Origin: Minisyncoccia bacterium
Lineage (GTDB): Bacteria > Patescibacteriota > Minisyncoccia > Phycocordibacterales > PALSA-1337
DNA: 64,000 bases
Assembly: GCA_044228445.1 (NCBI GenBank)
Contig: JBGAUV010000001.1
Coordinates: 250,495 to 314,494 of the forward strand
Reading direction: 5' to 3'
How positions within the stretch are numbered: the first letter of the stretch is position 1; every line of letters begins with the position of its first letter. Shown here piece after piece: positions 1 to 64,000 of the stretch. Made by a program: the position numbers and the translations under genes. The notes under the pieces were generated by a model that was not told the origin of the DNA, ran no database searches, and was given only the letters and a program-made list of their open reading frames with translations.

Positions 1-2
1 CT

Positions 3-1052
3 TTATTCTATTTCTTTCCTAGTTTTGGAGTTACGCCAAAAACAACATTGTTTATATATATTGTTTTATCAACAGTATTTACTCTATTTTGGAGAATTCA
101 TAGTTATTCAATATTAAATTTGAGAAAGAAACAGCCGAGTTTAATAATAGGTAGTGGAAAAGAAGTTTCAGAATTGATCACTGAAATAAATCATAATCCA
201 CATATTCCAATATATTGTAAGGATAATGTTGATCCTTCACAGTCTGTTTCAGATATAAATAAATTATTTGAAAATGAGAATAACTATAGATTTATTGTAG
301 CAGATATTGATGATCCAAGAGTAAATAACTTTTTGCCCGAATTGTATAAAAATTTATTTCCAAATGCTTCAATTATAAACTTGCATGATTTATATGAAGA
401 TATATTTGATAAAATTCCTTTATCAAGAATTGATTATGCTTGGATTATGAGTCATGTTAGTTCAATATCTCCAAAAATATATGATATTGGGAAAAGATTT
501 GTAGATTTAGTATTGGCAAGTTTTGTAGCATTATTTGGTTTATTAATTTATCCTTTTGTAGCTATTGCAATAAAAATCGAAGACGGCGGTCCAGTATTAA
601 TAAGTCAATTTAGAATCGGTAAAGATAATCATGTTTTTCCAATATATAAATACAGAAGTATGACTCGTAGTGATAATGGTAAATGGTTGCCTGAAAGTGA
701 AAATAAAGTGACAAGAGTTGGTAAATTTATAAGAAAAACCAGAATTGATGAATTACCACAAGCATTGGCAATAATAAAAGGTGATATGTCTCTTATTGGT
801 CCAAGAGCAGATATTATTGATCTTGGTAAAAGATTGGAAAAAGAAATTCCATATTACACTATTCGTACAGTTATAAAACCTGGTCTTTCTGGTTGGGCAC
901 AAGTAAATCAAGAAAAACCACCTCAATCAATAGAAGAAACAAAGATTCGTCTATCTTATGATCTTTACTATATAAAGCATCGTTCTTTGAGTCTTGATTT
1001 ATTAATTGCTCTAAGAACTCTCAAGACTTTATTGTCTAGAGAGGGTATGTAA
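3..1052 (+). CDS. Polyprenyl-phosphate glycosyl-1-phosphate transferase (bacterial sugar transferase family, WbaP/ExoY-like); 5' end probably outside window
   Basis: Frame is open from the window edge to the listed TTG at 48. C-terminal motifs DELPQ, GDMSLIGPR and PGLSGWAQV are typical of this family. Confidence 0.8.
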   Translation, partial: LFYFFPSFGVTPKTTLFIYIVLSTVFTLFWRIHSYSILNLRKKQPSLIIGSGKEVSELITEINHNPHIPIYCKDNVDPSQSVSDINKLFENENNYRFIVADIDDPRVNNFLPELYKNLFPNASIINLHDLYEDIFDKIPLSRIDYAWIMSHVSSISPKIYDIGKRFVDLVLASFVALFGLLIYPFVAIAIKIEDGGPVLISQFRIGKDNHVFPIYKYRSMTRSDNGKWLPESENKVTRVGKFIRKTRIDELPQALAIIKGDMSLIGPRADIIDLGKRLEKEIPYYTIRTVIKPGLSGWAQVNQEKPPQSIEETKIRLSYDLYYIKHRSLSLDLLIALRTLKTLLSREGM

Positions 1053-1068
1053 TATATAATTCCAAAAT

Positions 1069-2130
1069 ATGAATACTATATTTATAACTGGTGGAGCAGG
1101 GTATGTTGGTGCAATGTTACTTGATATTTTTTCAAGACGTTCAGATGTTAATAAAATAATTGCACTAGATACTCAACCTTTTCCTGATTTCCTAAAAACA
1201 AGTGGTGCACAAATAGATAAGATAAAGTTTATAGTAGCAAATACCTCTGACAATACTTGGCAAGATGAAGTTGCAAGTTTTAAACCTAATATTGTAATAC
1301 ACACAGCTTGGCAAATAAGAGAAATGTATGGAAAGAAAAAAACACAATGGAAATGGAATATTACAGGAAGTGATAATGTATTTGATTTTGCTTTAAATAC
1401 ACCTTCAGTAGAAAAATTAATTCATTTCTCTACTGTAGCTTCTTATGGTGCTTTTAGTACAAATGAAATTACTCATTTATTTAAAGAAGATGAACCATTT
1501 AGAAAATCACCATATCTTTATGCAGAAGAGAAGAGAATTGCTGAAGAGCACCTTATAGAAAAATATAATAATGCAAAAAAGAATAATTCTAAAGTTAAGA
1601 TTGCAATTATAAGACCTGCCGCAATAACAGGTCCAAGAGGAAGATATATGAGAATAAGATTCGGTCTTCAATCTGCTTTATCTGGAAAATTAAAGGGATC
1701 ATTTATATACAATATTGTAAGTCTTCTTGTTTCTTTTGTGCCTATTACAAAAAAATGGTGCAGACAGTTTATACATGAAGATGATATTGTGGGAGTTGTA
1801 ACTACTTTAGCTTTTGATAATTTAAAGAATGATTTTGATATATTCAATGCTTGTCCATCAGGACCAGTTGTTACTGGTAATGATATGGCACAAGCAGTAG
1901 GTAAAAGATCAATTATGGTTAGTCCATATTTAATTAGGTTTGTATTCTTTTTAATGTGGAATTTAACTTTGGGTAAAATACCAACTTCAAAGGGAGGATG
2001 GAAATCGTATTCATATCCAATAGCTGTAGATGGTACCAGGATTACAAAAATTTATGGTTATAAATACAATTGGCAATCAAAAGAGGCATTTACAACCAAA
2101 AGTGGATATTATTCAAAATATGCTGTTTAA
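1069..2130 (+). CDS. NAD-dependent epimerase/dehydratase (extended SDR)
   Basis: N-terminal Rossmann motif IFITGGAGYVG; length and SYG/YxxxK-like region fit sugar-nucleotide epimerases. Confidence 0.7.
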   Translation: MNTIFITGGAGYVGAMLLDIFSRRSDVNKIIALDTQPFPDFLKTSGAQIDKIKFIVANTSDNTWQDEVASFKPNIVIHTAWQIREMYGKKKTQWKWNITGSDNVFDFALNTPSVEKLIHFSTVASYGAFSTNEITHLFKEDEPFRKSPYLYAEEKRIAEEHLIEKYNNAKKNNSKVKIAIIRPAAITGPRGRYMRIRFGLQSALSGKLKGSFIYNIVSLLVSFVPITKKWCRQFIHEDDIVGVVTTLAFDNLKNDFDIFNACPSGPVVTGNDMAQAVGKRSIMVSPYLIRFVFFLMWNLTLGKIPTSKGGWKSYSYPIAVDGTRITKIYGYKYNWQSKEAFTTKSGYYSKYAV

Positions 2131-2223
2131 TATGTTTTTTGTTGCAAAATAGCACCAAATACCTATAATAAACTCACAAGTTGATTCATTAATATTTAAG
2201 AGCTGTCAATAAAATAAAATTAT

Positions 2224-3129
2224 ATGTTTGTCGTAAAATACAGAAAATTTTTCTACGCACTATCAAGTATCCTAATTCTAGGTTCAGTTTTTTCAATGGT
2301 TTATTGGGGTTTCAATCTAGGTATAGATTTTAAAGGAGGATCAATACTTGAAGTAGAATATAAAGACGTAAGACCAGCTCAAACAGATTTAATAACAGCT
2401 ATTACTCCACTAAATTTAGATGCTTCTGTTAGGCCAACAGGGGATAAAGGTTTTATTATAAGAATGAAATCTATAAATCAGGATGAAAAGAAATCATTAG
2501 TTGAAGCTTTGGCTATACCAAAGGATGCAAAGTTTGAAGAAAAGAGATTTGATTCAATAGGTCCAGTTCTTGGTGTTGAGGCACTTAGAAAATCTCTTTC
2601 ATCAATTGCTCTAGTTCTTTTGGCAATAGTCCTATTTATTGCTTATGCATTCAGAAAAGTTTCAGAACCTATATCATCTTGGAAATACGGTTTTGTTGCT
2701 ATTATTGCTCTATTTCACGATGTAATAATTCCAACTGGAGTATTCTCTATACTAGGACATTTTAAGGGATATGAAATTGATACATTGTTTGTTACAGCAT
2801 TACTAGTTGTACTTGGTTTCTCTGTTCACGATACTATTGTGGTATTTGATAGAGTTAGAGAAAATCTTGGACATGCAAGTTCAAAAAAGCCTTTTATAGA
2901 AATAGTAGGAGAGAGTGTAAGTCAGACTTTTACACGTTCTATAAACACTTCACTTACGACACTACTTGCACTGATTGTTCTGTACTTTATTGGAGGTGAA
3001 TCAACACAACACTTTTCTTTAGCGCTGATAATAGGTATTGTTGCAGGAACATATTCTTCTATATTTATAGGTTCACCATTACTTGTAACTATTGAGAGAT
3101 GGCAATCAAAAAGAAAGAATAATAAATAA
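2224..3129 (+). CDS. secF: Protein translocase subunit SecF
   Basis: DFKGGSILEV N-terminal motif, HDTIVVFDRVREN, six predicted TM segments; no adjacent secD. Confidence 0.85.
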   Translation: MFVVKYRKFFYALSSILILGSVFSMVYWGFNLGIDFKGGSILEVEYKDVRPAQTDLITAITPLNLDASVRPTGDKGFIIRMKSINQDEKKSLVEALAIPKDAKFEEKRFDSIGPVLGVEALRKSLSSIALVLLAIVLFIAYAFRKVSEPISSWKYGFVAIIALFHDVIIPTGVFSILGHFKGYEIDTLFVTALLVVLGFSVHDTIVVFDRVRENLGHASSKKPFIEIVGESVSQTFTRSINTSLTTLLALIVLYFIGGESTQHFSLALIIGIVAGTYSSIFIGSPLLVTIERWQSKRKNNK

Positions 3130-3133
3130 TGCT

Positions 3134-3361
3134 ATGGCTAGTAAAGGTGGGGATGAAACAGTGGGAATTATAGGAGCGTTTAAAGGAATAATATTTGAGC
3201 TTATTTCTCTTATATTTGGTGCTATTAAAGATACTCTGGCTTTATTATGGGAATTTATATCGGGCGTTTGGAAGAATATTACTGATATTATAGCTGTTCC
3301 ATTTACGGATTTTGTTATAAATTTCGCAAAAATCACTGTAAAAGAACTAAAAGGTAAATAA
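3134..3361 (+). CDS. Hypothetical small hydrophobic protein (start moved to the ATG after the secF stop)
   Basis: ORF only; an internal ATG at 3134 avoids the overlap with secF; no recognisable motif. Confidence 0.3.
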   Translation: MASKGGDETVGIIGAFKGIIFELISLIFGAIKDTLALLWEFISGVWKNITDIIAVPFTDFVINFAKITVKELKGK

Positions 3362-3464
3362 GGTTTTATACCAAGTATTCAGGTATTTTTTATAGCATAT
3401 TTAACCCTAATCATAGCCTTATTTTGAATTGTATTGTTAAGTATTTTATATATATAGAAAAAGC

Positions 3465-3492
3465 TTGACTTTATTTTCTATATGAGTAGAAT
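3465..3492 (+). promoter_or_regulatory. Putative 16S rRNA promoter (TTGACT-N16-TAGAAT) with A/T-rich upstream region
   Basis: Read directly; lies ~235 nt upstream of the mature 16S 5' end. Confidence 0.45.
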
Positions 3493-3690
3493 GATATCCA
3501 CGCCTTAAGTAAGGCTGTGTTTATTGAAAATTTTAAGTTATGCATTAGAAAATTATGAGAACGTTTCTTAACAATAACATTGTTGAGAAGTCGAATTGAA
3601 AAGGTTCTTGTGAAGTCTAATGTCTATTTCAAATGATTCCTTAGAGCGGAATCAAACTCTATAGCAATTAAAAAGTGCTCAAAGTTTTAC

Positions 3691-3722
3691 ACTATACTGT
3701 GTTTTATTTTGTTCCATTCATT
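3691..3722 (+). other. 5' strand of the 16S processing stem
   Basis: TTATTTTGTTCCATTCAT is perfectly complementary (18 nt, extended by ACTGT) to 5409-5437. Confidence 0.6.
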
Positions 3723-5250
3723 TTAGTTAAGAGTTTGATCCTAGCTCAGGATGAACGCTGGCGGCGTGGATAAGGCATGCAAGTCAAACGGCTTAGCACT
3801 GTGCTCGCAAATTAATATTTGTTAGTAGAGTGCTAAGCAGTGGCAGACGAGGTAGTAATAAGCAGGTATCAACCTTCGAGTCAAGAATACCTCATCGAAA
3901 GATGAGTTAATACTTGATAGTCTCGAAAGAGTAAAGATTTATCGCTCGAAGATGAGCCTGTTCAGTATCAGCTAGTTGGTAGGGTAATGGCCTACCAAGG
4001 CTTCGACGCTTAGGGGAGGTGAGAGCCTGACCCCCACCGATGGAACTGAGACACGGTCCATACACCTACGGGTGGCCGCAGTCGAGAATCTTCCGCAATG
4101 GACGAAAGTCTGACGGAGCGACGCCGCGTGGATGATGAAGCACTTCGGTGCGTAAAATCCTTTTGCCAGGGAGAAAGTTTATTGATAGTACTTGGCGAAT
4201 AAGAGGTTGCTAAACTCGTGCCAGCAGCAGCGGTAATACGAGTGCCTCAAGCGTTATCCGGAATCATTGGGCGTAAAGGTTGTGTAGGTGGTTATATTAG
4301 TCTTTTGTTAAATTCTTCGGCTTAACCGGGGGCATGCAGAGGAAACGGTATAACTAGAGGATGCGAGGGGTTTCTGGAACTCATAGTGTAGCGGTAAAAT
4401 GCGTTGATATTATGGGGAACACCAAAAGCGAAGGCATGAAACTAGAGCACTCCTGACACTGAAACAAGAAAGCGTGGGTCGCGAATGGGATTAGATACCC
4501 CAGTAGTCCACGCCCTAAACGATCTTCTCTTGCTTTTCGGAGTATCGACCCTCCGAGAGGCGAAGCTAACGCGTTAAGAGAAGCGCCTGGGTAGTACGAC
4601 CGCAAGGTTAAAACTCAAAGGAATAGACGGGGACTTGCACAAGCGGTGGATCATGTGGCTCAATTCGACGGTAAACGAAGAACCTTACCAGGGTTTGAAA
4701 CCTAGCTGAATACTTTAGGAAACTAGAGTAGTCGCAAGACAGTTAGGCAGGTGATGCATGGCCGTCGTCAGTTCGTGGCTTGAGTTGTTCCCTTCAGTGG
4801 GGTAACGAACGCAACCCTCGTTGTCTGTTATATTTGTCAGGCGAGACTGCCCACGACATAGCGCATAAACTAAGTTTGTGCTCTGCGTCGTGGGAGGAAG
4901 GTGAGGATGACGCCAGGTCAGCATGTCCCTTTGATACCCTGGGCTGCACACGTGATACAATCGTATCTACAACAGGACGCAATACCGATAAAAGGTGGAG
5001 CAAATCCTTAGAAAAGATACGTCAGTTTGGATTGAGGTCTGCAACTCGACCTCATGAAACCGGAATCGCTAGTAATCGCAGATCAGCTATGCTGCGGTGA
5101 ATACGTTCTCAAGTCTTGTACTCACCGCCCGTCAACTCAAGGGAGTTGGGAGTACCCGAAGTCCGCGCTTGTCGCGGCCTAAGGTAAGCTCAATGACAGG
5201 GAGTAAGTCGTAACAAGGCACGGGTAGCGGAAGCTGCTCGTGGATTATTT
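3723..5250 (+). rRNA. rrs: 16S ribosomal RNA
   Basis: AGAGTTTGATCCTAGCTCAG at 3730; GTGCCAGCAGCAGCGGTAATACG (515 region, one mismatch to the universal primer); AAGTCGTAACAAGG at 5206; helix 45 with GGAA loop at 5221-5240. Confidence 0.95.
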
Positions 5251-5407
5251 CAAATTGAATCTTGATAATCCCTCAGGGATTATCTTACCGAGTCGATTTT
5301 TGTACTTAATTGTACAAACAAGGGATATTGTTCTACTACCTTACAGTGAACACTCAGTCTGCGAGAGAAAAGACAAAGATCGGTGTCCTCTATAGAGACA
5401 CTGATCG

Positions 5408-5437
5408 GATGAATGGAACAAAATAAAGTACAGTAAT
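5408..5437 (+). other. 3' strand of the 16S processing stem
   Basis: ATGAATGGAACAAAATAAA is complementary to 3701-3720. Confidence 0.6.
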
Positions 5438-5444
5438 ATGAAAG

Positions 5445-5475
5445 AACCGCTTAAAAGGCGGTTTTTTCTTTTTAT
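5445..5475 (+). terminator. Rho-independent terminator closing the 16S transcription unit
   Basis: AACCGC-TTAAAAG-GCGGTT followed by TTTTTCTTTTT. Confidence 0.7.
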
Positions 5476-5563
5476 AAATAATTATTTCCACATTTACTAT
5501 ATTTGATATGTGTGATATGTTTTTAGTGGAAATCTAGACATAGAGTCTAGTTAGAAAGGAGAT

Positions 5564-5722
5564 ATGAACAGACTTCAACTTGCTCGTAGGGTTGAGTATA
5601 GTCAACCCTCTGTTAAAGAACAAAAGCAATCAATCAGTGTTGGTTCATTTTTGCTTGCTTTGTTTATATTTATATTGGCTTTTGGGCCAATGGTAGTAGA
5701 AGGATTTCTTACAACATTTTAA
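5564..5722 (+). CDS. Small (52 aa) protein with a C-terminal TM helix
   Basis: AAAGGAGAT immediately 5' of the ATG; MNRLQLARRVEYSQPSVKEQKQSISVGSFLLALFIFILAFGPMVVEGFLTTF; below the ORF-track size cutoff. Confidence 0.4.
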   Translation: MNRLQLARRVEYSQPSVKEQKQSISVGSFLLALFIFILAFGPMVVEGFLTTF

Positions 5723-5799
5723 GGAGAGAAAGGAGATATGTTTCAATTTTTATAACCACGCGATTCTTTATGCGCGTGGTTTGTCATCTAGTTTAATAT

Positions 5800-6486
5800 A
5801 TGAAAATAAAATTTTTCAAAATAATAGTTTTAATAATAGCAATATTGTTCTCAAAACATGCTTTTGCAAAAGAAGTTATATGTCCTGAGGGGTATATTTG
5901 CTTACCAAAAAATGATCCACTTATACTTGCTTCAACAAGTCCTTGTTTTATAGGTTCAAGCATGACAACCTCTTTTAAGGATTTAGATTCAAAAGCTAAA
6001 TCAATAGGTGATAGTATTTCATTTAAATTATTAAATAAGAATAAAGATTACGCTGGTACTTGGGGAGTATTTAAAAGTGGAAGTGGATCAAGTCCTGATT
6101 ACAATAAAGATTGGGGTTTTGAACTAAGTCTAAATCTTTCAAAATTAAAAACCATAAAGTCTATTACAATTATAAACGATGATGGTAATGAAGGTTGGTC
6201 AACTAGTGCGGATGAAAAGTTATTTGGTAAAAAGCCTTATCCTCTTGTTGTTATAGATAAAAATGGAGAGCAATTAAATTATGAATATGAAGATACTATT
6301 TTTATACCAAAAGGTGAAAGTATTTTAAATCTATACGGTCAGATTGAATATAGTGACTTAAGAAATACGGAAATTGTTGTTATTTTCACTGATAATACTT
6401 ATTTGAATAGTAAGATTATTGAAAATGCTTCAACTCAAGCAAATAATAGTCTTTGGGCTAAGTTAAAATCTAAGTTTGGATTTTAA
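5800..6486 (+). CDS. Secreted protein of unknown function
   Basis: Signal peptide MKIKFFKIIVLIIAILFSKHAFA|KE; no recognisable domain. Confidence 0.6.
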   Translation: MKIKFFKIIVLIIAILFSKHAFAKEVICPEGYICLPKNDPLILASTSPCFIGSSMTTSFKDLDSKAKSIGDSISFKLLNKNKDYAGTWGVFKSGSGSSPDYNKDWGFELSLNLSKLKTIKSITIINDDGNEGWSTSADEKLFGKKPYPLVVIDKNGEQLNYEYEDTIFIPKGESILNLYGQIEYSDLRNTEIVVIFTDNTYLNSKIIENASTQANNSLWAKLKSKFGF

Positions 6487-6523
6487 TTGATGTTTAGTCG
6501 TATTTTTGGTATATTCAACAATG

Positions 6524-6555
6524 TTTTAAATGCGCGTATAGCTGACTTGGTAGGG
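6524..6555 (+). repeat. Degenerate duplicate of the tRNA-Ile 5' half plus its upstream flank
   Basis: ATGCGCGTATAGCTgacTTGGTAGgG versus ATGCGCGTATAGCTcagTTGGTAGaG at 6590-6615; diverges after the D-arm. Confidence 0.6.
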
Positions 6556-6591
6556 TTGAGTGTCACTTATACGTTTTGAGATTTTTACCAT

Positions 6592-6664
6592 GCGCGTATA
6601 GCTCAGTTGGTAGAGCACACCACTGATACTGGTGGGGTCCCTGGTTCGAGTCCAGGTACGCGCA
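6592..6664 (+). tRNA. tRNA-Ile (anticodon GAU), CCA not encoded
   Basis: Manual cloverleaf: acceptor GCGCGTA/TACGCGC, D-arm GCTC/GAGC, anticodon stem CACCA/TGGTG with loop CTGATAC, T-arm CCTGG-TTCGAGT-CCAGG. Confidence 0.9.
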
Positions 6665-6758
6665 CAAAGTTTTTATATTTCAAAAAATGTGGTAATGTAT
6701 TTGTGGAAAGGAGAAAAAATGACCGCATATACATTCGAAGGAAAAAAATAAAAAATCA

Positions 6759-6795
6759 AAAAGCGCGCCTCTTCAGGTGGCGCTTTTGTTTTATT
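6759..6795 (+). terminator. Rho-independent terminator after the tRNA
   Basis: AAAAGCGC...GCGCTTTTGTTTT hairpin. Confidence 0.55.
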
Positions 6796-6823
6796 TAAGT
6801 ACTTTTATTGTTAAAATACCTTT

Positions 6824-7354
6824 ATGCGTTCAAATAAGAACTATGTAAAGCTTTTGATTTCAGGACTACTCGCTTGGTATTTTATAGAATACGCTTTAGG
6901 AGAAAAAACAGAATTCAAATGGAATATACTTGATGGAGTAGATTTAATTATACATGAAGCAGGGCACACCATATTTATGTTTTTTGGAGAATTTATTCAT
7001 GTGCTCGGAGGATCATTTTTCCAAGTTTTTGTACCAGCAGTATTTGTATTTTATTTTCTATATTTCAGAAAAGAGTATTATTCAGGATCACTTTTATTAT
7101 TTTGGTTAGGACAAAGTGTATTAAATTTATCAGTATACGTAGGAGATTCAATAAGACAAGAATTACCACTTTTAGGTGGAGATAATTCAATACATGATTG
7201 GAATTATATATTATCCAAACTAGGACTTTTAAGACAGACTTATCATATAGCAACAGGTTTTTATGATATAGGGTTCTTTATAATCATTACAGCAATAGTG
7301 CTTTCATGCTATTTTGCTTGGTACGGAGAACTTTACACTACAACTGATAAATAA
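6824..7354 (+). CDS. Polytopic membrane protein with an HExxH motif (putative metalloprotease-like)
   Basis: IIHEAGHTIF motif; several hydrophobic segments. Confidence 0.5.
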   Translation: MRSNKNYVKLLISGLLAWYFIEYALGEKTEFKWNILDGVDLIIHEAGHTIFMFFGEFIHVLGGSFFQVFVPAVFVFYFLYFRKEYYSGSLLLFWLGQSVLNLSVYVGDSIRQELPLLGGDNSIHDWNYILSKLGLLRQTYHIATGFYDIGFFIIITAIVLSCYFAWYGELYTTTDK

Positions 7355-7426
7355 TCATATAACGTTGATTTTAAGCCTTATTTAATGTATAATCCCTCTA
7401 CATTTTTATAATTAAATAATAATTAA

Positions 7427-8842
7427 ATGAAACCAGTAAAGAAGACAAAGATAGTTTGTACTATAGGACCAGCAACAGAAAGTTATGAAAAACTCTCATC
7501 ATTAGTTGATGCAGGTATGAATGTAATGAGACTAAATTTTTCTCACGGTGATTTTGCTGAACATCAAAAGAGGGTAGATAATCTTAGAAAATTAACTGCA
7601 AAGACAGGTGATATAGTTACAATATTTCAAGATTTAGGTGGTCCAAAGATTCGTATTGGTGATTTTGAAAATGGAGCTATTATTCTAAAAGAAGGTGAAA
7701 CTTTTACTCTTACGACAGAAAAGATAATTGGAAATGAAAAGAAAGTTCATGTTAATTATCCATTATTACCAAAGGAAGTAAAAGTCGGAGGTTATATATT
7801 ACTTCACGATGGAAAGAAAAAATTACAAATTACTGGAATAAAAGGTAATGAAGTAATAACAAAGGTTATAGTAGGAGGAGAAATCAAAAATAGAAGAGGC
7901 GTAAATCTTCCTGGAGCTTATCTTTCAATAAGTTCAATAACAGAAAAAGACAGAAAAGATTTGGAATTTGGAATTAAAAATGAACTAGATTATATTGCTC
8001 TTTCTTTTGTAAGACGTCCAGCCGATGTAATTGAATTAAGAGAATTACTTAAAAAGGCAAAATCAAAAGCAGGAATAATATCAAAAATCGAGACACCAGA
8101 AGCACTGGAAAATATTGATGAAATTATAAAATTATCTGATGCAATTATGGTAGCAAGAGGGGATCTTGCGATTGAAATTCCAGCTGAAGATGTACCAATG
8201 GCTCAGAAAATGATTATAAGAAAATGTAATGCACTTGGAAAACCTGTTATTACAGCAACTCAAATGCTTGAATCTATGATAAAAAGTCCTGTTCCAACAA
8301 GAGCAGAAGTTTCTGATGTTGCTAATGCAATAATTGATGGTACTGATGCAATAATGTTGTCTGAAGAGACTACACTAGGAGATTTTCCAGTTGAAGCAGT
8401 TAGTATGATGACAAGGATAGCTAAGAGAATTGAAGGAGAAATATATACAAATAAAACAATATCAGAATATGACCATTCTCATGGTATTACTGATGTAGTT
8501 TCAAGATCAGCAGTCTTAACAGCACATGAGCTAGAAGCAAAGACAATAGTAGCTTTAACAGCAACAGGTAAAACTGCGCGTATGGTTTCTAGATATCACC
8601 CAGCTGAAATTATAACAGCTTTTACTACAGATGAAACTGTTGCAAGACAATTAAGTCTATCATTTGGTTGCTATCCAGTAGTTGTGCCATCATTTACATC
8701 AATAAATACAATTGTAAATACAATAAAGAAAATTGCTCCAAAAAAGGATATTGCAAAGAAAGGAGATAAAATTGTAATAGTAGCTGGTATGCCTTTTGCA
8801 AAAGGGCAAGAGACAAATACAATTCTAGTTGAATCAATATAG
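7427..8842 (+). CDS. pyk: Pyruvate kinase
   Basis: KTKIVCTIGPA, MNVMRLNFSHG, MVARGDLAIEIP motifs. Confidence 0.9.
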   Translation: MKPVKKTKIVCTIGPATESYEKLSSLVDAGMNVMRLNFSHGDFAEHQKRVDNLRKLTAKTGDIVTIFQDLGGPKIRIGDFENGAIILKEGETFTLTTEKIIGNEKKVHVNYPLLPKEVKVGGYILLHDGKKKLQITGIKGNEVITKVIVGGEIKNRRGVNLPGAYLSISSITEKDRKDLEFGIKNELDYIALSFVRRPADVIELRELLKKAKSKAGIISKIETPEALENIDEIIKLSDAIMVARGDLAIEIPAEDVPMAQKMIIRKCNALGKPVITATQMLESMIKSPVPTRAEVSDVANAIIDGTDAIMLSEETTLGDFPVEAVSMMTRIAKRIEGEIYTNKTISEYDHSHGITDVVSRSAVLTAHELEAKTIVALTATGKTARMVSRYHPAEIITAFTTDETVARQLSLSFGCYPVVVPSFTSINTIVNTIKKIAPKKDIAKKGDKIVIVAGMPFAKGQETNTILVESI

Positions 8843-8957
8843 TTATCCCCAAAAAACTATAAAAATAAGGTAGTTATCCACAAAAGATAAAATTTTGATA
8901 AAATTTTTATCTTTTCTGGTATTGTTTTAACAAAAGCGTGATTGCTATAATCACGTA

Positions 8958-9695
8958 ATGAAAACACAAACATATACACTAAAGGACAATAATCTATTTT
9001 TGGATGGATCGATAAGAGAATACGTATATAAAATTCGAGACTTACCACTAGATAGAAAACCTAGAGAAAAACTTATAAAACAAGGACCAGAATCATTGTC
9101 AGTCCAAGAGCTTTTGGCAGTGATTTTAAATGTTGGAAGTAAAAGTGAAGATGTTCTTGCTATGTCCAATAGGATAATGAGAGAGTATGGAGAGAGAAGT
9201 ATTATTGCAGAAAAGAATGCAGAAAAGCTCTCACTTGATTTAAACATACCTATCATAAAAGCTTGTCAGATTATTGCTTGTGGAGAAATAGGTAGAAGAT
9301 TTTATGAAAAAAATAAATCTGGTTTTACTGTAATAAGAAATGCACGTGATGTATATGAGTACCTTATTGATATGAGAAATTTACCGAAAGAGCATTTAAG
9401 AGGGCTATATTTAAATAGTCATAATAGAATAATTCATGATGAAGTAATATCTATAGGTACGATAAATACAAATATCGTTCACCCAAGAGAAATATTTAGA
9501 CCAGGAATAGAGTATACATGCGCAGCTGTTGTCTTGGCTCACAATCATCCTTCAGGCGTGTGTACTCCAAGTACTCAAGATATAGAAATTACAGAACAAA
9601 TAATCCAAGCAGGAAAAGTTGTAGGAATAAATGTCTTGGATCATGTGATTATTACAAAAGATAGTTTTGTAAGTATTAGTGCAAATTATAATTAA
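8958..9695 (+). CDS. radC: RadC-family JAB/MPN domain protein
   Basis: ELLAVIL N-terminal HhH region; C-terminal HNHPSG JAMM motif. Confidence 0.85.
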   Translation: MKTQTYTLKDNNLFLDGSIREYVYKIRDLPLDRKPREKLIKQGPESLSVQELLAVILNVGSKSEDVLAMSNRIMREYGERSIIAEKNAEKLSLDLNIPIIKACQIIACGEIGRRFYEKNKSGFTVIRNARDVYEYLIDMRNLPKEHLRGLYLNSHNRIIHDEVISIGTINTNIVHPREIFRPGIEYTCAAVVLAHNHPSGVCTPSTQDIEITEQIIQAGKVVGINVLDHVIITKDSFVSISANYN

Positions 9696-9704
9696 TAAAA
9701 ATAT

Positions 9705-10019
9705 ATGAGAACAATATACAATACACCACCAAATATATACGGAATTCTTTCTGATGATCATATGTTTTTCGAAGGAGTAAATAGGCCTAGTGAAATATAT
9801 AGCATTAGAGATGGAATAAATGAAAAAGATAATATTTTGATTTTAGAAAAATATTTAAATGATTTATACAATCTCTTTTTGAGAAAGATATCAACTTATG
9901 TAACTATACAAACCAATATTGTTGAAGATTCAATAAAACTCCAAGCATTATTACAAGAAATAATAAAGGTAAAAGATCTCATTGAAAAAGCTTCATCTCC
10001 GGATATAATGAAAGAGTGA
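9705..10019 (+). CDS. Hypothetical protein
   Basis: ORF with a GTGA stop/start overlap onto murD; no motif. Confidence 0.4.
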   Translation: MRTIYNTPPNIYGILSDDHMFFEGVNRPSEIYSIRDGINEKDNILILEKYLNDLYNLFLRKISTYVTIQTNIVEDSIKLQALLQEIIKVKDLIEKASSPDIMKE

Positions 10020-11353
10020 ACTATAAAGAATATTTCAAGGATAAAAACATAGCTATAGTGGGTTTGGGTCAATATGGTGAAATGATACCCGATATCAAGT
10101 TTTTAAAGGCTTTAAAGGCCAATATAACGATATATGACCCTAGAAGTGAGAGTAAGTTACGCTCTATAATATCAAAAATGGCTCCAAACCTTAAAAAACT
10201 GCTTTTAACAGGCAGTATTCCTAGTCAGGATCTTGCTTTAAAAGATCTCATAATACTATCTTCAGATATAAATTCTAAGTCCCTTTTTTTGAGAAAAGCT
10301 AGAGAAGCTGGTGTTCCAATAGAATATCAAGAGATTCTTTTCTTAAAATATTCACCAAATATTACTTTACTGGGTATTGCAGGTTCTTATGGAAAGACAT
10401 CTATATCAAAGATGTTAAATTCAATTTTTAAACAATCATTGTCACTAGATTCAAATCAAAGCTTATTTTATATCGATCATGAATCAAGTTCAGGTTATAT
10501 ATCAAATTTAAAAAAGATAAAACCAGGAGATATAGTATTGTCTGAAATACCTGAGCATATGATAAAAGAGTATAGAAAGGCTCGTATCAACCCACACATA
10601 GCAGTTATAACATCATTAACATCAACAGGAGAAGGTGGAGACAATGAAGTCTTTGGTTTACTTGAATATCAAACTTATAATAACTTTATTATTGCACCAG
10701 ATATTGTTATTGATAATTTAAGAAAAAGGGCAGGTTTTACAGCTAGAGCAAAAATATTTAGAACTAGAGTCGGTATAGTTCCAAATAATTGGAATTTATC
10801 AAAACATTCTCCACATGATTTAGAAAATTTATCCTTGGTATTACAAGTGTGTGAAATATTAAAAATTGAAAAAGATACTATTAGATTGGTTATTGAAAAA
10901 TTCAAAGGTATAAAAGGACATATGGAATATGTAAAGAATATTCGTGGTATAGATTTTTATAATGATGGTGCATCCATAAGCCCATATGCAACAGAAAATG
11001 CAATTATAAATATTTCAAATGGTAATGAAGAAAAAAATATAGTTCTTATACTTGGTGGAGCATATACAGGTTATGAATATGATAGGCTAATAAATATTGT
11101 GAAAATCAAGGTTAAAACAGTAATATGTTTACCTGGTAGTGGAACTGTTGGATTTAGAAATATGCTTTTAGATATTCAAGATTTAAATTTCAAGCAAGTA
11201 TTAAATATAGAAGAAGCAATAAAATATGTAAAAGATAGTGCTATAAAAGGGGATAAGGTAGTCTTTAGTCCAGCTTGTCTTGCTATTGGTTTATTTGAAA
11301 ATAGAATAGATAGGATTGAAAAATTTAATAAAATAATAAAGAGTTTTAAATAA
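10016..11353 (+). CDS. murD: UDP-N-acetylmuramoylalanine--D-glutamate ligase (Mur ligase family)
   Basis: N-terminal KNIAIVGLGQYG Rossmann-like motif; P-loop GIAGSYGKTS; MurD-like length. Confidence 0.7.
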   Translation: MNYKEYFKDKNIAIVGLGQYGEMIPDIKFLKALKANITIYDPRSESKLRSIISKMAPNLKKLLLTGSIPSQDLALKDLIILSSDINSKSLFLRKAREAGVPIEYQEILFLKYSPNITLLGIAGSYGKTSISKMLNSIFKQSLSLDSNQSLFYIDHESSSGYISNLKKIKPGDIVLSEIPEHMIKEYRKARINPHIAVITSLTSTGEGGDNEVFGLLEYQTYNNFIIAPDIVIDNLRKRAGFTARAKIFRTRVGIVPNNWNLSKHSPHDLENLSLVLQVCEILKIEKDTIRLVIEKFKGIKGHMEYVKNIRGIDFYNDGASISPYATENAIINISNGNEEKNIVLILGGAYTGYEYDRLINIVKIKVKTVICLPGSGTVGFRNMLLDIQDLNFKQVLNIEEAIKYVKDSAIKGDKVVFSPACLAIGLFENRIDRIEKFNKIIKSFK

Positions 11354-11354
11354 A

Positions 11355-12245
11355 CTAGTCACCACAAATGATACATACACTTATACCTGTTAAATCTCTT
11401 GTATAACTATCTTTCATAAGTCCAACTATCGATAAAGCACTATTTGTAGAAATATCTAAACCTGTATTATTTTTTACTAAAACAATAGCATTATTTATTT
11501 CTTCATTTGTAGCTATATATCCTTTTCCTCCAGTCTGTTTTATTAATTCAATAACCTTTTCTTTTCTAATTACTGTTTGATCGACTATTGCATCAGCTAC
11601 TGATATTTCATTTTTTGGTATGTCTTCTGTAATTTCATTTACCATAAAATGACAACTTGAAGTTTGTATAATATTTACTTCTATTTTATTTTTATTATTA
11701 ATAAAGTATTGTGCTAAAGCTTGTGCAGTAGTACCAGATGAAGTACCAATGTAAATCCTTTTTATATCTTTTATTTTTGATATTTCTTGAGCAAGACTCT
11801 CATAACCTAATAATGCTATATCATCTGTTGATTGTCTTAAGCTTTTTATATTTTGATCTTTTATTCTTTCAAATAATGATTGAAGAGGTTTTTCTACCTG
11901 ACTAATTCTTATATTTTCATCTTTTATTTTATAAAGTTTATTAAGTTTATTTTTATTTACTTTATTACCAATAAGAATTTCAAGTTTTATTTTTTCTTGG
12001 TTTTTATCATTTATTTCTTTTATATATAGAGCTGAAGCTAAACCTGCATTACCAGAAGAAGAAATAGCAAATTCCTTATAACCATGTTTAATATAATGAT
12101 CTATCATAAGAGGTAGAGATCGTCCCTTGTGAGAACCGTATGGGTGCATATCCTCCCTTTTTAATACTATACTCGCTCCTATTGCTAAGTTTAAGTCCTT
12201 GTATTCTTCATTTGGGGTGATGTTTTTTATTGATGACTTTTGCAT
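11355..12245 (-). CDS. Fold-type II PLP-dependent enzyme (Trp-synthase-beta / threonine-synthase-like)
   Basis: GSHKGRS resembles the S-x-K-D/G-R PLP-lysine motif; GTSSGTTAQ glycine-rich loop. Confidence 0.5.
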   Translation of the reverse strand: MQKSSIKNITPNEEYKDLNLAIGASIVLKREDMHPYGSHKGRSLPLMIDHYIKHGYKEFAISSSGNAGLASALYIKEINDKNQEKIKLEILIGNKVNKNKLNKLYKIKDENIRISQVEKPLQSLFERIKDQNIKSLRQSTDDIALLGYESLAQEISKIKDIKRIYIGTSSGTTAQALAQYFINNKNKIEVNIIQTSSCHFMVNEITEDIPKNEISVADAIVDQTVIRKEKVIELIKQTGGKGYIATNEEINNAIVLVKNNTGLDISTNSALSIVGLMKDSYTRDLTGISVCIICGD

Positions 12246-12293
12246 ATTGATATACTACACTCTTTTGTGTACTATTAGAAGACATAGAAATAT

Positions 12294-12458
12294 ATGAAAT
12301 CAATTTGTCCAGAATGTAAAAACAGTATCGACATTTCACGATATCCAAATATTAAAGAGGGTATGGTTATTGAGTGTAATCATTGTGGTATCACTCTTCT
12401 TGTAAAAAGTATAAAAGATAACAATATAGTTACAGATATAGTTGATGAAAGTAAATAA
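12294..12458 (+). CDS. 54-aa zinc-ribbon protein, LysW-like architecture
   Basis: MKSICPECKNSI...VIECNHCGITLLV...DIVDESK: two CxxC pairs and an acidic tail; not in the ORF track (<60 aa). Confidence 0.5.
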   Translation: MKSICPECKNSIDISRYPNIKEGMVIECNHCGITLLVKSIKDNNIVTDIVDESK

Positions 12459-12461
12459 TAT

Positions 12462-13841
12462 TTATTTACTTAGTCTCTTTACTGTTTCTTCTATCATACC
12501 TCTAAAACCGTGAGATCCTAAAAAGGCGATAATATCTCCTTTTTTTGTATTTAATAATAAGAAGTTTATTAATTCTTCATCATCTTCTATGTATAGGGTG
12601 TTTTTATGTGTATTTGAAATTACGTTAGCAAGTTCTTTTCCATCCATAGGCTTTTTATCTTCATTCTCATTGATTTTCAATTTTGATAATCTAGGTATTA
12701 TTACTATGTCTGAATCAATAAAAGCATTTTTATAACTTCCACTTGCATCAATCTCTCTTCCTCCAATATTTGGTTCGAATACCGTAATAATTTTGCCTTT
12801 ATATATAGATCTTAAACAATTCAAAACTGAAATTGCTTTTTCTCCAGAATGAGCAATATCATCTATTACTTTTATATCACCATCATATCTTTTTTCTAAT
12901 CTTCTTTTCATACCTTTGAATTTTTCTATAGATGATATTATTTTTTCTGGTGATAGTCCTATATTGTGTGCCATAGCAAAAGCGCCAGTAATATTCTCAG
13001 CTTGAAAACTTCCTAATAATTGAGATTTAATATCATATGTATTATCTTTATGTTTTATTTTAAATTCCAAACCATTTTCATTTTGAATTATGTCTTTATA
13101 AACATAGTCAGCATTTTCTTTACCATAAAATATTGCTTTATCTAGTATCTTTTTTATTCCAGAATTATCTTTATTGGCAACGATCACTCCATTTTCTGGA
13201 ATGCTATTTATTAAATTTTTAAATACATCAAAATAACTTTTTTCACTAGGGTAAAGATCAGCATGATCCCAAGACACGGCTGTAAGTATTAAATGACTTG
13301 GTTTATAGTAATAAAACTTCGGTTTATTATCCCAAATAGCTGTTTTATATTCATCTCCTTCAACAACACTTATATTTGAATCAGACAAACTACCAGATTT
13401 ATGTGAAAGGGAAACACCACCAGTAAAATAACTGGGCTTCATATTATTATCAAGTAAAATAAAAGATAAAAGGGAAGATATGGTAGTTTTTCCCCAAGTT
13501 CCTGTTACTACTATTGATGTATCTTTTACGATGTATCTACCTATTGCTTCAGCAAATGATAAAACTTCTATACCTTTTTCTTTAGCATACATTATTTCAG
13601 GATTTGAAAGACTTGTCCCACTTCCTCCTGCAATTATCACATTTGGCTCACCAATATTTTCAGGGTGCCAACCCGCATAAAAATACACACCATTTTTTTC
13701 AAGATCTGTTGAAACTGGCGGAAAAAACCCTTTATCAGAACCGGTAACTTTATATCCTTGATCTTTTAAAGCAATAGCAATGGCGCTAGTAGCTACACCG
13801 CAAATTCCTACTATATGAATATGAAATGGTCCTGTGGACAT
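12462..13841 (-). CDS. Mur ligase, MurC/Mpl family
   Basis: HIHIVGICGVATSAIAIALKDQGYKVTGSD closely resembles the Mpl/MurC N-terminus; P-loop TGTWGKTT. Confidence 0.8.
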   Translation of the reverse strand: MSTGPFHIHIVGICGVATSAIAIALKDQGYKVTGSDKGFFPPVSTDLEKNGVYFYAGWHPENIGEPNVIIAGGSGTSLSNPEIMYAKEKGIEVLSFAEAIGRYIVKDTSIVVTGTWGKTTISSLLSFILLDNNMKPSYFTGGVSLSHKSGSLSDSNISVVEGDEYKTAIWDNKPKFYYYKPSHLILTAVSWDHADLYPSEKSYFDVFKNLINSIPENGVIVANKDNSGIKKILDKAIFYGKENADYVYKDIIQNENGLEFKIKHKDNTYDIKSQLLGSFQAENITGAFAMAHNIGLSPEKIISSIEKFKGMKRRLEKRYDGDIKVIDDIAHSGEKAISVLNCLRSIYKGKIITVFEPNIGGREIDASGSYKNAFIDSDIVIIPRLSKLKINENEDKKPMDGKELANVISNTHKNTLYIEDDEELINFLLLNTKKGDIIAFLGSHGFRGMIEETVKRLSK

Positions 13842-13842
13842 A

Positions 13843-14502
13843 TTATTGTAAATTATTAAGTAAATCTTTTATTTGTTTTAAATCTTGTTTCCATTCTTTT
13901 CCATCGAACCATTCTATGCCTTCAAATTGAAGTTTATATACATCACTTGGTCTTTGTAGTGAACCTAGGTAAACATATTTTAATCCAATATTTTTTGCAT
14001 ATTCAATAGTCTTTGTCATCATTATTATACCCATATCTCTCGGAGATTTTTCTATATCGTAGAATGGATAACAATAATGTATAAAGTCACTGTTTTTATA
14101 ACATATAGCATAACCGCTATTGTTGAAATTTAATAATACATTAAAATTATGTTCTGTGGTAATTATTTCTTTTATTTTATTTGCAGAAAAAGCACCACCA
14201 GCTTTTTTATCATAAAAGTCTTTTGCAATTTTTCCTATCTGCCAAGAATAATTAGAATAGGGAATTGTTTCAATTTTCATATCAATGTTTTCACCTTTTC
14301 TAAGTATCCTTCTATTTTCACTAGTTAAATTAAATTTATTTAAATTAATTCTAACTGATCTAGTTTGTTGAATAGTGTCTTTTTGTATACGAGTAAATAC
14401 ATAACCGTTATTGTATAAACTAGTTATATCATCATCATGTTTTATATCCTTTTGATCCCAGTGTAAATATTCCATACTAGTGAAGTGCAAGCCAAACTCC
14501 AA
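13843..14502 (-). CDS. Ate/Bpt-family (aminoacyl-tRNA--protein transferase-like, GNAT fold) protein
   Basis: R-x-INLNKF-x-LTSENRRILRK and HYCYPFYD...MGIIMMTKTIEYAKNIGLKYVYLG...YKLQF match ATE_N/ATE_C signature patterns from memory. Confidence 0.5.
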   Translation of the reverse strand: MEFGLHFTSMEYLHWDQKDIKHDDDITSLYNNGYVFTRIQKDTIQQTRSVRINLNKFNLTSENRRILRKGENIDMKIETIPYSNYSWQIGKIAKDFYDKKAGGAFSANKIKEIITTEHNFNVLLNFNNSGYAICYKNSDFIHYCYPFYDIEKSPRDMGIIMMTKTIEYAKNIGLKYVYLGSLQRPSDVYKLQFEGIEWFDGKEWKQDLKQIKDLLNNLQ

Positions 14503-15604
14503 TTACAACAAAAATAAAATGTATAATCCAGAATCTCATTATTGTTTTTTCTTCACTCCAACCAGTCATTTCAAAATGATGGTGAATTGGTGCCATTTTA
14601 AATATTCTTTTACCAAATACATATTTACTAAATACTTGTATCAAAACTGATATTGCTTCTATGTAGAACATAAAACCTAAAAAGAATAATGCACTTATTT
14701 CTCCAATTGCCAAAGTATTTACAGCAAGTAAAGCTCCAAGCCCTAAAGATCCAACATCACCCATCATAAATCTAGCGGGTTTAATATTGAAATATGTATA
14801 TGATACAAGTGCTCCAACTACAGTAGAATTTAATACTGCAATTTCACCAAAACCATTTATCCAAGACATTAGTGTTAAAGCTGAAAAAGTGGGTATAAGC
14901 ATTCCACCAGCAAGTCCATCCATACCATCAGCAATATTTACTGCATTTGCAGTGAACATAACTATAAAAATAACAATTGGTATTATAAGCCAACCTGCAT
15001 ACCATTCGAAACCAAAAGGAAAATATATATTATGCCAAGCTGGACCTAGTTTGTCATAAACCCACCAAGCTGTAATTGAACCAGCAATAAACTGTAGTAC
15101 AAGTTTTTCATGAACTGCCACACCTCTTACTGTTCTTGATCCAATCCAAACTGAAGTTCTTTTAAATATAGTCCAAGGTAGAGTTACGGTATACCATAGT
15201 CTCATTTTAAATTCTTTATGAATTTTAATTAAATTTAAAACATGACTTAATTTTCTTGATCTTCTTTCACTACCAAATATATTCATTAAATCATCTATAC
15301 CACCAAGCATTGCAGAAAGTATCATTACTCCCACAGGTACCCATGTAAAACTTCTAGACCAATTAAAAAGTAAGGTCATAATTGCTACAACTATTATTAC
15401 TAAAAGACCTCCCATTATGGGCGTATTCTCTTTTCCAGTTCTTGAATCAAAACTAGTTAATTCAATTTTAGGTTGTTTGATAACTCTATACTTTTTTAAT
15501 ACATGTATAAGTAAAGGTGCACAAAGGAAAGCTATTAGACAGCTAAAAATAGAAAAACCTAGAATATAGCCAAGATCGGCCGTTCCTTCAAGTATGCTTA
15601 TCAT
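14477..15604 (-). CDS. mraY: Phospho-N-acetylmuramoyl-pentapeptide transferase
   Basis: NAVNIADGMDGLAGG, PIHHHFE motifs; 10 TM-like segments. Confidence 0.9.
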   Translation of the reverse strand: MISILEGTADLGYILGFSIFSCLIAFLCAPLLIHVLKKYRVIKQPKIELTSFDSRTGKENTPIMGGLLVIIVVAIMTLLFNWSRSFTWVPVGVMILSAMLGGIDDLMNIFGSERRSRKLSHVLNLIKIHKEFKMRLWYTVTLPWTIFKRTSVWIGSRTVRGVAVHEKLVLQFIAGSITAWWVYDKLGPAWHNIYFPFGFEWYAGWLIIPIVIFIVMFTANAVNIADGMDGLAGGMLIPTFSALTLMSWINGFGEIAVLNSTVVGALVSYTYFNIKPARFMMGDVGSLGLGALLAVNTLAIGEISALFFLGFMFYIEAISVLIQVFSKYVFGKRIFKMAPIHHHFEMTGWSEEKTIMRFWIIHFIFVVIGVWLALH

Positions 15605-15657
15605 ATTCTGTAATATTAGCCTAAAATAAGCCTTTTTTCAAACTTTATTTATGTGTA

Positions 15658-16437
15658 TTATTTAAAGAAATTTAACCTCAAAAGTTCAGTTGTAGAGTTC
15701 TTTGCGCCTATGTAAGTATAGTTATCTTCACCCGTTTTATCTGATTCTATCCATTTTTGTTCAATTAGACTTTTATTTATGTCAATGATTTCAATTATTC
15801 CATCATTTATACCATGACCATATTCTCCATGACTTGGCCAAGCTATGGAGTGTGTATAATGTATTTTTATAGGTATAAAGTTTTGATATTCCACTTGATA
15901 TACAACTAAAATATGATTTCTTTCTCCTGCTCCAGAATTTCTTTGCATAGTTATTATATCTCCAACTTTTACATCCTTTATTTCTATAGGGTGAGAATTT
16001 TCTTTTGATGCAAAAGTTTCAACATTGGTATTTTCAATTGGTCTCATCATTGATCTTATTTTTCCAATTATTCCTTTTGAAAAAGGAAAGGATAAATGTT
16101 TGTCTAAACTACCTTTACCCAAACTTATACTTTCAGCATTTAAAATATAATAAGCATAACCCGAACAATCTATTCCAATATTATGCATTACTAATATTTT
16201 TTTTAATTCTTCACTAGTAATATCTTTTATAGATATCTTTTCTTTCATTATTATTTGTTCAATCTCTTCAAATATTTCCTTTGGACTACCTTTACCATTT
16301 TCTACACGGAGTTTTGCTCTACCACCTGAGTGGCGATTGTTATAATAAGGTATAGAACAAATTGCATTACCAAGTTTGAAATTTTTATATTGATCAATTA
16401 TAGAAATAGCTTTTTCACTTAAAAATTTTGTATTCAT
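15658..16437 (-). CDS. NlpC/P60-like cysteine peptidase domain protein
   Basis: GIDCSGYAYYIL catalytic-Cys motif with downstream NHILVV His. Confidence 0.45.
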   Translation of the reverse strand: MNTKFLSEKAISIIDQYKNFKLGNAICSIPYYNNRHSGGRAKLRVENGKGSPKEIFEEIEQIIMKEKISIKDITSEELKKILVMHNIGIDCSGYAYYILNAESISLGKGSLDKHLSFPFSKGIIGKIRSMMRPIENTNVETFASKENSHPIEIKDVKVGDIITMQRNSGAGERNHILVVYQVEYQNFIPIKIHYTHSIAWPSHGEYGHGINDGIIEIIDINKSLIEQKWIESDKTGEDNYTYIGAKNSTTELLRLNFFK

Positions 16438-16443
16438 ATTGAG

Positions 16444-17568
16444 TTATATTATACATTCAAGTATAGACTTACCTCTTTTATTGAATTTATTATGTGTTTC
16501 CATTATACCCATAATACTTTGTATTCTAAACTCATCGCTATTTATCTTTGTATTATTATATTTAATTATATTATACCCATTCTCTTTTAAGGTATTTATA
16601 TCAATGGCAAAATCTTTTTTTGTTATTCTTTTAATAATTTGGGCTCCATCATTTATTTCAATAATATCTTCACTAATATCTTCATCTCTCAAAGCTTTTA
16701 TATGTGCTTCAAAAATTGTAATTCCTTTTATTCCTTCATTTCTATTCATCTTTTGAATTTCAGATTCATATGTAGTTGAAGCTGGTTGTCGAGCATTAAT
16801 CTCAATTAAAAATATTTTATCTCTCTGCTCATCATATATTACATCTATACCAAATAAGCCTTTCCATCCAGAATCTTTCATTTTTTGACCAATTTTATTT
16901 GCTATAGATTTTATTTCTTCAATTTGCAAATCTGTGAGTATGCTTGGCGGCACACTCCAATCATTACCAATTGTACTCATCATGTTTTCTGTAAAAGGTA
17001 ACATGCCGGTTATTTGATAACTTATATTTCCAAGTAGAATCTTATTTTTTCCAACAACAATGTTTAAAGTAAACATTGGCCCTTTTATGTATTCTGTAAC
17101 TCTTGCTTGTCTGTTTGGAAAGCTTGAAACTATAGTTTTTAATTCTTTCTCGCTATTTATTAGATATGTACCTTCACCAGTATGACTATGAGCCCATTGC
17201 AATATAAATGGTTTTTCTTTCCATACAATATCATTTCCTAATACTAAACTATGTTCCGGTAGTAAGTTTTCTAATTCTTTAAGCCAAGTAACTTGAGTTA
17301 TTTTATTTTCAATCATTTCTGATAATTCAGCTTTAGGGTTTAGTATTTCAAAATTATTCTCTTTAGCAATATTTTCTATTTGTATATTATTTTTAAATAC
17401 CAAAACCGAATATTTACCCTTTTTTATTTTATCGATATTTTTTTGATCCCTCAGTATATCAAGGGTGCTTTTTGTACCCTCAGAACTAAGTATTTCATAG
17501 GTATTATCTTGAGCCAGACTTTGAGCTCTTTCAGTATCTTTTGTTACATATAAGATTTTATTCTTCAT
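16444..17568 (-). CDS. ATP-grasp domain protein (not obviously Ddl)
   Basis: GLFGIDVIYDEQRDKIFLIEINARQPAST. Start moved to MKNKILYV, which lies downstream of a TGgTATAGT -10 element. Confidence 0.6.
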   Translation of the reverse strand: MKNKILYVTKDTERAQSLAQDNTYEILSSEGTKSTLDILRDQKNIDKIKKGKYSVLVFKNNIQIENIAKENNFEILNPKAELSEMIENKITQVTWLKELENLLPEHSLVLGNDIVWKEKPFILQWAHSHTGEGTYLINSEKELKTIVSSFPNRQARVTEYIKGPMFTLNIVVGKNKILLGNISYQITGMLPFTENMMSTIGNDWSVPPSILTDLQIEEIKSIANKIGQKMKDSGWKGLFGIDVIYDEQRDKIFLIEINARQPASTTYESEIQKMNRNEGIKGITIFEAHIKALRDEDISEDIIEINDGAQIIKRITKKDFAIDINTLKENGYNIIKYNNTKINSDEFRIQSIMGIMETHNKFNKRGKSILECII

Positions 17569-17640
17569 ATATTTCCACACTATACCATATATATAAAATA
17601 CCGTGTATAATGTCACTACATTAATTTAATATTAATTTTT

Positions 17641-17838
17641 ATGTCAAAAAGACAATTACTTTCTCTGATAGGTATATGGAATATATTCTTTTTATTTCTA
17701 GGAATTCCAGATACTTGGGATAAGATTATATCCGGAATTATGGGATTAATAATAATTTTAATTGCATACAAAATACCGCATGAATATAAAAAGACTGAAA
17801 TAAATAAAACCGATGGTGCATTTATAGAAAATAAATAG
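17641..17838 (+). CDS. Small membrane protein
   Basis: Two hydrophobic helices; ORF only. Confidence 0.4.
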   Translation: MSKRQLLSLIGIWNIFFLFLGIPDTWDKIISGIMGLIIILIAYKIPHEYKKTEINKTDGAFIENK

Positions 17839-17840
17839 TA

Positions 17841-19019
17841 ATGAGCTTTAAGGAAATTTATAAAAATAAGCTCTTATTAAATGGAACTGTATTCATAATA
17901 TTTCTTGTCGTCTCTGTAAAAATTTCTAACATACCTTTTATATATAATGCATATACTAGTTCAATAACTGATGCACTCGGTACAACAACAATACTTTTAA
18001 ATAAAAAGAAAATTGTTCATATACAAACCCCTGAACCAGTAAAAGCTGTTTATATGACTAGCTGGGTAGCGGGGAATATAAAATTAAGAAATAAAGTTAT
18101 TGATTTAATAGATAAGACAGAAATAAATTCCATTGTAATAGACATAAAGGATTATACAGGCAGAATAAGTTTTAAAGTTGATGATGAAAAATTAAAAGAA
18201 ATTGGTTCTGTAGAAGAAAGAATACCAGATATTGTTGGTTTGATTGATATGTTACATGAAAAAAATATTTATGTAATTGGTAGAATATCTAGTTTTCAAG
18301 ATTCATATTTTGTAAAGAAATTCCCTCAATATTCTGTAAAGACAAAGAGTGGGGAAGTTTGGAAGGATTATAAAGGAATAAGTTGGCTTGATGCTGGTGC
18401 CGAACCCGTATGGGATTATCTGGTTAATATAGGTAATGAAGCATATTCAAAAGGTTTTGATGAATTAAATTTTGACTACATACGTTTTCCTTCAGATGGA
18501 AACATGATAGATATTTCATATACTTTCGGTAAAGGTAGAAATAGAGTAGATGTAATGAAAGATTTTTATGCTTTTATTGATAAATCTTTTAGACCAAAAG
18601 GAATTCCAATTTCAGCAGATTTATTTGGTATGACAACTTCAAATAGTGATGACTTGGGAATAGGACAAATTCTTGGAAATGCACTTATGCATTTTGATTA
18701 TGTTGCGCCAATGATATATCCATCGCACTACCCACCAAACTTCAATGGTTGGCCAAATCCTGCAAAGAAACCATATGATGTTATCAAGTTTGCCCTTGAA
18801 AGGGGAGTGAATAAAGCTGCAATTGCTAGCACAAGTCCAAATAAACTACGTCCTTGGTTACAAGACTTTGGTATAAATGGTGTTCCATATACTCCAGATA
18901 TGGTTCGTGAACAAATTAAGGCTACATATGATGTTGGTCTTACGAGTTGGATGATGTGGAATGCTTCAAATAATTATTCTCTACCAGCATATGAAGTTGC
19001 AACTAGTACGGGAGTTTAG
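17841..19019 (+). CDS. Putative glycoside hydrolase (DUF4015-like TIM-barrel), membrane anchored
   Basis: GFDELNFDYIRFP motif; N-terminal TM anchor. Confidence 0.6.
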   Translation: MSFKEIYKNKLLLNGTVFIIFLVVSVKISNIPFIYNAYTSSITDALGTTTILLNKKKIVHIQTPEPVKAVYMTSWVAGNIKLRNKVIDLIDKTEINSIVIDIKDYTGRISFKVDDEKLKEIGSVEERIPDIVGLIDMLHEKNIYVIGRISSFQDSYFVKKFPQYSVKTKSGEVWKDYKGISWLDAGAEPVWDYLVNIGNEAYSKGFDELNFDYIRFPSDGNMIDISYTFGKGRNRVDVMKDFYAFIDKSFRPKGIPISADLFGMTTSNSDDLGIGQILGNALMHFDYVAPMIYPSHYPPNFNGWPNPAKKPYDVIKFALERGVNKAAIASTSPNKLRPWLQDFGINGVPYTPDMVREQIKATYDVGLTSWMMWNASNNYSLPAYEVATSTGV

Positions 19020-19023
19020 CTGT

Positions 19024-19053
19024 TGACAGAAAAGGTTGTTGCGTGCTAATATA
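19024..19053 (+). promoter_or_regulatory. Sigma70-type promoter TTGACA-N18-TAATAT with extended -10 (TGc)
   Basis: Read directly; immediately after the stop of the upstream gene. Confidence 0.55.
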
Positions 19054-19059
19054 TTTTTG

Positions 19060-19190
19060 CCACCCCAGAGGTATGAAATTGTTCCGTCGTCACCTCCTAG
19101 TGACCACAGGGTCATACCCCACGACGGGATGATCGATTACCTCTGAGGGTGGTATACGGCTTGCAGAATTTTTCTGCGGCCTTTTTTATT
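19060..19190 (+). ncRNA. Candidate structured small RNA (~130 nt), class unknown
   Basis: P1 CCACCC-c-AGAGGTA (19061-74) pairs with TACCTCT-ga-GGGTGG (19138-52). P2 is CCGTCGT/ACGACGG. Inner hairpin TGACC-ACAG-GGTCA. Own terminator GGC-GCAGAA-TTT-TTCTGC-GGCC plus a T6 run. Confidence 0.55.
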
Positions 19191-19344
19191 TATATTATAT
19201 TTATACACAATAAGTATTGCCTTTTTCATATATTAGATGTACTATATTTATCCGGATGCACTCTACCTCGGTTTACTACTAGGAGGTGGTAGACTCAATA
19301 GGGGTAAGGGGGAGCATTGAACCTAGTTAAGTTAGGAGGTCAAA

Positions 19345-19530
19345 GTGTCAAAGGAAAATCCTGTGACGTCATGGAGGGTGATCGGGAAGCCGGTAGTCCG
19401 AAGTGACGGACACAATATTGTCAAAGTCGATAATGGAGGAAAGAGGCCGAGAGAAGTCCTTGTACCAAAGGGCACTCCAGCCAAAAATTTCAACGCCTTT
19501 ATCAAGCAGGCATTGTATCCCACTTATTGA
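19345..19530 (+). CDS. Small (61 aa) protein of unknown function, GC-richer than flanks
   Basis: GTG start 4 nt after TAGGAGGT; followed by two hairpins including a GC-rich terminator. Confidence 0.55.
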   Translation: MSKENPVTSWRVIGKPVVRSDGHNIVKVDNGGKRPREVLVPKGTPAKNFNAFIKQALYPTY

Positions 19531-19565
19531 CATGACTGACACTTCCCCTACGGGGGAAAACTACA

Positions 19566-19596
19566 CCGCCGGGCCCAGTGGACCCGGCGGTTTTGC
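19566..19596 (+). terminator. Rho-independent terminator
   Basis: CCGCCGGG-CCCAGTGGA-CCCGGCGG-TTTTG. Confidence 0.75.
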
Positions 19597-19657
19597 ATAT
19601 GTGGATAAATATTTCACCAATATAAAATATGGTATAATAGTATGAGTATAAAATCTC

Positions 19658-21517
19658 ATGAATGAAGAAAGAATTACATATTTTGCTCAAACAGACGCTA
19701 GAAATAAAAAGGTTTCCTTTGGAATAAAAGCAAAGGATAGAACTCGTCATGTTTATGTAATAGGAAAAACAGGTATGGGTAAATCAACCCTACTTGAAAA
19801 CATGGCTGTACAAGACATAAAGAATGGTGAAGGAATGGCTTTTATAGATCCACACGGTAAAACAGCAGACTTACTTTTGGAATATGTACCAAAAGAAAGA
19901 ATAAAAGATGTAATATATTTTGCTCCTTTCGATCTAGATCACCCAATATCATTTAATGTGCTTGAAAAAGTAGATGCAGATAAAAGACATCTAGTAGTAT
20001 CAGGTTTGATGAGTACATTTAAAAAGATTTGGAAAGATGCTTGGTCAGCAAGAATGGAATATATTCTTACAAATACACTTTTAGCACTTCTTGAATATCC
20101 AGAAGCAACTTTGCTTGGTGTAAATAGAATGCTTTCAGATAAAGAGTATAGAAAAAAGGTTGTAGCTTCAGTAACTGATCCAGCAGTAAAAACATTTTGG
20201 GTAGAAGAATTTGCAAACTATACAGAACGTATGGCAGCAGAAGCAGTACCTGCAATACAAAATAAAATAGGACAGTTTACAGCAAATGCACTAATTAGAA
20301 ATATGATTGGTCAGCCAAAATCTTCTTTTGATATAAGAAAAGCAATGGATGAAAAGAAGATTATGATTATAAACCTATCAAAAGGTAGAATAGGAGAAAC
20401 AAATGCAAATCTATTGGGAGGTATGCTTATTACAAAAATATATCTAGCAGCACTTTCGCGAGCAGATGTACCTGATAGAGTATTAAAAACACTACCAAAC
20501 TTCTATTTATTCGTAGACGAGTTTCAATCTTTTGCAAATGAATCTTTTGCAGATATTCTATCAGAAGCAAGAAAGTATAAATTGAATCTAACAATAGCCC
20601 ATCAATACATTGAACAAATGGAAGAGGAAGTTAGAGCTGCTGTATTTGGAAACGTCGGAACAATGATTGTATTTCGTGTTGGTTCGTATGATGCTGAGGT
20701 TTTAGAAAAAGAATTTGCTCCGCAGTTTACAGCTGAAGATATTGTAAATCTTGGTTTTGCTCAAATATATTTAAAACTTATGATTGATGGAATAAGTTCA
20801 CTACCATTTTCTGCTACAACACTACCTCCAATTCCACAACCAGAGATTTCAAATGCAGATGAAGTTTTAGCTACTTCCAGAGCACAATTTGCAAAAAATA
20901 GAGATGAAGTTGAAAAGAATATTGCAGATTGGCATGCACCCATTACACCTCCACAAAAGAATAAAATACCAAAACCTCCAGAAAATACAAAAACAGATAA
21001 TTTACATAAAAATCAAGATAATAATCCAGCTCATAATATTCCGAAACCAATTCCTATACCAGTAAAACCACAAATGGAAGTAAATAATATTCCAAAACCT
21101 CATGTTGTTCAAAATCCAACAGTAAATCAAGCACAATTGGATAATAAAAATAACACACAAATACAAAATAACAATCATGGCAATATGGAAAATCATAAAG
21201 TTCATACTGAAGTTAATAATCACAAAACTGAAGAAAAAAAAGATGATTTTATTTCACTTGAAAGTTTAAAGAAACAGGTTACAAATACAGCTCCACAAAG
21301 TCAACACAAACCTCACGAAGTTCATGTAAAAAATGTAAAAGAACAAGATCCAAAAAATGTCAGTGAACTTAGAAATGCTTTAGCTTCAGTACTAAAGAAT
21401 AATAATTTACCTAAAAAAGACGAGGTAGATAAAAAAGAAAAAAATGAGGTAAAAAATGAGGTTCAAAAAGGTGAGGTTTCAGAGGATGTACTAAAACAGG
21501 TACTTAAGGTAGAGTAA
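19658..21517 (+). CDS. VirD4/TraG/TraD-like (T4SS coupling-protein-like) P-loop ATPase with a long low-complexity C-terminal tail
   Basis: Walker A GKTGMGKST, Walker B FYLFVDEFQSF, IAHQY; no N-terminal TM; tail rich in N/K/P/H/Q. Confidence 0.7.
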   Translation: MNEERITYFAQTDARNKKVSFGIKAKDRTRHVYVIGKTGMGKSTLLENMAVQDIKNGEGMAFIDPHGKTADLLLEYVPKERIKDVIYFAPFDLDHPISFNVLEKVDADKRHLVVSGLMSTFKKIWKDAWSARMEYILTNTLLALLEYPEATLLGVNRMLSDKEYRKKVVASVTDPAVKTFWVEEFANYTERMAAEAVPAIQNKIGQFTANALIRNMIGQPKSSFDIRKAMDEKKIMIINLSKGRIGETNANLLGGMLITKIYLAALSRADVPDRVLKTLPNFYLFVDEFQSFANESFADILSEARKYKLNLTIAHQYIEQMEEEVRAAVFGNVGTMIVFRVGSYDAEVLEKEFAPQFTAEDIVNLGFAQIYLKLMIDGISSLPFSATTLPPIPQPEISNADEVLATSRAQFAKNRDEVEKNIADWHAPITPPQKNKIPKPPENTKTDNLHKNQDNNPAHNIPKPIPIPVKPQMEVNNIPKPHVVQNPTVNQAQLDNKNNTQIQNNNHGNMENHKVHTEVNNHKTEEKKDDFISLESLKKQVTNTAPQSQHKPHEVHVKNVKEQDPKNVSELRNALASVLKNNNLPKKDEVDKKEKNEVKNEVQKGEVSEDVLKQVLKVE

Positions 21518-21521
21518 ATAC

Positions 21522-22727
21522 ATGGAAAAGGGGTTAAATACAGAGAAAAAGAGCAAAATACTGGTCTTTTCAGTAGCTTATTATCCTTATCTAATAGGAG
21601 GTGCCGAACTAGCGCTAAAAGAGATAACAGACAGAATCGGTGGAGATATGGATATTGATATGATTACTCTATATGCCGGAGAATCAAGATTGGAAAGAAT
21701 AGGGAATATAAATGTATATAGAGTTGGTCCAAAGATAAAATTAGTAAATGGAAAAATAACTCACATTCCTCTTTATGTGAAGTTATTGTATATGTTTTTT
21801 GCTTTCATAAAATCTTTATCACTCGAAAGACAAAAGAATTATGATTTTATTTGGTCTATGATGGCAAGTTTTTCTGGTTATGTTGCTTTATTTTTCAAAT
21901 TAATTAAACCAAAAAAGAAATTTTTATTAACACTACAGGAAGGTGACTCTCTTGAACATATAGAAAAAGCTATGGGTATTACATATCCAATTGCTAAACC
22001 TTTATATAGAAAAATATTTGAAAAAGCAGATATGATTCAAGCGATTTCAAAATTTCTCGGAGAATTTTCAAGAGATATGGGTTCAAAATGTCCAATTGAA
22101 ATAATTCCAAATGCAGTAGACTATAAACTTTTCTCAATGTCTCAACAGCAAGGTCAAATGAATGCACTTAGATCAGAACTAGGTTTAACAGAGAATGATA
22201 ATGTAATAATTACCACATCAAGATTGGTAATGAAAAATGCTATTGGAGATATTATAGATGCACTTACATATTTACCTTACAATACAAAGCTACTTATACT
22301 TGGTATTGGTTCTCAAGAAAAACTCTTAAAAGAAAAAGTTCAATTATTAAAACTTGATAATAGAGTACAGTTTATTGGTTATGTTCCATATAAAGAAATA
22401 CCACTATATTTAAGTATTTCAAATATATTTATTAGACCAAGTATATCAGAAGGTTTCGGTAATTCTTTTATTGAAGCAATGGCATCTGGAATACCAGTAA
22501 TAGCAACACCTGTAGGAGGAATAGTTGATTTTCTTTTTGATAATGAAACAGGTTTCTTTTGTAAGGTAAAAGATCCAAAAAGCATAGCTGATAAAATAGA
22601 CTATATAACTAACAATGTTGAAATAAGAGAAAAAGTAATAAAGAATGCAAAGAAAATGGTTAGTGAAAAATATGATTGGGATAAAATTGCTCAAGATATG
22701 AAGGTTAAAGTAATAGAAAAAATGTAA
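21522..22727 (+). CDS. Glycosyltransferase family 4 (GT-B)
   Basis: SISEGFGNSFIEAMASGIPVIATPVGG (E-x7-E region). Confidence 0.8.
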   Translation: MEKGLNTEKKSKILVFSVAYYPYLIGGAELALKEITDRIGGDMDIDMITLYAGESRLERIGNINVYRVGPKIKLVNGKITHIPLYVKLLYMFFAFIKSLSLERQKNYDFIWSMMASFSGYVALFFKLIKPKKKFLLTLQEGDSLEHIEKAMGITYPIAKPLYRKIFEKADMIQAISKFLGEFSRDMGSKCPIEIIPNAVDYKLFSMSQQQGQMNALRSELGLTENDNVIITTSRLVMKNAIGDIIDALTYLPYNTKLLILGIGSQEKLLKEKVQLLKLDNRVQFIGYVPYKEIPLYLSISNIFIRPSISEGFGNSFIEAMASGIPVIATPVGGIVDFLFDNETGFFCKVKDPKSIADKIDYITNNVEIREKVIKNAKKMVSEKYDWDKIAQDMKVKVIEKM

Positions 22728-23762
22728 ATGAAAATATTAATATCTACAGGTATATATCCACCAAAGACTTCCGGTCCAGCACAATATGCAAAAAACATGC
22801 ATGATATTTGGACTAGTTCTGGGTATGATGTAAAGGTAAAAACATACGATATAGAAAATAAACTACCAAGTGGTATAAGACATTTATATTATTTCTTTAA
22901 AATATTACCTAGTGTTATAAAATCAGACTTTGTATTTACACTTGATACTTTCAGTGTAGGTTTACCAACCGCAATGGCTTGTGCTTTATTCAATAAAAAA
23001 TTTATCATTCGTACAGGCGGAGATTTCCTATGGGAAGGATATGTTGAAAGGACAGGTGATCTTGTTTTATTAAAAGATTTCTATAAAACAAGAATAGATA
23101 ATTTAAATTTAAAAGAAAAAATAATATTTAATCTTACAAAATGGGTTTTAAATAAAACTGATATTCTAATATTCAGTACAGAATGGCAAAAAGATATATT
23201 TATGGAGCCATATGAACTTCAAAAGAAAGACAATGATGGAAAAATTAAAATTGTAGAAAATAGATATGGAGAAAAGGAAATAAATGATACACAGAGTTTT
23301 GATACAATAAAGAATTTTGATTTTATTGCTAGCACTAGAGTTTTGAAATGGAAGAATATAGATTTCTTAAAAAAAATATTTGATAGTGAAGAATTGAAAT
23401 CAAAAGGTGTAAGACTTATAACTCAAGAAATGAAATATGATGATTTTATGAATGCTATGAAAAAGTCATACGCAACTATACTTATATCTTTAGGTGATAT
23501 AAGTCCTCATATGATACTTGATTCTATTAGATTAAATAAACCTTTTATAATTACACAAGAAAACGGTCTCTTAAATAGAATAGAAAGAATTGCTTTAAAA
23601 GTTGATCCAAAGGATGAAAATGATATAAAAAATAAAATAAATTATTTATTAGATAAGACAAACTATGATCGCCAAGTTTCACTTATAAAATCTTTTGATT
23701 TCAAGAGAACTTGGGAAGAAATATCAAAAGAGATTTTAGAAATAGTAAAAAATATTAAATAA
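22728..23762 (+). CDS. Putative GT-B glycosyltransferase
   Basis: MKILISTGIYPPKTSGPAQY N-terminus typical of GT4-like enzymes; C-terminal half divergent. Confidence 0.5.
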   Translation: MKILISTGIYPPKTSGPAQYAKNMHDIWTSSGYDVKVKTYDIENKLPSGIRHLYYFFKILPSVIKSDFVFTLDTFSVGLPTAMACALFNKKFIIRTGGDFLWEGYVERTGDLVLLKDFYKTRIDNLNLKEKIIFNLTKWVLNKTDILIFSTEWQKDIFMEPYELQKKDNDGKIKIVENRYGEKEINDTQSFDTIKNFDFIASTRVLKWKNIDFLKKIFDSEELKSKGVRLITQEMKYDDFMNAMKKSYATILISLGDISPHMILDSIRLNKPFIITQENGLLNRIERIALKVDPKDENDIKNKINYLLDKTNYDRQVSLIKSFDFKRTWEEISKEILEIVKNIK

Positions 23763-23763
23763 T

Positions 23764-24744
23764 ATGAAGCTATTATCAATTTCAACAGATAGAAAAATAT
23801 TTGATAAAAATAGTGCAGTAGCATTAAGACAAATTGAATATGCAAAAAGTTATGAAGAAATGCATATTATTGTTTTTAGTGATAAAAGCTATAGTGAAAT
23901 ATCACTAGCACCAAATATTTGGGTTTATCCAAGTCATTCTAGCAATAGATGGATGTATATATTCGATGCTTTAAAACTCGGTAGATTTATCGTTGAAAAA
24001 AGAAATATTGATAATATAACTTGTCAGGATCCATTTGAAACAGGTTTGGTTGGAGCACTTATAAAAAGTCGACATAATGTAAAACTTGAAATTCAAATTC
24101 ATACTGATTTAGGAAATAAATATTTTAGAAATTTTAATACTTTAAATAAAATTAGATCAATTATTTCAAACTTTGTTTTACCTAGAGCAGATCATGTTAG
24201 GGTAGTATCAAATAGAATAAAGGATTACGTTAAGAGATATATTGATGAAACGAAGATAGAAATAAGACCTATTAAAGTCGATATAGATAAAATAGAAAAT
24301 ACTCCAATCAGTGTTGATTTACATAAAAAATATCCACAATTTGAGAAAATTGTTCTAATGGCTAGTAGAATAGAAAAAGAAAAAAATATAGATATGGCTA
24401 TTAGATCTTTTTCTGTATTATCAAAAATGCGACAAAATGTCGGTCTTATAATAGTTGGAAGTGGTAAAGAGAAAGAATACTTAAAAAATTTAGCAAAAGA
24501 ACTTTGTATAGAAAAACTTGTAATATTTGAAGATTGGAATGATGATATTGTATCTTACTATAAAACTTGTGATATATTTCTACTAACTTCATGGTATGAA
24601 GGGTATGGTATGTCACTAGTTGAAGCTCAAGCTTGCGGGGCAAAAGTAGTTTCAACTGATGTGGGTATTGCAAAAGAATTGGCAATAAAGACTGTTAAAT
24701 ATAATGAAGATTCTATAGCTTGGGGAATAATGGAATATCTTTAG
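23764..24744 (+). CDS. Glycosyltransferase family 4
   Basis: SWYEGYGMSLVEAQACGAKVVSTDVG. Confidence 0.75.
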   Translation: MKLLSISTDRKIFDKNSAVALRQIEYAKSYEEMHIIVFSDKSYSEISLAPNIWVYPSHSSNRWMYIFDALKLGRFIVEKRNIDNITCQDPFETGLVGALIKSRHNVKLEIQIHTDLGNKYFRNFNTLNKIRSIISNFVLPRADHVRVVSNRIKDYVKRYIDETKIEIRPIKVDIDKIENTPISVDLHKKYPQFEKIVLMASRIEKEKNIDMAIRSFSVLSKMRQNVGLIIVGSGKEKEYLKNLAKELCIEKLVIFEDWNDDIVSYYKTCDIFLLTSWYEGYGMSLVEAQACGAKVVSTDVGIAKELAIKTVKYNEDSIAWGIMEYL

Positions 24745-24763
24745 TTTTTTAGTATAAATTTTA

Positions 24764-26251
24764 ATGAAAAAAATACTGAATAATACAATAATTAAATATT
24801 TAATTTCAGGCAGTACATCTGCTTTTATTGACTTATTTATTTTACATTTACTTGATACATATACAGGATTTCATTATCTTATAAGTGTAAATATTGCTTT
24901 TCTTTGTGCATTTTTTATGAGTTTCTTTTTGCAAAAGTATTGGACTTTTAGTGATAAGACTCAAGGAAGAACAAAAGTGCAAATGATAATGTATTTTACA
25001 ATTTCTGTAATAAATGTTTTTGTAAATAGTTTTTTAATTCATGCAATATTAAATAATTTTTCAGTTCCAAGTATATTTTTATTAAGACCAGTTGTAATCG
25101 CTCAGATAATTGCAGCTTTCTTTGTTGCTACAGAGTCTTTCTTTATATATAGATATTTAATTTTCAAGAAAAAGCATGTATTTGAAAATAGTAAAAGAGA
25201 TAAAGATATATTAATAATTACTCAAAAAATAGATAAGAATGATAGTTATTTTGGTTTCTTCCATGATTGGGTAGTTGAATTTGCAAAGAATTGCAATAAG
25301 GTAAATATAATTTCTTTAGAAACATATAGTTACGATTTTCCTTCAAATGTTAGTGTATTTTCACTTGGTAAAGAAAATTATAAAAGTAAGTTTAATTATT
25401 TAAAAAATCTATATAAATATATTTATAAATATAGGGACAATTATGATGTAGTTCTATGTCATATGAGTCCACTTTATGTTATTGCTGGATATCCAGTTTG
25501 GAAATTATTAAATAAAAGAATTGTACTCTGGTATGTTCATAGATCGGTTGATTTAAAATTGAAAATTGCAAATATTTTAGTAGATAAAGTATTAACTGCT
25601 ACAAAAGAAAGTTATAGAATAAATAGTGAAAAAGTACATTATTTAGGTCAAGCAGTTAATATTGAACATTTCTCAAATAAAATAGGGGAGAGAAAGCCTG
25701 ATGGATATTTCAATATAATTACAGTTGGTAGAATAACTCCAATAAAAAGACTAGATATTTTAGTTGAAGCTATATCAATTCTTGATAAACAAAATGTACC
25801 TGTAAAGTTATTTATTGCAGGAGCTCCAACTGTACAAACTGATCTTGAATATGAAACAAAAATTCAGAAGAAAATAAAAGAATTAAATCTAGATGAAAAA
25901 ATAATATTCTTAGGTCCAGTACCATATATAGATATACCAAAGCATTATTGGAATAGTGATGTATGTGTAAACCTAGCACCAACTGGAGGCCTTGATAAAA
26001 CAGGTTTAGAGGCAATGATGGCAGGTATACCATTAATTACCTCAAATACAGCTTTTGAGGCCCATTTTGGGCAGTTTTCAAAGGATTTGATAGTAAATGA
26101 CCATGATCCACAAGATACAGCTTTTAAACTATTTAATCTATATAATTCAAAGAAATATACATTTATTGGTTTCACTTTGAGAAAAGAAGTTATAAAAAGA
26201 TCTAGTCTCGACAATTTAATAGCTAATATTGTAAAAGAACTTTATATATGA
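24764..26251 (+). CDS. GtrA-like membrane domain fused to a GT-B glycosyltransferase
   Basis: N-terminal ISGSTSAFIDLFILHLL...QKYWTF (GtrA family); C-terminal GGLDKTGLEAMMAGIPLITSN. Confidence 0.65.
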   Translation: MKKILNNTIIKYLISGSTSAFIDLFILHLLDTYTGFHYLISVNIAFLCAFFMSFFLQKYWTFSDKTQGRTKVQMIMYFTISVINVFVNSFLIHAILNNFSVPSIFLLRPVVIAQIIAAFFVATESFFIYRYLIFKKKHVFENSKRDKDILIITQKIDKNDSYFGFFHDWVVEFAKNCNKVNIISLETYSYDFPSNVSVFSLGKENYKSKFNYLKNLYKYIYKYRDNYDVVLCHMSPLYVIAGYPVWKLLNKRIVLWYVHRSVDLKLKIANILVDKVLTATKESYRINSEKVHYLGQAVNIEHFSNKIGERKPDGYFNIITVGRITPIKRLDILVEAISILDKQNVPVKLFIAGAPTVQTDLEYETKIQKKIKELNLDEKIIFLGPVPYIDIPKHYWNSDVCVNLAPTGGLDKTGLEAMMAGIPLITSNTAFEAHFGQFSKDLIVNDHDPQDTAFKLFNLYNSKKYTFIGFTLRKEVIKRSSLDNLIANIVKELYI

Positions 26252-27312
26252 AAAAGATATGTTTTTTTGGAATATTTGATGAAAATTATTCTAGAAATAG
26301 AGTCTTAATTAAAGGCTTTAAAGAAAATAATTTTGAAGTACATTTTTGTAAAATTGATCCAAATGTTCATAAGGGTTTAAAAAAGTTTTATGAACTATAT
26401 TTACAATATAAAAAGATAAATGAAAATAAATTCGATCATGTTTTAGTTGCTTTTCCGGGACATAGTGTTGTTTGGTTAGCTAGAATATTATTTGGAAAAA
26501 ATATAATATTTGATGCTTTTGTTTCTCTTTATAATTCAAACTATCAAGACAGAAGAAAGTATTTTAAACACTCATTATTTGCTTTCAAAGATAAAATATT
26601 GGATTGGTTTTCAATAAGACTATGTAAATACGTACTTCTAGATACAAATGCTCACATTGATTATTTTGTCGAAAATTATGGTTTAAAAAGAGAAAAAGCA
26701 AAAAGAGTTTTTGTGGGTACTGATGATAGTGTTATGTACCCTAGAAAAATAGAGAATAAAACAAAAGATTTTATCGTCCATTTCCATGGAAGCTTCATAC
26801 CACTTCAAGGAATTGAATATATAATTCACGCTTTTAATTTAATAATTAATAAATATGAAGTTAAAGATATAAAGTTGAGACTTATAGGTAAGGGTCAAGA
26901 AAGTGAAAAAATAAAAAGACTTATAAATAGTTTAAATTTATTCGATAATATTGAACAAATAGATAAGGTTAGTTATGAAACTCTGCCTGAATACATTTGT
27001 AATTCCGGTGTTGCACTAGGTATATTTGGTAAAAATATAAAATCAGATATGGTTATACCAAATAAAGTTTATGAAGCAATAGGTTGTGGTAAGATCTTGA
27101 TAACTTCAAATACAAAAGCTATTAGAGAATTATTAATTGATAAAGTTAATGCTGTATTAGTAGAACAAGGCAATGCAGTAGAATTAGCTCAAGCAATAAT
27201 AGATATAAAACGAAATAATTTAGACATTATAAATATACAAAAAAATGTAGAAATTTTGAGAAAAGAAATATATCCAAAAAATATTGTAAATAATTTAATT
27301 AAAACAATATGA
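26248..27312 (+). CDS. Putative GT-B glycosyltransferase
   Basis: KICFFGIFDENYSRNRVL N-terminus; C-terminal VYEAIGCGKILITS nucleotide-sugar-binding-like region. Confidence 0.55.
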   Translation: MKKICFFGIFDENYSRNRVLIKGFKENNFEVHFCKIDPNVHKGLKKFYELYLQYKKINENKFDHVLVAFPGHSVVWLARILFGKNIIFDAFVSLYNSNYQDRRKYFKHSLFAFKDKILDWFSIRLCKYVLLDTNAHIDYFVENYGLKREKAKRVFVGTDDSVMYPRKIENKTKDFIVHFHGSFIPLQGIEYIIHAFNLIINKYEVKDIKLRLIGKGQESEKIKRLINSLNLFDNIEQIDKVSYETLPEYICNSGVALGIFGKNIKSDMVIPNKVYEAIGCGKILITSNTKAIRELLIDKVNAVLVEQGNAVELAQAIIDIKRNNLDIINIQKNVEILRKEIYPKNIVNNLIKTI

Positions 27313-28289
27313 TAAAAATATCTTGCATAATTCCACAGATAAAAGACGATTATCTCGTAAATACAGTAATAGATGGACTATCAATTTTAGAACAAGAAAA
27401 TAAAATTGAATGGCTAGTTTCATCATTATCTTATAAGAATACATATATAAAGGAAAAAAATAGACCAAGTTCAATACAAGATTTTATTAATAAAGCTAAA
27501 CAAGCAGATATAATATTATTATTTTGGAGTAAGTCTGGAGTTGATTTAGATTTAATTAAACAAATTAATTGTTTTAATAAGACTATATTTATCGATGGTT
27601 CTGAACTGGGTAGAAATAAAAGATTGGATAAAGATATCGTTCAAAAATTAAATAATCTAACTTGGGAAGGGCAGGGTAAAATAGATCAAGATTTATTAAA
27701 TAAATGCGCTGGATATTTTAGAAGAGAAAAACCATATATAAATGGTATAAAGCCTTTTCCTTTTGGTATTGAAAGAAAATATATAGGTTGGAATAAAAAT
27801 ATAGTAAAGGATATAGACTTTGTATGTATATTTGGACAAGAGCAATATCCACCGCTTAGAAAAAAAGTTAGAAAAATATTGGAAAGTTTTTGTAAGAAAA
27901 ATGAATTAGTTTATGTAACAGAAAAAACTAAAACAAGAGATGAATTTTATAATATTTTAGCTAGAGCAAAAGTTGGAATATCTGTAAGTGGGGGAGGATA
28001 TGATACTGCTAGATTTTGGGAAATACTAGGTAATAATTGTATTTTATTAACTGAAAAGATCGATATATATAATGATGAAGATAAGAGATTGCAATATAAC
28101 AATATATATGAATTCAATAATGAAAATGATTTTGAAGATTTATTAATAAAAATCACTCAGTATTTACGAACTGATTATAATATAAATGATTTGAAAAAAG
28201 ATTATCAAAATATAATAAATAATCATTCAAGTAAAGCCAGAGTAAATGAAATAATTGATTATTGTAAAGATAAGGGTATTATTAAATGA
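27309..28289 (+). CDS. Hypothetical protein, possible CgeB-like glycosyltransferase
   Basis: GGGYDTARFWEILGNNCILLTE resembles the CgeB/DUF3880 C-terminus; weak. Confidence 0.4.
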   Translation: MIKISCIIPQIKDDYLVNTVIDGLSILEQENKIEWLVSSLSYKNTYIKEKNRPSSIQDFINKAKQADIILLFWSKSGVDLDLIKQINCFNKTIFIDGSELGRNKRLDKDIVQKLNNLTWEGQGKIDQDLLNKCAGYFRREKPYINGIKPFPFGIERKYIGWNKNIVKDIDFVCIFGQEQYPPLRKKVRKILESFCKKNELVYVTEKTKTRDEFYNILARAKVGISVSGGGYDTARFWEILGNNCILLTEKIDIYNDEDKRLQYNNIYEFNNENDFEDLLIKITQYLRTDYNINDLKKDYQNIINNHSSKARVNEIIDYCKDKGIIK

Positions 28290-29197
28290 TGGAAAATAAG
28301 TGTACAATATGCGGAAATATATCTAGTTTTCTTTTAAATAAAGACGGTTTTGATCTATATAAATGTAAAAAATGTAGTTTAGTCTTTGTACACCCACAAC
28401 CAAAACAAGATTTTCTAAAAAATGAAGTCTATTCTTTTGAATCAGGTTATCAATCAAATAAAGCCAAAGATCTTTCAAAAGTACCAATTACAAAATCATA
28501 TAAAAAAATATTTGATTATTTAAATAAAAATAATATTAAAGGAAGTATGTTGGATATTGGTTGTTCAAATGGAGAATTTTTATATCATGCAAAAAAATAT
28601 GGTTTTCAAGTTGCAGGAATAGAATTAAATAAACGTACAGCAGAAATAGCAATTCAAAATGGTATTGATATTTTTATAGGTACAATTGAAACAGTAAATT
28701 TAAATCAAAAATATGATTGTATATTTTTAGGAGATATTATTGAACACGTAACTGATCCACAATCTTTTCTAAATAAATGCGTAAGTTTATTAAATAATAA
28801 TAGCCATATAATAATATCTACACCAAATCTCGATTGCTTTTGGTCAAAATCAAGTTTTTTACTATATAAATTATTTAAAATACCTTGGTCTTCACTTACT
28901 CCACCTTATCATTTATTCCAATTTAGTCATGAAAATTTAATTAGTCTTGCTCAAAATAATGGATTAAATTATGTAGATTCTTGGTATACAGGTAGACCAA
29001 GACTTATGTATGAACTCGGTTCATTACATTTGGTCAAAAAGATTAAAAATTCAAAAGGGATTATGAAAGTTTTCTATTTTATTTATACAGTAAAATCTTT
29101 TTTACTTTATTCAATTCTATATTTTATTGCAGATATATTGAGTCTATTTAGGATAACTAAAAGGGATTTTGCTATGGTTATAGTATTTAAGAAATAA
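28286..29197 (+). CDS. Class I SAM-dependent methyltransferase with an N-terminal zinc ribbon
   Basis: CTICGN...CKKCSLVF; motif I MLDIGCSNGEFL. Confidence 0.75.
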   Translation: MMENKCTICGNISSFLLNKDGFDLYKCKKCSLVFVHPQPKQDFLKNEVYSFESGYQSNKAKDLSKVPITKSYKKIFDYLNKNNIKGSMLDIGCSNGEFLYHAKKYGFQVAGIELNKRTAEIAIQNGIDIFIGTIETVNLNQKYDCIFLGDIIEHVTDPQSFLNKCVSLLNNNSHIIISTPNLDCFWSKSSFLLYKLFKIPWSSLTPPYHLFQFSHENLISLAQNNGLNYVDSWYTGRPRLMYELGSLHLVKKIKNSKGIMKVFYFIYTVKSFLLYSILYFIADILSLFRITKRDFAMVIVFKK

Positions 29198-29198
29198 T

Positions 29199-30248
29199 AT
29201 GGAAAAGATTAAAGTATATATTGGAAAACCATTTGATAAATTACCAATAATAGAAGTTTTATCTGCGCCACCAAGGTTGGTAAAAGATAAAAATATATTT
29301 GAAGAGAAAGATCTATTTTCTTCAAGTGAAGGCTATGTTGAAATTGTAAATAATCCCGAAGAGTGTGAATATTTCCTATTACCACATTCATATAACTTTA
29401 TCTCAAATAATAAAAATTACATTAGGGACTTTGAAGATTTAGCAAATAAATATAATAAAAAGATTATAGTTTTTCTTTTAGGTGATTCAAATGAAAAAAT
29501 TTATTTTAAGTCTTCTATTATATTTAGAATGTCTCAATACAAGACAAGTTTAAATAAAAATGAGTTTATAATGCCTGCTTATGCTCAAGACTTGGGTGGT
29601 TTATATGGGGTAAATTATAAAGATAAGAGTGAAATACCCACAGTTGGCTTTTGTGGTTGGGCAGATGTACCAAGCCCTTATATGAATTTCAAATATAATT
29701 TAAAGTATTTATTTTGGAATATTTCAGGAAAATTTATAAATAAACTCGGCGCTAGAGTTCCAGGAGTTATTTTAAGAGAAAAATTAATTAAAATAATTAA
29801 TTCAAATAAAGATATTAATAAAAATATAATAATTAGAAGATCTTATGGTGGAAGTATAAAAACTATAGGTATACCACCAGTTCAAGCTAGAAAAGAATAT
29901 GTTGAATGTATAAAAAACTCAGATTATTTTCTTTGTCCTAAAGGTGATGGTAATTTTTCAGTTAGATTTTATGAAACTCTTAGTCTAGGTAGAATTCCAG
30001 TGCTTATAGATACTGATATAGAGCTACCTTATCCTGATCTTATTGATTACAATTCTTTTTTAATCAAAATAAATATGAAAGATATTAACAATATTGATAG
30101 TATCATTTTAAATTTTCATGAGGGAATAAATAAAGAACAATTTAAGTCAATACAGAATAAATGCAGACAAGCGTTTGACCAATACCTTAATATTCATGTA
30201 TTCTTTAGGAATGTTCTCAAAAGAGAGTTTTTGGCTAAGATTCACTAA
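29199..30248 (+). CDS. Exostosin-family (GT47-like) glycosyltransferase
   Basis: FLCPKGDGNFSVRFYETLSLGRIPVLIDTD. Confidence 0.65.
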   Translation: MEKIKVYIGKPFDKLPIIEVLSAPPRLVKDKNIFEEKDLFSSSEGYVEIVNNPEECEYFLLPHSYNFISNNKNYIRDFEDLANKYNKKIIVFLLGDSNEKIYFKSSIIFRMSQYKTSLNKNEFIMPAYAQDLGGLYGVNYKDKSEIPTVGFCGWADVPSPYMNFKYNLKYLFWNISGKFINKLGARVPGVILREKLIKIINSNKDINKNIIIRRSYGGSIKTIGIPPVQARKEYVECIKNSDYFLCPKGDGNFSVRFYETLSLGRIPVLIDTDIELPYPDLIDYNSFLIKINMKDINNIDSIILNFHEGINKEQFKSIQNKCRQAFDQYLNIHVFFRNVLKREFLAKIH

Positions 30249-31743
30249 ATATGCAATAAGCTCGGTATCTCTAATTCTTGCTTTCGCTTTTTTACTATAT
30301 TTTTCACTAAATAAGCTTATTGAAACTCCTCCTACATGGATGGATGAAGGTATAATAATAGAAACTGCTAGAAATATAGCTTCACATGGTAGTCCTAGTA
30401 TAAGAATTAGTCCAACAGAATTAGTCTCTGGTGGTTATGTTACAACAAGCTATCCTGTAACCTATCCAATAAGTATTTTATTTAAAAAATATGGAGTAAA
30501 TATATATTCAGCAAGAATTGTAATGGTTATATACTTGTTACTATTTGCTATTTCAAGTTTATTACTAACAATTAAAGTTGGAGAAAAGAGTAAATACTCA
30601 TACATATTATCTTTATTATTAATTGTAAGTTTTGCTCCACTGTATGGACATGGTAAAAATGTACTAGGTGAAGTCCCTGGTATGTTTTATTTATTTATTT
30701 CAATTATACTAATATCTTTTTTATCTGATATTTTAAATAGAACTGATATAAGAATAAGATATAAAATTTTATTAAATATATTAACAGGTGTATTTATAGG
30801 TTTAACTGTTGTTACAAAACCGATCTTTATTTTATTAATTCCATCAATAGTTCTAGGGTTAATTGTTTATCTTTTTGCTAGACATAAATATAGTAAGATG
30901 TTTGAAGTAAGGTATTTAGCACTAAAAAATTCTCTATATTTATACTTAGTATCGGGTCTATTATCTGTATTTTTACCCATATATATATGGTTTAAACACC
31001 AGTTCAATGGGGAAAGTCTTTCTTTTATACTGTCTGTTTATGCTAACCCGCATAAGAATGCTATTTTCGAATCAATTATTTCAAATTCATTAAGATTTTT
31101 TACAGAGTATCAACCAAGTTACATGCTAATACTATTTTCAGTATTTAGTTTGGCAATAATAGTTAAATTTAAAAAATATAAAGAATTAAATTTAGCTAAT
31201 ATTATTTTATGGTTTTTTTCCGGTTTAATACTATTGGCTTATGTTAGAACTCCAGGATATTATAGATACTTTTTTGAAGCACAAATAGTATGTTTAACAT
31301 TATTACCTGGAAATATAATATTTTTATTTAATCAAATTAATCCTAAGCTAAAGAAATTCGGTATATTAGTAGTTTTACTTTTACTTGCTATTCATATTAG
31401 ACAATTATTCTATGGAAGTTGGATAAATCAATATAAAGATAGTAAGAGATCTGAAATATTAATAAAAGAACTTTCAGATACACCATCTAGTAGTGAGGTG
31501 TTTATATATCAAGCACCTGAAGTTGCTACATTTATACCAAATGAAAATTATTCACAATATATCGAAATTACAAAAGATATTATACAAGGAACATCATCAC
31601 TACAAAGACTTGAAAAAGGAATTCCAGATATTGTCGTAACAAAGGATGATCAAGTTATACTTGATAAAGTTAAACTTTTAACAAAGAATAAGTATAAAAA
31701 TGTATATACTTTAGATAGGTATACTTTCTTAAGGAAAAAATAA
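30211..31743 (+). CDS. GT-C fold membrane glycosyltransferase (ArnT/PMT-like)
   Basis: About 12 TM segments; first-loop WMDEGII motif; start moved to an internal Met to reduce overlap. Confidence 0.6.
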   Translation: MFSKESFWLRFTKYAISSVSLILAFAFLLYFSLNKLIETPPTWMDEGIIIETARNIASHGSPSIRISPTELVSGGYVTTSYPVTYPISILFKKYGVNIYSARIVMVIYLLLFAISSLLLTIKVGEKSKYSYILSLLLIVSFAPLYGHGKNVLGEVPGMFYLFISIILISFLSDILNRTDIRIRYKILLNILTGVFIGLTVVTKPIFILLIPSIVLGLIVYLFARHKYSKMFEVRYLALKNSLYLYLVSGLLSVFLPIYIWFKHQFNGESLSFILSVYANPHKNAIFESIISNSLRFFTEYQPSYMLILFSVFSLAIIVKFKKYKELNLANIILWFFSGLILLAYVRTPGYYRYFFEAQIVCLTLLPGNIIFLFNQINPKLKKFGILVVLLLLAIHIRQLFYGSWINQYKDSKRSEILIKELSDTPSSSEVFIYQAPEVATFIPNENYSQYIEITKDIIQGTSSLQRLEKGIPDIVVTKDDQVILDKVKLLTKNKYKNVYTLDRYTFLRKK

Positions 31744-32886
31744 ATGGCTCTAATTTATATATCTCAAAATCGAATACCAAGTGATAAGGGATATGCAATT
31801 CAAATTATGAAAATGTGCGAAGCCTTTTCTATAATAGGTATTGATATAAAACTATTTGTTTTAAACTATAAAAGTGATAATAAGGATAAACAAAATATCT
31901 TTGATTATTTTAATATTAAAAAGACCTTTCCAATTATACAAATACAAAGTCCTTTTATTATTAAGTTGGGTAAAATTGGTTATATAATTCAAGGAATCTT
32001 TTTCTCAATTAAAACTTTATTAAATGGAAGGTTTGGTTTAGATGATAAAATTTATACAAGAGATTATATACCTGCAATTATATTTTCAATTCTTGGTTAT
32101 AAAGTATATTTTGAAATACATACTCATCATGGTTCTTTCGGAATAAAAATAGCTCAAAGGCTCGCAAAAGGAATAATTGTAATTTCAAAAGGTTTAAAAG
32201 ATTTCTATATTGAAAAGGGTTTTGATGAAAATAATATATTCATAGCACCAAGTGGGGTAGATATAGAAGAGTTTGATGAGCTAGGCCCAATAAAAGATAT
32301 TAGAAAAGTACTAGGTTTAAATGAACAAGTTAAAATTGCCTTGTATACAGGGCATTTATACAAATGGAAGGGAATAGATACACTTATAAAAGCTTCAAAA
32401 ATTATAAAAGATAATATTAAAATAGTTTGTATAGGCGGTACTGAATACGATTTAAATAATATTAGAAAAGATGAAGATTTAATTGATAATAAAAATATAT
32501 ATTTTATAGGTTCAAAACCTTTTAAGGATATTAGTTCATATATGAGATCAGCAGATGCATTTTTATTACCCAATTCAAATAAAAGTATAATTTCAGAGAG
32601 ATTTACCTCTCCATTAAAATTATTTTCATACATGGCTATAAAAAAACCTATAGTAGTTTCAGATCTTCCTTCGATGAGAGAAATACTTGATGAAAATATG
32701 GTTTATTTCTTTGAACCTGGTAGTGAAAAAGATTTAGTTGATAAGATAGAGCAAGTTTTTAAAGATAAAGCTTTATCAGATAAAAGAATACAAAATGCAT
32801 ATAAAAAAGTTCAAGATTTTTCTTGGATAAATAGAGCTAATAGACTTTTAAAATTTATCGGATATACTGAGGCAAATATTAAATAA
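31744..32886 (+). CDS. Glycosyltransferase family 4
   Basis: GT-B architecture; FTSPLKLFSYMAIKKPIVVSDLPSMREIL. Confidence 0.7.
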   Translation: MALIYISQNRIPSDKGYAIQIMKMCEAFSIIGIDIKLFVLNYKSDNKDKQNIFDYFNIKKTFPIIQIQSPFIIKLGKIGYIIQGIFFSIKTLLNGRFGLDDKIYTRDYIPAIIFSILGYKVYFEIHTHHGSFGIKIAQRLAKGIIVISKGLKDFYIEKGFDENNIFIAPSGVDIEEFDELGPIKDIRKVLGLNEQVKIALYTGHLYKWKGIDTLIKASKIIKDNIKIVCIGGTEYDLNNIRKDEDLIDNKNIYFIGSKPFKDISSYMRSADAFLLPNSNKSIISERFTSPLKLFSYMAIKKPIVVSDLPSMREILDENMVYFFEPGSEKDLVDKIEQVFKDKALSDKRIQNAYKKVQDFSWINRANRLLKFIGYTEANIK

Positions 32887-32887
32887 T

Positions 32888-33832
32888 ATGAAAAAAGTAT
32901 CAATAATCACTCCCATATATAATGAATCAAAAAGTCTCGGTATTTTGATTGATGAAATATCAAGTGTCTTAAATAATAATTTTGATTATGAAATAATTGC
33001 TGTAAATGATGGTTCAAAAGATGATACAGAAAAAGTGCTTACCGACATTGCTTCAAAAAATAAAAGACTTAAGGTCATAAATTTTAGTGTAAATAGAGGG
33101 CAAAGTTCAGCTCTTTCTGCTGGTATAGAGAAGGCAAGTGGGGATATTATTGTAACTATAGATAGTGATTTAGAAAATGATCCAAAAGATATTTTGACAC
33201 TAATAAAAAAAATGGATCAAGGTTTTGATGTTGTATCAGGTTGGAGGAAGGATAGATGGGAGGGTAATTTTATATCTAGAAAACTACCTTCAGTATTAGC
33301 AAATTCACTCATATCATTTATAACAGGAGTTTATTTACATGATTATGGCTGTACATTAAAGGCATATTCAAGAAAAGTCATAGATGGTTTAAAAATATAT
33401 GGAGAAATGCATAGATTTATTCCTGCTTATGCTTCATGGAATGGTGCTTCTGTTACTGAAGAAATAATTTCATTTAGACAAAGACGATTTGGAAAAAGTA
33501 ACTACGGAATATCTAGAACATTTAGAGTTGTACTTGATCTAATAACTATTAAATATTTTATTAAATATTTTAATAAGCCAATGCACTTTTTTGGAGGCAT
33601 AGGTTTTATTTCACTATCAGTTGGTATATTTGCAGGTTTATTTTCTATTATTTTAAAAATAACTCATATAAGAAACTTTGTTGCAACTCCTCTACCAATA
33701 TTTTCTGCTTTACTAATTATTGTTGGTATACAACTTATTACAATGGGTATTATTGCTGAAATACTCATGAGAACATATTATGAATCACAAGGTGGTAGAC
33801 CATATAATATTAAAAATACAATAAACTTCTAA
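32888..33832 (+). CDS. GT2 polyprenol-phosphate glycosyltransferase (GtrB/ArnC/DPM1-like) with 2 C-terminal TM helices
   Basis: VSIITPIYNES, VNDGSKDDT, DSDLENDP. Confidence 0.85.
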   Translation: MKKVSIITPIYNESKSLGILIDEISSVLNNNFDYEIIAVNDGSKDDTEKVLTDIASKNKRLKVINFSVNRGQSSALSAGIEKASGDIIVTIDSDLENDPKDILTLIKKMDQGFDVVSGWRKDRWEGNFISRKLPSVLANSLISFITGVYLHDYGCTLKAYSRKVIDGLKIYGEMHRFIPAYASWNGASVTEEIISFRQRRFGKSNYGISRTFRVVLDLITIKYFIKYFNKPMHFFGGIGFISLSVGIFAGLFSIILKITHIRNFVATPLPIFSALLIIVGIQLITMGIIAEILMRTYYESQGGRPYNIKNTINF

Positions 33833-33833
33833 A

Positions 33834-35717
33834 ATGTGTGGAATAGCTGGATTTAAAGGTCAAGGTAATATAGAAAATATAGAGAGTATGATAAATACTC
33901 TTAAGCATAGAGGACCAGATGATACTGGAATTAGTATTGATGGAGATATGTTCTTTGCTCAATCAAGACTGAGTATTTTGGATTTAAGTGCTTTAGGTCA
34001 TCAACCAATGTCTGATTCAAGTGAAAGCGTAAATATAATATTTAATGGGGAAATTTATAACTTTAAAGAAATAAGAAGAGAACTTGAAAATAAAAATTAT
34101 AAGTTTAAAAGTAATTCCGATACTGAAGTAATAATTTATAGTTATATTGAATATGGTTTGAAATGTTTTTCAATGTTTGAAGGTATGTTTGCAATTGCTA
34201 TACATGATAAAAGAAGTGGTGATTTGATTTTATCTAGAGATAGAATGGGTAAAAAACCACTATATTATTTTATTAAAAATAAAAATATTGTTTTTGGTTC
34301 AGAATTAAAAGCAATAAAAAAACACCCACTATTCATAAAAAAGATTTCTGATATAGGTTTAAAATTATATTTAAAACATGATTATATTCCTACACCTTTA
34401 ACAATATATGAAGATGTTTATAAACTTGAACCTGGATCATATCTTGTTTTTGATAAAGAAAATAAGGTACATACAGAAAAGTTTTGGGATTTAAATATAA
34501 AAGAAAATATAAATAAAGATAAAAACTTAAGACATTATGTTGAAGAATTTGATAATATTTTTTTGCAAAGTATAAAAAGAAGAATGATATCTGATGTTCC
34601 TTTGGGTATATTTTTAAGTGGAGGAATAGATAGCTCACTAATTGCACTTTATGCAATAAAATTGGTAAAAAACCCAAAAGATATAAAGACTTTTTCTATA
34701 GGATTTGAGAATAAGAGTTTTGATGAAACAAATTTTGCAAATGAAGTTGCTACAGTTTTAGGTACTGATCATTATTCAAGAATTGTAAAACAAGATGAGG
34801 TTATAAATATTATTGAAGAAGTCGGTGAAATATTTGATGAACCAGTAGCAGACGCTTCAGTTATTCCAACATATATATTATCCAAGTTTTCCAGAGAAAA
34901 AGTGACTGTTGCTTTAAGTGGTGATGGTGCAGATGAATTATTCTTAGGCTACCCTACATTTCAAGCAGATAAAGTTGTAAAATTATTTTTACCTATACTC
35001 TTATTTTTCAAGAAATTTTTAATAAAAATTATAAATATTTTACCATTCAGTACTGATAATTTTTCTTTTGCTTTTAAAGCCAGAAAGTTTATTGAAGGAA
35101 TACATACTGATGATTTTATAAGGCATAATAATTGGCTTGGAAGCTTTGATGATAAAACTATAAAAAATATTTTATCTAATAAATATAATGATAATGAAAA
35201 TGAATTTGAAAACTATTTAAATAGTAAGTATTCTAATTATAGGAAACTAGGAAAAAATAACAGTTTATCTAGTTTATATTTAAGAACATATTTAATGGAT
35301 CAGGTTATGGTAAAAGTCGATAGAGCAAGTATGAGGGCTAGTCTAGAAGCTAGAGCGCCATTTTTGGATTCAAAAATTGTGGATTTCGCCTTATCTTTAC
35401 CACATAGTCTAAAGATAAAAAAATTTAAGACAAAGTATATACTTAGACATATAGCAAGTAAGTTTTTTTCAAAAAATATATTTAAAAGACCTAAAAAAGG
35501 TTTTGGTTTACCTATATCAGAATGGTTAAGAAAAGATTTAAAACCAATACTAAATGAGTATTTGAGTAAAGAAAATATTGAAAAATACGAAATCTTTAAC
35601 TACGAAGAAATAAAGAGATTAATTGATGACCATGTGCAAGGTAAGATAGAAAGAAGGAAGGAGCTTTGGAATTTATTAACTTTGCATATTTGGCTTAAGA
35701 AAAATTTTGATAATTGA
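33834..35717 (+). CDS. asnB: Asparagine synthase (glutamine-hydrolysing) family amidotransferase
   Basis: MCGIAGF N-terminal nucleophile; FLSGGIDSS PP-loop. Confidence 0.85.
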   Translation: MCGIAGFKGQGNIENIESMINTLKHRGPDDTGISIDGDMFFAQSRLSILDLSALGHQPMSDSSESVNIIFNGEIYNFKEIRRELENKNYKFKSNSDTEVIIYSYIEYGLKCFSMFEGMFAIAIHDKRSGDLILSRDRMGKKPLYYFIKNKNIVFGSELKAIKKHPLFIKKISDIGLKLYLKHDYIPTPLTIYEDVYKLEPGSYLVFDKENKVHTEKFWDLNIKENINKDKNLRHYVEEFDNIFLQSIKRRMISDVPLGIFLSGGIDSSLIALYAIKLVKNPKDIKTFSIGFENKSFDETNFANEVATVLGTDHYSRIVKQDEVINIIEEVGEIFDEPVADASVIPTYILSKFSREKVTVALSGDGADELFLGYPTFQADKVVKLFLPILLFFKKFLIKIINILPFSTDNFSFAFKARKFIEGIHTDDFIRHNNWLGSFDDKTIKNILSNKYNDNENEFENYLNSKYSNYRKLGKNNSLSSLYLRTYLMDQVMVKVDRASMRASLEARAPFLDSKIVDFALSLPHSLKIKKFKTKYILRHIASKFFSKNIFKRPKKGFGLPISEWLRKDLKPILNEYLSKENIEKYEIFNYEEIKRLIDDHVQGKIERRKELWNLLTLHIWLKKNFDN

Positions 35718-35748
35718 TTAAATATTTCCTGAGTGATATATTTACCAT

Positions 35749-36519
35749 ATGGCTTCAACTGAGAGATTTGGATATGAATGGGATAAATATTCTTATATAG
35801 ATCAAAAATACGAAGATCAGCTAGAGAATTGGCTTGGACCAATTAAAAAAGAGTATTTTGAAGATAAAACTATTCTTGATGCAGGTTGTGGTATGGGTAG
35901 AAATAGCTATTGGTCACTAAAATGGGGAGCAAGAAAACTCACTGCTTTCGATTTTGATCATAGATCAGTAAATAGAGCAAAAGAAACGCTAAAAGAATTT
36001 GGAGATAAGGCTGAAGTTTTATACAAAAGTATATATGATATAAATTGGAAAAACAGTTTTGATATAGTTTTTAGTATTGGAGTTATACATCATTTAAAAG
36101 ACTATGAAAAAGCATTAAACAACCTTTATCAAAGTTTAAAACCGGGAGGAAAAATGATAGTTTGGGTATATGGTAGAGAAGGAAATGAATGGATAGTTAG
36201 ACTAGTAGATCCAATTAGAAAAAATATTACATCAAAACTTCCTTTACCTATAGTTCATTTTTTAAGCTATTTTTGTTCAATCCCACTTTATTTTTTTGTA
36301 AAAATATTTAGAGGTCCAAGTGGATATTTAAAACAAATTTCTAGTTTTAAATTTAAACATATACATAGTATTGTTTTTGATCAATTAATACCTGAAGTAG
36401 CAAACTACTGGCCAAAACAAGAGATAAATGAAATCTTTTCAAAAATAAATGGAATAAAAGATTTTTCTATAAATAGACCAAAGAATAATCTTGGTTGGAC
36501 TATTGTTTGTAATAAATAA
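35749..36519 (+). CDS. Class I SAM-dependent methyltransferase
   Basis: ILDAGCGMGRNS motif I. Confidence 0.75.
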   Translation: MASTERFGYEWDKYSYIDQKYEDQLENWLGPIKKEYFEDKTILDAGCGMGRNSYWSLKWGARKLTAFDFDHRSVNRAKETLKEFGDKAEVLYKSIYDINWKNSFDIVFSIGVIHHLKDYEKALNNLYQSLKPGGKMIVWVYGREGNEWIVRLVDPIRKNITSKLPLPIVHFLSYFCSIPLYFFVKIFRGPSGYLKQISSFKFKHIHSIVFDQLIPEVANYWPKQEINEIFSKINGIKDFSINRPKNNLGWTIVCNK

Positions 36520-36523
36520 TCTT

Positions 36524-38146
36524 ATGAATAATGATTTGAAACAAAGCATTGGCTGGGGTAAGTATAAAAATGTAATTGTAATTCCTACATATAATGAAAA
36601 GGATAATATTAAAGTAATAGTAAATAGTGTTTTAAATAATATTGATAATCAAACAAAAATCCTAGTTGTTGATGATAATTCTCCAGATGGTACAAAGTAT
36701 GTGGTTATGGATATGATGAAAGAAATACCAAATCTCTTTCTATATAATAGAGAAAAGAAACAAGGATTAGGTAAAGCATATACATCGACTTTTATATTTT
36801 TAATAGAGGATGAAAATATTGAAACCATAATAAGTATGGATGCTGATCTTTCTCACGATCCAATAAATATTCCTATAATGCTTGAGAAAAGAAAAAACTT
36901 TGATGTCGTAATAGGTTCAAGATATATAAAAGGAGGTAGTATTGAGGGTTGGGAATTATGGAGAAAATTATTGAGCTATGGAGGTAATTTTTATACTAGA
37001 AATATAGTTAGAGTTCCAATAAAGGATTTTACAAGCGGTTTTATGGCTATGTCAGCTGGTTCATTAAAACAAGTTGATTTAAATGCAATTGGAAGTTCTG
37101 GTTATGCCTTTTTAATTGAATTAAAACACGCTCTTTATTCACTTACACCTCGTATAAATGAAATACCAATAGTATTTAGAAATAGAGTGGAAGGTGAATC
37201 AAAGATATCAAATCATATAATTAAAGAGGGAATTAGAGCTCCTTGGAGATTGTTAATGAAGAAAAAAATAACAAATATTAATTGTCCAAGCTGTGGTACT
37301 GTAATTCATAAAAGAATAGGTAGTAAAAATTACTATCATTTCTATAAATGTTCAAATTGCAGTATGTATAGAATAAATCCTTTACCAAGTAATAATGCAG
37401 ACATTTACAGTGAGGATTATTTCTTTGGTGCAAATAAAGGTTTTGGCTATTCTGATTATGATAATAATAAAAAAGCTATGTACAATACTTTCCTTAAATA
37501 CATAGATATTATTAAAAATAATATTAAAAAGAATAAAAAAACAAAAATAAAATTACTTGATATAGGTTCTGCAACAGGTTATTTTCTAAATATTGCAAGT
37601 GAAAATGGTTTTGACGTTCAGGGTATAGAAATATCAAAGGATGCGAGTGAAATAGCAAATAATAAAGGTATAAAAACATACAATGGTATATTAAAAGATT
37701 TTAAAACAAAAGATAAATTTGATGTTATAACAATGCTTGATGTTATAGAGCATGTAAATGATCCAGTAAAAGATATAGAAATTGCTAATAAATTACTTGA
37801 TAACAATGGTTTACTTATAATAAATGCACCAGATTCAGGAAGTCTTATCGCTAGTACTTTAGGTAAAAACTGGCATTTAGTTGTACCACCAGAGCATGTT
37901 TTTTATTTTAATAAAAAATCTATTTCAGAAGTTTTAAAGAAAAATAATTTTGAGATAATAAATATTACAAATATAGGCAAGACATTTAAGATTGATTATA
38001 TATTTTTAATGTTATATAAATGGTTTAAGCTTAGTCCAATAAAATCTATTATAAATTTTTCAATGAATAATAAAGTTATAAACAAAATAAGTATACCTAT
38101 AAATTTAAGAGATAATATGTTTGTTATTGCTAGAAAAAATAAATGA
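36524..38146 (+). CDS. Fusion protein: GT2 (DPM1-like), zinc ribbon, SAM methyltransferase
   Basis: VIPTYNEKDNI, VVDDNSPDGT, MDADLSHDP; CPSCG...CSNCS; LLDIGSATGYF. Start moved to the ATG after the upstream stop. Confidence 0.75.
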   Translation: MNNDLKQSIGWGKYKNVIVIPTYNEKDNIKVIVNSVLNNIDNQTKILVVDDNSPDGTKYVVMDMMKEIPNLFLYNREKKQGLGKAYTSTFIFLIEDENIETIISMDADLSHDPINIPIMLEKRKNFDVVIGSRYIKGGSIEGWELWRKLLSYGGNFYTRNIVRVPIKDFTSGFMAMSAGSLKQVDLNAIGSSGYAFLIELKHALYSLTPRINEIPIVFRNRVEGESKISNHIIKEGIRAPWRLLMKKKITNINCPSCGTVIHKRIGSKNYYHFYKCSNCSMYRINPLPSNNADIYSEDYFFGANKGFGYSDYDNNKKAMYNTFLKYIDIIKNNIKKNKKTKIKLLDIGSATGYFLNIASENGFDVQGIEISKDASEIANNKGIKTYNGILKDFKTKDKFDVITMLDVIEHVNDPVKDIEIANKLLDNNGLLIINAPDSGSLIASTLGKNWHLVVPPEHVFYFNKKSISEVLKKNNFEIINITNIGKTFKIDYIFLMLYKWFKLSPIKSIINFSMNNKVINKISIPINLRDNMFVIARKNK

Positions 38147-38874
38147 AAATAGAACAATATAGAGATATATATGAATATGAATTAAATGGATTTTGGTACA
38201 GAGTAAGGAGAAGTATGATTCATTATTTTATAAAAAAGTATTTTCCTTTAAGAGAAAATATCACTATTTTAGACTTGGGTTGTGGTATGGGTGCTTTAAC
38301 AAAAGAGCTTATGGTTTATGGTGATGTATACGGTTTAGATTTTTCAGCAGAATCAATAAAGTTTTGTAAAGAAAGAGGATTAAATAATGTATTTCAAGGG
38401 GATGCTACAAATATACCTTTTGATGATAAAAAGTTTGATATCGTACTATCTTTAGATGTACTAGAACATATACAAGATCATGATAAAGCAGTAAAAGAAG
38501 TTAAAAGAGTATTAAAACAAGACGGACTATTTATAGCATTTGTACCTGCCTTTATGTCTTTGTGGAGTATTAATGATGATTTAAGCGAACATAAAAGGAG
38601 ATATACAAAAAGAGAATTAAATAATGTTTTATTAAATAATGCCTTCACAGTTAAAAGATCATCATATTTTAATACAGTATTGTTTATTCCAATATTTTTA
38701 ATTAGAAAGTTTAATAATATATTTAAAATAAAGGTTAAAAGTGAAATTAAAATGATTCCAAAATGGACTGATAAAATACTATATTCACTATTCTATTTTG
38801 AAAGTTTAATTTTAAGATATATAAACCTACCATTTGGTGTTTCATTATTTTCTATTTCAAATAAAAATAAATGA
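38143..38874 (+). CDS. Class I SAM-dependent methyltransferase with a C-terminal hydrophobic region
   Basis: ILDLGCGMGALT; FDIVLSLDVLEHI. Confidence 0.75.
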   Translation: MKIEQYRDIYEYELNGFWYRVRRSMIHYFIKKYFPLRENITILDLGCGMGALTKELMVYGDVYGLDFSAESIKFCKERGLNNVFQGDATNIPFDDKKFDIVLSLDVLEHIQDHDKAVKEVKRVLKQDGLFIAFVPAFMSLWSINDDLSEHKRRYTKRELNNVLLNNAFTVKRSSYFNTVLFIPIFLIRKFNNIFKIKVKSEIKMIPKWTDKILYSLFYFESLILRYINLPFGVSLFSISNKNK

Positions 38875-40037
38875 ATTATTTAAAAAACGTTGTATTAAAT
38901 TTATATAGAATAATTGAAGTCTATTTATATTTTATAAAAAGAGGTAATGCAAAAAACAAAGTTAATGATATAAAAACTATAGCCATAATACACAATGGGA
39001 AACTAGGTGATATGGTCTGTACAACACCTTTATTCATAGCAATTAATAAAAGTTTTCCAAATAGTAAAATCATACTATGTGGAAATAAAGTAAATAAAGA
39101 ATTAATGGAAAATGAGGCTTATATTGATCAATATATTGTTATTGATAAAAAAAATCCTAAAGATTTAATTAATAATTTAAAAAAACATAATATTGATATA
39201 GGTATACTCATAACTCCAGATTTTCTAGGAGCATATAGTTTATTTATGTCTAATGCTAAATATATAACTGTGCCCAAAATTTATAATGGTTTTAGTCCTT
39301 ATGAAACTATTTCATATAAAATCATTAGAAAGTTATTGAATACTGTACCACATGTTATGGGTGAATATGCACCTAGGCAATATATGAATTTCTTAACTGA
39401 TCTTATTGTATTGAATGAAAATGAAATAAATACAAAAAAGGCATTATCACAACCAAAACCTATTTCAATAGATAAGATTGATCAATTATTTATTGAAAAT
39501 AATATTAAAAAAGATAACTTTAATATTGTAATATCAAGTTCTGTTGCAAATAAAATTAAGAAATGGCCAAATAAAAAATGGGCAATGTTAATTGATAAAA
39601 TTTACGATAAATATAAAAGTAATATTATTTTAATAGGTATTAAAAATGATATACAAGATATTAATCATATTAAATCATTATTAAAACCTAGTACAAAAGT
39701 CTATGATTTTTGTGGTTTATTTAGTTTGGATGAATTAAAGGCTTTGATTTCAATTTCAAATCTATTCATAAGTGTTGATACAGGACCAATATATATTGCT
39801 GAAGCTTTTGATATACCGAGTATCGATATAATTGGTCCTATGGATGAAAATGAACAACCACCAAAAAGTGATAAAAATATGTTGGTAATACCTAAAAGAG
39901 AAAAACCCGAAATACATATAATGAATGCTAGACAATATGACAAAGATGAAGCCTTAAGACAAATAAATTCTATTGAAATTAGTGATGTTTATATTCAATT
40001 TGAAAAACTAATTGAAAGTGGTATCATCAAGCCATGA
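38871..40037 (+). CDS. Glycosyltransferase family 9 (heptosyltransferase-like)
   Basis: LGDMVCTTPLF; KKWP..KW; SVDTGPIYIAEAFDIPSI. Confidence 0.65.
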   Translation: MNYLKNVVLNLYRIIEVYLYFIKRGNAKNKVNDIKTIAIIHNGKLGDMVCTTPLFIAINKSFPNSKIILCGNKVNKELMENEAYIDQYIVIDKKNPKDLINNLKKHNIDIGILITPDFLGAYSLFMSNAKYITVPKIYNGFSPYETISYKIIRKLLNTVPHVMGEYAPRQYMNFLTDLIVLNENEINTKKALSQPKPISIDKIDQLFIENNIKKDNFNIVISSSVANKIKKWPNKKWAMLIDKIYDKYKSNIILIGIKNDIQDINHIKSLLKPSTKVYDFCGLFSLDELKALISISNLFISVDTGPIYIAEAFDIPSIDIIGPMDENEQPPKSDKNMLVIPKREKPEIHIMNARQYDKDEALRQINSIEISDVYIQFEKLIESGIIKP

Positions 40038-41065
40038 AAGATTTAAATGATATAGGTTTTGAGAATTATGAACCAGGTTTACCAGGTACTCCAGATCTTA
40101 CAAAGCTAAAGTCAAAACAGGGTGTAACTTGGCTTCAATTTAGAGAAACTCTAACTCCAAAATATCATATTGTATGGAGAGATGTGGCAATATGTTATTT
40201 TCTTATAATACTAGGAATAGTATTATCAATTTACACAGAGACAAAGTCCGGTCTATTTATAACTATTCCTGTAACAATTATTTCAGGATTATGGATAGGA
40301 TATTGGTTTCATTCACTTAGTCTGTTCTTACATGAAGCTGTTCATTATCTTATTCATAAAGATAAAAAAATGAATGATATATTAACTGATGTCATAATAT
40401 GTCCATTTATTTTTATTGATACAGCCGGATATAGAAAAATACACTGGCAACATCATACAAACTTGGGTACAACAAAGGATACTGAGAAATCATATTTTAA
40501 TGCTTTATCTCCAAGATTCATACTAGAATCTTTAACGGGTATACATGCTGTGAGAACTCTATTAGTTTATTTCTCTCCTGACAATCACACTGATCATAAA
40601 GAAAAAACATTATCAGAAAAAATAAAGGGTTTTGATTTTAAAAAAGCTCTAAGGTTAATAGTTAGTCAATCAATAGTATTATTGATACTTGTACTTTTCG
40701 GAAAATATTTTACAGCAATTGCTTGGATAATAGGTATTGTTATATTCTGGCCTTTCTTGGGTTCACTTAGACAAATTCTTAGACATAGAGGAGAGTATAC
40801 AAGTGTAAAAGTAGATTATTATAAGACTGATCAAGGAGCTTTCCTTAGAATGTTCGGTGATGATCTATTCTCAAAATCATTTGGTGCAGCAGGTTTTAAT
40901 AAGCATATGCTACATCACTGGGATCCACATGTTTCTTATACTAGACTCGATGATATGGAAAAGTTTATGTTATCAACTGAACTTGGACCTATTATAGATT
41001 CAGGTAGAACAAGTTATAAAAATATATTTTTTAAATTATTAAAACAAGGATTAGGCGATGAGTAA
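40034..41065 (+). CDS. Membrane fatty-acid desaturase/hydroxylase-like di-iron protein
   Basis: Three His boxes HEAVHYLIH, HWQHH, HMLHHW; TM segments. Confidence 0.7.
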   Translation: MKDLNDIGFENYEPGLPGTPDLTKLKSKQGVTWLQFRETLTPKYHIVWRDVAICYFLIILGIVLSIYTETKSGLFITIPVTIISGLWIGYWFHSLSLFLHEAVHYLIHKDKKMNDILTDVIICPFIFIDTAGYRKIHWQHHTNLGTTKDTEKSYFNALSPRFILESLTGIHAVRTLLVYFSPDNHTDHKEKTLSEKIKGFDFKKALRLIVSQSIVLLILVLFGKYFTAIAWIIGIVIFWPFLGSLRQILRHRGEYTSVKVDYYKTDQGAFLRMFGDDLFSKSFGAAGFNKHMLHHWDPHVSYTRLDDMEKFMLSTELGPIIDSGRTSYKNIFFKLLKQGLGDE

Positions 41066-41984
41066 CATATCGTTTAAAGATATATGTCCAATATGTGGTG
41101 ATAAGCCAGAGTTTTATACTAAAGCTCAGGATTTGGAATATAGAAGTTCTGATACATTTTTTACATATTTAAAATGTAAGAATTGCAAGTCTATATTTAT
41201 AAGTAATCCACCAAGTGAAGAGCTCGATATAATTTATCCAAAAAATTATTATTCTTTTTCTGAAAAGAGTAATAGTTTTATATATAAGATAAAGGATAAG
41301 ATTGAGGTTTTAATGTTTAAGAAAATAACCAAAAACATTAAAGGGAATGAACTTTCTGTACTCGATGTTGGTGGTGGTACAGGTTGGCTTATAAATACTC
41401 TAAAAAAGGCTGATAATAGATTTATTGATTGCAATATAGTTGATATAGATGAAAAAGCTAAAAAGATAGCTCAAGATAAAGGATATAATTTTTATCTTGG
41501 AAGAATCGAAGATGTAAATTTTAATAAGAAATTTGATCTTATTTTAATGCTAAATCTCATTGAACATGTTGTAGATCCATTAATAATATTAAAAAAAGCA
41601 AAAGAATTATTAAAAGATAATGGACTAATACTTATAAAGACACCAAATGTATCAAGTTTAGATTCAATTTTATTTAAAAATAATAATTGGGGAGGATTAC
41701 ATACACCAAGACATTTTATTTTATTTAATGCAAAATCTTTTGAATTATTATCAAAAAAATCTGGTCTAAATATAGTTAGTTTGAAATATACTCAAGGTGC
41801 ACCACAATGGACAACAAGTATAATGGGTTTATTGTATAAATATAAAATAATAAAAATTGATAAAAATATATCAATGCCAGAACATCCTTTGTATAAATAT
41901 ATATCTATAGTTTTTGCAGGTTTTGATTTTATTATTTCAATTTTTGCAAAAACATCACAAATGTTTATTATTCTTTCAAAATAG
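41058..41984 (+). CDS. Class I SAM-dependent methyltransferase with an N-terminal zinc ribbon
   Basis: CPICGD...CKNCKSIF; VLDVGGGTGW. Confidence 0.75.
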   Translation: MSNISFKDICPICGDKPEFYTKAQDLEYRSSDTFFTYLKCKNCKSIFISNPPSEELDIIYPKNYYSFSEKSNSFIYKIKDKIEVLMFKKITKNIKGNELSVLDVGGGTGWLINTLKKADNRFIDCNIVDIDEKAKKIAQDKGYNFYLGRIEDVNFNKKFDLILMLNLIEHVVDPLIILKKAKELLKDNGLILIKTPNVSSLDSILFKNNNWGGLHTPRHFILFNAKSFELLSKKSGLNIVSLKYTQGAPQWTTSIMGLLYKYKIIKIDKNISMPEHPLYKYISIVFAGFDFIISIFAKTSQMFIILSK

Positions 41985-41988
41985 TTAT

Positions 41989-44283
41989 ATGAATAAATTT
42001 GCTAAAATTACTTTATTTTTATTACCTATAACTCTATTATTTTTAATTTTCTTTAAGATAATTTTTGAAAAGGGTTTCTTTATGAATGGTGATAGTGTAT
42101 TTGGATATTTCACTTATTTTTATTATTTTGTTCATGATGGTCCTTTAGTTAGTCAAAATCTTCTATTGGGTTTTCCAGTTTTTTCTTCAAATACAGGTAC
42201 TTGGTTTTATCCTATAAATACTTTATTTTTTAATCTTTTTGGTGATGTTTCTGGTTATGTAAACTTAGTCATTATTAATATTATATTAACCTATATATTT
42301 TCTTTTTTATTTTTTAAAAAACATACAAAGAGCTTTATTGCTTCAGTATTGTTTGGTTTAGTCTTTTTATTCAATGGACAAAATATGCTTTGGATAGAGA
42401 CACTGGGTAATACAAATTATTATTTTGTTTTACCTTTAATACTCTATCTTTATGAATTTATAAAAAATGATAATAAGTATAAATGGATATTTAGAATACT
42501 TATAGGTATTTTCTTAGGAACTATATGGTTATCAGGACATGTGCAATATGTACTATATATACATACGATATATGCAATTTATGCTCTATTTATAAATGGT
42601 TTTAATTATAAAAAATATAAGCAATACGTAGGTGATATAGTTTTACCAAATATAATTTCTTTTATATTAGGTTATAGTCAAATAATTTCTATACTTAATT
42701 TTAAACCAAATTCAATAAGAGAAAGTGGGGTAATGATAAGTGATGTATTTTCTGGAGCTTATGGTTTTAATGATTTAATACACTTTGTATTACCTTTTTT
42801 TAGAACACCAATACTTTCTTGGAGTAGTCCAAGTTTATATATAGGAATACTCCCATTTTTACTGCTTATAACCTCTATAATTGCAATTAAGAATAATTGG
42901 CAGGATAAACTATATAGGTTCTCTTTTTTCACCTTTCTATTCTGTTTCATAGCATCATTTAAATATTCACCTATAGCATATTTATTACACTATTTACCTT
43001 TATTTAATTCACTTAGAGAAGGACCAAGAATAATGTTTATTGGTTTTATGTTCGGTGCAATTCTTATAGTTAAGACTATTATTAATGTTGAAAATAAAGA
43101 CTTTGAATTAAACATTTTAAATAAAGTAAATAATATATTTGGAAAGATTTTTCTTTTAATAGTATTACCACTAGTATCTATTTTTTCAATAGGCTATGGT
43201 TTTTTCTTCAATAAAATTTCAGATCTTATAAATAATTATTTTATTAATAATATTTATAATTCATCATATAAACTATCAAAAGAACATTATATAAATGTAT
43301 TAAATCAATATATAAAAGAATTGAATATATTTACCATATTCAATTATCAAATTGTGGTTTTTATTGTATTCTCTTTATTAACTTATATCTTTATTAAGAA
43401 TATAAATAAAATCAGAAACAGAATATTACCTATATCAATAGTTTTTATCTCATTAAATATATTATTTGTTTATATGTTTAATTTTAAGTCTATTCCAAGA
43501 GAGGAAATGTTAAAATTACCAAGTACAGCACAGTTTATTAAAGATAATGGTGGCAATATGCCATATAGAGTTTATTCAGTATTTCCTGGATTAAGTTTAT
43601 ACAATAAATACTCTGTAAACTGTAAGAATCATAATGATAGCGATGCTTTCTATATACAAAAAGAAATGATGGCACCAAATATAAACATGATATATGGAAT
43701 AGATATTATTGATGGTTATGATAACTTTATCCCAAAGATCTTATCAGATAAGCTTGCATATATAGGATCCGAAAATTCATTTTCAAAGAATAATATAATA
43801 AATAAAGATACATCTATACAAGAAAAAATAATTGAAATTCAAAATAATAAGGATTTATTAAAATTGATGAATGTTAAATATATTATTTCAATGTATAAAT
43901 TTAATGATATTGATTTTAAATTAGTTAAAACAAATGAATTGCCTTGTAATAATGAACTATATATTTATGAATTAAAATCATATTTACCAAGATATTTTTA
44001 TACCGATTCAATTGATAATATTAAAAAAGGTATAAATATAAATGAAATTAATCCCGATTATAAAAAAGAAGAGACCGTATTCAATTTTACTAGTGAAAAA
44101 GATGGATATGTATTTATCGGTAATACATATTTACCTAGTTATGAAATTTATATAAATAGTAAAAAAGAAAAACCAAGTATATATGAAAATTTATTTATGA
44201 TAATACCAATTAAAAAAGGTGAAAATAAAATCATAATAAAATATCCAATAAATCACAGTATTTTGGATATATTTAAAAAATAA
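41989..44283 (+). CDS. Large polytopic membrane protein, YfhO-like (GT-C-like glycan transferase candidate)
   Basis: More than 12 TM segments followed by a soluble C-terminal domain. Start moved to MNKFAKITLF after the upstream stop. Confidence 0.55.
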   Translation: MNKFAKITLFLLPITLLFLIFFKIIFEKGFFMNGDSVFGYFTYFYYFVHDGPLVSQNLLLGFPVFSSNTGTWFYPINTLFFNLFGDVSGYVNLVIINIILTYIFSFLFFKKHTKSFIASVLFGLVFLFNGQNMLWIETLGNTNYYFVLPLILYLYEFIKNDNKYKWIFRILIGIFLGTIWLSGHVQYVLYIHTIYAIYALFINGFNYKKYKQYVGDIVLPNIISFILGYSQIISILNFKPNSIRESGVMISDVFSGAYGFNDLIHFVLPFFRTPILSWSSPSLYIGILPFLLLITSIIAIKNNWQDKLYRFSFFTFLFCFIASFKYSPIAYLLHYLPLFNSLREGPRIMFIGFMFGAILIVKTIINVENKDFELNILNKVNNIFGKIFLLIVLPLVSIFSIGYGFFFNKISDLINNYFINNIYNSSYKLSKEHYINVLNQYIKELNIFTIFNYQIVVFIVFSLLTYIFIKNINKIRNRILPISIVFISLNILFVYMFNFKSIPREEMLKLPSTAQFIKDNGGNMPYRVYSVFPGLSLYNKYSVNCKNHNDSDAFYIQKEMMAPNINMIYGIDIIDGYDNFIPKILSDKLAYIGSENSFSKNNIINKDTSIQEKIIEIQNNKDLLKLMNVKYIISMYKFNDIDFKLVKTNELPCNNELYIYELKSYLPRYFYTDSIDNIKKGININEINPDYKKEETVFNFTSEKDGYVFIGNTYLPSYEIYINSKKEKPSIYENLFMIIPIKKGENKIIIKYPINHSILDIFKK

Positions 44284-44306
44284 GATTTTGTGCTATATTT
44301 TACTTA

Positions 44307-44954
44307 ATGACATATATATTTCAACCAGATAGATACCTACTTGTAGAGCAAATAAAGAAGAATTCACACTATATTAAAGGTAAGGTTTTGGATGTTGGTG
44401 CAGGACATTATTCTAGATATGAAAAGTTTTTTAAGGCTGAAAAATATATAAAAATGGATATTAACCATTCAGAGCATGTAGATATTGTAGGTAGTGTTGA
44501 TAATATCCCAATGGAAGATAATTCAGTCGATTCTATAGTTTGTACTCAAGTTTTTGAACATATTAGATATATCGATAAAAGTGCAAGTGAACTTTATAGA
44601 GTATTAAAAAAGGGAGGTCATGTAATATTAACTGTACCTCAATTGAATGAATTACATGAAGAGCCTCATGATTATTTTCGATATACAAAGTATGGTTTAA
44701 AAAGCGTTTTTGAAAACGTTGGTTTCAATATAGTAGAAATGGATCAAAGAGGAAGTTTCTTTTCTTCTACTGCTCAAATGATAATAAGGTTTTTATCAGA
44801 TTATTTTGATTTATATAATAGAAAAATCTTAGGTAAAATACTTGGTAAATTTATATATTTATTTGGTATGTTAAGTATCAAACTTGATAGTTTAGTAAAA
44901 CACAGTGCAAATAAAAAGCATGCAATAGGTTGGTGTTGTGTATTAAAGAAATAA
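44307..44954 (+). CDS. Class I SAM-dependent methyltransferase (type 11)
   Basis: VLDVGAGH; SVDSIVCTQVFEHI. Confidence 0.75.
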   Translation: MTYIFQPDRYLLVEQIKKNSHYIKGKVLDVGAGHYSRYEKFFKAEKYIKMDINHSEHVDIVGSVDNIPMEDNSVDSIVCTQVFEHIRYIDKSASELYRVLKKGGHVILTVPQLNELHEEPHDYFRYTKYGLKSVFENVGFNIVEMDQRGSFFSSTAQMIIRFLSDYFDLYNRKILGKILGKFIYLFGMLSIKLDSLVKHSANKKHAIGWCCVLKK

Positions 44955-44955
44955 T

Positions 44956-46125
44956 ATGAAAATATTAATACTATCTGATGATTTCCCCCCAAAAAGCTTC
45001 GGTGGAGCAGGAATTATAGCAAGTGTACAAGCACAAGAACTTCAAAAAAGAGGTCATGAAGTTAGGATTTTTACCATAACTGATGATGAAGATAAGATCG
45101 ATCCACGATTCAGATCATATTTAAGTTTATATAATATAAAAACTATAAAAAAGATTAGAAAAATCCTGAATGAATTTAAACCTGATATTGTTCATGCGCA
45201 CAATATTCATGAACATATATCATATGCTTCACTTTATTATGCAAAAAAGAGCGGAGCAAAAATCTTTATTACCTTGCATGATGCTATGAGTGTTTATTAC
45301 GGTAAAGTACCACAAAATTATATAAATACTGATAAACCTATTAGTTTAATAGATTGTTTTAAAACTTTTGGAATAAGAGTAAATCCTTTTAGAAATTTAA
45401 TAATTAGAAAATTATTTAATTATGCAGATAAAATATTTGTAGTTAGTGAGGCTCTAGGAAGATTTCTATCAAATAATGGAATAAAAAATACCATAGTAAT
45501 GCATAATGGTATAAATACAAATAATTGGAGAGTGCCAGATATTATTAAAAATGAATATAAAAAATCCTTAGGTATAAATAATGATACAAAGATAGTTATG
45601 ATTGCAGGTAGACTTAATAATATGAAAGGAGCTAAGGTTAGCTTAAAGGCTTTTGCTGAAGTGTTAAAGAAGTATAGGAATGTAGTTCTACTTATAGTTG
45701 GTAATAAACCTGAACAAAATAATGAGTTTAATTCAATAATTAATCAATTAAATATAGTCGATAAAGTAATATTTACTGGTTGGGTGAGATATGAAAATAT
45801 GCCAACAGTATATTCTATATCTGATATCGTCATTGTGCCTTCGTTATACTTGGATCCATTTCCAACGATTAACCTTGAAGCAATGGCTAGTAAAAAGCCT
45901 GTAATTGGTACAAAGTTTGGTGGTACTCCAGAAATAATTAAAAATGGTAATAATGGTTATATTATTGATCCAAATAATATTGAGCAATTTAAAAATAAAA
46001 TACTAGATTTATTAAATGATGAACAATTAACAATAAACATGGGTAAAAGAGGGTATGATATTGTTAATGATGAATTTAATTTAGATAAAAAGATTGACTA
46101 TCTTATATCATGTTATAATCATTAA
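44956..46125 (+). CDS. Glycosyltransferase family 4
   Basis: LSDDFPPKSFGGAG; LDPFPTINLEAMASKKPVIGTKFGGTPEII. Confidence 0.8.
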   Translation: MKILILSDDFPPKSFGGAGIIASVQAQELQKRGHEVRIFTITDDEDKIDPRFRSYLSLYNIKTIKKIRKILNEFKPDIVHAHNIHEHISYASLYYAKKSGAKIFITLHDAMSVYYGKVPQNYINTDKPISLIDCFKTFGIRVNPFRNLIIRKLFNYADKIFVVSEALGRFLSNNGIKNTIVMHNGINTNNWRVPDIIKNEYKKSLGINNDTKIVMIAGRLNNMKGAKVSLKAFAEVLKKYRNVVLLIVGNKPEQNNEFNSIINQLNIVDKVIFTGWVRYENMPTVYSISDIVIVPSLYLDPFPTINLEAMASKKPVIGTKFGGTPEIIKNGNNGYIIDPNNIEQFKNKILDLLNDEQLTINMGKRGYDIVNDEFNLDKKIDYLISCYNH

Positions 46126-46131
46126 AATAAA

Positions 46132-46887
46132 ATGACAAACGATATAAAACATAAAAATACCATTGTTGATTATTATAATAAAGAGAGTACTCAATATTCA
46201 AAAAAGAGATATGAGGGTAGTCTAAATACATATACCCAATATCTTTTTAGAAAAAGAATGAATATATATTTTAACTATATATTTTATGTTAAAAATGCAT
46301 TAAAACACCCAATTGACTTATTTGATATAGGTTGTGCTGATGGTGTAGTTTTATTTAATACTGAAGATAAATTTAGTGATTTTATAAAGTCATTTGATGC
46401 AGTCGATGTTTCAAGTTCTATGGTTGATATTGCAAATAAAAATAAAATAAATAATAAATTTAATTTTTATTTACGTGGTCAAGAACCAGATAAAAAATAT
46501 GACTTGGTTACTGAACTAGGTGTACATATATCTGATCCAGATTCAGAATATAAATACGTTAAAAATAAATTAAATAATAGTAATTCTTTTTATATATTTT
46601 CAGTTTCAAGTAAAAATTCTCTACATACAATATTTAAATTAAAGAATGATCCAAAAGCAAAACACTATACAGATTTAAAAACATTTAAACAGACTGAAGT
46701 TATATTAAATAGACATTTTAAAATTATAAAGAAGACACCATACGGTTTATTTATACCAAAACTATGGTCAATATCTATTTTGGGTTCATTATTTCAACCT
46801 ATAATTGATACTGTATTTAGTTTTATTACACCTAGTTTATTTCACGAGACTATATACCTTGTTTCTCCTTTGGATAAAAAAGAATAG
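46132..46887 (+). CDS. Putative SAM-dependent methyltransferase
   Basis: LFDIGCADGV motif-I-like; 3' end overlaps the convergent flippase gene by ~50 nt. Confidence 0.55.
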   Translation: MTNDIKHKNTIVDYYNKESTQYSKKRYEGSLNTYTQYLFRKRMNIYFNYIFYVKNALKHPIDLFDIGCADGVVLFNTEDKFSDFIKSFDAVDVSSSMVDIANKNKINNKFNFYLRGQEPDKKYDLVTELGVHISDPDSEYKYVKNKLNNSNSFYIFSVSSKNSLHTIFKLKNDPKAKHYTDLKTFKQTEVILNRHFKIIKKTPYGLFIPKLWSISILGSLFQPIIDTVFSFITPSLFHETIYLVSPLDKKE

Positions 46888-48108
46888 ATTGACTAAAAGC
46901 ATAAAGGTCCAAGATATTCCATTTTCAATAACAGCACCGAGTATTCCTAGTTTTGGGATCAAAATTAAACCAAATATTATAGTAGCAACATTACCAATAA
47001 TATTTAGCATATAAAGTGTCTTTGTATCTTTTATTATTTGGAAATAAGTAGCAAATAAAGATATTCCAGGGAAAGTTATAAGGCCTAGCATGTATATTTG
47101 TGAATAGAATATTGATTCCATATATTTTGGGAAAAATATCTTATAAATATATGGAGAAACAAAGTAATAAGCAATAACTATTAGAAATGATATTGCAGTA
47201 AGTCTAATTATTTTATCTGTTATACTTTTTCTTAATTTTATTTCTTCAAGTTCAGCAAACTTGGGAAAACCAATATTAAATATATTTTTAAAAAACGATC
47301 TAGCCTGCTCAGGTATAGCATTTGCAAAAGAATATACAGCAAGTGGAGCAGAACCTATAAAATGAAATAATAATATTTTATCTACTTGATTTGCTATAGT
47401 ACCTATAAAACCCATAATACTTAAATGATGTCCGTATTTTATCATTGAGCTATCATTTGTATTTGGATCAGGTTTATATAGTCTTATTACTCTAATATAG
47501 AAAATTATTGATAATATAAATGTACTACCGAAATAAGCTCCAATTAAAAGAATTATATTTGGATTGTATATCGCAACAATACTTATTGTTATTACATTGA
47601 TTAATTGAGTAATTATCCAATATATTGTACTTCTTTTAAAATCTTTCATTCCAGAAAGAAAAGCTCCATATAAACTAAAACTATTTGTAATAGGTAAGGT
47701 TAAACTAACTATTATAAAAGCAATTGCAAAATTTATATGATCATTTAAAAAATAGTATAGGGAAGCACCTAGTGATACTATACTCAATAAACTTCCCCAT
47801 ATTAATTGAGTTTTAAAAGATTCGTATACCGTTCCATTATTTCCTTTTGCTACTGCTTGAGTTAGACTCGAACCGAGTCCAGATAAAGATAATCCACCAA
47901 TTATTCCTGCTAAAGATAGTATAAATTTATAATCACCATAAAGTTCTTGTGATATTGTTCTTGCCAATACAATAGACAAAAATAGAGATGATAAAACTGC
48001 AATACCTTGACCAATAGTCATCCAGAAACTTCCTTTGGCAATGTATACCATATCAGTTTTTAGGTATTTTTCGCTAAAACGCAAAAACCTATAAATGACC
48101 TGTTTCAT
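46837..48108 (-). CDS. MOP-superfamily polysaccharide flippase (Wzx-like)
   Basis: About 12 TM segments; the only minus-strand gene in the cluster. Confidence 0.7.
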   Translation of the reverse strand: MKQVIYRFLRFSEKYLKTDMVYIAKGSFWMTIGQGIAVLSSLFLSIVLARTISQELYGDYKFILSLAGIIGGLSLSGLGSSLTQAVAKGNNGTVYESFKTQLIWGSLLSIVSLGASLYYFLNDHINFAIAFIIVSLTLPITNSFSLYGAFLSGMKDFKRSTIYWIITQLINVITISIVAIYNPNIILLIGAYFGSTFILSIIFYIRVIRLYKPDPNTNDSSMIKYGHHLSIMGFIGTIANQVDKILLFHFIGSAPLAVYSFANAIPEQARSFFKNIFNIGFPKFAELEEIKLRKSITDKIIRLTAISFLIVIAYYFVSPYIYKIFFPKYMESIFYSQIYMLGLITFPGISLFATYFQIIKDTKTLYMLNIIGNVATIIFGLILIPKLGILGAVIENGISWTFMLLVNLFFFIQRRNKVYSLVK

Positions 48109-48173
48109 ATAGACAAATCTACCATAATATTTGGTTTTTTACACTACATAATATTTTTACTTTATGCTATAGT

Positions 48174-50411
48174 TTGGCCACTATGAATTCAAAAACATTA
48201 GAGAGTATTTATAAATATATTACATTAACGGGTTTATTTGCTGTATTATTTCTGCCACTTTATATAGAAAATAGCTTTTTCTTTCCATTTATAACAGGTA
48301 AGGGTTTCGCTTTCAGAATAATTGTTGAAATAATATTTGCTTCATGGATATTATTATTTCTAAGAAACAATACTTATTTACCAAAATGGTCTAGTATACA
48401 AGTCTGTTTTACAATATTTACTGTTGTATTACTTATTGCAGATATATTAGGTGTAAGCTTTCTAAGAAGTTTTTGGTCAAACTTTGAACGTATGGATGGT
48501 TGGTTGACCTTAGTACATCTTTGGGGTTACTTTATGGTTTTGAGTTCAATGTTCTCTGTTAGAGAAGGAGATAGAAGAATGTGGAATAATTATTTTAATG
48601 TAAGTCTTTTTGTTGCTGGTATAGTAGGTATATATGGTTTTTCTCAATTATTTGGCTTTGCAAAAATTCACCAAGGTTCAGCTCGTATAGATGCTTCACT
48701 AGGAAATGCTATATATCTAGCTGTCTATATGATGTTCAATTCTCTTTTAGCTATTTATATGGCTTTTGATTCAGCAGAGAAGAAAAATAATGATACATCT
48801 CTATATGCTGTATCTCTATATAGTATATTAGCTATAGTATTTGCTTTCTTAATGTTTGAAACATCAACTAGAGGAGTTGTTCTAGGATATATTTTGGGAA
48901 TAATAGTTGGTCTTATTATGCTTGCAATATCAGGTAAGAATAAACAAACTAAGTTAATTTCAGTTGCATTAATTGCATCTATACTTATTGTTGGAGGAAT
49001 ATTCTGGTCAATTAAAGATACAAAGTTTGTGCAAAACAATCCAAATCTAAAACGTTTTGCTGAAATATCATTAAGCGATACAAAGACTCAAGCTAGAGGA
49101 TATATATGGCCAATGGCTGTAAAAGGTGTATTTAGTACGCCAAAAACATCAATAATCGGTTGGGGTCAAGAAAACTTTAACTATATATTCAATGCAAACT
49201 ATAACCCTGAAATGTGGAGACATGAACAATGGTTCGATAGAGCACACAATACTTATTTAGATTGGTTAGTTGCAGGTGGGGTAATAGGATTACTAGCATA
49301 TTTATCAATATTTATATTCACTCTAGTATCAATAGCTAAGAGTAATTTAAATATAAATGAAAAAGCTGTAATTGTAGCAATACTTATTGGTTATAGTGTC
49401 CAAAGTATATTTACTTTCGATAACCTTATAAGCTATATGTATTTATACATAGTTCTAGGTTTCATATCTGGTATTAGATCAAGTAAGGAACATGTTTGGA
49501 TAAAAAAGATAACTCTTCATAATTCAAAAAATTATCATATATATAGAGATTATTTCTATACTCCTGTAATTGCCATTGCTTTCATAGTTGTAATGTTCAG
49601 TGTAAATATTCGTCCAATACAAGCTAATACAAGTCTTATAGATGCTATGATTACATGTTCAGGAGGAAATCAACTACCTTCAGTTTCTGCTTTCCAGAAA
49701 GTTGTGGACTATGATAAATATATGGCAAGTCAAGAGGCTAGAGAACAGACTTTATCTTGTGCAACAAACGTCATAAATAGTGGTTTACCTCAAAATTTAA
49801 AGGTAGATTTTGCAAACCTTGCTGGAAGTCAAATTGATGCACAAATGAATGTAACACCAAATGATGCGAGAATATATTACCTAGGCGGAGTATTCATGAA
49901 CAATGCTGGTAGCTATAGTGCAGGAAAATTATTATTGGAAAAAGCAAATACACTATCTCCAAATAAACAATCTATAATACTTGAACTAGCTACAAATTAT
50001 GTAAACACAGGTGATGTAAAGGGCGCACTTGAAATAATAAAGAAAGCATATGAAGGTACACCAGATAATGATAATGTTAGATCTGCATATATGTCTTTAT
50101 TGATTTTAAATGGTGAAGAGTCAAAACTTAAAACTATATTTAAGGATAAATATGAAAATACATACTATGATGAAAAAATAGTTGGTGTATATATGAATAA
50201 AAAGCAATACAATAAAGCTATAGAAATATATAATTATCTAATAGGTAAGTATCCAAGTATGAGTAAATACTATCTTGGCATAGCTGGAGTTTATTATTCA
50301 AGTGGTGATAAATATAGTGCTATAAATGAATTAAAAATAGTTGGTGATAAATTCCCTGAGCTAAAAAAGCAAACAGAGGACGCTATAAAAGAAGTACAAA
50401 AAGTAAAATAG
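48174..50411 (+). CDS. O-antigen ligase-like (Wzy_C) membrane protein fused to C-terminal TPR repeats
   Basis: RAHNTYLDWLVAGGVIGL motif; C-terminal approx 230 aa are TPR-like. Confidence 0.7.
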   Translation: MATMNSKTLESIYKYITLTGLFAVLFLPLYIENSFFFPFITGKGFAFRIIVEIIFASWILLFLRNNTYLPKWSSIQVCFTIFTVVLLIADILGVSFLRSFWSNFERMDGWLTLVHLWGYFMVLSSMFSVREGDRRMWNNYFNVSLFVAGIVGIYGFSQLFGFAKIHQGSARIDASLGNAIYLAVYMMFNSLLAIYMAFDSAEKKNNDTSLYAVSLYSILAIVFAFLMFETSTRGVVLGYILGIIVGLIMLAISGKNKQTKLISVALIASILIVGGIFWSIKDTKFVQNNPNLKRFAEISLSDTKTQARGYIWPMAVKGVFSTPKTSIIGWGQENFNYIFNANYNPEMWRHEQWFDRAHNTYLDWLVAGGVIGLLAYLSIFIFTLVSIAKSNLNINEKAVIVAILIGYSVQSIFTFDNLISYMYLYIVLGFISGIRSSKEHVWIKKITLHNSKNYHIYRDYFYTPVIAIAFIVVMFSVNIRPIQANTSLIDAMITCSGGNQLPSVSAFQKVVDYDKYMASQEAREQTLSCATNVINSGLPQNLKVDFANLAGSQIDAQMNVTPNDARIYYLGGVFMNNAGSYSAGKLLLEKANTLSPNKQSIILELATNYVNTGDVKGALEIIKKAYEGTPDNDNVRSAYMSLLILNGEESKLKTIFKDKYENTYYDEKIVGVYMNKKQYNKAIEIYNYLIGKYPSMSKYYLGIAGVYYSSGDKYSAINELKIVGDKFPELKKQTEDAIKEVQKVK

Positions 50412-50500
50412 TTGCAATAGAAATATTGTTTGGTGTATAATATCTTGGTGTGAGTATCACAATTGTGTTGGTACTTTCCAAATAATATGTCTACGAAAGC

Positions 50501-50522
50501 TCCTGCCTTGGCAGGATTTTTC
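50501..50522 (+). terminator. Rho-independent terminator ending the glycan cluster
   Basis: TCCTGC-CTTG-GCAGGA-TTTTT. Confidence 0.6.
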
Positions 50523-50575
50523 GTTGCATAAAATCAATAAATGTTGTATAAATATAGTCGAAAAATAGTACACAT

Positions 50576-50782
50576 ATGGCGAAAAAAACGAAAAACGGCG
50601 CAGGTCCTAGAAGTCGGCTTGCTGAAACCAATATTCTACTTAAACAAAACCTCAACACATCTCCAGTAATGAAATATGGAAAGAATGGGGTTCCATTATC
50701 TAGAAATGGAACCCGTATCATTTCTTTCTCTGATAGGGAAAAGGTTGCACCACCTGACCCAAAAGGATGTCCGGTTGAGTAG
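50576..50782 (+). CDS. Small basic protein (68 aa), unknown function, GC-richer than flanks
   Basis: Own promoter-like TTGCAT-N17-TATAAA (50523-50551) and a strong terminator; no SD. Confidence 0.5.
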   Translation: MAKKTKNGAGPRSRLAETNILLKQNLNTSPVMKYGKNGVPLSRNGTRIISFSDREKVAPPDPKGCPVE

Positions 50783-50802
50783 ATGGAAGTTTTAACAAAG
50801 CA

Positions 50803-50832
50803 CGAGGGAAATTCCCTCGGCTTTTTTTATTT
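50803..50832 (+). terminator. Rho-independent terminator
   Basis: CGAGGG-AAATT-CCCTCG-GCTTTTTTTATTTT. Confidence 0.75.
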
Positions 50833-50880
50833 TAAAGTTATTAACATTTCAAAAACTATAAATTATGCTAAAATAATTCC

Positions 50881-50973
50881 GGATTGTTCCAAATGCTGGT
50901 GGTGGCTGTACTCACATATTAATTAGACATTATATTTGGAGCTAACACCCATCACCAACATTTGGCGCAATCC
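50881..50973 (+). other. ~93-nt long imperfect hairpin (inverted repeat) upstream of murB
   Basis: GGATTG-tt-CCAAATG-c-TGGTGgTGG pairs with CCCATCACCA-a-CATTTGG-cg-CAATCC. Confidence 0.6.
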
Positions 50974-50992
50974 CTAACATACACTTTTAAAA

Positions 50993-52021
50993 GTGAATAT
51001 AATTTCTGGTCTCAGTTTGAATAATTTGACAACTTTTCGTATCGGGGGCAAAGCCCGATTTTTTTGTATTATAAATAATATAAATGATGTTAAGGAGGGT
51101 ATAGATTTTGCAAAAAATAATAATTTAGATATTTTTATACTTGGTGGTGGTTCAAATATCTTAGTTTCTGATCAAGGTTTTGATGGTTTGGTAATGAAAA
51201 TGGAAATAAAAGGTATTGAACTAAACATAATTGATGAACAAGAAGTAATTGTTAAGGCTTATGCAGGGGAAAATTGGGATGATTTAGTAAAATATACAGT
51301 TGATAAAAATTTAAGAGGTTTAGAAAATTTATCATATATACCTGGAACAGTTGGTGCTAGCCCTATCCAAAATATAGGTGCTTATGGTAGTGAAGTAAAA
51401 GATAGTATCGATTTCGTTGAAGTATATGATATAGAAAATGATAAAATTTTAAAATTAAATAATTCTGATTGTGATTTTTCATATAGAAACAGCATATTTA
51501 AAAAGCAAAAAGGTAAGTATATTGTGATCTCAGTAGGATTTTTATTACATAGAGATAATAAATTTAATATTGAGTATAAGGACTTGAAGGATTATTTTTT
51601 AAAAAATAATGTAGGTATGTTAACAGTACAAAAGATTAGAGATGCTGTTGTTGATATTAGGAAAAATAAATTACCAGATATTAAAGATATAGGTACAGCA
51701 GGATCATATTTTAAAAATCCAATTGTAAGTATCGATAAAGCTCAAAGTTTAAAGAATAAATGGAGTGATTTACCGATCTATCCATATACATATGATAAAG
51801 TAAAACTGTCTCTAGCTTGGATAATTGATAAAGTTTGTGGTTTTAAAGGTGTATCTAGAGGTAATGTTGGAACATATAAGAATCAAGCTTTAGTGATTGT
51901 AAATAATGGTAATGCTAGCGCAAAACAAGTGTACGAATTTGCAAATGAAATAACAAAAGCAGTTAAAGAAAAAACCGATATAAATATTGAAACAGAAGTG
52001 GAATGGGTTGGAAAATTATGA
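50993..52021 (+). CDS. murB: UDP-N-acetylenolpyruvoylglucosamine reductase
   Basis: NLTTFRIGGKA, ILGGGSNILVSD, GTAGSYFKNP; GTG start. Confidence 0.85.
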   Translation: MNIISGLSLNNLTTFRIGGKARFFCIINNINDVKEGIDFAKNNNLDIFILGGGSNILVSDQGFDGLVMKMEIKGIELNIIDEQEVIVKAYAGENWDDLVKYTVDKNLRGLENLSYIPGTVGASPIQNIGAYGSEVKDSIDFVEVYDIENDKILKLNNSDCDFSYRNSIFKKQKGKYIVISVGFLLHRDNKFNIEYKDLKDYFLKNNVGMLTVQKIRDAVVDIRKNKLPDIKDIGTAGSYFKNPIVSIDKAQSLKNKWSDLPIYPYTYDKVKLSLAWIIDKVCGFKGVSRGNVGTYKNQALVIVNNGNASAKQVYEFANEITKAVKEKTDINIETEVEWVGKL

Positions 52022-52037
52022 TATAGTGGCCTGACAT

Positions 52038-54548
52038 ATGGCTTTTTCATTAAAGACAATTTTTGGGGATCGTAATACAAGCTTATTAAAGAAGTATTCA
52101 ATTATAGTACCTAAGGTAAATGCACTTGAAACAAGCATAAGTGCACTTTCTGATAAAGAATTAAAGGATAAAACTAAGTCTTTTAAGGATAGACTTCATG
52201 GAAAGACCCTTGATGAACAAAAAATTATTCTAGAAGAAATACTTCCTGAGGCTTTTGCTTTAGTTAGAGAAGCTTCAAAGAGAACACTGAAACAGAGACA
52301 TTTCGATGTTCAGCTTATAGGAGGAGCAATATTAAATGGAGGTAATATTGCAGAAATGAGAACAGGAGAAGGAAAAACTCTCGTTGCAACTTTACCAGCA
52401 TATTTAAATGCTCTTACAGGTCGTGGAGTACATATAGTTACTGTAAATGATTATCTATCAAGAAGAGATGCAGTGTGGATGGGACAAGTTTATGATTTAC
52501 TAGGTCTAACTACAGGTGTCATAAATCATGAATCTTCATATATTTACGATCCAGAACATAAAAATAAAGGTGATGATGCAGTTTTAGATGAAAAGAGAGA
52601 TGAAACTGGTTCATTTCATGTTGTTCATGAATATCTTCGTCCAGTAACTAGACGTGAGGCTTATTATGCAGATATAACTTACGGTACAAATAATGAATTT
52701 GGTTTTGATTATTTGCGTGACAATCTAGAATATGAACAATCAAAATTAAGACAAAGAGACTTTTATTATGCAATTGTAGATGAAATTGATTCAATTCTTA
52801 TAGATGAAGCTAGAACTCCACTTATCATATCTTCACCAACAGTTGATTCAGAAAAACTTTATACTTCATTTGCAGAATTAGTAAAAGATTTTGAAAAGGA
52901 TATTGATTTTACAGTTGATGAAAAACAAAGAAGCATATCACTTACACCAAAAGGAATAGAAAAAGCAGAAAAAAGATTAGGTGTTGAAAATATATACACA
53001 GAAAAGGGAATAAAGTTTGTTCATCATTTAGAAACTGCCGTAAGAGCAAAAGCGCTTTTCCATTTAAATAAAGAATATGTAGTTAAAGATGGAGAAATAG
53101 TAATAGTTGATGAATTTACAGGTAGACTCCAACCTGGAAGACGTTGGTCAGAAGGTCTTCATCAAGCGATTGAAGCAAAAGAAAAAGTAGAAATACAGAA
53201 AGAATCAAGAACATTTGCTTCTATTACTTTCCAAAACTATTTTAGACTTTATAAAAAACTATCCGGTATGACAGGTACAGCTATTACTTCTAGTGAAGAA
53301 TTTTATAAAGTATACGGTCTTGAAACAATAGTAGTTCCAACAAATAATCAAATAAAAAGAAAAGATCAAAATGATTTAATATTTCAAACAGAAATTGGAA
53401 AATATAAAGCAATTGCTAGAAAAGTAAAAGAAATACATTCAAAGGGTCAACCTGTCCTTATAGGTACAGTTTCAATTGAAAAAAACGAAGTATTATCACA
53501 ATTCTTAAAGGCAGAAGGAATACCACATGAAGTTTTGAATGCTAAAAATCATGAAAGAGAAGGAGAAATTGTTGCTCAAGCAGGTAAAAAAGGTGCAGTA
53601 ACAATAGCTACAAACATGGCTGGTAGAGGAGTAGATATAAAACTTGGAGGAAACCCAGGAAGTAAACAGGTTTATGAAGAAATAAAATCATTAGGAGGAC
53701 TATTTGTTTTAGGAACTGAAAGACATGAAGCAAGAAGAATAGACAATCAGTTGAGAGGTCGTTCAGGACGTCAGGGAGACCCAGGAGAAACACAATTCTT
53801 TGTTTCGCTCGAAGATTCACTTATGCGAGTATTTGCAGGTGATACAGTAAAGAGTCTTATGGGTAAGTTAAATCTTGCTGAAGATGAAGCAATAGAGAAT
53901 AGACTTATAACAAGATCACTTGAAAGTGCTCAAACAAAGATAGAAGGTTTCAATTTTGATTCAAGAAAACATGTTTTGGAATATGATGACATTCTAAATC
54001 AACAAAGAAAAGTAGTTTATGAAAGAAGAAGAGCAATTCTAACTGGTAGTTTGGATGAAATAGAGAAAAGACTCAATGAAATAATTGGTGATAATGAAGA
54101 TATAAAGAAAATAGTAAAAGAAAAGAACGATACAATGGGTCGTGAGAGATTCCTTATTACAGCAAGACAGCTCATGCTTCAGACTATAGATATGTTCTGG
54201 GTAGAACACTTAGAAGTAATGGATTATACACGTTCTAGCGTAAATCTACGTGCTTACGGTCAACGTGATCCACTAGTTGAATACAAAAAAGAAGGCGTAA
54301 GATTGTTTAAAGAAATGCAAAGTGCAGTAGAAAATCAAGTTATAAATCTATTGCCTCACATAGGCGCAGGTGTAGCCAACCCAGAAACAGTTAAATTAAA
54401 AGAAATACATGATGAAGCAAAAACAATAGGTGAAGGAGATGGAAATAAAAATACTAATAGTGGCACTATTTCAAAACCAGAAGTAGGAAGAAATGATCCT
54501 TGCCCTTGTGGAAGTGGTAAAAAGTATAAGAAGTGTCATGGGAAATAA
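52038..54548 (+). CDS. secA: Preprotein translocase ATPase SecA
   Basis: [32 protein letters not shown]-terminal zinc motif [14 protein letters not shown]. Confidence 0.95.
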
Positions 54549-54562
54549 GGTTTAAATTGTAT

Positions 54563-55072
54563 CTAAACCTTCATTCCTCTCTTTTTTCTATACCAATAAA
54601 CTATATAAATAATTGCTAATGAAATTATATTAGTAAAGAAAATAATTGGTGTAGACCAAGGTATACCATCTATAGGTGTAAAACTAAAAGGCCAAAGATA
54701 TGGAGTAGGGAAGAAGCTTGTTGAATGAGTAAATAAATCCAAGAAAATATGGAAAGCCCAAGCAAACATTTCCCATATGGGTTTTTTCATTATGAACCAT
54801 ACAATACCGAAGACTAAAGCAAATACAACAAAACTATGAGTGATATTATATAAAGTATGAACATAAGAATCGATTTCTATCATTCCAGGAGGACGCATGC
54901 TCCAGTGAACAGATTCAGGATCAAATATTGTCTGTATTAATCTAGAGCCCGTATAAATTCCGAAAGAAAAAAAGTCAGGAGCAATTCCAAGTAAAAAAGC
55001 TAACCAAAAACTCTTTTTATTTTTTCTACCGAAAGCAATGCTACCCCAAAGTCCATGTGAAACTATGTCCAT
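54563..55072 (-). CDS. Membrane-bound metal-dependent hydrolase-like protein (YdjM/DUF457-like)
   Basis: MDIVSHGLWG start, His-rich TM protein. Confidence 0.45.
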   Translation of the reverse strand: MDIVSHGLWGSIAFGRKNKKSFWLAFLLGIAPDFFSFGIYTGSRLIQTIFDPESVHWSMRPPGMIEIDSYVHTLYNITHSFVVFALVFGIVWFIMKKPIWEMFAWAFHIFLDLFTHSTSFFPTPYLWPFSFTPIDGIPWSTPIIFFTNIISLAIIYIVYWYRKKRGMKV

Positions 55073-55111
55073 ATACTGGTATAATACTACATATATTCAT
55101 TAATTAAAAAT

Positions 55112-55573
55112 ATGAGACCACTTTTATTTAAATTTGATATTTGGTTTATTAATTTATTAAGAAAAATAAGTATACCATTTTCTAGATTCGCATTATTTAC
55201 TGTATTTTTTTGGTTTGGAATATTAAAAATAATTGGAACAAGCCCAGCAAACCCTATGGTTTCTGATTTATTACACAGGACTATGCCTTTTATGTCTTTT
55301 GATGTATTTATATTGCTATTTTCAATTTATGAAATGATTATTGGTATAACATTTCTTATACCTAGATTAGAAAGACTAGCTATTGCTTTACTTATACCTC
55401 ATATGTTTATGACAATGATGCCTTTATTTTTATTAAAAGCTATGACATGGCAAGGGTTTCTTACACCAACACTTGAAGGTCAATATATAATAAAAAATCT
55501 AGTTATTATTGCTTTAGCAATGGGAATTGCTGGGCATTTAACACCTTTAGGTAAAAAGAATAATGAAAAATAA
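55112..55573 (+). CDS. Hypothetical membrane protein
   Basis: Four hydrophobic segments; no motif. Confidence 0.45.
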   Translation: MRPLLFKFDIWFINLLRKISIPFSRFALFTVFFWFGILKIIGTSPANPMVSDLLHRTMPFMSFDVFILLFSIYEMIIGITFLIPRLERLAIALLIPHMFMTMMPLFLLKAMTWQGFLTPTLEGQYIIKNLVIIALAMGIAGHLTPLGKKNNEK

Positions 55574-56006
55574 GGTTTTATTATATTTTTTATCTATACT
55601 TACTCTACTCATAATTGCATTTGTATTGTCTAAAAACTTTTACACAGGAAAAAGTGATATTGATTTAAAAAAATTTGATACAATACTTGCAGATAATTCT
55701 AATTTAAGGGATTTGGGTTTAGGTAAAAGAGATTCATTATCAGAAAATTCAATAATGCTTTTTGTATTTGATTATCCAAGCAATTATGCTTTTTGGATGA
55801 AGGATATGAAATTTAATATAGATATCATTTGGTTAGATGAGTCATATAGGGTCGTCTATATTTTAGAAAATATATCACCCAATACCTATCCTCAAGCCTT
55901 TTCACCAGATAAAAAAGCAAAATATGTAATAGAAGGTAATGCATTTTTTGCTCGAAAAAATAAAATTAAAATTGGTGATAAGGTTTTATTGAATAAAACT
56001 CAATAA
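55563..56006 (+). CDS. DUF192 family protein with an N-terminal anchor
   Basis: MLFVF...FWMKDMKFNIDIIWLD pattern. Confidence 0.6.
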   Translation: MKNKVLLYFLSILTLLIIAFVLSKNFYTGKSDIDLKKFDTILADNSNLRDLGLGKRDSLSENSIMLFVFDYPSNYAFWMKDMKFNIDIIWLDESYRVVYILENISPNTYPQAFSPDKKAKYVIEGNAFFARKNKIKIGDKVLLNKTQ

Positions 56007-56205
56007 ATTAGTTTTTGTTTTTTAATAATTTTAAAAATTTTCACGATAGTAAATACTTGTTTTAAATTTATATTATTGTCCAGTGATTTTTTTTGAAGTT
56101 ATCCACTTTTTTTCTTTGTTTGTGAGAAGTAAAATACTACTCACTGTGTGTAAAAGTTTTTGTAGAAATCTGTAATTATTAATTAATTTAAATTAACTAA
56201 ACTAT

Positions 56206-59121
56206 ATGAGTATATCAATAAGAAGAGCCGACGGTAGTCTAGCCCCATTTAATGCAGATAAAATAAATCGTTCTATAGAACGTGCATGTATTGGACTTAC
56301 AGATCCAATATCAATGGTTACTCAAATAGCTACAGAAACACAACTTACACTTCATGAAGGTATTACAACTGAAGAAATGGATAAAGCTACAATAAATGCC
56401 GCAGTACAAAATATAAAAGAGGATCCAGAATACGATAAGGTTGCAACTAGATTGCTTTTAAAGACTATATACAGAAAGGTTGTAGGAGAATACGATAAGG
56501 ATGATTATGAAGATTTAAAAAGAAAACATAGAGATGCATTTATAACTTATATAAAACAAGGGGTAAAAAACAAGACTCTTCATTCCAATATGGAAAGTCT
56601 TTTTGATCTTAATGCTTTAGCTGATACTTTAAATATAGATAGAGATGAATTATTCCTATACGCAGGATTAGATGGTTTGGCGCATAGATATATGATAAAA
56701 GATACTAAGGGTAATGTAATTGAAACACCACAGTATTTTTTTATGAGAGTAGCTATGGGTTTGTCTTATGTTGAGAAAAATCCTACAGAATACGCAAAGA
56801 AGTTTTATCATAAAATGTCAAAACATGAATATATCGCTGGAGGTTCAGCAAATCTCGGTGCAGGAACTCCAAGTTCTTCATTATCAAACTGTTTTTTACT
56901 AGAAGTTCATGATGATATGCAACATATAGCAAAGTCTGTATCAGATGTACTTCTACTTTCAAAGAGCTCAGGGGGGTTGGGAGTTTCTATAACAAAGTTA
57001 AGATCTTCCGGTTCACCACTAAAATCAGGTTTTGGAGGAAGTTCAAGCGGTCCTACACCTTTTGCAAAAATAATGGATACATCTATTCGTGCAGTTATGA
57101 GAGGTGGTAAAAAGGTAGGTGCATTGTGTTTCTATATGGAACCATGGCATTTGGATTTTACAGAATTCATAGATTGGAAGAACAATAGCGGAGATGATTA
57201 TGCTCGTATGAGAACAGCAAATACCGCTGTATACATTTCTGATGAATTCATGAAGAGATCTAGAGATGGAAAGGATTGGTATATGTTTGATCCAGCAGAA
57301 ACACCAGATTTAAATGAATTATACGGACAAGCTTTCAGTAAAAGATATATCGAATATGTAGACATGGCTGATAAAGGAATGATGAGAACATTCAAGAAAA
57401 TTCCTGCAAATGAATTATTTAGAAAAATTCTAGTATCAATGCAAACAACATCACATCCTTGGTTAGTTTGGAAAGATACCATAAATCTCCGTGCCTTGAA
57501 TAACAATACAGGAACAATACATATGTCTAATCTATGTACTGAAATATGTTTACCACAGGACAGAGAAAATGTTGCTGTATGTAACCTGGCATCAATAAAC
57601 TTAGCTGCTCACGTAAGCAATAAACAAGTAAACTGGGGAAAGCTAGAAGAAAGTGCAAGACTAGCAGTAAGACAACTCGACAATCTTATCGATATAAACA
57701 TGCTACCTATTCCAGAAGCAGTAAAATCAGATAAAGAAAATAGAGCAATGGGACTAGGGGTAATGGGTTTTGCAGATGTAATAGAAAAACTAGGTATGGC
57801 TTATGACAGTGAACATGCTTGGGATTTTGCAGATAGAATATTTGAATTTGTAAGCTATATGGCTATAGATGAAAGTGCAAATCTAGCTCAAGAAAGAGGT
57901 ATATATAAACATTTTGAAGGATCTATGTGGTCAAAGGGTAAGGTCCCAATAGATTCAATTGAAAATTTAGAAAGAGATAGAGGAATAAAAGTAAGTGTTA
58001 TTAGAGATAGTAAGCATCGTGGTTTAAACTGGAATTTACTTAGAGAAAAAGTTAAAAAAGGAATGAGAAATTCTACTTTAATGGCTGTGGCTCCAAATGC
58101 AAACATTGGTCTTGTTGCAGGTACCACTCCAGGAATAGATGCACGTTTTGCTCAAGTCTTTTCAAGAAATAAAATATCAGGAAAGTATATGGACCTAAAC
58201 CATAACCTAGTAAATGATTTGAAGAACATGGGTATATGGGAAAAAGTGAGAGATCAAATAATTGAAAATCAAGGCGATATTGCACATATAGAAGGAATTC
58301 CACAATATTTGAAGGATATATACAAAACTTCATTTACAACTTCACCTTATGCATATATAGAAGTTGCTGCTAGAGCTCAAAAGTGGGTTGATCAAGCACT
58401 TTCTAGAAATATGTATTTGGAAACAAGAGATCTAGATGAAACTATGGCTATATATGCTACAGCTTGGGAAAAGGGTTTGAAATCAACTTATTATTTACAC
58501 CTAAAACCTCGTCATACAGCAGAACAAAGTACAATAAGAGTAAATAAAGCAGAGAAAATGGGTAAGATAGGCTTTGCTGCTGTAGCAAAAGCAAAAACAG
58601 AGAGCCAATCTCCAATAGAAAAAGAAACAGAAGTAGCTTTCTCTATGCCAAAGCAAACAAGCATACCAGTTTCAAATATAATAGCTAAACCTACCAATAC
58701 CTTTAGCCCTTCAAATACATCTATGTATACTGGAGTACAAAATATTAATTCAAATAAGCCAGTTCAAAAAGATTCTGAACCAGTTGTTTCTATATATAAT
58801 GAACCAACAATATCAAATATAATGTCAGAAGTTCCAGCAAAGGTGCCTGCTATGGTTGGTTTCGGGGCAGTAAAAAAACAAGAAAATATAGAAGTTAAAA
58901 CAGAAGTTAAGAGTCCTCAAATAATAGAAAATGATATAAAACCTCAATTCACAGAAAATAATTTGAACACAAGTTTTACACAAAATAAATATTCAGATAT
59001 ATCATCAATTGGTATGATACAAGCAAAAGAACAAAATGTAGTTCAAAATAAGGTAAAGATGGCTCCCAAGGTTTGTCCAATAGACCCAGCAGAAAGAGCA
59101 CAGTGTGATAGTTGTCAGTAA
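56206..59121 (+). CDS. nrdA: Class I ribonucleoside-diphosphate reductase alpha subunit with ATP-cone and extended C-terminus
   Basis: N-terminal ATP-cone (RRADGSLAPFNADKINRSIERA); NLCTEI; terminal CPIDPAERAQCDSCQ. Confidence 0.9.
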   Translation: MSISIRRADGSLAPFNADKINRSIERACIGLTDPISMVTQIATETQLTLHEGITTEEMDKATINAAVQNIKEDPEYDKVATRLLLKTIYRKVVGEYDKDDYEDLKRKHRDAFITYIKQGVKNKTLHSNMESLFDLNALADTLNIDRDELFLYAGLDGLAHRYMIKDTKGNVIETPQYFFMRVAMGLSYVEKNPTEYAKKFYHKMSKHEYIAGGSANLGAGTPSSSLSNCFLLEVHDDMQHIAKSVSDVLLLSKSSGGLGVSITKLRSSGSPLKSGFGGSSSGPTPFAKIMDTSIRAVMRGGKKVGALCFYMEPWHLDFTEFIDWKNNSGDDYARMRTANTAVYISDEFMKRSRDGKDWYMFDPAETPDLNELYGQAFSKRYIEYVDMADKGMMRTFKKIPANELFRKILVSMQTTSHPWLVWKDTINLRALNNNTGTIHMSNLCTEICLPQDRENVAVCNLASINLAAHVSNKQVNWGKLEESARLAVRQLDNLIDINMLPIPEAVKSDKENRAMGLGVMGFADVIEKLGMAYDSEHAWDFADRIFEFVSYMAIDESANLAQERGIYKHFEGSMWSKGKVPIDSIENLERDRGIKVSVIRDSKHRGLNWNLLREKVKKGMRNSTLMAVAPNANIGLVAGTTPGIDARFAQVFSRNKISGKYMDLNHNLVNDLKNMGIWEKVRDQIIENQGDIAHIEGIPQYLKDIYKTSFTTSPYAYIEVAARAQKWVDQALSRNMYLETRDLDETMAIYATAWEKGLKSTYYLHLKPRHTAEQSTIRVNKAEKMGKIGFAAVAKAKTESQSPIEKETEVAFSMPKQTSIPVSNIIAKPTNTFSPSNTSMYTGVQNINSNKPVQKDSEPVVSIYNEPTISNIMSEVPAKVPAMVGFGAVKKQENIEVKTEVKSPQIIENDIKPQFTENNLNTSFTQNKYSDISSIGMIQAKEQNVVQNKVKMAPKVCPIDPAERAQCDSCQ

Positions 59122-59210
59122 TTAGTGTAAGTAAATTTACAATTAGTATTAAAAGAATATAAAGAATTCGAGTTTTTGTAGTCCAAATTATTATTTAATA
59201 AAATAAAATT

Positions 59211-60224
59211 ATGTTAATAGGAAAAGCATCACCAGAAGATACAAGTCTACACCCAATAAAGTATAAATGGGCTTATGATCTATACAATCAAGCAGTTAGA
59301 AATACTTGGTTTCCACATGAAATTACTCTAAAAGAGGATATGGATGATTGGAAGAAGATGACTGATGATGAAAGACATGCAGTTACATTCCTAATGGCAT
59401 TCTTTAACCCTGCAGAACTTATTGTAAATCGTTCAATTGCTTTAGGAATTTACCCTTATCTAAAGTCTCCAGAGTGCCATCTTTATCTAGCAAAACAAAT
59501 GTGGGAAGAGGCAAATCACTGTGTGGCTTTTGAATATGTTCTAGAAACATTTCCTTTTGATAGAGAAAAAATATATAACCTTCATCTTGAAGTTCCTTCA
59601 ATGAAAGCAAAAGAGGATTATATAAATAAATACATGAAGAGAATGACCGATGTTTCTCTAGATGTAAGTACTACAGAAGGTAAAAAAGATTTTATACGAA
59701 ATCTTGTTGCTACAAACATTGTGATGGAAGGAATATGGTTCTATTCAGGTTTTATGGTTGCTCTTTCATTCCGTCAGAGAAAACAACTTAGAAACTTCGG
59801 TTCTATGATTAACTGGGTTTTGAGAGATGAAAGTCTTCACTTAAAATTCGGTATGAACCTTATTCACAATATCTTGGAGGAAAATCATGATCTATTAACT
59901 GAAGATTTTGCAAATGAAATAAGAAATATAATCATAGAAGGAGTTGATAAAGAAGTTGATTATAATATGGATCTTTTCCCAAACGGTATTCTTGGTCTAA
60001 ATGCTGATTATGTTAATCAATACGTAAAGTATGTTACAGATCGTCGCCTAGAAGAACTAGGTTTTCCTCCACACTACAATGCTACAAACCCAGCAAAATG
60101 GATGTCTACTGCTACAGATGTTTATGAGCTTGTTAATTTCTTTGAAGCACAAAATACAAGTTATGAAGTAGATGTAAGAGCACATTCAGAAAAGAAAGAG
60201 GAGAAGAAAGAGGCGGGGGAGTAA
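59211..60224 (+). CDS. nrdB: Ribonucleotide reductase beta subunit, class Ic-like (R2c)
   Basis: Metal site EEANHCVAFEY has Phe at His+4, where class Ia has the radical Tyr; first ligand is Glu (NPAELIV). Confidence 0.85.
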   Translation: MLIGKASPEDTSLHPIKYKWAYDLYNQAVRNTWFPHEITLKEDMDDWKKMTDDERHAVTFLMAFFNPAELIVNRSIALGIYPYLKSPECHLYLAKQMWEEANHCVAFEYVLETFPFDREKIYNLHLEVPSMKAKEDYINKYMKRMTDVSLDVSTTEGKKDFIRNLVATNIVMEGIWFYSGFMVALSFRQRKQLRNFGSMINWVLRDESLHLKFGMNLIHNILEENHDLLTEDFANEIRNIIIEGVDKEVDYNMDLFPNGILGLNADYVNQYVKYVTDRRLEELGFPPHYNATNPAKWMSTATDVYELVNFFEAQNTSYEVDVRAHSEKKEEKKEAGE

Positions 60225-60226
60225 TT

Positions 60227-60646
60227 ATGTTAGTTGTTAAGACTAAAATTAAAAATAGTGAAATTGAAGGACTAGGTCTATTTGCTGATCAGTTTATACC
60301 TAAAGGTAGTGTAATTTGGAAATATGATCCAAGTTTTGATATTTATTTTGATCCTAAGGAGGTAGAAAAAATGTCAGAACCGCAAAAAGACCTGATAATA
60401 CATTTTGCTTATCTTTCAAAAAAAAGTGGTAAATATGTTTATTCAATAGATAATACAAGATTCACAAATCATTCAAATAAACCAAATACCGTAGAAGATG
60501 AAAATGTTTGTAGTGATGATTTAGAAATATGTACTATTGCTGTTAAGGATATTCAAATAGGGGAGGAAATTACTATTGATTATCGGGTAATTGACGCAGT
60601 GGATGAAGGTAGTAATGAGGAGTATTTGAAGACGGTAGTTCTATAG
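60227..60646 (+). CDS. SET-domain protein (putative lysine methyltransferase)
   Basis: GLGLFA, RFTNHSNKPN, GEEITIDY; starts 3 nt after the nrdB stop, preceded by GGGGGAG. Confidence 0.8.
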   Translation: MLVVKTKIKNSEIEGLGLFADQFIPKGSVIWKYDPSFDIYFDPKEVEKMSEPQKDLIIHFAYLSKKSGKYVYSIDNTRFTNHSNKPNTVEDENVCSDDLEICTIAVKDIQIGEEITIDYRVIDAVDEGSNEEYLKTVVL

Positions 60647-60663
60647 AGTTTTTATGGTTTAGG
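60628..60663 (+). repeat. Junction motif copy 1
   Basis: GAAGACGGTAGTTCTATAGAGTTTTTATGGTTTAGG; supplies the last 6 codons and the stop of the SET gene. Confidence 0.7.
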
Positions 60664-60703
60664 AATAAAAGTGGGCTCACCGAAACGAATTTCAGTGAGC
60701 CCA
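60660..60703 (-). terminator. Minus-strand terminator hairpin
   Basis: On the minus strand: TGGGCTCAC-N14-GTGAGCCCA followed by CTTTTATT. Confidence 0.5.
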
Positions 60704-60748
60704 GGGACAACCTTTTTCTCATGTTTCGCTCGCCACTACTTAGATACC

Positions 60749-60921
60749 TAAGATTTAGGCAAAAATTTACCCCACTTACATTTCCGTAAGTGGGGCGTAC
60801 CTAGGAATTTAGGATGACTTGAATCGTCTTGCGACGAATGATCAGAGCCATAAAAACCTAGATATATAAGATACTGACTTCTACATCACAGCAAACTACT
60901 ATAACTTTGTCAAGTGACAAA
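60749..60921 (+). repeat. 173-bp repeat, copy 1
   Basis: 172/173 identical to 62711-62883 by manual alignment (C/T difference at 60888 versus 62850). Confidence 0.9.
60758..60878 (-). ncRNA. Candidate sRNA A, copy 1 (~120 nt)
   Basis: Minus-strand promoter TTGACA-N17-TGTGAT (60885-60913); internal TCGTC-GCAA-GACGA hairpin; terminator CCCCACTTAC-GGAAAT-GTAAGTGGGG then TAAATTTTTG. Confidence 0.5.
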
Positions 60922-60937
60922 TGTGTGTACCTAAAAC

Positions 60938-60964
60938 AGTGGTCTCATAGAGTTTAAGGTCTAG
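60938..60964 (+). repeat. Junction motif copy 2
   Basis: AGTGGTCTCATAGAGTTTAAGGTCTAG. Confidence 0.7.
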
Positions 60965-60969
60965 CTATA

Positions 60970-60998
60970 TTGACATACTAAACTAAATGTGCTATTTT
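60970..60998 (+). promoter_or_regulatory. Promoter of cassette A: TTGACA-N17-TATTTT with extended -10 TG
   Basis: Read directly. Confidence 0.5.
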
Positions 60999-61017
60999 TG
61001 TATGTAATAGCACATTT
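60985..61017. promoter_or_regulatory. 11-bp perfect inverted repeat spanning the -10/TSS (operator-like)
   Basis: AAATGTGCTAT-N11-ATAGCACATTT. Confidence 0.55.
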
Positions 61018-61050
61018 CAACGATTTCAACCCAAAACCATTAGGAGAACC

Positions 61051-61425
61051 ATGAGCAAGCCTTCTTTCACCGTATTTGTTGGCATAAAGGGCGAATTCTC
61101 AGAAGAAGATTACGCCAAACTTCCGTCCGAGCTTCGAAAAGCATACTCGCCGTGTCCTGAATGGGATCTGGGAGAGGAAATCATTATCGACGGATTGGAA
61201 TTTGATTCCTTTGACCTTGGTCGCGATGACACTGCTGATCCGGGAGAATATGTGGGCTTCGGCGTCCATATCTTCGGTCAGTGGTATGACAGCGGAGCTA
61301 CTTGCTTCGCTCTTGATGAGCTTCAAACAATCGAATCTGTTCGTCAGAAGATGACAACTCTCTTCGATCAATGGAAGCTCGATGCCAAAGTCGAAGTGTT
61401 CTGCTTTGCAGGATACAATTCATAA
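61051..61425 (+). CDS. Island cassette A: acidic 124-aa protein, unknown function
   Basis: TAGGAGA-N5-ATG; GC-rich codon usage unlike the flanks; own terminator. Confidence 0.65.
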   Translation: MSKPSFTVFVGIKGEFSEEDYAKLPSELRKAYSPCPEWDLGEEIIIDGLEFDSFDLGRDDTADPGEYVGFGVHIFGQWYDSGATCFALDELQTIESVRQKMTTLFDQWKLDAKVEVFCFAGYNS

Positions 61426-61441
61426 CCCATCAACTCACTCC

Positions 61442-61480
61442 AGAAAACCCCTGTCGCGAGATGGTGGGTTTTCTGTTTTA
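61442..61480 (+). terminator. Rho-independent terminator of cassette A
   Basis: AGAAAACCC...GGGTTTTCT-GTTTTAT. Confidence 0.7.
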
Positions 61481-61654
61481 TAAAATTCCAATATGTTGAT
61501 ACTAACAGACTTGAACGGCATCCTAAATAGATGTCATTTATTGTTACTTGCTATATAAAAATCTCGTTGATATGTTGTTAGGTAAGACGAGCTTGAAATC
61601 AAAATAAAAACTAGAGCATCTTCTATGGGGAATTCAATCAGTATTTAACTCTGT

Positions 61655-61688
61655 GAAGACGGTAGTATTATAGAGTTTAAGGTTTAGA
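61655..61688 (+). repeat. Junction motif copy 3
   Basis: GAAGACGGTAGTATTATAGAGTTTAAGGTTTAGA; the upstream AGTATTT is also shared with copy 1. Confidence 0.7.
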
Positions 61689-61692
61689 CTAC

Positions 61693-61720
61693 TTGACATA
61701 TGACCATGTCGTGATATAAT
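61693..61720 (+). promoter_or_regulatory. Promoter of cassette B: TTGACA-N16-TATAAT with extended -10 (TGa)
   Basis: Near-consensus sigma70 promoter read directly. Confidence 0.7.
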
Positions 61721-61779
61721 TTAAAAGGACTAGGATTTTTCCTAATGCTGTCCAGCAAAATCATACTTGGAGGATAGAA

Positions 61780-62139
61780 ATGTACTCTGACGATAAAACT
61801 CTAAAAGAGTTCATGACTGTACTTGTAAGTACAGCTGCGGCTCGGAGAAACTACTTGGATGTCCCTAGCGATTTCATTTTGAGACATCCCTGGACACTGA
61901 AATACCTTTCCAATTTCGCTGAGGCTGACGATTTCATGCAGATCGCGAAAACGGAAGGAGTCCAGATTGTTTGCGAGGATGAACCCAAAAACATTCAAGA
62001 GTTTCGCCGGGACCATGGTCTCAAACCACAGGTTCGCTACAAAGTGTTTGTTCCAGCCGAAACAAAAATCAGAACAAAAGAACAGATCTTCAAGTTCGAA
62101 AGACAAGGAGATGGTTCATATGTTCCACTCAATGGCTGA
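61780..62139 (+). CDS. Island cassette B: 119-aa protein, unknown function
   Basis: TGGAGGA-N5-ATG; own terminator. Confidence 0.65.
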   Translation: MYSDDKTLKEFMTVLVSTAAARRNYLDVPSDFILRHPWTLKYLSNFAEADDFMQIAKTEGVQIVCEDEPKNIQEFRRDHGLKPQVRYKVFVPAETKIRTKEQIFKFERQGDGSYVPLNG

Positions 62140-62142
62140 ACC

Positions 62143-62187
62143 AAAACCCCATCTACGCTTTCATGAGAAGATGGGGTTTTGTCTTTT
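62143..62187 (+). terminator. Rho-independent terminator of cassette B
   Basis: AAAACCCCATCT-N14-AGATGGGGTTTT-GTCTTTT. Confidence 0.75.
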
Positions 62188-62188
62188 A

Positions 62189-62222
62189 GAAGATGGTGGT
62201 TTAATGTAGTTTAAAATTTAGA
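62189..62222 (+). repeat. Junction motif copy 4
   Basis: GAAGATGGTGGTTTAATGTAGTTTAAAATTTAGA. Confidence 0.6.
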
Positions 62223-62388
62223 TAAAAGAAAGCCGGCCAAACCTTATGGGTCTGGCCGGGAAAGTGATGGGTATGCGCCCATCTGCGGATCATTTACGAT
62301 CATTTTGCCAGTAAAATAAGGTTATTTCTGGTTACGTATCCCTGGTATTGTGTCCAGACACGTAACTTATGAATACTAACCTTATTCT
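62222..62388 (-). ncRNA. Candidate sRNA B (~165 nt), same promoter as sRNA A, different body
   Basis: Promoter TTGACA-N17-TATGAT (62395-62423, minus strand). Long hairpin AATAAGGTTA...TAACCTTATT enclosing GTTACGT/ACGTAAC. GATGGG-CGCATA-CCCATC hairpin. Terminator CCGGCCAGACC-CATAAGG-GGTTTGGCCGG then CTTTCTTTT. Confidence 0.5.
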
Positions 62389-62429
62389 TTTACCATCATA
62401 GCAAATTACTATAACTTTGTCAAGTATTC

Positions 62430-62462
62430 AAAGATGTCGGTGTTATGGAGTTCAAGTTCTAA
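62430..62462 (+). repeat. Junction motif copy 5
   Basis: AAAGATGTCGGTGTTATGGAGTTCAAGTTCTAA. Confidence 0.55.
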
Positions 62463-62478
62463 CCTCTATTGATATAAT
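62451..62478 (+). promoter_or_regulatory. Promoter of cassette C: extended -10 TGaTATAAT, weak -35 TTCAAG
   Basis: Read directly. Confidence 0.5.
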
Positions 62479-62522
62479 TAATCTAGAGTGTTAATCTTCT
62501 TTTTAAGAAAGGAGAGTACATC

Positions 62523-62720
62523 ATGATCAAAATTACTGTCCGTAAAGAAGGAGAGAGAACCTTTGCGGCCTATGTGGACGATGAAAATATGCGGCGCATA
62601 GGTGAGTCTCGAGGAGAAGCTGTTGGCAAAGTCGTATCTGATCTCATTGAACAAAGGTCAGTACGGTTGGAAGATTGTCAAGTGCATCAAATCGAGATTA
62701 AACAAAAATATAAGATTTAG
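62523..62720 (+). CDS. Island cassette C: 65-aa protein, faint HicB/DUF1902-like N-terminal pattern
   Basis: AAAGGAGAG-N6-ATG; MIKITVRKEGERTFAAYVDD...GESRGEAVGKVVSDLIE. Confidence 0.55.
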   Translation: MIKITVRKEGERTFAAYVDDENMRRIGESRGEAVGKVVSDLIEQRSVRLEDCQVHQIEIKQKYKI

Positions 62721-62883
62721 GCAAAAATTTACCCCACTTACATTTCCGTAAGTGGGGCGTACCTAGGAATTTAGGATGACTTGAATCGTCTTGCGACGAA
62801 TGATCAGAGCCATAAAAACCTAGATATATAAGATACTGACTTCTACATCATAGCAAACTACTATAACTTTGTCAAGTGACAAA
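62711..62883 (+). repeat. 173-bp repeat, copy 2
   Basis: See copy 1; begins inside the last codons of cassette C. Confidence 0.9.
62720..62840 (-). ncRNA. Candidate sRNA A, copy 2
   Basis: Promoter TTGACA-N17-TATGAT (62847-62875, minus strand); body identical to copy 1. Confidence 0.5.
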
Positions 62884-62910
62884 GATAGTGGTCTCATCGG
62901 GTTTAAAATA
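62881..62910 (+). repeat. Junction motif copy 6 (degenerate)
   Basis: AAAGATAGTGGTCTCATCGGGTTTAAAATA. Confidence 0.5.
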
Positions 62911-62917
62911 ACCAGTA

Positions 62918-62946
62918 TTTACAATTTGTATAATTTAGTATATAAA
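62918..62946 (+). promoter_or_regulatory. Promoter of cassette D: TTTACA-N17-TATAAA
   Basis: Read directly. Confidence 0.5.
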
Positions 62947-62981
62947 AAATGTAGACTTAATTTAACACTGAAAGGTGCATC

Positions 62982-63200
62982 ATGAGTATTCTAAGAGAAT
63001 TCCGTAACGCCAGCCCAAGTGAAAAAGACCCTGCAAAACTTATTTTATTCACAGTATTTGCTGACCTTAATGCTCGGCACGGCTTCGGGGATTTCTGGAG
63101 CGGTATTAACAATGATATAAAAGAAGAAATTTTGAAAACAAATCTCGAAAAGATAAGAGAAATACTGAAGAAAAAGACTCAAACCAAAAACAAAGATTGA
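62982..63200 (+). CDS. Island cassette D: 72-aa protein, unknown function
   Basis: AAAGGTG-N4-ATG; own terminator. Confidence 0.6.
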   Translation: MSILREFRNASPSEKDPAKLILFTVFADLNARHGFGDFWSGINNDIKEEILKTNLEKIREILKKKTQTKNKD

Positions 63201-63224
63201 AAAAAAGTGACTGAATCAATCCAG

Positions 63225-63268
63225 GCCTCGTGTATATACATAAAAGTAAACACGAGGCTTTGAATTTT
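63225..63268 (+). terminator. Rho-independent terminator of cassette D
   Basis: GCCTCGTG-N18-CACGAGGC-TTTGAATTTT. Confidence 0.75.
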
Positions 63269-63322
63269 ATATATCACACTTATATTTTAATAAATAACCA
63301 TTTGCCATAATATATTAAGATA

Positions 63323-63331
63323 TGGTATAAT
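63323..63331 (+). promoter_or_regulatory. Extended -10 (TGgTATAAT) of the rnpB promoter
   Basis: 6-7 nt upstream of the predicted RNase P RNA 5' end. Confidence 0.5.
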
Positions 63332-63336
63332 TATTA

Positions 63337-63672
63337 GGTACCAGACAGTTGCTATGATACGAAAGTATCGTAGAGGAAAGTCCGAACATTGGCCTGACGC
63401 AAGTTAGGCAGAAAGGTAGCGGGTAACGCCCGTCAGTCGAAGGACTAGAGGTGCGAACAGAGACGTCTTTATTGGAAACGATAAAGAGACCCTTCGGGGT
63501 TAGCTTGTATAGAAATATATGAGGTGCAACGGCAAAATCCTTACCCCAATGCAAGGCCGTGCTTTATAGGAAACTATAAAGAGTGCCGCTTGAGGTTAAT
63601 TGCAAAATTAATCCCAGATAAATGACTGTCGTTCGTTTTTAACGAATACAGAATTCGGCTTACAGGTACAAT
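63337..63672 (+). ncRNA. rnpB: RNase P RNA, bacterial type A
   Basis: ACCAGACAGTTGC, GAGGAAAGTCCG, GGTAACGCC, GCAAGGCC, GCCGCTTGAGG, AGATAAATGACTGTC, ACAGAATTCGGCTTA all align to the E. coli M1 RNA conserved blocks. Confidence 0.9.
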
Positions 63673-63680
63673 ATGAAAAA

Positions 63681-63706
63681 ACTCTCCTTAGCGGTGAGTT
63701 TTTTCA
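63681..63706 (+). terminator. Terminator after rnpB
   Basis: ACTCTCC-TTAGC-GGTGAGT followed by TTTTTT. Confidence 0.55.
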
Positions 63707-63813
63707 TTTATATAGCCAAAAAATACAACATATTATCAACAAAATTAACCTATTTTCGGGTGTATTTATCTGGTATAATCAAATTATATAAATTATATTT
63801 AAAATAGAAAAAA

Positions 63814-64000
63814 ATGAACCCAACAACACAAAATGCAACCTTTTTTGAAAGAGTCGAATCGATCTTGGTGTACACAACTACACTTTTGGTGATAATAGGT
63901 TTCATTCCTTCAAATATAATACCTTTTGATTCAGCAAAAACTGTATTTATTTCAATCGGTATGATATTGGCTTTTATCGCCTATATGATAGGTGTAGTAA
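63814..64000 (+). CDS. Membrane protein, 3'-partial (runs off the window)
   Basis: ATG at 63814, open to the window end; MNPTTQNATFFERVESILVYTTTLLVIIGF... is hydrophobic. Confidence 0.4.
   Translation, partial: MNPTTQNATFFERVESILVYTTTLLVIIGFIPSNIIPFDSAKTVFISIGMILAFIAYMIGVV

Follow-up and report, generated by a model that had tools for sequence, protein, structure and literature searches.

The stretch of DNA analyzed here (the window, 64,000 nucleotides in full) holds a gene for a small SET-domain protein that starts directly after nrdB, ends in a sequence that recurs downstream of it, and is followed by a run of small units that reaches to rnpB. It therefore raises the question of whether this gene belongs with nrdB, with the run of units or with neither, and how its 3′ end came to be made of a repeated sequence. 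To our knowledge, very little is known about how accessory genes are acquired and exchanged in the tiny genomes of CPR/Patescibacteria.

The ORF at 60227–60646 (plus strand, 139 aa) matched the Pfam SET family PF00856 (E 9.1e-16; 58.6 bits versus a cut-off of 22.4), and its residues 15–119 aligned to positions 1–104 of the 105 in the profile. A minimal SET domain had been read from the sequence alone, and all three signatures on which that reading relied (GLGLFA, NHSNKPN and GEEITIDY) were indeed found in the translation; the AdoMet-binding GxG, the NH(S/C) and the catalytic Tyr of ExxxDY are all present. Across 37 SET orthologues, G15, G17, N81-H82-S83, E114 and Y119 were invariant and E113 nearly so. 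The catalytic and AdoMet-binding residues lined up with those of Set2 and NSD, and the sequence matches in the PDB were Set2/NSD/MLL SET domains. Further, the top Foldseek matches of an AF2 model of moderate confidence (pLDDT 69.6) were all SET domains (vSET, Set7, MLL and NSD; E ∼1e-6, but TM of only 0.41–0.55, around 0.45), the best being vSET (3kma) and Schizosaccharomyces pombe Set7 (5h6z), with ∼22–26% sequence identity to the eukaryotic enzymes. Overall, the ORF is, by prediction, a genuine minimal SET-domain methyltransferase, and its product would be cytoplasmic. The family is common in many Parcubacteria groups, with homologues at 38–48% identity also in MAGs labelled Alphaproteobacteria, Verrucomicrobia and Lentisphaerae; an alignment search with SET found no relatives on viral contigs. 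The body of the gene is of low GC and native in composition (GC 0.298, GC3 0.17), and the protein-coding units downstream are richer in GC (GC 0.36–0.47, GC3 0.34–0.46).

Next we consider the junction with nrdB (class I ribonucleotide reductase small subunit; 59211–60224, plus strand; Pfam Ribonuc_red_sm E 8e-77), whose TAA stop at 60222–60224 is separated by two bases (TT) from the SET ATG at 60227. The sequence-only reading had regarded the two genes as coupled and the GGGGGAG before the SET start as a rare Shine-Dalgarno (SD)-like signal. The rarity held, as one SD-like core was found among the 46 ORFs that are 150 aa or longer, but the working SD did not. SD-like cores are rare here because the 16S rRNA 3′ end is GGATTATTTC and not GGATCACCTCC, that is, it has no anti-SD, which makes it very unlikely that GGGGGAG works as an SD. 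The string (60215–60221) lies within the last codons of nrdB (GCG GGG GAG, then TAA), in a 3′ end that aligns with relatives L185 and L186 as far as the stop, and its counterpart in L185 reads GCG ACG GAG TAA; it is thus homologous to native nrdB codons. Functional coupling fared no better: L185 and L186 likewise have rnpB downstream of nrdB, and relatives with 90–91% identical NrdB have neither SET nor the motif described below between nrdB and rnpB, where other genes are found instead. Conserved nrdB-SET synteny was likewise rejected. On this comparison of sequences, the adjacency of nrdB and SET, i.e. the insertion at this site, is specific to the present lineage.

The recurring sequence is a 33-nt motif (consensus GAAGATGGTGGTGTnATAGAGTTTAAGATTTAG) with one copy at the SET end and five more before rnpB. 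Copy 1 (60628–60662, plus strand; att-core-like) reads GAAGACGGTAGTTCTATAGAGTTT-TTATGG-TTTAG, has a 2-nt indel in its right third and is identical in the independent assemblies L001 and L002. Its left 24 nt scored 30.9 bits on a PWM (other copies, 27–34), and copies 2–6, starting at 60932, 61655, 62189, 62430 and 62881, scored 29.6–45.4 bits, compared with a best score of 11.6 bits over 20 shuffled versions of the window. The PWM scan found no copy outside 60628–62913 in the 64 kb, and none upstream of SET within the window. By itself the motif shows no dyad symmetry, and no hairpin formed from its consensus or from any of the copies in the window (0 kcal/mol in DNA folding; copies folded with their flanks were no better than shuffles).

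The suggestion that the SET 3′ end is built from this motif was upheld, as TTGAAGACGGTAGTTCTATAG overlaps copy 1 and unrelated ORFs share a tail encoded by the motif. The last five SET codons and the stop (AAG ACG GTA GTT CTA TAG) are read from the motif in the +1 frame, the stop being the TAG inside its invariant ATAGAG. Because the ORF enters the core in this frame, its last five residues, KTVVL, would be att-encoded, and five unrelated cassette ORFs end with the shared tail K(T/M)xV(S/L)-stop. SET orthologues of at most 63% identity have no motif and end in YLKx-stop, right after the invariant YL; the KTVVL tail is probably dispensable. The recurrence of an AGTATTT string, also pointed out from the sequence alone, was confirmed with a corrected second start (61640, not 61642; GAAGACGGTAGT lies at 61655–61666). 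Within SET, the string forms the invariant E-Y-L codons, and at 61640 it belongs to a conserved element that precedes the motif, also in L156, L149 and L105. We did not accept this 7-nt match as a meaningful repeat and treated it as coincidence or, at most, microhomology.

To place the motif among relatives, we used a metagenome scan of at least 120 loci; because it was seeded with the motif itself, frequencies given here are not unbiased. SET proved to be a 458-bp single-gene unit, with 424–425 nt between motif copies in L003, L009, L011, L012, L013 and L014/15. In close orthologues a motif copy lies on both sides of the unit in five genomic contexts, the contexts in relatives including ychF, a NUDIX cassette, tkt/dprA and uvrA/uvrC, and beyond the motif its flanks are unrelated. 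The fixed size, the motif on both sides and the different contexts support the option, raised earlier, that SET is itself the first cassette of the array. Other small cassettes (93–824 nt, median 409), each ending in a motif copy, pile up between ychF and leuS, and secondary arrays lie away from ychF, at nrdB/rnpB, uvrA/uvrC and tkt/dprA. Cassette X (below), the NUDIX cassette and one non-coding cassette each occur in at least two arrays. Such shared cassettes, together with strain variants and the nrdB-rnpB slot that is otherwise filled in relatives, suggest by comparison that the cassettes are mobile. The evidence for mobility is comparative throughout, and neither an excised circle nor an empty-site pair for any single cassette was seen.

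In relatives, ychF itself genuinely ends in the motif (KDGDVIEFKI-stop): at least 36 matches in frame 0 are true ychF C termini (DGDVIEFKI-stop), with one to four extra copies downstream, between ychF and leuS. Whereas true ychF ends read KDGDVIEFKI-stop, the copies linked to cassettes or to an integrase translate to EDGGxIEFKI-stop, and cassette-type copies have a consensus of their own (GAA..GGT GGT versus AAA..GGn GAT at the local ychF ends) that is conserved across genomes. A Phage_integrase-family protein (E 1.9e-25) is present in at least nine loci, each retrieved via the motif alone. In eight of the nine listed, a near-consensus motif lies ∼350 nt past the integrase stop on the same strand, and in the ninth, L091, the single copy found is ∼780 nt away; leuS follows in L131, L128 and L167. 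Homology among the integrase loci, and among the cassette contexts, ends exactly at the motif, with nucleotide-sharp boundaries. Integrase homologues at 68–91% identity adjoin phage-like gene blocks; L190 has a strong motif ∼350 nt from its homologue, and in L188 and L189 the matches at that distance are weak (22.7 bits and 13.5 bits, the second value hardly exceeding the best shuffle score). Integrase relatives at 46–48% identity are found on IMG/VR viral contigs, where the motif pattern gave weak or chance matches, none of them at a ychF end or beside an integrase. Modules of integrase and att site are directly joined to cassette arrays, and no integrase recurs beside the ychF arrays; where found, it lay on the far side (attR) of integrated elements. 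Because the motif is the ychF 3′ end, lies ∼350 nt from the integrase and marks the point at which homology stops, it is read as an att core. The integrase would recombine motif copies, with the crossover probably within AGTTTAAG. Neither ychF nor an integrase homologue is present in the 64-kb window, and action in trans must therefore be assumed.

Within the window, copy 1 is followed by the non-coding cassette X (60663–60748, minus strand; minus-strand terminator hairpin at 60672–60703), whose own motif is cut down to TAAG here and intact in L001 and L002; L074 has a 95% identical version of the cassette that also directly follows a motif. Two small-RNA units on the minus strand, D1a (60749–60964) and D1b (62711–62913), share a 173-nt repeat that is 99% identical and end in copies 2 (60932–60964, plus strand) and 6 (62881–62913, plus strand), respectively. 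D1a (RNA fold z −5.7) has a weakened minus-strand promoter (TTGACA-17-TGTGAT, ∼60913–60885) and a terminator at 60796–60769; in D1b the promoter is at 62875–62847 and the terminator at 62758–62731. Between them lie, on the plus strand, the ORF124 cassette (60965–61687; ORF 61051–61425, promoter 60970–60998, terminator 61450–61468, the conserved pre-motif element at ∼61545–61654, copy 3 at 61655–61687; GC 0.47) and the ORF119 cassette (61688–62221; ORF 61780–62139, consensus promoter 61693–61720, hairpin 62142–62181, copy 4 at 62189–62221); then, on the minus strand, the small-RNA cassette Y (62222–62462; promoter 62423–62395, terminator 62259–62233, RNA fold z −4.3, ending in copy 5 at 62430–62462 on the plus strand); and the plus-strand ORF65 cassette (62463–62720; ORF 62523–62720), which ends in only the right part of the motif (TAAGATTTAG). 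A terminal unit with ORF72 (62914–63300, plus strand; ORF72 62982–63200, hairpin 63220–63263) has no motif after it, and the variable slot is bordered on the right by rnpB (class A RNase P RNA; 63333–63678, plus strand; Rfam RF00010, 120 bits). None of the four island ORFs had a Pfam, NCBIfam or PADLOC match. The small-RNA cassettes matched no Rfam family in searches of 60000–64000 (E ≤ 1) and of the full 64 kb (gathering thresholds), which returned RNase P RNA, 16S rRNA and one tRNA and nothing else.

Two of the junctions, X/D1a and ORF65/D1b, have no proper left half-site. The strain variant L002 has the same SET followed by only two cassettes (X and D1) before the ORF72 unit, and homologous recombination of one 173-nt D1 copy with the other can account for most of its difference from the window. 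Some rearrangements need not be integrase-mediated.

Overall, we favor, at a probability of roughly two in three, a reading of these sequences in which SET is a motif-bounded cassette, the motif is the att core of elements that target ychF, and the island accreted at the SET end. SET would travel in the Paceibacteria/Parcubacteria clade as a cassette made of a 24-nt leader, the ORF and the 33-nt 3′ motif. The motif would be the core attachment site of integrative, prophage-like elements with a tyrosine integrase directed at the ychF 3′ end, and these elements would bring their own version of the final 10 ychF codons and stop to replace the native ones, which would explain why the copies translate to E-D-G-G-x-I-E-F-K-I-stop. 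In the window genome, the SET cassette would have come to lie directly after the nrdB stop with loss of its left motif copy and own promoter, and with these gone, SET would be expressed by read-through from nrdAB and translated by re-initiation at TAA-TT-ATG. The att core left at the SET 3′ end would then have served as a landing pad for seven further motif-bounded cassettes (four of RNA type and three protein-coding) and the motif-less ORF72 unit, up to rnpB.

A broader proposal, which we put forward tentatively and at rather less than even odds, is that CPR Paceibacteria have an integron-analogous capture system, in which a phage-type integrase and an att core that mimics ychF would shuffle promoter-bearing single-gene or single-sRNA cassettes among phage genomes, the ychF-leuS hotspot and secondary pads, the att copy of SET having seeded the nrdB-rnpB island. 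If so, SET, NUDIX and structured minus-strand RNAs would be exchangeable cargo, possibly for phage-host conflict.

Among the alternatives, the arrays might have been built without a dedicated recombinase, by homologous or microhomology recombination after natural transformation, with the 33-nt end of ychF and the copies of it serving as homology anchors. Most ychF-leuS arrays have no adjoining integrase, recombination between the D1 repeats goes far toward explaining the difference from L002, and some junctions are non-canonical. We nevertheless consider this unlikely, as the cassette-type copies keep their consensus, distinct from the local ychF ends, across genomes, and as integrase-att modules are joined directly to arrays with nucleotide-sharp boundaries.

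Slightly less likely still is that the motif is a transcription-control element (an operator, a UP-like element or part of a promoter) common to co-regulated small genes, its overlap with SET being a matter of packing. A promoter-like site does follow closely on copies 2, 3, 5 and 6 (in two of these cases it reaches consensus in the scan), and the SET cassettes of relatives have an extended −10 (TGnTAnAAT) 8–9 nt past the motif, for which TTTAAG could serve as the −35. Copies 1 and 4, however, precede minus-strand terminators rather than promoters, and a control element leaves three things unexplained: the ychF frame and stop kept in every copy, the integrase at a fixed 350 nt in eight of the nine loci listed, and the break in homology exactly at the motif.

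Very improbable is the other option offered by the sequence-only reading, namely that a SET gene already resident here had its C terminus replaced by island sequence when a foreign island integrated into its 3′ end or recombined with it. The downstream cassettes are richer in GC than SET and the boundary falls exactly in the last SET codons; however, orthologues elsewhere already have a tail of this kind (KTVVL, KMVVS, KTIVS and others) and a downstream motif. L003, L009, L011, L012, L013 and L014 contradict the proposal, L009 having no further cassettes at all, and P0002 has the identical EEYLKTVVL-stop and downstream motif beside ychF, among different neighbors. Because orthologues in other contexts share the tail, the SET tail is older than the island. 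Just as improbable is that SET is a secreted effector, acquired from eukaryotes, that methylates host histones or other host proteins: it resembles eukaryotic Set2/NSD/MLL SET domains weakly and the SET part of Legionella AnkI/LegAS4 at 28 bits versus a cut-off of 550, but its N terminus is not signal-peptide-like (by eye), its GC and GC3 are native, its family is widespread in Parcubacteria groups and the other MAGs above, and its identity to the eukaryotic enzymes is low.

Under the favored reading of an att-bounded cassette, the locus suggests a testable mechanism, in which a candidate integrase would act on a 33-nt site, with ychF-leuS as the primary hotspot and secondary arrays elsewhere, and it yields a catalogue of minimal cassettes, among them those for a NUDIX hydrolase, the SET methyltransferase and structured RNAs. 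In annotation, this would explain both the K(T/M)xV(S/L) tail common to unrelated small proteins in the clade and the assembly breaks past the SET gene, and three tempting inferences (nrdB coupling, a working SD and a histone-effector role) are corrected. Our search of the literature, incomplete in its coverage, returned no description of ychF as an att site in this clade, of the cassette system or of an integron-like platform for CPR/Patescibacteria.

Compared with known systems, the SET protein resembles the minimal methyltransferases PBCV-1 vSET and S. pombe Set7 in being a lone SET domain of ∼120–140 aa that has GxG, NHS and ExxxDY and no pre-SET or post-SET zinc clusters; prokaryotic SET proteins of this kind include the Methanosarcina SET and the SET part of Legionella LegAS4/RomA. 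Unlike vSET and Set7, with which it shares 22–26% identity, it is encoded on an att-bounded cassette and takes its last five residues from the att core.

The proposed att core itself resembles those of elements that target gene 3′ ends (tRNA, tmRNA, fda and guaA-type att), in which a tyrosine integrase is encoded beside att and the core is the end of the target, with frame and stop kept. Tandem accretion of integrase-less, att-flanked elements is known from the CIMEs of ICESt1/ICESt3 in Streptococcus thermophilus. As in CIMEs, direct repeats flank each unit, and integrase-less units are stacked beside an integrase-bearing element. Here, however, the target is ychF, the units are tiny (93–824 nt, a single gene or small RNA) and mostly have their own promoter, ORFs may stop inside the att core, and secondary arrays lie off ychF.

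The likeness to Xer/dif modules (Acinetobacter pdif, IMEX) lies in small modules between repeated short sites. Identity with them was rejected: although XerA, XerC and XerD are the best NCBIfam matches of the integrase, their scores (125, 110 and 109 bits) are far below the cut-offs (220, 335 and 330), and the motif has no hairpin and no 11-6-11 dyad (dif: 28–31 bp, inverted arms, 6–8-bp spacer). Further, all copies here are direct rather than alternating, and the site falls within the 3′ end of a coding sequence.

The resemblance to integrons (and CALINs) extends to arrays of single-gene cassettes that each close with a recombination site, ORFs that run into the 3′ site, strain-variable content and a tyrosine recombinase. 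It is not identity, as the integrase scored 51.5 bits on TIGR02249 (cut-off 265) and 26.7 on NF011946 (cut-off 435), and the motif, at 33 nt, conserved in sequence and with a folding energy of 0 kcal/mol, differs from attC sites, which are imperfect palindromes of 50–130 nt conserved in structure. Unlike in integrons, most cassettes here have their own promoter, and the integrase, which points the same way as the array, lies in a phage-like element. Overall, our verdict is that the locus is an att-site accretion that resembles both integrons and CIMEs.

The SET-domain gene lies at 60227-60646 on the plus strand, downstream of nrdA (56206-59121) and directly downstream of nrdB (59211-60224), and encodes 139 residues that match Pfam SET (PF00856) across the entire domain with an E value of 9.1e-16. 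The sequence-only reading that drew attention to it was confirmed as an observation, with coordinates needing small corrections, and its three peptide motifs were all found in the translation, in columns that are invariant or nearly invariant across 37 orthologues. A PDB sequence search matched the SET domains of Set2, NSD, SETD2 and MLL (E 1e-6 to 1e-2), and the AlphaFold model (pLDDT 69.6, dropping under 50 in the tail at residues 136-139) had structural matches solely to SET domains, led, at modest TM scores, by vSET (3kma), a minimal viral protein, and S. pombe Set7. These comparisons predict a bona fide minimal SET-domain protein. The gene itself is unremarkable, belonging to a minimal-SET family that is widespread in prokaryotes, and the suggested role as an effector acting on host histones is unsupported. 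What is unusual is the packaging of SET and the att-core accretion system revealed by that packaging.

The final SET codons, AAG ACG GTA GTT CTA TAG, sit within copy 1 (60628-60662) of the 33-nt motif that recurs between SET and rnpB. P0002, the closest orthologue at 81% identity, shares the C-terminus ...EEYLKTVVL exactly; the tail is KMVVS, KTIVS or KTAVS in many others, and in the alignment Y133 and L134 are invariant, with all residues beyond them variable in length. In the DNA of orthologues the same motif spans the stop codon and continues past it in quite different contexts: ychF-SET (loci L003 and L012 from other assemblies or metagenomes), ychF-NUDIX-SET (L011), transketolase-SET-dprA (L009) and uvrA...SET...uvrC (L013, L014). 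At these loci a second motif copy lies 23-24 nt 5' of the ATG, the spacing from upstream to downstream motif is 424-425 nt in every one, and the flanking DNA past the motif is unrelated. Similarly, five unrelated cassette ORFs (one NUDIX protein and four unknowns) enter the motif in the +1 frame, as SET does, and end ...K(T/M)xV(S/L)-stop, the stop being the TAG of the invariant ATAGAG. SET orthologues of 63% identity or less are without the motif and end ...YL(K/N)x-stop; the 136-aa variant in L016 ends YLKM-stop, with an apparent decayed motif at its end on a by-eye reading. The tail identity of P0002 and the same motif at orthologues elsewhere contradict the proposal that the island invaded the SET 3' end. 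Rather, that end is built from the junction motif, as had been noticed, because SET is itself a motif-terminated cassette, and the alignments indicate that its tail is motif-encoded and predates the window's island.

Relatives with 90-91% identical NrdB (L185, L186) keep the DUF192-nrdA-nrdB block with rnpB downstream, and their nrdB-rnpB interval holds other genes, without SET and without the motif. Therefore SET and the array are a lineage-specific filling of this slot, and functional coupling of SET to nrdB is unsupported, even with a gap of two bases between the nrdB stop and the SET ATG. The GGGGGAG taken for a Shine-Dalgarno sequence belongs to the native nrdB end (GCG GGG GAG TAA in the window versus GCG ACG GAG TAA in L185). 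The window's 16S rRNA (3723-5255) ends ...GGATTATTTC, its 3' end at 5236-5255 being GTGGATTATTTC, without the canonical anti-Shine-Dalgarno CCUCC, and in keeping with this a Shine-Dalgarno core precedes 1 of the 46 ORFs of at least 150 aa in the window; GGGGGAG is therefore not a functional Shine-Dalgarno sequence. Overall, SET as a cassette with a site-encoded tail is the part of the sequence-only interpretation that stands; the nrdB coupling, the ribosome-binding site and the histone effector lack support. No motif was found upstream of SET in the window, where the cassette has lost its own leader. The leader of relatives has an extended -10 (TGnTAnAAT) that ends 6 nt 5' of the ATG, and from the usual spacing between -10 and start site we infer a leaderless mRNA; the window's SET is probably translated off the nrdAB transcript via termination and re-initiation. 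NrdA itself has a low-complexity C-terminal extension (58500-59121, residues about 765-971) of ~200 aa past the Pfam barrel domain, terminating in CPIDPAERAQCDSCQ.

A position weight matrix of the motif, run over the 64 kb with 20 shuffles of the window as control, located copies starting at 60932, 61655, 62189, 62430 and 62881 (29.6-45.4 bits; top shuffled score 11.6) and none outside the island. In copy 1 a 2-nt indel interrupts the right third; the left 24 nt reach 30.9 bits, comparable to the other copies. The region 60647-63300 (GC 0.385 versus 0.288 in the remainder of the window) is made up of units bounded by the motif: ORF124, ORF119 and ORF65 are the three protein-coding cassettes, the four RNA-type units are X, Y, D1a and D1b (the two D1 copies), and a terminal unit with ORF72 has no motif and is followed by rnpB. 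D1 (roughly 130 nt; 60749-60921 and 62711-62883) and Y (roughly 165 nt; 62233-62423) run on the minus strand, each with an intrinsic terminator. Their minus-strand promoters are near-consensus (TTGACA-17-TATGAT) in D1b and Y, and in D1a the -10 is weakened (TGTGAT); X has a terminator hairpin alone. Folding z-scores are strongly negative for all four units (-5.7 and -4.3 for D1 and Y); no Rfam family matched D1 or Y, and RNA-type cassettes resembling them also occur in L013 and L155.

Immediately 5' of motif copy 3 lies a conserved element of ~110 nt (61545-61654) that opens with a promoter-like TTGCTA-N17-TATGnT, continues AGACGAGCTTGAAAT... and recurs ahead of motifs in L156, L149 (twice) and L105. 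As RNA it has no significant structure (z +0.6); it may be an element-arm remnant or another RNA unit. The ORF124 terminator (CCAGAAAACCCCTGTCGCGAGATGGTGGGTTTTCTGTTTT, 61438-61475) is ~81% identical to a terminator just 5' of the SET cassette in L013 (1154-1205), a likeness that suggests related cassettes in unrelated arrays.

Read in their own frame, all motif copies encode (E/K)-D-G-(G/S/D)-x-(I/M)-E-F-K-(I/V)-stop, which is the YchF C-terminus. A motif-seeded metagenome scan, followed by weight-matrix and tblastn analysis, yielded 36 true ychF ends (KDGDVIEFKI-stop) among the matches listed; on many contigs 1-4 extra motif copies follow ychF at 150-900 nt intervals, with leuS conserved at their other end. 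The distinct non-ychF copies, 78 among the matches listed, share the common consensus GAAGATGGTGGTGTnATAGAGTTTAAGATTTAG, and at both motif edges conservation falls straight to background. Nine loci among the matches listed, fetched via the motif only, encode a tyrosine recombinase (Pfam Phage_integrase, E 1.9e-25), whose NCBIfam matches are Xer-like and every one under cut-off. Eight have a near-consensus motif ~350 nt past the integrase stop on the same strand; in the ninth, L091, the sole copy found is ~780 nt away. Homology between integrase loci stops precisely at the motif, which is followed by cassettes and leuS in L131, L128 and L167; L111 has the order int-arm, motif, small cassette, motif, NUDIX cassette. 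Integrase homologues of 68-91% identity adjoin phage-like gene blocks (SSB, RusA, DnaC-like, ParB_N, DNA methylases, Acb2/Tad1-like and T4_Y16D), and IMG/VR viral contigs carry relatives of 46-48% identity. A strong motif (43.9 bits) lies at the same distance past the integrase in L190, whose integrase is 91% identical; in L188 and L189 there are only weak matches at that position (22.7 and 13.5 bits). In L190 and L189, with the phage block downstream, an inverted GATGGTGGTG copy follows the motif, as folded or read by eye. The simplest reading takes the motif as att core of prophage-like elements, which would enter the ychF 3' end and bring a replacement end, giving the integrated arrangement ychF-attL...int-attR-(cassettes)-leuS; small units ending in the motif would then be integrase-less modules accreting at the ychF att site. 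Neither ychF nor the integrase is present in the 64-kb window.

The integrase belongs to a conserved module (L131 2945-4375; also in L122, L071, L167, L081, L074 and L190) with the order tyrosine integrase, small basic ORF (VKNKAAQELGKKGG...KVRWGK), promoter-like site, conserved ~150 nt and att core. A conserved, structured-looking leader (ACAACCGAATAT...CCCCGAAAGGGATC...) lies 5' of the L131-type integrase, and in more distant relatives a small HTH ORF replaces the basic one. The phage-like block of L190 (NCBI GCA_004028595.3, SCLI03000058.1) encodes at 6254-6442 a protein with an Acb2/Tad1-hairpin Pfam match. The gene is a candidate for anti-defence, in what is presumed to be a phage of CPR bacteria.

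Mobility of the motif-terminated units has support from comparison of sequences. Cassette X (60663-60748) recurs at 95% identity in L074, there too immediately 3' of a motif, and different arrays share the NUDIX cassette and one RNA-type cassette. L002, a strain with the same SET protein, has just X (1438-1583, with complete motif) and D1 ahead of ORF72; relative to it, a 52-nt deletion in the window takes out X's motif. A third assembly, L001, has the same SET protein and stops at 8139, 24 nt inside D1, a break to be expected where sequence is repeated. For some array rearrangements, homologous recombination between repeated cassettes is an equally good explanation, and no direct evidence of cassette excision was seen.

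A literature search of incomplete coverage returned no description of ychF as an att site or of CPR cassette arrays. Identity with Xer/dif modules was rejected because the motif has no dyad and the integrase's Xer scores are below cut-off. Integrons are alike in having single-gene cassettes that each close in a site entered by the ORF, but they differ in their IntI-type integrase and structured attC, neither of which this system has, and integron identity was likewise rejected. The system behaves like integrative elements that target gene 3' ends, in which att-flanked, integrase-less modules pile up in tandem (CIME-type).

What the first reader, a model, noticed from the sequence alone, without database searches (positions are those of the whole stretch)
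60628..63300. Compositionally foreign 2.7-kb array of autonomous small-gene cassettes interleaved with divergent sRNA genes, next to rnpB
G+C rises sharply here (mid-40s % by eye, against ~30% in the flanks). Four small ORFs (124, 119, 65 and 72 aa, with no similarity to each other or to families I recognise) each have their own sigma70-type promoter and a canonical SD. Three have a clean intrinsic terminator; cassette C is followed only by the repeat's hairpin. Three minus-strand units with a conserved promoter lie between them, each encoding a structured, terminator-ended RNA. Every unit boundary carries the same ~34-nt motif. No recombinase, replication or structural phage gene is present. 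The layout resembles neither an integron (the cassettes carry promoters), a TA locus, a CRISPR array nor a typical prophage remnant. It is closest to a string of moron-like modules with dedicated riboregulators. This is my best candidate for an undescribed system, possibly a mobile cassette platform, a host-interaction locus or a defence locus.
Basis: partly seen in the sequence, partly recalled or inferred. Interest (0 to 1): 0.85.

Follow-up and report, generated by a model that had tools for sequence, protein, structure and literature searches.

The report
Mini gene-cassette array in a Patescibacterium
This 3-kb stretch is a string of tiny self-expressed gene and small-RNA cassettes, each bounded by a 33-base recombination-type site that copies the end of the ychF gene; the same arrangement recurs across Patescibacteria (CPR bacteria), in one clade next to a conserved Xer-like recombinase, and I found no description of it.

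Summary
Window 60227-63263 holds about nine compact units: the SET-domain gene, four orphan ORFs (124, 119, 65 and 72 aa) and three or four minus-strand small-RNA units. Mean G+C is 38.9% against 28.8% for the rest of the window. Six same-strand copies of a roughly 33-nt motif occur here and nowhere else in 64 kb.

The new result is that the motif mimics the last 11 codons plus the stop codon of ychF. In 72 related loci, almost all from Patescibacteria MAGs and metagenomes, 133 copies form same-strand arrays with spacings of 74-1138 bp. The arrays start either at the true 3' end of ychF or about 350 bp downstream of a conserved Xer-like tyrosine recombinase (23 of 23 metagenome loci). Cassettes are shared between genomes, and homology between relatives breaks inside the motif.

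The best reading is an integrase-less array of an integron-like cassette system that works by site-specific recombination. It is not an integron by membership, because the integrase type, attC and Pc criteria all fail. "Dedicated riboregulators" and "defence locus" are not. Recombinase activity is inferred, not shown. I rate it a new variant of a known kind, interest about 0.72.

The parts
60227..60646 (+). SET-domain gene (139 aa). It is the first cassette of the array. It has no promoter of its own and starts 2 nt after the nrdB stop codon. Its own stop codon lies inside motif copy 1.
   Evidence: Pfam SET domain, E = 9e-16. The same gene, 76% identical at protein level, is flanked by motifs on both sides in L020 and follows ychF directly in L018 and L027. 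Homology to L020 starts at the ATG and runs into the motif.
60629..60660 (+). Boundary motif copy 1. It is degenerate, with a 2-nt insertion relative to the consensus.
60654..60748 (-). Short reverse unit with a terminator hairpin at 60703..60672. It may be a small RNA or a remnant. In the sibling contig L001 it is followed by a further 49 nt that include a full motif.
   Evidence: fold z = -3.1
60749..60921 (-). Small-RNA unit D1, copy a. The promoter is inferred by homology at 60913..60885 (its -10 is TGTGAT). The terminator is at 60796..60769.
   Evidence: 173-nt repeat, 99% identical to 62711-62883; terminator
60933..60964 (+). Boundary motif copy 2
60970..61475 (+). ORF A cassette. Promoter 60970-60998, a conserved 5'UTR hairpin at 60985-61017, ORF 61051-61425 (124 aa), terminator about 61441-61475.
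61481..61655 (.). AT-rich spacer (30.9% G+C) with no predicted structure. It may be a decayed cassette whose motif was lost.
   Evidence: In L005 a motif follows the ORF A terminator directly.
61656..61687 (+). Boundary motif copy 3, a perfect match to the search pattern
61693..62181 (+). ORF B cassette. Promoter 61693-61720 (12 of 12 consensus positions), ORF 61780-62139 (119 aa), terminator 62142-62181.
62190..62221 (+). Boundary motif copy 4
62233..62425 (-). Small-RNA unit S3. Promoter 62423..62395, terminator 62259..62233.
   Evidence: fold z = -4.98
62431..62462 (+). Boundary motif copy 5 (3 mismatches)
62463..62720 (+). ORF C cassette (65 aa, ORF 62523-62720). In this window its last codons come from the 173-nt repeat. 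The sibling contig L002 has a 62-aa ORF with its own terminator and a full motif, 79 nt that are absent here.
62711..62883 (-). Small-RNA unit D1, copy b. Promoter 62875..62847, terminator 62758..62731.
   Evidence: fold z = -6.95
62882..62913 (+). Boundary motif copy 6
62914..63263 (+). ORF D cassette (72 aa, ORF 62982-63200) with a terminator at 63220-63263. No motif follows it, and the rnpB promoter comes next.
   Evidence: The junction to rnpB is confirmed by contigs L085-L089.

Best explanation
**What it is.** Window 60227-63263 is an integrase-less array of mini gene cassettes. It belongs to a site-specific-recombination cassette system found widely in Patescibacteria.

**The site.** Each cassette (0.1-1.1 kb, median about 0.32 kb) is bounded by a roughly 33-bp double-stranded site with consensus GAAGATGGTGGTGNNATAGAGTTTAAGATTTAG. 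This site mimics the last 11 codons plus the stop codon of ychF.

**Inferred mechanism.**
- A conserved Xer-like tyrosine recombinase recombines a cassette-borne site with a chromosomal site.
- The chromosomal site can be the true 3' end of ychF, the site about 350 bp downstream of the recombinase gene, or any site already in an array.
- Cassettes therefore accumulate as direct-repeat arrays. Insertion at ychF restores the gene's C-terminus and stop codon, so it should not disrupt the gene.

**Expression.** Unlike integron cassettes, most units are insulated transcription units. A near-consensus sigma-70 promoter starts about 5 nt after the site and an intrinsic terminator ends just before the next site. 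Reverse-oriented cargo shows the mirror arrangement. Expression should therefore not depend on position in the array.

**Cargo.** It consists of small orphan proteins, a SET-domain methyltransferase and small structured RNAs. This looks like an exchangeable accessory gene pool, acquired here from relatives with higher G+C.

**Shown versus inferred.**
- Shown: the anatomy, the ychF mimicry, the taxonomic spread, the linkage to the recombinase, the sharing of cassettes between genomes, and homology breakpoints at the site.
- Inferred: that this recombinase catalyses the events, that single cassettes move as units, and where the crossover lies.
For: 1. **Motif confined to the array.** There are 6 same-strand copies in the array and none in the other 61 kb, with 0.01 expected.
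2. **ychF mimicry.** The motif matches the ychF C-terminal coding sequence K-D-G-D-V-[IM]-E-F-[KR]-[IV]-stop. This rests on the fuzzy motif matches that overlap the ychF stop, the YchF translations ending ...KDGDVIEFRV* (L008) and ...KDGDVMEFKI* (L010), with tblastn placing ychF at the motif, and the L010 sequence. Logos of 87 array copies and 23 ychF ends are identical from position 17 onward. They differ at one diagnostic codon, GGT in array copies and GAY in ychF ends.
3. **Taxonomic spread.** One exact-pattern scan of 185,579 species genomes returned 47 loci, about 43 of them in Patescibacteria MAGs. In 22 of these ychF lies directly upstream in the same orientation.
4. **Array geometry.** 133 copies in 72 loci are all on a single strand within each locus, at spacings of 74-1138 bp. 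The 77 cassettes have a median length of 323 bp.
5. **Recombinase linkage.** A 305-aa tyrosine recombinase lies about 350-390 bp upstream of a motif copy in most of the 23 of 23 metagenome loci that include downstream DNA (about 780 bp in L062), and in 5 genome loci.
6. **Breakpoints at the site.**
   - L063 and L005 are 90% identical through the integrase gene up to the motif core and unrelated beyond it.
   - L025 and L027 have ychF genes 86% identical. Homology stops inside the motif, the first cassettes differ, and homology resumes 0.84 kb and 1.8 kb later.
7. **Shared cassettes.** The same cassettes occur in different genomes at 79-92% nucleotide identity. The ORF A cassette occurs in integrase-linked, ychF-linked and orphan arrays, always with a motif or motif remnant at a fixed distance from its -35 element.
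8. **SET-domain gene.** It is flanked by motifs in L020 and follows ychF directly in L018 and L027.
9. **Variation within this species.** Contigs of this very species differ in cassette and motif content (L001, L002, L086).
10. **Composition.** The array is 38.9% G+C in a 29% genome. That matches the 38-48% of most related loci measured; three range from 33% to 57%.
Against: - There is no recombinase and no ychF within this 64-kb window. The only integrase contigs from the same study, L076 and L078, are 40-57% G+C, so they come from other organisms.
- The integrase-linked loci are orthologous: they share trpR-like, PRTase-like, ncRNA and integrase genes in the same order. The 23/23 linkage is therefore a conserved state in one clade, not 23 independent observations.
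- Most integrase-proximal sites are single copies. Arrays occur mainly at ychF, in genomes where I could not test for the integrase.
- No circular cassette or excision junction was observed.
- In L008 the ORF A cassette is inverted relative to the motif. Simple integration of a one-site circle does not predict this.
- The variable triplet inside the motif tracks neither neighbouring cassette, so the crossover point is undefined.
- Several boundaries in the window lack a motif.
- The short haplotype L086 could be homologous recombination between the 173-nt repeats, or an assembly collapse.
Confidence: 0.6

Rival explanations
1. The array is made of scars from serial integration. Larger integrative elements (prophages or islands that carry their own integrase) repeatedly integrated at the 3' end of ychF, as in tandem accretion at tRNA genes or in tycheposon islands. 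They then decayed. What remains are att remnants and small pieces of cargo, and the small units were never individually mobile.
For: - The site copies the 3' end of a target gene, which is the classic attP/attB logic.
- ychF is a known prophage integration site in pneumococci (PMC6375853, found).
- Integrase homologues at 57% identity sit at the ends of prophage-like or mobile-element regions (L083, L084).
- Prochlorococcus islands contain scattered partial-tRNA repeats and degenerate elements (10.1101/2020.12.28.424599).
- Many sites in the window are degenerate or missing.
Against: - All 64 motif spacings are 74-1138 bp, and no interval holds an integrase or phage-gene fragment.
- The units are intact and tightly packed, with the promoter about 5 nt after the site and the terminator abutting the next site.
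- Whole units are shared between genomes with boundaries at the sites.
- No viral contig carries the site.
- There is no phage or plasmid DNA match.
Confidence: 0.2
2. The system is of the Xer/dif type. The recombinase is the housekeeping chromosome-dimer resolvase of these bacteria, and the motif is their dif site, lying next to the xer gene as in XerS/difSL. The cassettes would then be IMEX-like or dif-module-like hitchhikers.
For: - The recombinase is Xer-like. Its best NCBIfam hits are XerA, XerD and XerC, and its best PDB hit is XerA at 2.5e-15.
- It is very conserved (87-92% amino-acid identity, while neighbouring genes are 45-81% identical), it keeps its gene order, and it sits next to a single conserved site.
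- The family is widespread in Patescibacteria, with 342 clusters.
Against: - All Xer scores are far below the curated cut-offs (129 bits against 220).
- The motif has no dyad symmetry and no fold.
- Genes are co-oriented and GC skew keeps the same sign on both sides of the site, both in L005 and in the window, so this is not a replication terminus.
- The primary site lies inside the ychF coding sequence.
- Up to 5-6 direct copies per array would be unstable for a real dif site.
- Homologues at 57% identity are integrases of mobile elements or prophages and have no motif nearby.
Confidence: 0.08
3. The motif is a regulatory DNA element, such as an operator or UP-like element that co-regulates the adjacent promoters. 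The arrays would have arisen by local duplication rather than recombination.
For: The motif lies at a fixed distance of 35-38 nt (motif start to -35) from the forward-cassette promoters, and it sits between divergent promoters.
Against: - The motif also precedes the 3' ends (terminators) of reverse units, where it cannot act on a promoter.
- It is always in one orientation whatever the cargo orientation.
- It is a copy of the ychF coding end.
- Homology between genomes breaks exactly at it.
- The cassettes are mutually unrelated, so they are not duplicates.
Confidence: 0.05
4. The array is a misassembly or chimera of foreign DNA placed into a low-G+C contig.
For: There is a compositional jump. 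The 173-nt repeats can confuse assemblers. The window lacks two motif-bearing segments that sibling contigs have.
Against: Independent assemblies from at least 6 samples reproduce the nrdB-SET-array junction and the ORF D-rnpB junction at 99-100% identity.
Confidence: 0.02

Closest known systems
Integrons (IntI, attI, attC cassette arrays, including sedentary chromosomal integrons and CALINs)
   Same: - Arrays of small, mostly single-gene cassettes.
- Each cassette is bounded by one recombination site, and all sites have the same orientation.
- Cassette content varies between relatives.
- A tyrosine recombinase lies next to a primary site in some genomes.
- Integrase-less arrays occur elsewhere. 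The window would be the equivalent of a CALIN (a cluster of attC sites lacking an integron integrase).
   Different: - The recombinase is Xer-like, not IntI (TIGR02249 scores 56 bits against a cut-off of 265).
- The site is a 33-bp unstructured sequence, not a 55-140-nt folded attC.
- There is no Pc promoter. Most cassettes carry their own promoter and terminator and can be in either orientation.
- Many cassettes are RNA genes.
- The site mimics the end of the ychF coding sequence, and arrays start at ychF.
- The recombinase gene is co-oriented with the array.
Tandem accretion of integrative elements at the 3' end of a gene (tRNA, tmRNA or protein-gene islands; Prochlorococcus tycheposon islands, 10.1101/2020.12.28.424599)
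   Same: - The att repeats are partial copies of the target gene's 3' end.
- New arrivals push older ones outward.
- Degenerate repeats mark older events.
- The result is a hot spot of flexible genes in a streamlined genome.
   Different: - Units here are 0.1-1.1 kb and carry no integration or replication genes.
- They are intact single transcription units.
- The recombinase, where seen, is a single gene in conserved gene order rather than one per element.
Xer-dependent elements: IMEX elements at dif, and pdif modules of Acinetobacter plasmids (PMC6449649, PMC11705084)
   Same: - Small modules without a recombinase, bounded by short (about 30-bp) sites of a Xer-type recombinase supplied in trans.
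- The modules carry accessory genes with their own promoters.
   Different: - pdif sites alternate in orientation and are dyad-symmetric, whereas these sites are all direct and asymmetric.
- The location is not a replication terminus.
- The site lies inside a coding sequence.
Prophage integration in ychF of Streptococcus pneumoniae (PMC6375853)
   Same: ychF is used as an attachment locus by a tyrosine integrase.
   Different: That case is a full prophage. This is an array of mini-cassettes in a different phylum, with a different site.

Membership tests
Integron | IntI-type integrase (integron-integrase subfamily with the IntI-specific insertion) | tested here: not met
   The window has no tyrosine recombinase. 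The recombinase linked to the motif elsewhere scores 56 bits on TIGR02249 (cut-off 265) and 26 bits on NF011946 (cut-off 435).
Integron | attC sites: imperfect inverted repeats of 55-140 nt that fold as single-stranded hairpins | tested here: not met
   The motif is about 33 nt and has no dyad symmetry. Its single-stranded DNA minimum free energy is 0 to -0.1 kcal/mol, no better than shuffles.
Integron | Promoterless cassettes expressed from a common Pc promoter | tested here: not met
   ORF A and ORF B have consensus promoters flagged by the scan, and the small-RNA units have their own as well. Forward cassettes in other genomes start with TTGACA about 5 nt after the site. Only the SET-domain cassette lacks a promoter.
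Integron | Array of cassettes, one same-orientation site per cassette, with content varying between relatives | tested here: met
Xer/dif system and IMEX elements | The recombinase is an equivalog of XerC, XerD, XerS, XerH or XerA | tested here: inconclusive
   These families give the best hits, but all fall below the curated cut-offs: XerA 129 bits against 220, XerD 114 against 330, XerC 114 against 335. The nearest solved structure is XerA at 2.5e-15.
Xer/dif system and IMEX elements | The site is dif: dyad-symmetric, about 28-31 bp, single copy, at the replication terminus (GC-skew switch) | tested here: not met
   There is no dyad symmetry. There is no change in skew or gene orientation at the site in the window or in L005. 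There are up to 5-6 copies per array. The test is limited to stretches of 20-64 kb.
pdif modules | Modules bounded by sites in alternating (inverted) orientation | tested here: not met
   133 of 133 copies are on one strand within each locus.
Tandem integrative-element island (tRNA-type, tycheposon-type) | att repeats are partial copies of the 3' end of the target gene | tested here: met
   The motif equals the ychF 3' end.
Tandem integrative-element island (tRNA-type, tycheposon-type) | Units are kilobase-sized elements that carry, or retain fragments of, integrase or replication genes | tested here: not met
   Units are 100-1105 bp, and none has a recombinase hit.
CRISPR array | Repeats of 23-50 nt separated by spacers of 25-70 nt, with cas genes | tested here: not met
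   The spacers are 0.1-1.1 kb transcription units. No CRISPR family was found by Rfam.
Antisense or trans riboregulators of neighbouring genes (type I TA-like) | Complementarity between the small RNA and the target mRNA | tested here: not met
   Duplex energies against the 5' regions of ORFs A-D and the SET-domain gene are no better than shuffled controls (z from -0.76 to +1.42).
Phage morons or prophage remnant | Embedded in, or homologous to, phage genomes | tested here: not met
   No PHROG hit below E = 0.06. No blastn match in the phage or plasmid collections. The motif is absent from viral contigs.

The most novel reading that the evidence does not exclude
Patescibacteria (CPR) carry a second, independently evolved gene-capture system that is functionally analogous to integrons.
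- A domesticated Xer-like tyrosine recombinase shuffles mini-cassettes of 0.1-1 kb between short double-stranded sites.
- The sites mimic the 3' end of ychF.
- Each cassette carries its own promoter and terminator.
- A sizeable share of the cassettes encode small RNAs rather than proteins.

The window would then be an integrase-less array of this system, served in trans.
Probability: 0.45. Interest if true: 0.85.

Novelty: new variant of a known kind. Interest (0 to 1): 0.72.

Why it matters
CPR/Patescibacteria have tiny genomes and few recognised routes of gene exchange. Little is known about how they gain and lose accessory genes.

A conserved cassette platform would be a concrete mechanism for that flexibility. 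It has a short, searchable site and seems to be present in dozens of species. The site would also let cassettes be harvested systematically from metagenomes, as attC sites do for integrons.

Three features would broaden the idea of a gene cassette beyond the integron model:
- the self-contained design, with a promoter and terminator in every unit;
- RNA-only cassettes;
- a recombination site hidden in the last codons of an essential-type GTPase gene.

The cargo (a SET-domain methyltransferase, orphan small proteins and structured small RNAs) gives candidates for host-interaction factors in episymbionts.

Tried and rejected
- **Rfam.** At gathering threshold the whole window gave only 16S rRNA, tRNA-Ile and rnpB. 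A permissive scan of 60200-63400 gave only noise.
- **Protein families.** Pfam, PHROGs, PADLOC and NCBIfam gave nothing for ORFs A-D. PDB sequence searches for ORF C and ORF D gave nothing meaningful.
- **Small RNAs as regulators of neighbouring genes.** Rejected, because there is no complementarity.
- **Motif as a folded attC-like site.** Rejected.
- **Motif on viral contigs (a free attP).** None found.
- **Known phage or plasmid module.** No DNA match.
- **Recombinase or ychF in the window.** None found.
- **Shared gene order around nrdAB or rnpB.** None of the fetched loci shares it with the window.
- **The structured RNA upstream of the integrase as a guide for the site.** It has no similarity or complementarity to the motif.
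- **Crossover point.** I tried to locate it from the variable positions of the motif in shared cassettes. The result was inconclusive.
- **Literature.** Searches for a described CPR integron-like system or ychF-anchored cassette system found nothing.

Full report
**1. What is in the window**

The region lies downstream of nrdA (56206-59121), nrdB (59211-60224) and a SET-domain gene (60227-60646; Pfam SET, E = 9e-16). It lies upstream of rnpB (63333-63678, Rfam RF00010, 120 bits). The window as a whole is 29.3% G+C. The stretch 60647-63263 is 38.9%, with peaks of 44-48% over ORF A and ORF B.

Three minus-strand units share a 32-nt promoter block and end in intrinsic terminators. Two of them are copies of a 173-nt repeat, 99% identical. 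Their predicted RNAs fold far better than shuffled sequences (z = -6.95 and -4.98).

A motif of 25-33 nt occurs six times. All copies are on the + strand and all lie between 60629 and 62906. There are none in the remaining 61 kb, where 0.01 would be expected.

Independent metagenome contigs from several samples reproduce both junctions at 99-100% identity (L001, L086, L085-L089). Chimerism is therefore excluded.

**2. The key finding: the motif is a copy of the end of ychF**

Homologues of ORF A led to loci where the motif coincides with the last codons of ychF. In L010 the sequence AAAGACGGTGACGTGATGGAGTTTAAGATTTAG encodes K-D-G-D-V-M-E-F-K-I-stop. L008 shows the same.

I then ran one exact-pattern scan of 185,579 species genomes. 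It returned 47 loci, about 43 of them in Patescibacteria MAGs (Paceibacteria, Parcubacteria and MAGs labelled Saccharibacteria). In 22 of these, ychF lies directly upstream in the same orientation. The ychF end counts as the first copy and is followed by one to four further motif copies.

I compared logos of 87 array copies and 23 ychF ends.
- They are identical from position 17 to the stop codon.
- They differ at one diagnostic codon: GGT in array copies and GAY (Asp) in genuine ychF ends.
- The array copies therefore descend from an element-type site, not from repeated local duplication of ychF.

Over 72 loci, all 133 copies are on a single strand within each locus, at spacings of 74-1138 bp.

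**3. Cassette anatomy is general**

The 77 intervals between motifs are 100-1105 bp long, with a median of 323 bp.
- Forward units begin with TTGACA about 5 nt after the site and end with a terminator that abuts the next site.
- Reverse units begin with a reverse-complement terminator directly after the site and end with a reverse-complement promoter 6-10 nt before the next site.
- Short units of 260 nt or less tend to be structured on the reverse strand (median z = -2.66; 9 of 21 below -3). This fits small-RNA cargo, as in the window.

The SET-domain gene is itself a cassette. In L020 it is flanked by motifs, and in L018 and L027 it follows ychF directly. Homology between the window and L020 starts at the ATG and runs into the motif. 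The array therefore starts at 60227, not 60628.

**4. Evidence for exchange**

Whole cassettes are shared between different genomes at 79-92% nucleotide identity.

The ORF A cassette occurs in several settings, always with a motif or a motif remnant at a fixed distance upstream of its -35 element:
- next to the recombinase in L005;
- after ychF in L010 and L008;
- between unrelated housekeeping genes in L006 and L009;
- in this window.

L025 and L027 have ychF genes that are 86% identical. Their homology stops inside the motif, their first cassettes differ, and homology resumes 0.84 kb and 1.8 kb later.

Contigs of the window's own species also differ:
- L001 and L002 carry 49-nt and 79-nt segments, each with a full motif, that the window lacks. 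Both deletions end at the same motif position, GAGTT|TAAGAT.
- L086 lacks everything between the two 173-nt repeats. That last case could also be homologous recombination or an assembly collapse.

**5. The recombinase**

In L005 a 305-aa tyrosine recombinase lies about 350 bp upstream of a motif, followed by the ORF A cassette. Close relatives (72-100% identical) were found in 5 genome loci and 24 metagenome loci. All 23 metagenome loci that include downstream DNA have a motif on the same strand, about 350-390 bp after the stop codon in most and about 780 bp in L062.

These loci share gene order: a trpR-like gene, a 340-aa PRTase-like gene, a structured RNA, the integrase, a small basic ORF, the motif, a variable stretch of 0.6-8 kb, and then LeuRS. 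L063 and L005 are 90% identical up to the motif core and unrelated beyond it.

The enzyme is Xer-like. Its best hits are XerA, XerD and XerC, all below the curated cut-offs. It is clearly not an IntI, and its nearest solved structure is XerA.

The wider family has 342 clusters in Patescibacteria. Members at 57% identity sit at the ends of prophage-like or mobile-element regions and have no motif nearby.

Two caveats apply. The integrase-linked loci are orthologous, so the linkage is one conserved state rather than many independent events. I also could not test whether genomes with ychF arrays, or the window's genome, encode this enzyme. The window holds neither the integrase nor ychF, and the integrase contigs from the same study have a different G+C.

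**6. Best explanation and rivals**

Best explanation (confidence 0.6): an integrase-less array of a site-specific-recombination cassette system. It works like an integron but is built differently. It has a short, unstructured double-stranded site that mimics the ychF 3' end, a Xer-like recombinase, self-expressed cassettes in either orientation, and RNA cassettes.

Rivals:
- **Scars of serial integration of larger elements at ychF (0.2).** The uniformly tiny, intact and shared units argue against it.
- **A Xer/dif or IMEX-type system (0.08).** The motif has no dyad symmetry, there is no change in skew or gene orientation at the site, the site lies inside a coding sequence, and there are many direct copies.
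- **A purely regulatory motif (0.05).** It also occurs at 3' ends, has a constant orientation, and marks homology breakpoints.
- **Misassembly (0.02).**

**7. Cargo and the small RNAs**

ORFs A-D have no family, phage-family or defence-system match. ORF A and ORF B give confident models (pLDDT 80 and 89) without an informative structural neighbour.

The small RNAs match no Rfam family and show no complementarity to the 5' regions of neighbouring ORFs. Their function is therefore open. The "dedicated riboregulator" idea is not supported.

**8. Novelty**

The general principle is known: a tyrosine recombinase, short sites and arrays of exchangeable modules. Examples are integrons, pdif modules and tRNA-anchored islands such as those built by tycheposons.

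Full-text searches found no description of a ychF-mimic site, of self-expressed mini-cassettes that include RNA cassettes, or of any integron-like system in CPR bacteria.

I rate it a new variant of a known kind, with real potential. The site is short, conserved and searchable, and it points to a mechanism for genome flexibility in a major uncultured radiation.

Noticed in passing
L005 8376-8612, and the same position in L032, L037, L050 and L058-L080. Not in the window.: A conserved structured RNA of about 230-270 nt lies between the PRTase-like gene and the recombinase. It has its own consensus promoter. It ends in a terminator-like hairpin about 15 nt before the integrase start codon. RNAalifold on 12 sequences predicts 48 pairs, 15 of them with compensatory changes. 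One long-range helix (GATGCTAN with N'TAGCATC) overlaps the terminator loop, so the RNA could be an attenuator or riboswitch for the integrase, or a stable ncRNA. It has no Rfam match and no similarity to the motif.
   Followed up: partly
window 61457-61475 and 62166-62181; also L016, L019, L020, L023, L033, L041, L045, L046, L049: The 3' arm of the terminators that close forward cassettes (GAGATGGTGGGTTTTC, AGAAGATGGGGTTTTG) resembles the 5' half of the boundary motif (GAAGATGGTGGT). The same terminator module of about 55 nt closes otherwise unrelated cassettes in many genomes. It could be an accessory recombinase-binding site or a scar of site duplication.
   Followed up: partly
window 60749 and 62711, compared with L001 316-360 and L002 1845-1923: Both copies of the 173-nt repeat in the window start at the same position inside the motif (GAGTT|TAAGATTTAGGC). 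Sibling contigs have a full motif plus 49 nt or 79 nt more at these places. The same breakpoint occurs twice. This is either a candidate crossover point or an artefact of repeat assembly.
   Followed up: partly
L086 (ERZ724505) compared with window 60922-62710: This is a short haplotype or contig in which nrdB, SET and one copy of the 173-nt unit join directly to ORF D and rnpB. ORF A, ORF B, small-RNA unit S3 and ORF C are missing. The segment between the repeats was assembled separately as L002 from the same sample.
   Followed up: partly
window 60985-61017: A perfect 12-bp inverted repeat (AAATGTGCTATT ... AATAGCACATTT) overlaps the -10 element and the 5'UTR of the ORF A cassette. The TAGCACAT core is conserved in the ORF A cassettes of L005, L006, L009 and L010. 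It may be an operator or a leader hairpin.
   Followed up: no
window 60222-60229: The SET-domain gene starts 2 nt after the nrdB stop codon and has no promoter of its own. In other genomes the same cassette follows ychF equally closely. It seems to depend on read-through from the upstream gene.
   Followed up: partly
window 56206-59121: NrdA is 971 aa. Before the terminal Cys motif (CPIDPAERAQCDSCQ) it carries a low-complexity C-terminal extension of about 250 aa, rich in Ser, Asn, Gln, Lys and Pro.
   Followed up: no
window 3723-6665: The 16S rRNA gene (3723-5255) is followed by a 228-aa ORF (5800-6486) and then tRNA-Ile (6592-6665). No 23S rRNA gene was detected anywhere in the 64 kb, so the rRNA genes appear to be unlinked.
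   Followed up: no
L078 1385-1409: Inside an integrase-proximal array, one site is of the ychF type (GGGGATGTGACGGAGTTTAAGG, with the Asp codon GAT). It looks as if a cassette had been transferred from a ychF-anchored site.
   Followed up: no
L008 7174-7680: Here the ORF A cassette is inverted relative to the motif orientation, unlike in the window, L005 and L010. Simple integration of a one-site circle does not explain this.
   Followed up: no
L005 1-8235; L065 and L075 flanks: The DNA on both sides of the recombinase block is accessory-type and differs between genomes. On the 5' side, L005 has a copper-resistance-like cluster (45-54% G+C), L075 has NucS-like and ThiF-family genes, and L065 has an AAA_23 ATPase and an S49 peptidase. 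On the 3' side, L075 has a RhuM-family gene and L065 has a large serine recombinase. The recombinase locus therefore sits within a wider variable region.
   Followed up: partly

What the first reader, a model, noticed from the sequence alone, without database searches (positions are those of the whole stretch)
60628..62910. ~34-nt junction motif repeated six times in one orientation at every cassette boundary (plus degenerate copies at 19.28 and 5.53 kb)
Copies lie at 60628, 60938, 61655, 62189, 62430 and 62881. They align to (G/A)AAGA(C/T)-GGT(A/G)GT-N3-AT(A/G)GAGTTTAAGGT(T/C)TAG. Each lies after a terminator (or after the sRNA promoter) and 5-10 nt before the -35 of the next plus-strand promoter. 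Its position and polarity fit either a binding site for a dedicated transcription factor that co-regulates all cassettes, or a recombination/junction site for cassette shuffling. Related strings precede the SD-led ORFs at 19345 and 5564, linking the three loci.
Basis: seen in the sequence. Interest (0 to 1): 0.65.

Follow-up and report, generated by a model that had tools for sequence, protein, structure and literature searches.

The report
Integration-site repeats bounding tiny gene cassettes
The repeated 33-base motif is a copy of the last ten codons of the conserved gene ychF, which mobile DNA in the tiny Patescibacteria uses as a docking (attachment) site, and repeated docking has built an integron-like row of miniature cassettes, each holding one small RNA gene or one small protein gene.

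Summary
Six same-strand copies of a ~33-nt motif lie at 60628-62913, and they are the six best matches in the 64-kb window. The claimed degenerate copies at 5.53 and 19.28 kb are background. The motif is not a promoter-proximal regulator site. It is the 3' end of ychF (…KDGDVMEFKI*). In about 50 Patescibacteria MAG loci and about 50 metagenome contigs, arrays of 1-6 co-oriented copies start at the real ychF stop codon and run toward leuS, or sit about 350 nt downstream of a Xer-like tyrosine integrase (INT). The units between copies have a median spacing of 375 bp. Each is one transcription unit, a structured sRNA or a small ORF, in either orientation. Their GC content is about 41% whatever the host GC (29-54%). 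Homology between related genomes breaks at or inside the motif. Two deletions in this window end at the same base, GAGTT^TAAG. INT relatives at 69-75% identity in phage-like contigs carry a diverged copy 320-370 nt after int. Best reading: an att-type site for site-specific integration, with tandem accretion of integrase-less micro-cassettes. Here the array lies at a secondary site, between nrdB/SET and rnpB. It is a new variant of a known kind. The recombinase and the crossover point are inferred, not shown.

The parts
59211..60224 (+). nrdB, the conserved left flank of the variable region
   Evidence: Pfam Ribonuc_red_sm on the identical protein in L006. Homology to the related species L070 (88.8% nt) stops at 60223.
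60227..60646 (+). SET-domain ORF, itself a cassette gene in other genomes. Its last 6 codons and its stop codon lie inside motif copy 1.
   Evidence: Pfam SET, E=9e-16. Homologous SET genes are flanked by the motif on both sides in L014, L024 and L032, and they end inside the motif to their right.
60628..60662 (+). Motif copy 1 (GAAGACGGTAGTTCTATAGAGTTTTTATGGTTTAG; it carries a 2-nt insertion)
   Evidence: 20/31.
60663..60748 (-). Remnant of a minus-strand small unit with terminator hairpin 60703-60672. Its right end and most of the next motif copy are removed by a 49-nt deletion relative to L001/L006/L007.
60749..60921 (-). sRNA1 cassette. It holds the truncated motif right part TAAGATTTAG (60749-60758), a minus-strand terminator (60796-60769) and an sRNA body. 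The position that corresponds to the scanned TTGACA-17-TATGAT promoter of the second copy has a weaker -10 (TGTGAT) here and was not picked up by the promoter scan.
   Evidence: 173-nt direct repeat, 99% identical to 62711-62883. Terminator. Predicted fold z-score -6.5.
60932..60964 (+). Motif copy 2
   Evidence: 24/31.
60970..61475 (+). ORF124 cassette: promoter 60970-60998, SD-led ORF 61051-61425, terminator 61450-61475.
   Evidence: Homologues at 63-83% identity lie in different Patescibacteria contexts. The same motif+promoter+5'UTR+ORF module sits next to INT in L008.
61655..61687 (+). Motif copy 3
   Evidence: 27/31.
61693..62185 (+). ORF119 cassette: consensus promoter 61693-61720, ORF 61780-62139. 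An apparent stem-loop followed by a T run at 62145-62185 was seen by eye in the sequence; the terminator scan did not list it.
62189..62221 (+). Motif copy 4
   Evidence: 27/31.
62222..62429 (-). sRNA2 cassette: minus-strand promoter 62423-62395 and terminator 62259-62233.
   Evidence: It is 80% identical over 202 nt to a cassette in the ychF array of a Tayloriibacteriota MAG, L026. Of 48 predicted pairs, 4 show compensatory double changes and none is broken.
62430..62462 (+). Motif copy 5
   Evidence: 23/31.
62523..62720 (+). ORF65 cassette. Its terminator and most of the following motif are removed by a 79-nt deletion relative to L002/L004, so the ORF now stops at the TAG of the truncated motif (62711-62720).
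62711..62883 (-). Second copy of the sRNA1 cassette: promoter 62875-62847, terminator 62758-62731.
62881..62913 (+). Motif copy 6, the most degenerate and the last in the array
   Evidence: 21/31.
62917..63294 (+). ORF72 unit (ORF 62982-63200, hairpin 63220-63263). It is still inside the variable region. No recognisable motif follows it.
   Evidence: (I8). Homology to L070 resumes only at 63295.
63333..63678 (+). RNase P RNA gene (rnpB), the conserved right flank
   Evidence: Rfam RF00010, 120 bits. Its promoter directly follows the last motif copy in L070.

Best explanation
The motif is an attachment (att) site, that is, the core sequence at which a site-specific recombinase joins mobile DNA to the chromosome. 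It derives from, and in most relatives still overlaps, the last ten codons and stop codon of ychF (AAAGATGGnGATGTnATGGAGTTTAAGATTTAG, encoding KDGDVMEFKI*). Elements that integrate there carry their own version, GAAGATGGTGGTGyNATAGAGTTTAAGATTTAG. Each integration leaves one more co-oriented copy.

Repeated integration (tandem accretion) has produced arrays in which every unit is bounded by the site. The units are unusually small, with a median spacing of 375 bp. Each is one complete transcription unit: a structured small RNA, or an SD-led small ORF with its own promoter and terminator.

In this window the array sits at a secondary locus, between nrdB/SET and rnpB. It holds about eight such units.

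Shown: the identity of the motif with the ychF 3' end; the co-oriented arrays at conserved hot spots; breakpoints of inter-genome variation at the motif; the sharing of cassettes between distant genomes; and host-independent cassette GC.

Inferred: (i) the catalyst is the Xer-like tyrosine recombinase family 'INT', found about 350 nt upstream of a motif copy (my confidence about 0.55); (ii) strand exchange occurs in or near GAGTT^TAAG (about 0.5); (iii) the micro-cassettes are themselves mobilised in trans as integrase-less modules, rather than being mere scars (about 0.6).
For: 1. ychF origin. In 26 of about 47 genome loci the first copy is the real end of a gene with MMR_HSR1 and YchF-GTPase_C domains. 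The C-terminal domain aligns through the last residue, 365, at model positions 1-83 of 84.

2. Distribution. An exact-pattern scan of 185,579 species' genomes gave 61 stretches. About 51 are in Patescibacteria MAGs. The other 10 lie in MAGs of other phyla; several of them are plainly inside coding sequence and I take them as chance hits. The metagenome scan gave the same two contexts.

3. Orientation. Of 121 copies at E<1 in the genome loci and the window, all are co-oriented within their locus and none is opposite. They define 67 inter-copy units with spacing 141-1138 bp.

4. Breakpoints. The related species L070 is 82-89% identical to the window up to the nrdB stop and again from the rnpB promoter, but carries different cassettes in between. 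The homology blocks between L008 and six other loci end at L008 positions 9912-9916, that is, at the last bases of the motif. L008 and L151 share INT and the left part of the motif at 90% identity and diverge after GAGTTTAA. L151 then continues into ORFs that I read by eye, from their sequences, as phage replication, methylase, terminase and portal genes; they were not scanned against domain libraries. L007 lacks 1962 bp between two cassette copies.

5. Common endpoint. Two independent deletions in this window (49 nt and 79 nt) share the right endpoint GAGTT^TAAGATTTAG to the base, with no microhomology. The SET ORF needs the first 18 nt of the motif copy to its right.

6. Cassette mobility. 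Eight cassette families are shared between loci, always in the same orientation relative to the motif. sRNA2 is shared with a Tayloriibacteriota MAG. The ORF124 module occurs in four different genomic contexts.

7. Shared pool. Cassette GC is 0.41±0.04 against host GC of 0.29-0.54, with r=0.29.

8. Recombinase. INT lies 350-400 nt upstream of the motif and co-oriented with it in 6 genome loci and about a dozen metagenome contigs. INT stays about 91% identical while its neighbour c8 drops to 46-78%. INT relatives at 75, 70 and 69% identity carry motif-like sites (25, 20 and 22 of 31) 320-370 nt after int. These sites are followed by phage-like replication genes or preceded by lysis genes. Relatives at 57-59% identity carry none.
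Against: No integrase lies in the 64-kb window or within about 4 kb of most ychF-linked arrays, so the recombinase has to act in trans or is unidentified. The window's array is not at ychF, and there is no ychF in the window, so how the site reached nrdB-rnpB is unexplained. The motif has no dyad symmetry, unlike many tyrosine-recombinase core sites (by inspection of the consensus). Both deletions with the shared endpoint are in one genome and adjoin copies of the same sRNA1 cassette, so they are not fully independent. In L009 the ORF124 homologue is inverted relative to the motif, and L131 has a head-to-head motif pair. No true copy was found in IMG/VR viral contigs. No circular intermediates or empty sites were observed. 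It is unresolved whether INT is element-borne or a host gene.
Confidence: 0.78

Rival explanations
1. Scars only. The copies are att repeats, but the small units between them are decayed remnants of successive integrations of large elements (prophages, islands). They are not cassettes that move on their own.
For: Large inserts do occur at the site: an 8-kb gene set in L008 and phage-like genes in L151, L080 and L158. Tandem islands with degenerate remnants are known at tRNA and ssrA sites (10.1101/2020.12.28.424599; PMC3146451). 48 of the 67 units are singletons.
Against: Many of the short units read in detail are compact, complete transcription units running from promoter to terminator, not gene fragments; not every unit was checked this way. 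No cassette shows nucleotide or translated similarity to the phage-like contigs fetched. The same small units recur in distant genomes and at different loci with the motif intact. Cassette GC is uniform across hosts.
Confidence: 0.14
2. Portable homology. The motif is only a shared 33-nt stretch. RecA-dependent recombination, for example after natural transformation, swaps units across it, as proposed for the promoter-stem-loop (PeSL) junctions of T4-type phages. No dedicated recombinase is involved.
For: Most arrays have no integrase nearby. The loss of 1962 bp in L007 lies between two 173-nt repeats and could be ordinary homologous deletion.
Against: Two deletions join the same base of the motif to non-homologous DNA. 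A conserved integrase is positioned next to the site, and the site diverges together with it. About 20 positions are nearly invariant across hosts from 29 to 54% GC, but these positions include the bases fixed by the search pattern, so this conservation is partly built in. The site regenerates the ychF reading frame, as att sites in gene 3' ends do.
Confidence: 0.06
3. Regulatory site. The motif is bound by a transcription factor, or acts as an UP-like element, that co-regulates the adjacent promoters.
For: In the window 4 of 6 copies end 4-6 nt before a plus-strand -35. Three also lie 6-20 nt from a minus-strand -35.
Against: Two copies adjoin only terminators. In other genomes either end of the motif may abut a promoter or a terminator. 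One class of copies is the coding end of ychF. Adjacency to promoters follows simply from the units being compact.
Confidence: 0.02
4. dif-like site. The motif is the chromosome-dimer resolution site of a single-Xer system, and the cassettes are elements that exploit Xer (IMEX-like, or like the pdif modules of Acinetobacter plasmids).
For: INT resembles XerA/XerC/XerD (PDB XerA 2.5e-15) and sits next to a copy, much as xerS sits next to difSL (that comparison is from my own knowledge).
Against: Two separate motif loci occur on single contigs (L028+L049; L014+L069) and in five other MAGs. The flanking genes are co-oriented across the site. The site shows no 11-6-11 dyad. It is a ychF coding end. 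INT scores far below the Xer family cut-offs (129 against 220; 114 against 330), and relatives of INT sit in phage-like contexts.
Confidence: 0.03

Closest known systems
Tandem genomic islands at the 3' end of a conserved gene, e.g. the Dehalococcoides ssrA-specific islands (PMC3146451) and the cis-mobilizable elements (CIMEs) built by accretion next to ICEs (reviewed in PMC5704250)
   Same: There are direct repeats of the 3' end of a single-copy conserved gene, all in one orientation, downstream of that gene. Each repeat bounds a block of strain-specific DNA. Some blocks carry an integrase next to one repeat and others carry none. The repeats differ at fixed positions from the genuine gene end, which allowed the insertion point to be inferred in Dehalococcoides as it does here.
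   Different: The target here is a protein-coding end (ychF), not ssrA or fda. The blocks are 0.15-1.1 kb single transcription units rather than 5-30 kb islands, and many carry only a small RNA. The candidate integrase is a Xer-like tyrosine recombinase, not a Ccr-like serine recombinase. A secondary array exists away from the target gene.
Tycheposon-driven islands of Prochlorococcus (10.1101/2020.12.28.424599)
   Same: The host genomes are streamlined and have few classical mobile elements. Integration is site-specific at a handful of conserved sites. Successive integrations push older elements inward. Partial att repeats are scattered through the island, and cargo behaves as plug-in cassettes.
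   Different: Tycheposons target tRNA/tmRNA genes, carry integration and replication modules of several kb, and have kb-scale cargo. Here most units have no mobility genes at all and are about 10-fold smaller.
Integrons (intI, attI and attC-bounded cassette arrays, including integrase-less CALIN arrays)
   Same: A tyrosine recombinase gene lies beside a primary site. It is followed by an array of small cassettes (a few hundred bp) separated by co-oriented recombination sites. Integrase-less arrays occur elsewhere in the genome, and cassette content turns over rapidly between relatives.
   Different: The site is a fixed 33-nt non-palindromic sequence, not a folded attC with R''/L''/L'/R' boxes. 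INT lacks the IntI signature (TIGR02249: 56 bits against a cut-off of 265). The cassettes carry their own promoters and terminators and may face either way. int is co-oriented with the array.
PeSL (promoter-early stem-loop) junctions in hyperplastic regions of T4-type phages
   Same: Short conserved junction sequences flank single small ORFs, each with its own promoter and terminator, and are thought to drive modular shuffling.
   Different: PeSLs themselves contain the promoter and the stem-loop and are thought to act through homologous recombination. The motif here contains neither. It derives from a host gene end and is tied to an integrase.

Membership tests
att-site repeats of site-specific integrative elements targeting a gene 3' end | The repeat matches the 3' end of the target gene and restores its reading frame | tested here: met
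   The first copy in 26 loci is the end of ychF (…KDGDVMEFKI*). The YchF-GTPase_C domain aligns through the last residue.
att-site repeats of site-specific integrative elements targeting a gene 3' end | Direct (co-oriented) repeats bound the inserted DNA | tested here: met
   121 of 121 copies are co-oriented within their loci. One inverted pair occurs in a metagenome contig, L131.
att-site repeats of site-specific integrative elements targeting a gene 3' end | Presence/absence variation between relatives has its breakpoints at the repeat | tested here: met
   Window against L070. L008 against six loci, with blocks ending at L008 positions 9912-9916, the last bases of the motif. L008 against L151. 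Window against L007.
att-site repeats of site-specific integrative elements targeting a gene 3' end | A cognate integrase is encoded next to one att copy in at least the autonomous elements | tested here: inconclusive
   INT lies 320-400 nt upstream of the site in about 20 contigs, including phage-like ones, and the site diverges together with INT. INT is absent from the window and from most ychF arrays, and it is unresolved whether it is element-borne or host-borne.
att-site repeats of site-specific integrative elements targeting a gene 3' end | Excision to a circle and re-integration | not testable with these tools
   This needs read-level or experimental data.
Integron | IntI-type integrase (family signature/extra domain) | tested here: not met
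   TIGR02249 scores 56 bits against a cut-off of 265, and PRK15417 scores 26 against 435.
Integron | attC sites: imperfect inverted repeats that fold into a hairpin, with an RYYYAAC…GTTRRRY core | tested here: not met
   The consensus has no internal dyad, and the core reads GAGTTTAAG, not GTTRRRY (by inspection).
Integron | Mostly promoterless cassettes in one orientation, expressed from Pc | tested here: not met
   The cassettes have their own sigma-70-like promoters and terminators and face both ways.
Xer/dif and IMEX or pdif modules | One dif per chromosome, at the terminus | tested here: not met
   Two loci lie on one contig (L028/L049; L014/L069) and several MAGs have two or more loci. 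Flanking genes are co-oriented. GC skew around the site could not be tested beyond the window.
Xer/dif and IMEX or pdif modules | A 28-31-nt site with two inverted recombinase-binding arms | tested here: not met
   There is no dyad symmetry in the 33-nt consensus (by inspection).
Transcription-factor or UP-element site | Fixed position and polarity relative to the regulated promoters | tested here: not met
   Only 4 of 6 window copies precede a plus-strand promoter. In other loci either end of the motif abuts promoters or terminators.
Known RNA families (for the minus-strand units) | A match to an Rfam covariance model | tested here: not met
   Nothing reached gathering score in the window array or in 18 loci. 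At E<=5 there was only noise.

The most novel reading that the evidence does not exclude
Patescibacteria have an integron-like gene-capture platform of their own. A highly conserved Xer-like tyrosine recombinase (about 91% identical while its neighbour drops to 46-78%) exchanges single-transcription-unit micro-cassettes through a double-stranded 33-nt site borrowed from the ychF 3' end. The cassettes are mostly structured small RNAs of unknown function, plus small SD-led proteins. They come from a pool shared among hosts whose GC ranges from 29 to 54%. This would give these reduced, symbiotic genomes a dedicated way to sample accessory functions.
Probability: 0.33. Interest if true: 0.8.

Novelty: new variant of a known kind. 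Interest (0 to 1): 0.62.

Why it matters
Patescibacteria (the Candidate Phyla Radiation) have tiny genomes, and little is known about how they acquire genes. This site marks conserved hot spots (ychF-leuS, INT-leuS, nrdB-rnpB) where the content turns over completely between related species. The cargo is unusual: dozens of different promoter-to-terminator small-RNA genes and small proteins with no known relatives.

If the units move as cassettes, this is a second, mechanistically distinct solution to the problem that integrons solve. It would also be a ready source of uncharacterised regulatory RNAs.

In practice, the 33-nt consensus is a simple probe for finding the flexible gene pool in Patescibacteria metagenomes. 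Together with INT, it is also a candidate integration tool for organisms that currently have no genetic system.

Tried and rejected
- Cassette proteins. Pfam, PHROGs and PADLOC on ORF124, ORF119, ORF65 and ORF72 gave nothing; NCBIfam was run only on the SET protein and on L008 genes. An AlphaFold model of ORF124 (pLDDT 80) has no significant PDB match and only weak matches to uncharacterised phage proteins, with E>=2e-3 and TM 0.35-0.45.
- RNA families. Rfam on the array and on 18 related loci found no family.
- Viral origin of the motif. The IMG/VR scan gave 5 hits, all inside apparent coding sequence; four carry the same flanking sequence. A tblastn of INT against GenBank phages found only integrases at <=28.5% identity.
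- Integrase in the window: none.
- ychF in the window: none.
- Copies at 5.53 and 19.28 kb: rejected as background.
- dif/IMEX, integron attC and CRISPR-like readings. All rejected on copy number per genome, lack of dyad symmetry, spacing, and the ychF coding origin.
- DNA-uptake sequence. Rejected because the copies cluster at a few loci, and there are none in the other 61 kb of the window.
- c8, the gene next to INT, as a phage lysin. Rejected, because it shows no similarity to the PG_binding proteins upstream of the INT relatives.
- Cassettes as fragments of the phage-like contigs: no similarity.
- Extending the window's own contig. The look-ups returned only short metagenome contigs, so GC skew beyond 64 kb and a genome-wide search for INT were not possible.

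Full report
**What is in the window**

The window comes from a low-GC (~29%) bacterium. It carries a 16S rRNA gene, tRNA-Ile, nrdAB and RNase P RNA. The related loci listed below are almost all Patescibacteria (CPR) MAGs, so the organism is most likely one of them; this is an inference.

Between the nrdB stop (60224) and the rnpB promoter (~63300) lie a SET-domain ORF and a row of small, GC-richer units at 40% GC.

Six + strand copies of a ~33-nt motif sit at 60628, 60932, 61655, 62189, 62430 and 62881. Three results support them statistically:
- A profile finds only these six below E=0.05.
- Against a consensus built from other genomes, they are the six best positions of the window.

The alleged copies at 5.53 and 19.28 kb score 14/31 and 16/31. 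Hundreds to thousands of window positions reach those scores, nhmmer does not report the two sites, and those regions match nothing in any related locus.

**Anatomy of the array**

- Copy 1 overlaps the last six codons and the stop codon of the SET ORF.
- Between successive copies lie either plus-strand units or minus-strand units. The plus-strand units have a promoter, an SD-led ORF and a terminator (ORF124, ORF119, ORF65, ORF72). The minus-strand units have a TTGACA-17-TATGAT promoter, about 130-170 nt of structured RNA, and a terminator (sRNA1 twice, sRNA2, and a truncated one).
- sRNA1 folds with a z-score of -6.5.
- sRNA2 keeps all 48 predicted pairs, four of them through compensatory double changes, against an 80%-identical copy in another genome.
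- A plus-strand -35 therefore follows only 4 of the 6 copies. The other two are followed by minus-strand terminators.
- Metagenome contigs of the same population (L001-L007) carry two more full copies where the window has only 'TAAGATTTAG'.

**Where else the motif occurs**

A scan of one genome per species (185,579 species) with AARAYRGTRGTNNNAYRGAGTTYAA gave 61 stretches. About 51 are in Patescibacteria MAGs labelled Paceibacteria, Parcubacteria, Tayloriibacteriota or 'Saccharibacteria'. The other 10 lie in MAGs of other phyla; several are plainly inside coding sequence (for example an IlvC-like and a NifU-like reading frame, judged by eye), and I take them as chance hits. The 5 IMG/VR hits are all inside apparent coding sequence too.

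A profile built from the true hits finds 121 copies at E<1 in these loci and the window. Loci hold 1-5 copies, always co-oriented, with 67 inter-copy units at a median spacing of 375 bp (range 141-1138). The metagenome scan added 77 stretches with the same patterns.

**What the motif is**

In 26 of about 47 genome loci the array begins at the real 3' end of ychF and runs toward leuS, with both genes co-oriented with the motif. The first copy reads AAAGATGGnGATGTnATGGAGTTTAAGATTTAG, which encodes …EGKEYIVKDGDVMEFKI*. Pfam aligns YchF-GTPase_C through the last residue of that ORF.

The junction copies share their own consensus, GAAGATGGTGGTGyNATAGAGTTTAAGATTTAG, which reads E D G G x I E F K I * in the ychF frame. 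It differs from genuine ychF ends at fixed positions in the left part. This is the signature of site-specific integration into a gene's 3' end by elements that carry a replacement end. The same logic was used for the ssrA repeats of Dehalococcoides (PMC3146451) and the partial tRNAs of tycheposon islands (10.1101/2020.12.28.424599).

**Breakpoints of variation**

- L070 is a related species: nrdA, nrdB and the rnpB region are 82-89% identical at the nucleotide level. It matches the window up to 60223 and again from 63295. In between it has motif, a different sRNA, a degenerate motif, a different reversed ORF, motif, then rnpB.
- The homology blocks between L008 and six other loci that share a conserved block end at L008 positions 9912-9916, at the last bases of the motif.
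- L008 and L151 share the left side at 90% identity and diverge after GAGTTTAA. L151 then runs into ORFs that I read by eye as phage replication, methylase, terminase and portal genes; they were not scanned.
- L007 lacks the 1962 bp between the two sRNA1 cassettes.
- The window has two deletions relative to its population, 49 nt and 79 nt. Both join unrelated DNA to exactly …GAGTT^TAAGATTTAGG.
- SET ORFs in four genomes use the first 18 nt of the motif copy to their right.

Together these points place the exchange point in the right third of the site. This is an inference. The two deletions adjoin copies of the same cassette in one genome, so they count as less than two independent events.

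**Are the cassettes mobile?**

- Eight cassette families recur between loci, always in the same orientation relative to the motif.
- SET is a motif-flanked cassette in L014, L024 and L032.
- The ORF124 module occurs at nrdB-rnpB (window), next to INT (L008), near ychF (L009, inverted) and near rnc/SMC (L010).
- sRNA2 is shared with a Tayloriibacteriota MAG.
- Cassette GC is 0.41±0.04 whether the host is at 0.29 or 0.54 (r=0.29). This argues for a common, circulating pool.
- No cassette resembles the phage-like contigs I could fetch.

**The recombinase**

A 305-aa tyrosine recombinase (INT) lies 350-400 nt upstream of a motif copy and co-oriented with it, in 6 genome loci and about a dozen metagenome contigs. 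It is Xer-like but scores below all curated cut-offs.

INT stays about 91% identical where its neighbour c8 has fallen to 46-78%. Relatives at 75, 70 and 69% identity have motif-like sites (25, 20 and 22 of 31, still encoding …EF(K/R)I*) 320-370 nt after int. These sites are followed by AAA_24/SSB or DnaA_C/RusA genes, or preceded by PG_binding proteins; that is the usual place of attP in temperate phages. Relatives at 57-59% identity have none.

I infer that INT-family enzymes act on the site. I could not settle whether the 91%-identical INT is a host gene or the end of an integrated element. There is no INT in the window.

**Comparison with known systems**

The closest known systems are tandem islands and cis-mobilizable elements at gene 3' ends (PMC3146451, PMC5704250) and tycheposon islands (10.1101/2020.12.28.424599).

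The architecture also recalls integrons: a recombinase beside a primary site, arrays of small cassettes, and integrase-less arrays elsewhere. Every defining integron feature that I tested fails, however. INT lacks the IntI signature, the site is not a folded attC, and the cassettes carry their own promoters and face either way.

A dif/IMEX reading fails on copy number per chromosome and on symmetry. The transcription-factor reading fails its own positional rule.

I found no paper describing this site.

**Verdict**

The 'junction/recombination site' reading is right in kind, and the regulatory reading is wrong. What is new is the target (the ychF end, conserved across a phylum), the miniature single-transcription-unit cargo dominated by small RNAs, and the existence of secondary arrays such as the one in this window.

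Noticed in passing
window 5195-5255 (16S 3' end), and gene starts across the window: The 16S rRNA ends …GTGGATTATTTC, without the CCUCC anti-Shine-Dalgarno sequence. Only 2 of 43 ORFs of 200 aa or more have GGAG/GAGG/AGGA at -18..-4. Yet five of the six small GC-rich ORFs checked (61051, 61780, 62523, 19345, 5564) have a strong SD of that kind; the sixth, 62982, has only AAAGGTG. This suggests the cargo was shaped in hosts with a canonical anti-SD.
   Followed up: partly
window 5256-6665: The 16S gene is separated from tRNA-Ile (6592-6665) by 1.3 kb that holds a 52-aa membrane-like ORF and a 228-aa signal-peptide-like ORF. A degenerate copy of the tRNA-Ile 5' half lies at about 6527-6570, just upstream of the tRNA. 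No 23S gene follows in the next 57 kb.
   Followed up: no
window 19020-19650: This is a GC-rich (40%) island. It has a consensus promoter, about 130 nt of strongly paired RNA and a terminator, followed by a second promoter, a long leader, an SD-led 61-aa ORF and a terminator. It has no motif copy and matches no Rfam family and none of the fetched loci.
   Followed up: partly
L131 1465-1525: There is a head-to-head pair: a full motif copy, then TTT, then an inverted partial copy. It is the only opposite-strand copy seen, and it hints that inversions can occur at the site.
   Followed up: no
L059 4501-6051: The ychF stop codon inside the site is lost, and the ORF reads on to 516 aa (…VVKDGDVVEFKIFRLL…).
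   Followed up: no
window 61438-61478; also L008, L009, L010, L018, L024, L051, L059: Forward-facing ORF cassettes with unrelated genes share one terminator module (GGAAAAyCC…GAGAGGTGGGTTTTCTGTT) placed a few bases before the motif. Its descending arm resembles the motif's 5' part (GAGATGGTGGG against AAGATGGTGGT) (D16, 36, 50, 66).
   Followed up: no
L042 3720-3800 (minus strand as read): A cluster of DnaA-box-like sequences (TGTGGATAA, GTGGATTAA, TGGATAACC) lies directly upstream of the first motif copy of a five-copy array.
   Followed up: no
window 21000-46000: A long run of co-oriented ORFs at 20-26% GC lies below the window mean. I did not annotate it. By position and composition it could be a surface-polysaccharide cluster.
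   Followed up: no
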